DNA of 8,898 nucleotides from an archaeon (GTDB lineage: Archaea; Iainarchaeota; Iainarchaeia; Iainarchaeales; CSSED10-239): NCBI GenBank assembly GCA_037147375.1, contig JBAWVI010000038.1, forward strand, positions 1 to 8,898, in the 5' to 3' direction. The position numbers and the translations under genes are program-made. The notes under the pieces are model-generated. The model ran no database searches. It was given only the letters and a program-made list of their open reading frames with translations, and was not told where the DNA came from. Below, in pieces: positions 1-8,898 of the stretch. The stretch's first letter is position 1, and each line of letters starts with the position of its first letter.

Positions 1-3000
1 ATACACTTTGATTTAGTGTTGCAAGATCCCAAGCATCTCCACTTACCCATGATTTTGTGTAATTAAATGAAGAAGTTCCAGCTTCTCTTGCAAATCTAGC
101 ACAATAACCTTGATATTCTGTTTTATCAAGATATTTTGATTTTAAGTAATCATCAGAATATGGAGATCTAACTGGAAGAATTCCAGAAAAGTTCCTTGTT
201 CCTATTCCTGGTGTTGTTGGAGTAGTTGGTGTTGTGCCAGGTGTAGTTGATGCACCAGAATTAATTAAGCTTGGTGCTCCAGGAATTACACATGAATCAA
301 TTCTTGCATCATCTGGTATAGATCCACCAGTGAACTTTTCAACATTAATTATATACATTGCTCTCTTGCTTGCTTCAGATTTATCTGTTCCTGTTGGAAC
401 ATTGAAATCAGGATTTTCACCAAGAGTTATCATATATAAAATATTTTTATTGAAAGTAATATTATTTCCAATAGCAACTGAATTAGATATTCCTGTTTCT
501 CCAGTTTCGCTTAATGCATAGTCTCCAGCCTTGTTACCCATAACAGTACAAACAATACCTCTAACAAGACCTGTACCAAAGTTAGCCCATTTCTTTCCTG
601 CACCTGGTTTTGTTTTTAATTTAACAGTATCTCCATTTGCTTGGATCTTATCTAAATCATCAAGACCTTGTATTGCATCATTTGAAACAAGCATTTCTGC
701 AGGATTAGCAGGATTAATTCTTGCATTTGTAGTTACACTTGTTTTTATTGCATCTAATTTACCTTTAGCTTTACTTATTCCTGCAAGTTCTCCTTCAAGT
801 TTTTTAACATTTTTATTTAAATTAAATTTAGTCCATGCTCTTGCTTTTGTTCCTTTCATTTGTGCAAGTTTATCATTAACTAATTTTTCACTTGCTGCTA
901 ACTGTTTAATTTGATCATCAATATTTTTGATCATGTCATCATATTCTGTTTTAGGAACTAAATTAATTTGATCAGTTGGATCAATAGCAGGAGTTGCTGG
1001 TGTGCCTGGTGTTGCAGGAGTACCTGGAGTACCAGGAACTGCAGGAGTTCCAGGTGTTGGTGGTGTACCTGGTGTGCCTGGTGTAAATACTGCTGGAGTA
1101 CCAACAGTACCTGGAACATAAACAAACTTCTTTGCTTGATAACTTACTAATTTATTTTTTAAGCTTAAATTATTTGGAGGGAATCCTCCTCCACCAGTAT
1201 GTGTTCCTTTCTCAATATATTCTGTTAAAATACTTACTTCTCCTTTTGATAGATTCTTGAATGCGTTTGGATCAAAAGTTCCACCAGGACTTACTCTAGC
1301 TAAAATATCATCAAACTCAGCTTCAACAGATGGGAATGCTGCATTAGTTATTGGTGAAGTAATTGTTCCAACAACTGGTTTATGATAAGTATATACTCCT
1401 GTTCCGTTCATATATCCAACATGATTTGCAAGTTGTCTTTCAAGACCAGGAACTGCTTCTGCTCCTGTTGCTGCAATTGGATTATAACTTGCAGGTGTGC
1501 CTGGAGTACCAGGTATAGTAATAGGAGCTGTTGCAGGAGTACCAGGAGTACCTGGAATTGCAGGTGTGCCTGGAGTACCAGGAATTGCTGGAGTGCCAGG
1601 AACTGCAGGAATTGCAGGTGTACCTGGTGTTGGTGGTATTATTCCAGCAGATGCAACTGTGTTTCCAGGACCATATAATGGAGTTGCTTGAGCTGTTCCG
1701 AGTGGAGTTGAATTCCACATTCTCTTTCCATCAAGACCACCAGCAGTTAATGAACTTATTCCTGCTGCGCCTGGAGTTAATGCATCACCAACTCCACCAA
1801 TTATTCCATTAAAGAAAGAACCAATTCCATCAACTGCAGATTCAGTTATCTTTGCATCCTTTCCAAATAACCATGCTAATAAATATTTATCTATTGCTTG
1901 ACTAATACTCATGTTTGTGGATGTGCTTACAAATATACTTAATGCAGGAATACCACATCCTATTCCACAATCAATTAAAATATCTTTTGCCCATTTTGCT
2001 TGACCTAAAACAGGGATCCATGCAATTATTGCATCAGCAGCAACTACACAAGCACCACAAGCAACCATACATGTTCCACCATATATACCAGCATTCTTTA
2101 CTGCTTTTGTAAGTCTTGCGTCCTTTTCAGCTTTCTGTGTGTCAAGTGTACATCCTGCTTGCTTGTAATCAAAGAATAATGATGCTTCTGGATATTCTTT
2201 ATTAAATTTAGATAATGTTTCACAGAACGTTTCTGTGTCTGTTGTATTATAACTTTTATTCCAATCAATTAATGCATAATAGGTGTATGGAATATCAACA
2301 GGCTTCTTTTCTATTTTTGCAATTGTATTTTCTGCATGCTTTAAGATCTCAATAGGAGGAACTGCACATGTTGTAAGTTTAATCTTTGCAATTGCTTGTC
2401 TTTGTGTATTAAGTTTTCCTGAATCCACATAAATACTTTTTGCAGTAATAATAATATCTTTATCTACAAACTGATTAATCTCAGGAACTGTTGTTGCAAA
2501 GCACACAGTAAAGTTTGCATCTTTTCCTTTTTCAAGTTCAAGTACTAAGTTATTATCATATCTATTTCCATTATACTTGAAATAAACTTGTAGATTTATA
2601 GGTGCTGCATAATTAATTTTAATAGTTTCAGATATTCCTGAAGTTATATTATAATCTGTACAACTTTCATTAGTTGTTATTTTCATGAGCTTATCATTAG
2701 CTGGATTAAACTTTAATTCTCCAGCAGCAATTAATTTCAAGATAAGTAAGCTATCTCCATTTTCACTAACACAAATGTCAGCCATGTCTTGCTTTGATAA
2801 GAAGTTACCAATAACTCTTGTTGCATCAGAGATTACGTTATCAGGAAGCTTCTTTTTATTATCAATTGCATATCTATCATTAATATTTATTTCAATTGTT
2901 TCTGGTTGTGGCATAGTAACAACTGTATTATCAAGATAGTATATCTTTGCAAGAGCATCTGGGTTTTCAGTTACAGCTCCAATCTTGATTTCAAGCTTAT

Positions 3001-6000
3001 TATTCTTTGATGAAAGAGAAGTTGTTTTTGCATATCTTAGTTCATCACTAAATATATTCTTTGCAACACCCTTTCCAACATTTTCATCTCCAGTTAAAAC
3101 TGTAAGCCAAGTATTAGCTGGTTTTGCTTTACTTAATTTTCTATCCCAAGGCATGTAATTTAAGAAGTTTTCAACCTTCTTATCACATTGAGCTGTTTCT
3201 TTATAATCTTCAATTAATACAAAGTAATATGCTCTATCAGGGAATAAATTTTCATAATCAGTTGCAATTACTCCATCAATTGTAACCTTGTATCTTCCAC
3301 ATCCTTTGAATCCTGAGCTTAGCATTATTTTATTTCCAGATGCGTATGCACCATAAACATCAGCAGGCATCTTATCAAATGGACTTAATTCAACCATGTA
3401 ATTTTTAAAAGAATAATTTGATTTTAAAAGTATTTCATGTAATAAGTCTGTACTAATAACATCATTCTGTAAATAGAATGTAAATGAGCTTGGTGGACTT
3501 TTTATGTTTCCTAAATTTGAAACTGCACAATATCCTCTGCTTGCTGTGCTTGTACAACCAGTGCTAATTACTTTATTTGAATATTGAGCTGAAATAGATT
3601 TAACATTTAAAGATAATTCATCTATCTTCTTTAAAATTAATTCTCCAGCAAGGTATGCATCACAATATCCGTTTTGTCCAGTACATTCTGTGTTTGCAAC
3701 AATTGGGAAAGTTAAGGTTCTTACTTCATTTACTTTTCCACAAACAGGAACTTCTGCGCTTGTTGATTGTTCCATATCTATTAACTCATCTTTATTTTCT
3801 GAATTAATGGTTATTGAGGTTAAGATCGGTTCTGATTTAGCATATTGTCCAGAGTTTGCAAGTTGTCCAATAAGGTTTACAGGCATTAATGGTGAACCTC
3901 CAAAGTTGTTTGCAGTTAATCTTAAAGCATATGTTGCAGTTCCATTAACAGGAATTGCAGAACCCATAATGTTTCCAGATACAGGATAAAGCATTAATGG
4001 ATTATTACCAAATGTTTGAGTATAAAGATTATTACTTTTATCTATTCCTCTAATAATTATTGGTTCAGCACATGCATTTGTTAAAGTTACGTTTCTTGTT
4101 TTTGTTTCTCCAACATTTAAAGTATAATCAAGCTTGTTTGGAGCAACCTTTATACAATTAGGAGAAGATATTATAAAATAAATATTTACTTTTGTTGTAA
4201 TTGGACTTTTAATTCCAACTGCTTTTCCAGTAATAGTATAATACATATCATCTATTGTTCTTGCATTAATCTTTACTTGGAATTTTAAATCAATTGGTAT
4301 TTCTTTACCTGGTAATAATATAGCAACCTCTCTTGGATATTCAGTAACTCCAATATTTGCTGAAACTATTTCAGGATATTTACTTAATTGTATATCTGTT
4401 ATTGGAATTTTTCCAAGATTTCTAATCATGAATCTACTTGAAGTAATTCCTGCTTCTTGTTCATTCATTTGTGAGATTGGAACATAGATTACTTGTGGAG
4501 CAACCCATAAAGCTTTTGAAACATCAAGTAAAGAAACATTTAAAGTTGTATTTGAAACTGTGTAATATGGATTTCTCCAAATGATTTCATAATTGTATGT
4601 TTTAATTTGTTTTCTTGCTTCTGGATTTTTAATATTAATTGTATATTCTGTTTCTTCTCCTGGAAGAATTGTAATTTGAGTTAAACCTATATCAAGCTTG
4701 TTGTTTGAACTTGATTTTATTGATTTAAGTTCAGGAGTAATTATTAATGTTTTATCACAATTATTTTGGATAAGTACAGGGAAATTATTTTCAGCATCAG
4801 CTTCAAGTCCAACATATGTGTCTATTTTATTTGGTGTGATTACTAAACAATTATTTGTTTGAAGTCCTCTAATAACTCTAACATTTATTAATTTAGAAAC
4901 TTGTCTATTTCCAAATAATCCATAGATAGGTATTTTTCCACTAGCTGTTTTAAATTTACTATCTTTTGAAACTGTTGCAGTTGCAATGAATTCTCCATCT
5001 CCTCTTTTTGCAAATCCAATTGGACCTGCAACATCAACAGTTAGTGTATCAACTGGATCTGTCCAAATAACGTTACCAATTGTTACACTTGAAATGACAA
5101 AGTCACTTGTGTTCTTTAATTTAAAGGTTACTGAATCACTAATGTCTTCAGTTCCAAGATTTAAAAGAATCTCACTTGGGCCTGTAAGAATTGCATCATC
5201 TGCAACAACAAGCTCTCTTGAGTAAGGTGCATATCCATGTGCACTTACTATAACTATGATTTTATTAACTACAAACTTATTAGTAATATTATATTTACCA
5301 TTCTTTCCATTTACTTTACTACCTTTAATTGAAGTAATGAACTGTCCTTTATCATCATTGATTGTTATAAGTGCATTTTCAATTGGAGTTCCAGTTGCTG
5401 AATCATAAACTTCAATGTTTAAAGGATCTCCATATGGAAGAACAACATCAGGATTAAATACAACTCTTAATTCACGTCTATCAAATATATTAAAACTAAT
5501 TTTTTCTGTTCTTGCATTTATTCCTCCACCTGAATATTTGAAATTAACATATGATACTCCAAGTGCTTTTGTAACAAAGAAGAAATAAACTTTCTTTCTT
5601 ACTCCACCTTCAAGAACAATCTTATCTTTTGTAATTGTAAATTCATTTGCGTTTTCAATACCATAATTAGATGGGAAAACTAAACTATCACCTGCAGAAA
5701 TAAATGAAATGATAGGTAAGGTTGTAGATGTTTCTGCATCAATTACAACTTCTCTATTCTTTTCTGAAAATAAATTTAATTCAATTGCATAAATATCATT
5801 AGTTAGTCCAAAGAATTCATCTTTAGTATACTTAATTAAATTTGAATCTATAAACTCATAAGAAATACATAAGTCATTTACACAATCTAAAGGAACATCA
5901 AATAAATTAACTTCAACTTCCTTTGTGTCTGAATAAAGTGCTTGTTTTCTTGAGTTTGAAAATGTTTGTCCAAGAGTATCGTCTTTTGGATCTCTAAAAT

Positions 6001-8275
6001 AACTTCTATCAATTAAATTCCAAGCTCTATATTTGAATTTTAATTTATAATTAACAAGCTCTGTTGCTTTAACTCTAACCTTAACTTGCTTTGAAGAAAT
6101 AGATTGCTTGTCTTTCCATTCCATTTCAATCCATTTATTAATCTCTCCTTCTGTTCCTTGATTAATAATATCTGTTCCTTGATTACCAGGTGCTGGTTCA
6201 GGATTGTATGTTGTTGAATATTTAAATCTTGTAGAGTCTGCTTGGAAACCAGTTATTCCATAAGTCATGTTTTCAGAATCTGTTTCTGAATCTTCACCAG
6301 CTCTAATATGCACTCCACCTGCTGTTGCTCCTTCAGGGAAGATTACATCAAACACTAAGAAATAATCTTTATCTATTGCAATGTAATTTACTTTTTCTCC
6401 TCTATCATTTAAGATTCCAGTAAATTCAATAACAGGATAATTACCAATAGTTTTTGGTTTAATTGTTAAAGAAAGTAAGCTTCCTTCTCCTGCTGAAAGA
6501 CTAGCAGTTGTTCTGTTTCCATTAACGTCTGTGTAGTCAACTATATAATCATTATAACCTTTAGTTTCAAACATTACTCCATCAGTGTTAACATCTGCAT
6601 CATAAAGAACAGTTCCATCTTTACTTGTAATTGTTACGTGTCCATCAGTTATTCTTGATCCATCTTGATTTAATAAATCAAGAGATAATATTTTAGATGC
6701 ATCATTGATTACAAAAATTAATTTATTTTCTTTTGTTTTTGTAATTGTAATATATTCATAATCATTAATATCTCCAACTCTTGCAAGAACTAAATATTGT
6801 GAATCAATCTTTAAAGGATAAGAAATTCCTCCTTGCATATCTACAAGTAATTCTTCTCCGTATGGAACTTCAAGTCCACTAACAACTTCATATAATCTTA
6901 TTCTTGCGTTTGTTACAGGTAAGTTTTTACCATCAACTACAAACACATAAAGCAAAGCACTATTATCAACTGTAATTCTTTCAAGTTTCATTTCAACTTC
7001 ATTAAGATTCTTTAAAGAAACTAAAGTGTTTGCACAAAAATAATTATCTGCACATGCAACAACATAAACGTCTGAATCAACAACAAGACCAGAGAAAGAA
7101 ATGTTTCCTGCAAAATCAGAAGTATTAGAATCTATTTTTTGTCCAGTAGGTGTATAAAGAGTAACAATTGCATTTGAGATAGGAAGAACATCAGCTTTAC
7201 TCATAACCTTAACTGAAAGATTTGTTCCACCAAGTGGAAGAGTAACTGTATATGATTCTTCATCATTTAAAATTCTATAAGATTTATTTTCATCACTTGT
7301 AACTGTTCTATATCCTTCTTTTGAAACTGTGTATGTAATTGTTTCAAGCATATCAATTGCAAGAAGAGCTTTTCCGTTAGCTGTAATTGCTTCATCAATT
7401 AATGTTCCTTGTAAATTAAATACTTTAACAGTTGCATCAGATAATGGTTGATTATCTTTATCTATAACAATAAATGAAACTCTGCTTTTTCCTTCAAAGA
7501 GAGCTGTTGATACACTAAGCTTAACTTCTTGTGTAATCATTTCTTCATTTAATTGAAAGTTTTCAATTTTACTATCTTGATATTTATCTGCTGAAATTAT
7601 TAATGTAATATTTTTATTTTGAGGAACTCCTAAAGTTAGATTATATGCTGAATCCATAACTCCAGAAACTTCTTCTTCTTGTCCGTTAACTGTATATCTT
7701 GCAATAGCTGTTGCATTTGCAATTATTTTATTTGTTTGTGAATCAAGAACTCTAAGTCTTAATGTTCCAGGAACAACAACTTCATCAAACACAATTGTAA
7801 TTATTTGATTTTTAGAATTAATTAATACTTCTTGATAATTATCTTGTTGTCCATCTTTAATAGCTGTTATCTTATATGTTTTTCCAACTTTTAGTTTTAA
7901 TTTTAAAACATCTGCATTACTTATGTTTTGAGAGAAAGAAGAACCACTCTTTAGGTCCTTAAATGTTACATCAACATCTTGAAGTGCTACTCCATTTGGA
8001 TCTTGAATAATAAAACTAACATTCATGCTTGAACTAAGTCCAAACACAAGTAAGAAAATAATTAAAAGAAGGATTGCTAGAAGAATAGACCCAACTAATG
8101 CAAAAGAAGGTATGCCTTTGCTTTCAAGATATTCATTAAGTTTATTTAAAGGAATTCCTATTCCAGAGACCCACGCAGAAAACTTATTGTATCCATTCTC
8201 AGCTTTAGTGTATACTTTTGAAAAAAAGTTTTTGTTCTCAGTATCTGAGGTTGCATCTACCTTTGTCTTTACCAT
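1..8275 (-). CDS. Giant membrane-anchored, multi-domain cell-surface protein (adhesin-like). It is 3'-partial, at least 2,758 aa, with the C-terminus beyond the left edge of the window.
   Basis: I hand-translated the minus-strand frame whose codons occupy + positions 2-4, 5-7 ... 8273-8275. It opens with ATG at 8275-8273 (MVKTKVDATSDTENKNFFSKVY...). An in-frame TAA lies at 8293-8291, with no alternative start codon between it and the ATG. 2,758 sense codons follow with no TAA/TAG/TGA down to the edge (...SWVSGDAWDLATLNQSV), leaving one base over. Residue numbering closed exactly against coordinates at independent checkpoints: K606=6460-6458, M1501=3775-3773, G2063=2089-2087, C2725=103-101. 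Composition is protein-like and domain periodicity holds throughout. It is most likely missing from the ORF track simply because it has no stop inside the window. Confidence 0.93.
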   Translation of the reverse strand, partial: MVKTKVDATSDTENKNFFSKVYTKAENGYNKFSAWVSGIGIPLNKLNEYLESKGIPSFALVGSILLAILLLIIFLLVFGLSSSMNVSFIIQDPNGVALQDVDVTFKDLKSGSSFSQNISNADVLKLKLKVGKTYKITAIKDGQQDNYQEVLINSKNQIITIVFDEVVVPGTLRLRVLDSQTNKIIANATAIARYTVNGQEEEVSGVMDSAYNLTLGVPQNKNITLIISADKYQDSKIENFQLNEEMITQEVKLSVSTALFEGKSRVSFIVIDKDNQPLSDATVKVFNLQGTLIDEAITANGKALLAIDMLETITYTVSKEGYRTVTSDENKSYRILNDEESYTVTLPLGGTNLSVKVMSKADVLPISNAIVTLYTPTGQKIDSNTSDFAGNISFSGLVVDSDVYVVACADNYFCANTLVSLKNLNEVEMKLERITVDNSALLYVFVVDGKNLPVTNARIRLYEVVSGLEVPYGEELLVDMQGGISYPLKIDSQYLVLARVGDINDYEYITITKTKENKLIFVINDASKILSLDLLNQDGSRITDGHVTITSKDGTVLYDADVNTDGVMFETKGYNDYIVDYTDVNGNRTTASLSAGEGSLLSLTIKPKTIGNYPVIEFTGILNDRGEKVNYIAIDKDYFLVFDVIFPEGATAGGVHIRAGEDSETDSENMTYGITGFQADSTRFKYSTTYNPEPAPGNQGTDIINQGTEGEINKWIEMEWKDKQSISSKQVKVRVKATELVNYKLKFKYRAWNLIDRSYFRDPKDDTLGQTFSNSRKQALYSDTKEVEVNLFDVPLDCVNDLCISYEFIDSNLIKYTKDEFFGLTNDIYAIELNLFSEKNREVVIDAETSTTLPIISFISAGDSLVFPSNYGIENANEFTITKDKIVLEGGVRKKVYFFFVTKALGVSYVNFKYSGGGINARTEKISFNIFDRRELRVVFNPDVVLPYGDPLNIEVYDSATGTPIENALITINDDKGQFITSIKGSKVNGKNGKYNITNKFVVNKIIVIVSAHGYAPYSRELVVADDAILTGPSEILLNLGTEDISDSVTFKLKNTSDFVISSVTIGNVIWTDPVDTLTVDVAGPIGFAKRGDGEFIATATVSKDSKFKTASGKIPIYGLFGNRQVSKLINVRVIRGLQTNNCLVITPNKIDTYVGLEADAENNFPVLIQNNCDKTLIITPELKSIKSSSNNKLDIGLTQITILPGEETEYTINIKNPEARKQIKTYNYEIIWRNPYYTVSNTTLNVSLLDVSKALWVAPQVIYVPISQMNEQEAGITSSRFMIRNLGKIPITDIQLSKYPEIVSANIGVTEYPREVAILLPGKEIPIDLKFQVKINARTIDDMYYTITGKAVGIKSPITTKVNIYFIISSPNCIKVAPNKLDYTLNVGETKTRNVTLTNACAEPIIIRGIDKSNNLYTQTFGNNPLMLYPVSGNIMGSAIPVNGTATYALRLTANNFGGSPLMPVNLIGQLANSGQYAKSEPILTSITINSENKDELIDMEQSTSAEVPVCGKVNEVRTLTFPIVANTECTGQNGYCDAYLAGELILKKIDELSLNVKSISAQYSNKVISTGCTSTASRGYCAVSNLGNIKSPPSSFTFYLQNDVISTDLLHEILLKSNYSFKNYMVELSPFDKMPADVYGAYASGNKIMLSSGFKGCGRYKVTIDGVIATDYENLFPDRAYYFVLIEDYKETAQCDKKVENFLNYMPWDRKLSKAKPANTWLTVLTGDENVGKGVAKNIFSDELRYAKTTSLSSKNNKLEIKIGAVTENPDALAKIYYLDNTVVTMPQPETIEININDRYAIDNKKKLPDNVISDATRVIGNFLSKQDMADICVSENGDSLLILKLIAAGELKFNPANDKLMKITTNESCTDYNITSGISETIKINYAAPINLQVYFKYNGNRYDNNLVLELEKGKDANFTVCFATTVPEINQFVDKDIIITAKSIYVDSGKLNTQRQAIAKIKLTTCAVPPIEILKHAENTIAKIEKKPVDIPYTYYALIDWNKSYNTTDTETFCETLSKFNKEYPEASLFFDYKQAGCTLDTQKAEKDARLTKAVKNAGIYGGTCMVACGACVVAADAIIAWIPVLGQAKWAKDILIDCGIGCGIPALSIFVSTSTNMSISQAIDKYLLAWLFGKDAKITESAVDGIGSFFNGIIGGVGDALTPGAAGISSLTAGGLDGKRMWNSTPLGTAQATPLYGPGNTVASAGIIPPTPGTPAIPAVPGTPAIPGTPGTPAIPGTPGTPATAPITIPGTPGTPASYNPIAATGAEAVPGLERQLANHVGYMNGTGVYTYHKPVVGTITSPITNAAFPSVEAEFDDILARVSPGGTFDPNAFKNLSKGEVSILTEYIEKGTHTGGGGFPPNNLSLKNKLVSYQAKKFVYVPGTVGTPAVFTPGTPGTPPTPGTPAVPGTPGTPATPGTPATPAIDPTDQINLVPKTEYDDMIKNIDDQIKQLAASEKLVNDKLAQMKGTKARAWTKFNLNKNVKKLEGELAGISKAKGKLDAIKTSVTTNARINPANPAEMLVSNDAIQGLDDLDKIQANGDTVKLKTKPGAGKKWANFGTGLVRGIVCTVMGNKAGDYALSETGETGISNSVAIGNNITFNKNILYMITLGENPDFNVPTGTDKSEASKRAMYIINVEKFTGGSIPDDARIDSCVIPGAPSLINSGASTTPGTTPTTPTTPGIGTRNFSGILPVRSPYSDDYLKSKYLDKTEYQGYCARFAREAGTSSFNYTKSWVSGDAWDLATLNQSV
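2..160 (-). other. Possible N-terminal half of a papain-fold cysteine peptidase/amidase module (CHAP, NlpC/P60 or transglutaminase-core type), cut by the window edge
   Basis: YSDDYLKSKYLDKTEYQGYCARFAREAGTSSFNYTKSWVSGDAWDLATLNQSV contains G-x-C-x-x-F-A around C2725 (codon at 103-101). About 20 residues later comes W-x-S-G-D-A-W. This resembles the nucleophile-Cys helix start and the following G-[ND]-A..W element of CHAP-type domains, and the G-x-C-x-x-F-A of transglutaminase-core domains. The partner His/Asp would lie outside the window, so the call rests on motifs only. Confidence 0.3.
200..247 (-). repeat. Short Thr/Pro linker block C (aa 2677-2692, TTPGTTPTTPTTPGIG)
   Basis: This low-complexity T/P/G stretch sits immediately upstream of the last, truncated module. 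It has the same compositional class as blocks A and B. Confidence 0.7.
743..946 (-). other. Predicted coiled-coil segment (aa ~2444-2511)
   Basis: EYDDMIKNIDDQIKQLAASEKLVNDKLAQMKGTKARAWTKFNLNKNVKKLEGELAGISKAKGKLDAIK is Pro-free and rich in K/E/D/Q/L. Hydrophobic residues fall at heptad-like spacing. It starts directly after PT block B. Confidence 0.5.
986..1114 (-). repeat. Tandem Pro/Gly/Thr repeat block B (aa 2388-2430, PGTVGTPAVFTPGTPGTPPTPGTPAVPGTPGTPATPGTPATPA)
   Basis: PGTP occurs 6 times by my count. Block B shares exact direct 14-16-mers with block A. gttgcaggagtacc is at 1011-1024 and 1530-1543. cctggagtaccaggaa is at 1023-1038 and 1569-1584. ccaggaactgcagga is at 1032-1046 and 1596-1610. 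Confidence 0.9.
1490..1636 (-). repeat. Tandem Pro/Gly/Thr repeat block A (aa 2214-2262, PPTPGTPAIPAVPGTPAIPGTPGTPAIPGTPGTPATAPITIPGTPGTPA)
   Basis: PGTP occurs 8 times by my count. At the DNA level there is an exact 23-mer, gcaggtgtgcctggagtaccagg, at 1491-1513 and 1560-1582, 69 nt apart and in frame. There is also an exact 14-mer, ggaattgcaggtgt, at 1554-1567 and 1608-1621. Confidence 0.9.
1922..2089 (-). other. Cys/Gly-rich hydrophobic hairpin (two candidate membrane segments), aa 2063-2118
   Basis: Segment 1 is GIYGGTCMVACGACVVAADAIIAWIPVLG (aa 2063-2091, 2003..2089). A short basic loop QAKWAKD follows. Segment 2 is ILIDCGIGCGIPALSIFVST (aa 2099-2118, 1922..1981). These are the only strongly hydrophobic stretches after the N-terminal anchor. 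Each contains one Asp and several Cys. Confidence 0.5.
3806..5188 (-). other. Four tandem Ig-like units of about 110-120 aa (PapD/ASH or 'choice-of-anchor'-type sequence pattern), aa ~1030-1490
   Basis: Units fall at about aa 1030-1137, 1139-1250, 1255-1368 and 1370-1490. Each has an early [LI]x[IV]xP..[IL] strand. About 25-30 residues later comes a hydrophobic-x-[LI]-x-N motif: VTFKLKNTSDFVISSV, FPVLIQNNCDKTLII, SRFMIRNLGKIPITDI and RNVTLTNACAEPIII. Units 2 and 4 share NC[LI]x[IV]xPNK[IL]D and a second Cys 28-30 residues later. Confidence 0.5.
5204..5473 (-). other. Seventh carboxypeptidase-regulatory-like beta-sandwich unit (aa 935-1024)
   Basis: ELRVVFNPDVVLPYGDPLNIEVYDSATGTPIENALITINDDKGQF...KIIVIVSAHGYAPYSRELVV shows the same strand / D..G.P[IL]..A.[IV] / GY..-terminal strand pattern as the N-terminal array. 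Confidence 0.55.
6455..8023 (-). other. Array of six tandem 79-85 aa beta-sandwich units (carboxypeptidase-regulatory-like / PEGA-like pattern), aa 85-607
   Basis: Units fall at about aa 85-165, 170-254, 264-348, 351-434, 440-524 and 528-606. Each opens with an alternating hydrophobic strand followed by D/N..G/N.P[IL]..A.V. Examples are VSFIVIDKDNQPLSDATVKVF, LLYVFVVDGKNLPVTNARIRLY, LSLDLLNQDGSRITDGHVTIT and LSVKVMSKADVLPISNAIVTLY. Each closes with a Y/F-x-hydrophobic-x-hydrophobic strand. The units are divergent at the nucleotide level, so this is an ancient domain array and not a recent DNA repeat. The family assignment rests on motif pattern only; no HMM was run. Confidence 0.6.
8036..8107 (-). 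other. N-terminal transmembrane signal-anchor of the giant protein (aa 57-80)
   Basis: The segment is SFALVGSILLAILLLIIFLLVFGL, 24 uninterrupted hydrophobic residues. It is preceded by 56 mostly polar or charged residues (...NEYLESKGIP) and followed by SSS. It lies too far from the N-terminus for a classical cleaved Sec signal peptide. I therefore predict a type-II-like anchor with the N-terminus inside and the bulk of the protein outside. Confidence 0.75.
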
Positions 8276-8308
8276 ATTTTTTCTTCTCTTTTATTTCCAG
8301 AATAAATA

Positions 8309-8316
8309 TTATATAA
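8309..8316 (-). promoter_or_regulatory. TATA-box-like element upstream of the giant gene
   Basis: The minus strand reads tgaaaaTTATATAAtatttattctggaaataaaagagaagaaaaaatATG. The TATA-like octamer has a purine-rich (BRE-like) 5' flank and is centred about 37 nt upstream of the ATG. With archaeal spacing this would give a leader of only about 10-13 nt. No Shine-Dalgarno-like GGAGG/GGTG lies in the last 20 nt. The same octamer contains a bacterial TATAAT, so the domain of life is not resolved. The whole spacer is AT-rich, so chance matches are likely. Confidence 0.35.
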
Positions 8317-8449
8317 TTTTCATTAATATATAATATAGTTATATTTATATATCTTATCTAAATTGTTAAAGGATAATAAATATACTAGAAACAAAAAGAT
8401 ATTTAAATATTAACTTTTTACAATTAAGTGGGTAATTTACTAATTTTCT

Positions 8450-8484
8450 AAAAAAATAAGAAAAAATAAAGAGTTAATAACTCC
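8450..8484 (-). terminator. Terminator-like hairpin plus oligo-T tracts downstream of the small membrane-protein gene
   Basis: Directly after the TAA stop, the minus strand reads gGAGTTattAACTCtttaTTTTTTcttaTTTTTTTag. This gives a 5-bp stem (8471-8475 / 8479-8483) with a 3-nt loop. T6 and T7 runs follow (A runs on the + strand at 8461-8466 and 8450-8456). The stem is weak for a bacterial intrinsic terminator. The oligo-T runs alone fit archaeal termination signals. Confidence 0.45.
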
Positions 8485-8820
8485 TTATTTTGAATTTGAA
8501 ACTCTTACTATTGCAACAATTGAAACAATTAATGCTGCTGGTCCAATGAATTGAACTAAGTTAACAATTATTGATCTTAACATTCCACCAATAACTGGCA
8601 TTGCATTAAGTGATGTGCTCATTGCAACAAGTGAGATTGCAGCAAGTAAGAACAAAGAAATGTTTTTATCATCAACATTTAGTAATCCAACAAGAACACC
8701 TAAAATCATCAATACTATTGCAACCCAAGTTAAATTTGTTAATGATGGGATTATACCAAAGATGATTGCTATTAATATTCCTGCAAGAAAAGAAAATGCA
8801 CCTAATTTTTGTAATTGCAT
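8485..8820 (-). CDS. Small integral membrane protein, 111 aa, about four predicted TM helices, unknown function
   Basis: This is a complete ORF from the track. Hydrophobic segments are GAFSFLAGILIAIIFGII, WVAIVLMILGVLVGLL, ISLFLLAAISLVAMSTSL and IIVNLVQFIGPAALIVSIVAIV, separated by short polar loops. An SD-like GGGGGT lies 8 nt upstream of the ATG, and a terminator-like tract follows the stop. I do not recognise a family. Confidence 0.8.
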   Translation of the reverse strand: MQLQKLGAFSFLAGILIAIIFGIIPSLTNLTWVAIVLMILGVLVGLLNVDDKNISLFLLAAISLVAMSTSLNAMPVIGGMLRSIIVNLVQFIGPAALIVSIVAIVRVSNSK

Positions 8821-8828
8821 AATTTTCT

Positions 8829-8834
8829 ACCCCC
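8829..8834 (-). promoter_or_regulatory. Shine-Dalgarno-like ribosome-binding site for the 111-aa gene
   Basis: The minus strand reads atcGGGGGTagaaaattATG. GGGGGT matches GGAGGT at 5 of 6 positions and has an 8-nt spacer to the start codon. Confidence 0.55.
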
Positions 8835-8883
8835 GATAATTAATTAAATATTATTTTTATTTATTAATATTACTCACAAAAAG

Positions 8884-8891
8884 TTTATAAA
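8884..8891 (-). promoter_or_regulatory. TATA-box-like element upstream of the 111-aa gene
   Basis: The minus strand reads actctcaTTTATAAActttttgtgag... about 64-71 nt upstream of the ATG. It matches the archaeal TTTAWATA-type consensus well. It is very close to the window edge and sits in AT-rich sequence. Confidence 0.3.
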
Positions 8892-8898
8892 TGAGAGT

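Follow-up and report, generated by a model that had tools for sequence, protein, structure and literature searches.

A conserved cysteine-bearing apolar hairpin in a family of giant DPANN-type archaeal proteins

Gene organization

The window, that is, the whole stretch of 8,898 nucleotides analysed here, carries a giant surface-protein gene, giant-1, on the minus strand (2..8275). It consists of one uninterrupted frame (>2,758 codons) whose C-terminus lies beyond the window end: reverse-strand frame 3 is open from 8290 to 2 (2,763 codons) and continues past the left edge. The probable start is the methionine at codon 6 (window position 8275). Residue numbers are codons counted from window position 8290. 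The near-identical contig L001 extends no further than the window, stopping at the identical base; the missing C-terminus was read from L008, an 85%-identical relative. At 1727–2089, where a preliminary description of this DNA had placed a hydrophobic hairpin and a small-residue stretch, the plus-strand translation is riddled with stops. The hairpin is coded by the minus strand, the translation of which at codons 2068–2188 is identical to the sequences quoted there.

Upstream of giant-1 (8485..8820, minus strand) lies the gene for a 111 amino acid protein with four hydrophobic segments, which adjoins giant-1 in five of the seven lineages examined; in the P0013 and P0015 lineages a LemA gene stands in its place. 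The operon consists of this small membrane protein, giant-1, a protein of about 570 amino acids with a prepilin-like N-terminus, and a paralogue, giant-2. The genomic context of the family is that of a cellular archaeal operon. Giant-2 shares the stalk and anchor of giant-1 as well as a leader of the same type (21% identity over 1,000 amino acids, E 7e-12). Its first 2,020 residues contain no second hydrophobic segment, and it was unmatched in the hairpin search. As giant-2 combines such an anchor and stalk with the lack of a hairpin over those residues, the hairpin module would be a payload and not a general anchoring feature.

Leader, anchor and stalk

Giant-1 starts with a conserved leader of about 56 amino acids (8108..8275, minus strand), predicted to be cytoplasmic, in which conservation peaks at about residue 46 in an eight-sequence alignment and which ends in an invariant KG-[IVL]-P-x-F directly before the anchor. 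The N-terminal membrane anchor, SFALVGSILLAILLLIIFLLVFGLS (8033..8107, minus strand; residues 62–86), has a maximum Kyte–Doolittle hydropathy over 19 residues (KD19) of 3.32. Its Hessa-type dG is -6.4 kcal/mol and the anchors of homologues lie between -6.1 and -8.0, all dG values here and below being approximate.

The ectodomain stalk of about 1,885 residues (2378..8032, minus strand) is assigned to beta-sandwich-type domains from Pfam matches and invariant local cysteine pairs. In giant-1 the matches are to CarboxypepD_reg (E 1e-14) and, under its cut-off, bMG3; the stalks of homologues match SdrD_B, PEGA and DUF7507-like domains, among which only PEGA reaches the Pfam cut-off. The cysteines at 413/419, 803/808, 1148/1178, 1379/1407, 1517/1543, 1579/1588, 1664/1702 and 1840/1877 are invariant in all eight sequences compared. 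The preliminary description had put the hairpin about 1,980 residues past the membrane anchor, and this distance was borne out. Among the 2,763 residues only the anchor and the two hairpin segments are hydrophobic (19-residue Kyte–Doolittle window >1.5), again as described.

The hairpin module

The module opens with a family-specific part at residues 1972–2067 (2090..2377, minus strand; alignments A1–A3), which has an ALIDWNKSYN motif, an invariant cysteine pair (2023/2047) and a basic, alanine-faced helix entering the hairpin. Apolar segment 1, GIYGGTCMVACGACVVAADAIIAWIPVLG (2003..2089, minus strand; residues 2068–2096), was delimited by translation and family alignments. In it C2074 and C2078 are invariant, C2081 is present in about 75% of sequences, position 2086 is a conserved D/N, and Y2070, P2093 and G2096 are near-invariant. 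The segment is joined, as quoted earlier, by the turn QAKWAKD (1982..2002, minus strand; residues 2097–2103; family consensus G-Q-x-K-[WYFL]-x-[KS]-[DG]) to apolar segment 2, ILIDCGIGCGIPALSIFVST (1922..1981, minus strand; residues 2104–2123), defined in the same way, with D/N at 2107 and invariant C2108-G, C2112-G and P2115. Between the two cysteines of segment 2 a one-residue indel separates lineages with CX3C from lineages with CX4C, the latter making up about half of the family. The "five Cys and one Asp per segment" of the preliminary description is right as to the Asp, one in each, and wrong as to the cysteines, of which there are three and two, five in total.

Past the hairpin, apolar and charged columns alternate at residues 2124–2153 (1832..1921, minus strand), a region of probable amphipathic helices that is also helical in a low-confidence AF2 model. 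A Gly-rich, small-residue stretch follows, DGIGSFFNGIIGGVGDALTPGAAGISSLTAGGLDG (1727..1831, minus strand; residues 2154–2188), with 31% glycine against 7.4% over the whole of giant-1. The GxxxG-like spacing claimed for it did not hold: two such spacings are observed against 2.9 expected from composition-preserving shuffles, and for [GAS]xxx[GAS] nine against 8.0, the fraction of shuffles reaching at least the observed value being 0.36. The stretch is thus compositional and not a periodic zipper; its sequence is kept in close relatives only and is poorly aligned and gapped in most homologues. The family alignments show a closing motif, G-[KR]-[RK]-[ML]-x2-[AST]-x-P-[LI]-G (here GKRMWNSTPLG), at 1697..1729 on the minus strand.

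Nine relatives (E 9e-25 to 2e-6) were returned when 1.84 billion representatives were searched exhaustively with phmmer; where the N-terminus is complete, they are 2,600–3,200 amino acids long and match at about residue 2,050–2,300. Thirteen more loci were recovered through a motif upstream of the hairpin, and the hairpin is present in all 13. Altogether some 17 distinct giant DPANN-type archaeal proteins, too few for covariation, keep it at an equivalent position; homologues of 2,629–3,182 amino acids could be aligned with giant-1 over the full length. The check proposed earlier, conservation of the cysteines in homologues, came out positive, C2074, C2078, C2108 and C2112 (and P2115) being invariant at 25–46% identity in homologues that keep both segments. 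Judged by this conservation, the hairpin is not a product of chance composition.

Comparison of 14 lineages shows that columns 2070–2095 and 2104–2121 are nearly free of charge save for D/N2086 and D/N2107, and that many positions of the arms are variable yet always hydrophobic. The arms (2070–2091 and 2100–2120) are of about 20 residues each, with a turn P-x-x-G-Q-x-K, and are bracketed by aromatic residues (Y/F at 2070–71, W/F at 2091, W/Y/F at 2100 and F/Y/W at 2120). As far as can be read from the alignments, this arm length, the aromatic brackets and the Lys-bearing turn are the geometry of a membrane hairpin.

Database searches and structure models

The hairpin module is real and previously undescribed. 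Neither the whole protein, the module nor 10 members of the alignment gave a family for it in Pfam, NCBIfam or PHROG, and source annotations of the family read only "hypothetical protein". A single weak match to phrog_17347 (E 0.004) was discarded as it did not recur in other members; the PHROG matches were otherwise sporadic, weak and to families of unknown function, with no match to a tape-measure protein. A PDB profile search with the hairpin alignment A2 returned nothing at E <1, and no relatives turned up among 2.9 million viral contigs and 50,697 phage genomes. In a word-indexed protein search A2 and the N-terminal 695 amino acids were unmatched, and the index seems unable to reach the family; PGTPGTP linkers dominated the same kind of search with the C-terminal 813 amino acids.

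AF2 modelling of the module from 10 sequences gave an all-helical model of low confidence (pLDDT 47) with helices at residues 2053–2085 and 2095–2125. Foldseek comparison of this model with the PDB gave a best E of 1.8 and TM scores of at most 0.22; matches to phycobiliproteins and globins were insignificant and were set aside as evidence.

The C-terminal region

Two Pro/Thr-rich low-complexity linkers of low conservation (1481–1678 and 983–1105) surround a domain of about 125 amino acids (1106–1480), together 983..1678 on the minus strand. They are followed by a charged helical region, a probable coiled coil (701..982, minus strand; residues 2437–2530), predicted from its sequence and having weak Pfam matches only, to helical families. 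Next comes a conserved domain (281..613, minus strand; alignment A4) with the motif G-x-G-x2-R-G-x2-C-x3-G-N ... R-x-D-x-C and the cysteine pair 2581/2667, which is the final domain in many family members and for which AF2 predicts a helix and a small sheet (pLDDT 58). The window ends within the start of a Cys...His domain, YQGYCARFAREA (2..193, minus strand), complete in L008, where it includes YSHVILYVG. This "YCARF..." domain had no match in Pfam or the PDB, and from its motif we suspect a papain-like amidase.

In homologues, NlpC/P60 wall hydrolases lie distal to the hairpin: the NLPC_P60 matches of P0012 (39.6 bits) and P0015 (83.2 bits) are above the Pfam cut-off of 23. Such a placement would fit the logic of a protein that attacks another cell. 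Pfam detected no lytic-transglycosylase domain in giant-1, P0012, P0013 or P0015.

Membrane character of the hairpin

The dG of segment 1 is +2.0 kcal/mol in giant-1 and +2 to +6 over the family, and that of segment 2 is +4.7 (family +3.7 to +8.3). In KD19 the giant-1 segments, at 2.18 and 1.89, exceed the threshold of 1.6; the family ranges from 0.8 to 2.2 and most homologues fall below it. By these values, of which the dG are approximate, the segments appear too weakly hydrophobic for a constitutive stop-transfer anchor. The charge bias is also the reverse of that expected under the positive-inside rule: in 14 lineages the N-flank has on average 3.4 K+R, the loop 1.4 and the C-flank 0.9. The invariant local cysteine pairs in the flanks resemble those of the ectodomain, so that both flanks are probably extracellular and the hairpin makes either no membrane span or two. 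The reasoning of the preliminary description that the hairpin returns the chain to the same side is therefore probably correct.

Two spans would make the hairpin a true transmembrane element of the producer itself, with QAKWAKD facing the cytoplasm and the C-terminal arm again extracellular. By analogy, such a hairpin might pack against the neighbouring small polytopic protein or form a ring; ATP-synthase c subunits are small-residue-rich hairpins that oligomerise into one. Several features speak for this arrangement: two apolar runs of about 20–22 residues, aromatic-bracketed and with a conserved Lys in the short turn; the KD19 values of giant-1 itself; a mid-helix Asp/Asn with faces of C/G/A/S/T (i, i+4, i+7), which is typical of tight membrane-helix packing; and the conserved four-segment protein encoded directly upstream in most lineages. 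Assisted insertion of marginally hydrophobic hairpins is also possible. These are met by the dG of +2 to +8 kcal/mol over the family and the low KD19 of most homologues, by an outer N-flank richer in K/R than the loop, and by the indel that separates the invariant cysteines of segment 2. Some 20 beta-sandwich domains would have to double back to the membrane, giant-2 does without a second anchor in its first 2,020 residues, and LemA substitutes for the small membrane protein in two lineages. An intramembrane placement would moreover leave the four invariant cysteines unexplained, the other cysteines looking like ectodomain disulfide pairs. We regard a hairpin in the producer's membrane as unlikely. 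The dG values, the K/R bias, the CX3C/CX4C indel and giant-2 likewise disfavour the earlier suggestion that the stalk is fixed at both ends in the membrane of the producer. From its sequence, the hairpin looks more like an extracellularly displayed membrane-attacking or core element than like a second anchor.

Cysteines

At least six of the eight full-length homologues conserve 26 of the 29 cysteines of giant-1, mostly as local pairs, and 23 of the 29 are present in all eight, one of them in a misaligned column. The pairing of these invariant residues suggests disulfides. The pair 2581/2667 is jointly absent from P0013 and P0015; since ectodomain cysteines occur as conserved local pairs and this one is lost as a pair, disulfides would be the parsimonious state for the four invariant cysteines of the hairpin too, although these could instead serve as metal ligands or in helix packing. 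A pairing of C1975 with C2081 was dropped: both are missing from P0013 and P0015, but L015 does not show this joint loss. Also dropped were an internal lipobox ("MVAC"), whose -1 position is unconserved and which lies outside any signal peptide, a thioester motif, the CGEQ-type pattern being absent, and a ferredoxin-type cluster motif, the spacing of the cysteines being mismatched.

The five cysteines and two Asp/Asn of the hairpin might be read as a metal or cofactor site, a Cys4 or Fe-S-like centre with a redox or sensing role. The pattern CX3CX2C ... CX3-4CG-x-P, with four invariant cysteines and C2081 and with Gly after each cysteine of the second motif, would suit it, as would the anoxic habitats from which, to judge by sample types, many source samples of the family presumably come. 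No metal-binding family was matched in Pfam, NCBIfam or the PDB, though, the spacing is unlike that of known cluster motifs, the variable CX3C/CX4C is ill-suited to a fixed coordination geometry and the module is probably extracellular. Taken together, these points make a metal site very improbable.

The hairpin may instead be purely structural, as a permanently buried core or as an oligomerisation interface. The domain around it would then be an extracellular helical "neck" linking the stalk to the flexible C-terminal arm, with no membrane role for the hairpin, and the Cys staples would stabilise this exposed domain. The invariant cysteine pattern fits structural disulfides, Gly and Pro are strongly conserved beside the cysteines (C-G...C-G-x-P), and the CX3C/CX4C indel points to a local structure that is knotted, not to a free helix. 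The flanking amphipathic helices could cover the hairpin, the downstream coiled coil suggests oligomers, and nothing ties the module directly to membranes. Two near-chargeless runs of about 20 residues with aromatic belts, kept in 14 lineages, would nevertheless be unusual in such a core and are typical of lipid-facing helices, and the module is confined to the paralogue that bears wall hydrolases. This explanation is possible but seems to us rather unlikely.

Proposed function

Starting from what was directly observed, namely the existence of the module, its conservation, composition and position, its domain neighbours and its lineage, we tentatively favour, at somewhat less than an even chance, an extracellular all-alpha "head" module whose Cys-stapled apolar hairpin is a latent membrane-insertion element beside tethered wall hydrolases. 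The apolar segments would be the helix-turn-helix core of an all-alpha module of about 220 residues (about 1972–2198), displayed extracellularly at the far tip of the beta-sandwich stalk of about 1,900 residues. At rest the hairpin would lie outside the producer's membrane, covered by the flanking amphipathic helices and stapled by disulfides among C2074, C2078, C2108 and C2112. The enzymes tethered on the Pro/Thr-rich linkers (NlpC/P60 in homologues, the Cys-His domain here) would open the wall of a partner cell, whereupon the freed hairpin could insert into that cell's membrane, either anchoring the contact or perforating the membrane. The nearest parallels for such a mechanism would be pore-forming colicins, the diphtheria-toxin T domain and tape-measure proteins such as T5 Pb2, none of which is related to the hairpin in sequence. 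Against latent insertion stands the cost of a full insertion from outside, in which the one or two Lys and the Asp of the turn would traverse the target membrane.

The idea may be extended to the operon, which might be a DPANN-specific contact apparatus. The hairpin at the tip of giant-1 would be a membrane-breaching element of a new type, kept shut by two disulfides. It would open on contact or reduction and insert after the wall had been cut, as an anchor or a pore for tapping the host on which these archaea depend metabolically, while the 111 amino acid protein would protect or partner the producer's membrane in the manner of colicin immunity proteins. We offer this as speculation, with the chances weighing well against it.

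Relation to known systems

In DPANN archaea, giant wall-lytic proteins located outside the cell are proposed to target other cells (PMC8204110). The giant-1 family resembles one of these, fam00969 of Castelle et al. (PMC8204110), in length (2,600–3,200 amino acids), DPANN origin, extracellular location and bacterial-type wall hydrolases, and the role proposed there, acting on the wall of another cell, would be common to both. It differs in its enzymes, which are NlpC/P60 and the Cys-His domain, with no lytic-transglycosylase domain detected in giant-1 or the three homologues searched. The passages of PMC8204110 that concern these proteins make no mention of a hairpin module.

In its predicted form the module is also like pore-forming colicins, the diphtheria-toxin T domain and Bcl-2, which are all-alpha, of about 200 residues, with two apolar helices of about 20 residues, a short turn and amphipathic flanks. 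With colicins it has in common, as an analogy only, the adjoining gene for a small polytopic membrane protein (compare the immunity proteins). It differs from all three in showing no sequence or profile similarity to them and no confident fold, and they have no counterpart of its four invariant cysteines; a colicin, furthermore, is a released toxin whereas the giant-1 module is internal to a cell-anchored giant protein.

Phage tape-measure proteins such as T5 Pb2 combine membrane-active segments with a C-terminal muralytic domain. The giant-1 family shows a similar order of a long extended part, hydrophobic and Gly-rich segments, a coiled coil and a peptidoglycan hydrolase; it is, however, non-viral, gives no consistent PHROG match and has cellular neighbours.

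The small Tim proteins are disulfide-stapled alpha-hairpins with twin CX3C (CHCH) motifs and a spacer of 11–16 residues. Giant-1 resembles them in carrying two Cys-x3-Cys motifs on successive helices, and since its inter-helix cysteine pairs are symmetric about residue ~2093, the Pro of the turn, the hairpin could be stapled by two disulfides between its helices. It differs in a spacer of 29 residues, in a second motif that about half of the family has as CX4C and in arms that are apolar and not amphipathic. Homology of the small Tim proteins to the hairpin was not found, and the giant-1 disulfides are predicted from the paired cysteines.

DPANN archaea are tiny cells with reduced genomes and are mostly obligate symbionts. 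To our knowledge, the ways in which they attach to cells and breach their envelopes are largely uncharacterised. Cryo-tomography has revealed intercellular structures in DPANN, with few molecular players named (PMC11329633), and genomics, to go by passages of PMC8204110, so far points only to giant wall-lytic surface proteins. The giant-1 family is a concrete candidate for the membrane step. Encoded in a conserved operon, it places a conserved but unannotated module, about 220 residues long and with an apolar, Cys-rich hairpin, after the stalk and ahead of the tethered hydrolases. The module is small enough to be expressed on its own, and its role is therefore directly testable. Should it turn out to be no more than a second anchor or a structural core, it would still provide a domain definition for a family of "hypothetical proteins".

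Reading frame and hydrophobic segments

Across nucleotides 1727–2089 the plus strand offers no open reading, its translation being full of stops. Reverse frame 3 is open over 2,763 codons, from 8290 to 2 of the window, in DNA of ~30% G+C; this is giant-1, which codes for a giant surface protein. Its likely start codon is Met6 (window 8275; residues are counted from the codon at 8290), and since the frame runs off the left end of the window the C-terminus is missing. The peptides singled out in the preliminary description were located by translation at residues 2068–2096 (segment 1), 2097–2103 (the turn, QAKWAKD), 2104–2123 (segment 2) and 2154–2188 (a small-residue stretch), all within window 1727–2089.

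In a 19-residue Kyte-Doolittle scan, the entire protein contained only three hydrophobic regions: the N-terminal anchor (aa 57–96; maximum 3.32) and segments 1 and 2 (2.18 and 1.89). The two apolar segments and their turn therefore lie exactly where they had been placed. The five cysteines attributed to each segment proved to be five in total, three in the first and two in the second. Screening against Pfam revealed CarboxypepD_reg-type beta-sandwich domains in the stalk, a bMG3 domain below the cut-off and nothing else, and no recognised family was found in NCBIfam or PHROGs.

Distribution of the module

An exhaustive phmmer search with residues 2030–2200 against 1.84 billion representatives returned nine relatives (E-values 9e-25 to 2e-6). 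Six of these are complete proteins of 2,629–3,182 amino acids which match at residue ~2,050–2,300, and three are fragments. Back-translated pattern scans with A-L-V-D-W-N-K-S-Y-N, a motif ~60 residues N-terminal to the hairpin, located two loci among genome assemblies ("MAG: archaeon" and "Candidatus ainarchaeum sp.", the latter probably Ca. Iainarchaeum of the phylum Iainarchaeota, kingdom Nanobdellati, DPANN group) and eleven among metagenomes; all 13 carry the hairpin. The same pattern gave zero loci across 2.9 million viral contigs and zero in phage genomes. The only name borne by family members in any source is "hypothetical protein". An archaeal-type NurA gene also occurs on contigs bearing the gene upstream of giant-1 in the window.

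Conserved anatomy of the hairpin

Alignments of 10 and 17 sequences, with 25–46% identity except for four closer relatives of giant-1 at 59–92%, show C2074, C2078, C2108, C2112 and P2115 to be invariant and Y2070, P2093, G2096 and G2109 nearly so; C2081 occurs in ~75% of the sequences. The arms (2070–2095 and 2104–2121) are nearly charge-free across 14 lineages, the exceptions being conserved Asp/Asn residues at 2086 and 2107. Ile, Leu, Val, Phe, Met and Trp interchange freely at many arm positions, small residues make up 60–100% at positions 2073–2084, and each arm is flanked by aromatic residues spaced ~20 residues apart. The turn has the consensus I-P-x-L-G-Q-x-K. The second cysteine motif exists in two variants depending on lineage, C-G-x-G-C-G-x-P and C-G-x-F-[AST]-C-G-x-P, which differ by a one-residue indel between the two invariant cysteines. 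The module, which is real, family-specific and conserved, occupies the stalk's distal end and precedes the tethered enzymes.

The small-residue stretch after the hairpin contains 31% Gly. The GxxxG-like spacing once proposed for it did not exceed expectation in composition-preserving shuffles (GxxxG, 2 observed vs 2.9; [GAS]xxx[GAS], 9 vs 8.0). Its sequence is kept in close relatives only, distant ones having a Gly/Ser/Thr-rich amphipathic sequence with many gaps. The alpha module ends at aa 2188–2198 (window 1697–1729, minus strand), just before a Pro/Thr-rich linker, in a conserved motif of basic character, G-[KR]-[RK]-[ML]-x2-[AST]-x-P-[LI]-G, possibly a hinge or a site of processing.

Tests of membrane insertion

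Approximate insertion energies were calculated for the best 19-mer of each segment on a Hessa-type biological hydrophobicity scale. Segment 1 of the window protein scored +2.0 kcal/mol and that of relatives +2.4 to +6.1; for segment 2 the values were +4.7 and +3.7 to +8.3 kcal/mol. The N-terminal anchors, scored in seven members of the family, gave −6.1 to −8.0 kcal/mol. On the Kyte-Doolittle scale both segments of the window protein lie above 1.6 and most homologues below it. Lys and Arg average 3.4 in the 15 residues before segment 1, 1.4 in the loop and 0.9 in the 15 residues after segment 2; if the stalk is outside and the loop inside, the charges run opposite to the positive-inside rule. 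In its length and its pattern of aromatic residues the hairpin resembles a membrane hairpin, but its hydrophobicity is far below that of the true anchor of giant-1. A true two-span hairpin in the cell's own membrane, one whose partner may be the small membrane protein of the adjoining gene, has that length and pattern in its favour and the energies and charge distribution against it; we regard it as unlikely.

AlphaFold2, given the 10-sequence alignment, returned a model that is helical throughout, with helices at aa 2053–2085 and 2095–2125 and a pLDDT of only 47, and Foldseek found no significant match to this low-confidence module model. A purely structural or oligomerisation core would agree with the invariant cysteine pattern, less so with nearly charge-free arms bounded by aromatic residues, and appears rather improbable.

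Cysteine pattern

Of the 29 cysteines of giant-1, 26 are conserved in at least six of the eight sequences aligned at full length. Twenty-three were scored as invariant in all eight, the C2667 column being misaligned in the homologues P0013 and P0015; local alignment of the C-terminal domain showed that these two proteins lack C2581 and C2667 together. Most of the conserved cysteines are spaced as local pairs (413/419, 803/808, 1148/1178, ..., 2023/2047), a pattern that, in an extracellular protein, probably marks structural disulfides. The hairpin carries four invariant cysteines in a protein whose other cysteines look like disulfide pairs, and these four fit the same pattern. C2074/C2112 and C2078/C2108 are each centred on the turn's invariant Pro at residue ~2093, which makes two inter-helix staples geometrically plausible. 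A metal site would also use four invariant cysteines, the pairing elsewhere in the protein speaking for disulfides; it is a minor and very improbable alternative.

From the position of the module, its hydrophobicity and its cysteines, the resting hairpin would be extracellular, stapled and shielded inside an all-alpha domain. The reading we tentatively prefer, at less than even confidence, is that of a latent membrane-insertion element acting on a partner cell, as the preliminary description had also proposed. Its main weakness is that the Lys-bearing turn would need to cross a membrane.

Other regions of giant-1

Downstream of the module are the Pro/Thr-rich linker, a ~125-aa domain and a second linker, then a charged helical region, probably coiled-coil, and a conserved ~110-aa domain with which many members end. 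Some members carry a C-terminal NlpC/P60 enzyme (P0012 and P0015, with scores exceeding the Pfam cut-off). From window 193 on the minus strand there begins an unnamed Cys...His domain, complete in an 85%-identical relative (locus L008), which had zero matches in Pfam or PDB. In locus L010 (contig Ga0074198_1000002, 976,691 bp) the giant ORF ends just ahead of this domain, which carries on in the next ORF (5211–5750); the break reflects a frameshift, a gene split in two or a modular cassette. At close to the genome size of a DPANN archaeon, the contig would supply the full gene content of one carrier.

Long low-complexity P-G-T-P / P-A-I-P linkers (window 983–1105 and 1481–1678, minus strand) swamped a word-based homology search, which gave spurious matches only; searches with giant-1 should mask them. 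The best-conserved stretch of the protein, aa ~680–730 (window ~6101–6253, minus strand; GGVHIRAGEDSETDSENMTYGITGFQADSTRFKYSTTYNP...), belongs to the stalk, a long way from the hairpin, with a conservation score of 0.79 against a mean of 0.52 and no family match. A 99.6% identical locus, L001 (ERZ4223250), has 155 additional bases at window ~2857–2911 (L001 5988–6197), made up of a direct repeat of 55 bases and 100 new ones. This insertion, which reflects an artefact of assembly or variation between strains, breaks the giant ORF, which the gene caller split there.

Operon, leader and paralogue

The gene order small membrane protein, giant-1, 544–600-aa protein, giant-2 (a paralogue) is kept across lineages. 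The first is a 111-aa protein with four hydrophobic segments (window 8485–8820, minus strand), found in five of seven lineages, the window included; copies lie at L005 3395–3730, L006 3234–3578 (opposite strand), L018 7493–7828 and L022 4174–4509. The P0013 and P0015 lineages have a LemA gene in its place. The 111-aa protein belongs to no Pfam family and could be a partner or immunity-like protein; by eye it seems much better conserved than giant-1.

Among the best-conserved parts of giant-1 is an N-terminal leader of ~56 residues (window 8108–8275, minus strand), ending in an invariant K-G-[IVL]-P-x-F immediately before the hydrophobic anchor. It was seen at the N-termini of P0010–P0015 and of giant-2 (L018 from 17831, L020 from 16463, and the downstream ORF of L017). 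Its end resembles a class III (prepilin-type) cleavage site, here putative, the leader being unusually long.

The 544–600-aa protein is encoded at L018 15965–17680, L020 14497–16299, L021 14558–16192, L022 13844–15553 and L023 8237–9913, with partial copies downstream in L006, L008, L009, L010, L012, L014 and L017. It begins (K/R)-G-F-(T/N)-L-F-T-A-(L/M)-V-S-L, which resembles a prepilin class III signal and is very similar to the N-terminus of type IV pilins, except that Thr replaces Glu at +5. Two small ORFs separate it from giant-1 in L022 and L014. In L005 and L013 the downstream gene starts K-G-Q-I-S-V-E-V-L, a weak match to Pfam Class_IIIsignal (E-value 0.05). From their sequences, the pilin-like neighbours suggest a link to a type-IV-filament-like apparatus.

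Giant-2 (~2,230–2,350 aa) lies two genes downstream of giant-1 in every lineage examined. The two proteins have leader and anchor in common, and their stalks are distant relatives (21% identity across ~1,000 residues, E-value 7e-12). Giant-2 has no second hydrophobic segment within its first 2,020 residues and gave no match in the hairpin search.

Relation to known giant proteins

Giant extracellular murein-lytic proteins of up to 3,000 amino acids in Woese- and Pacearchaeota, proposed to act on bacterial walls, were described by Castelle et al. 2021 (PMC8204110). The giant-1 family is the same kind of object with different enzymes; no transglycosylase domain was detected in the window protein or in three homologues (P0012, P0013 and P0015). 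Giant-1 is of a kind already known, that of giant wall-lytic surface proteins in DPANN archaea, and what is new in it is an undescribed module and an undescribed conserved operon around the gene. On a further and rather improbable reading, it would be a device for breaching membranes, latched by disulfides and forming part of an archaeal contact apparatus.
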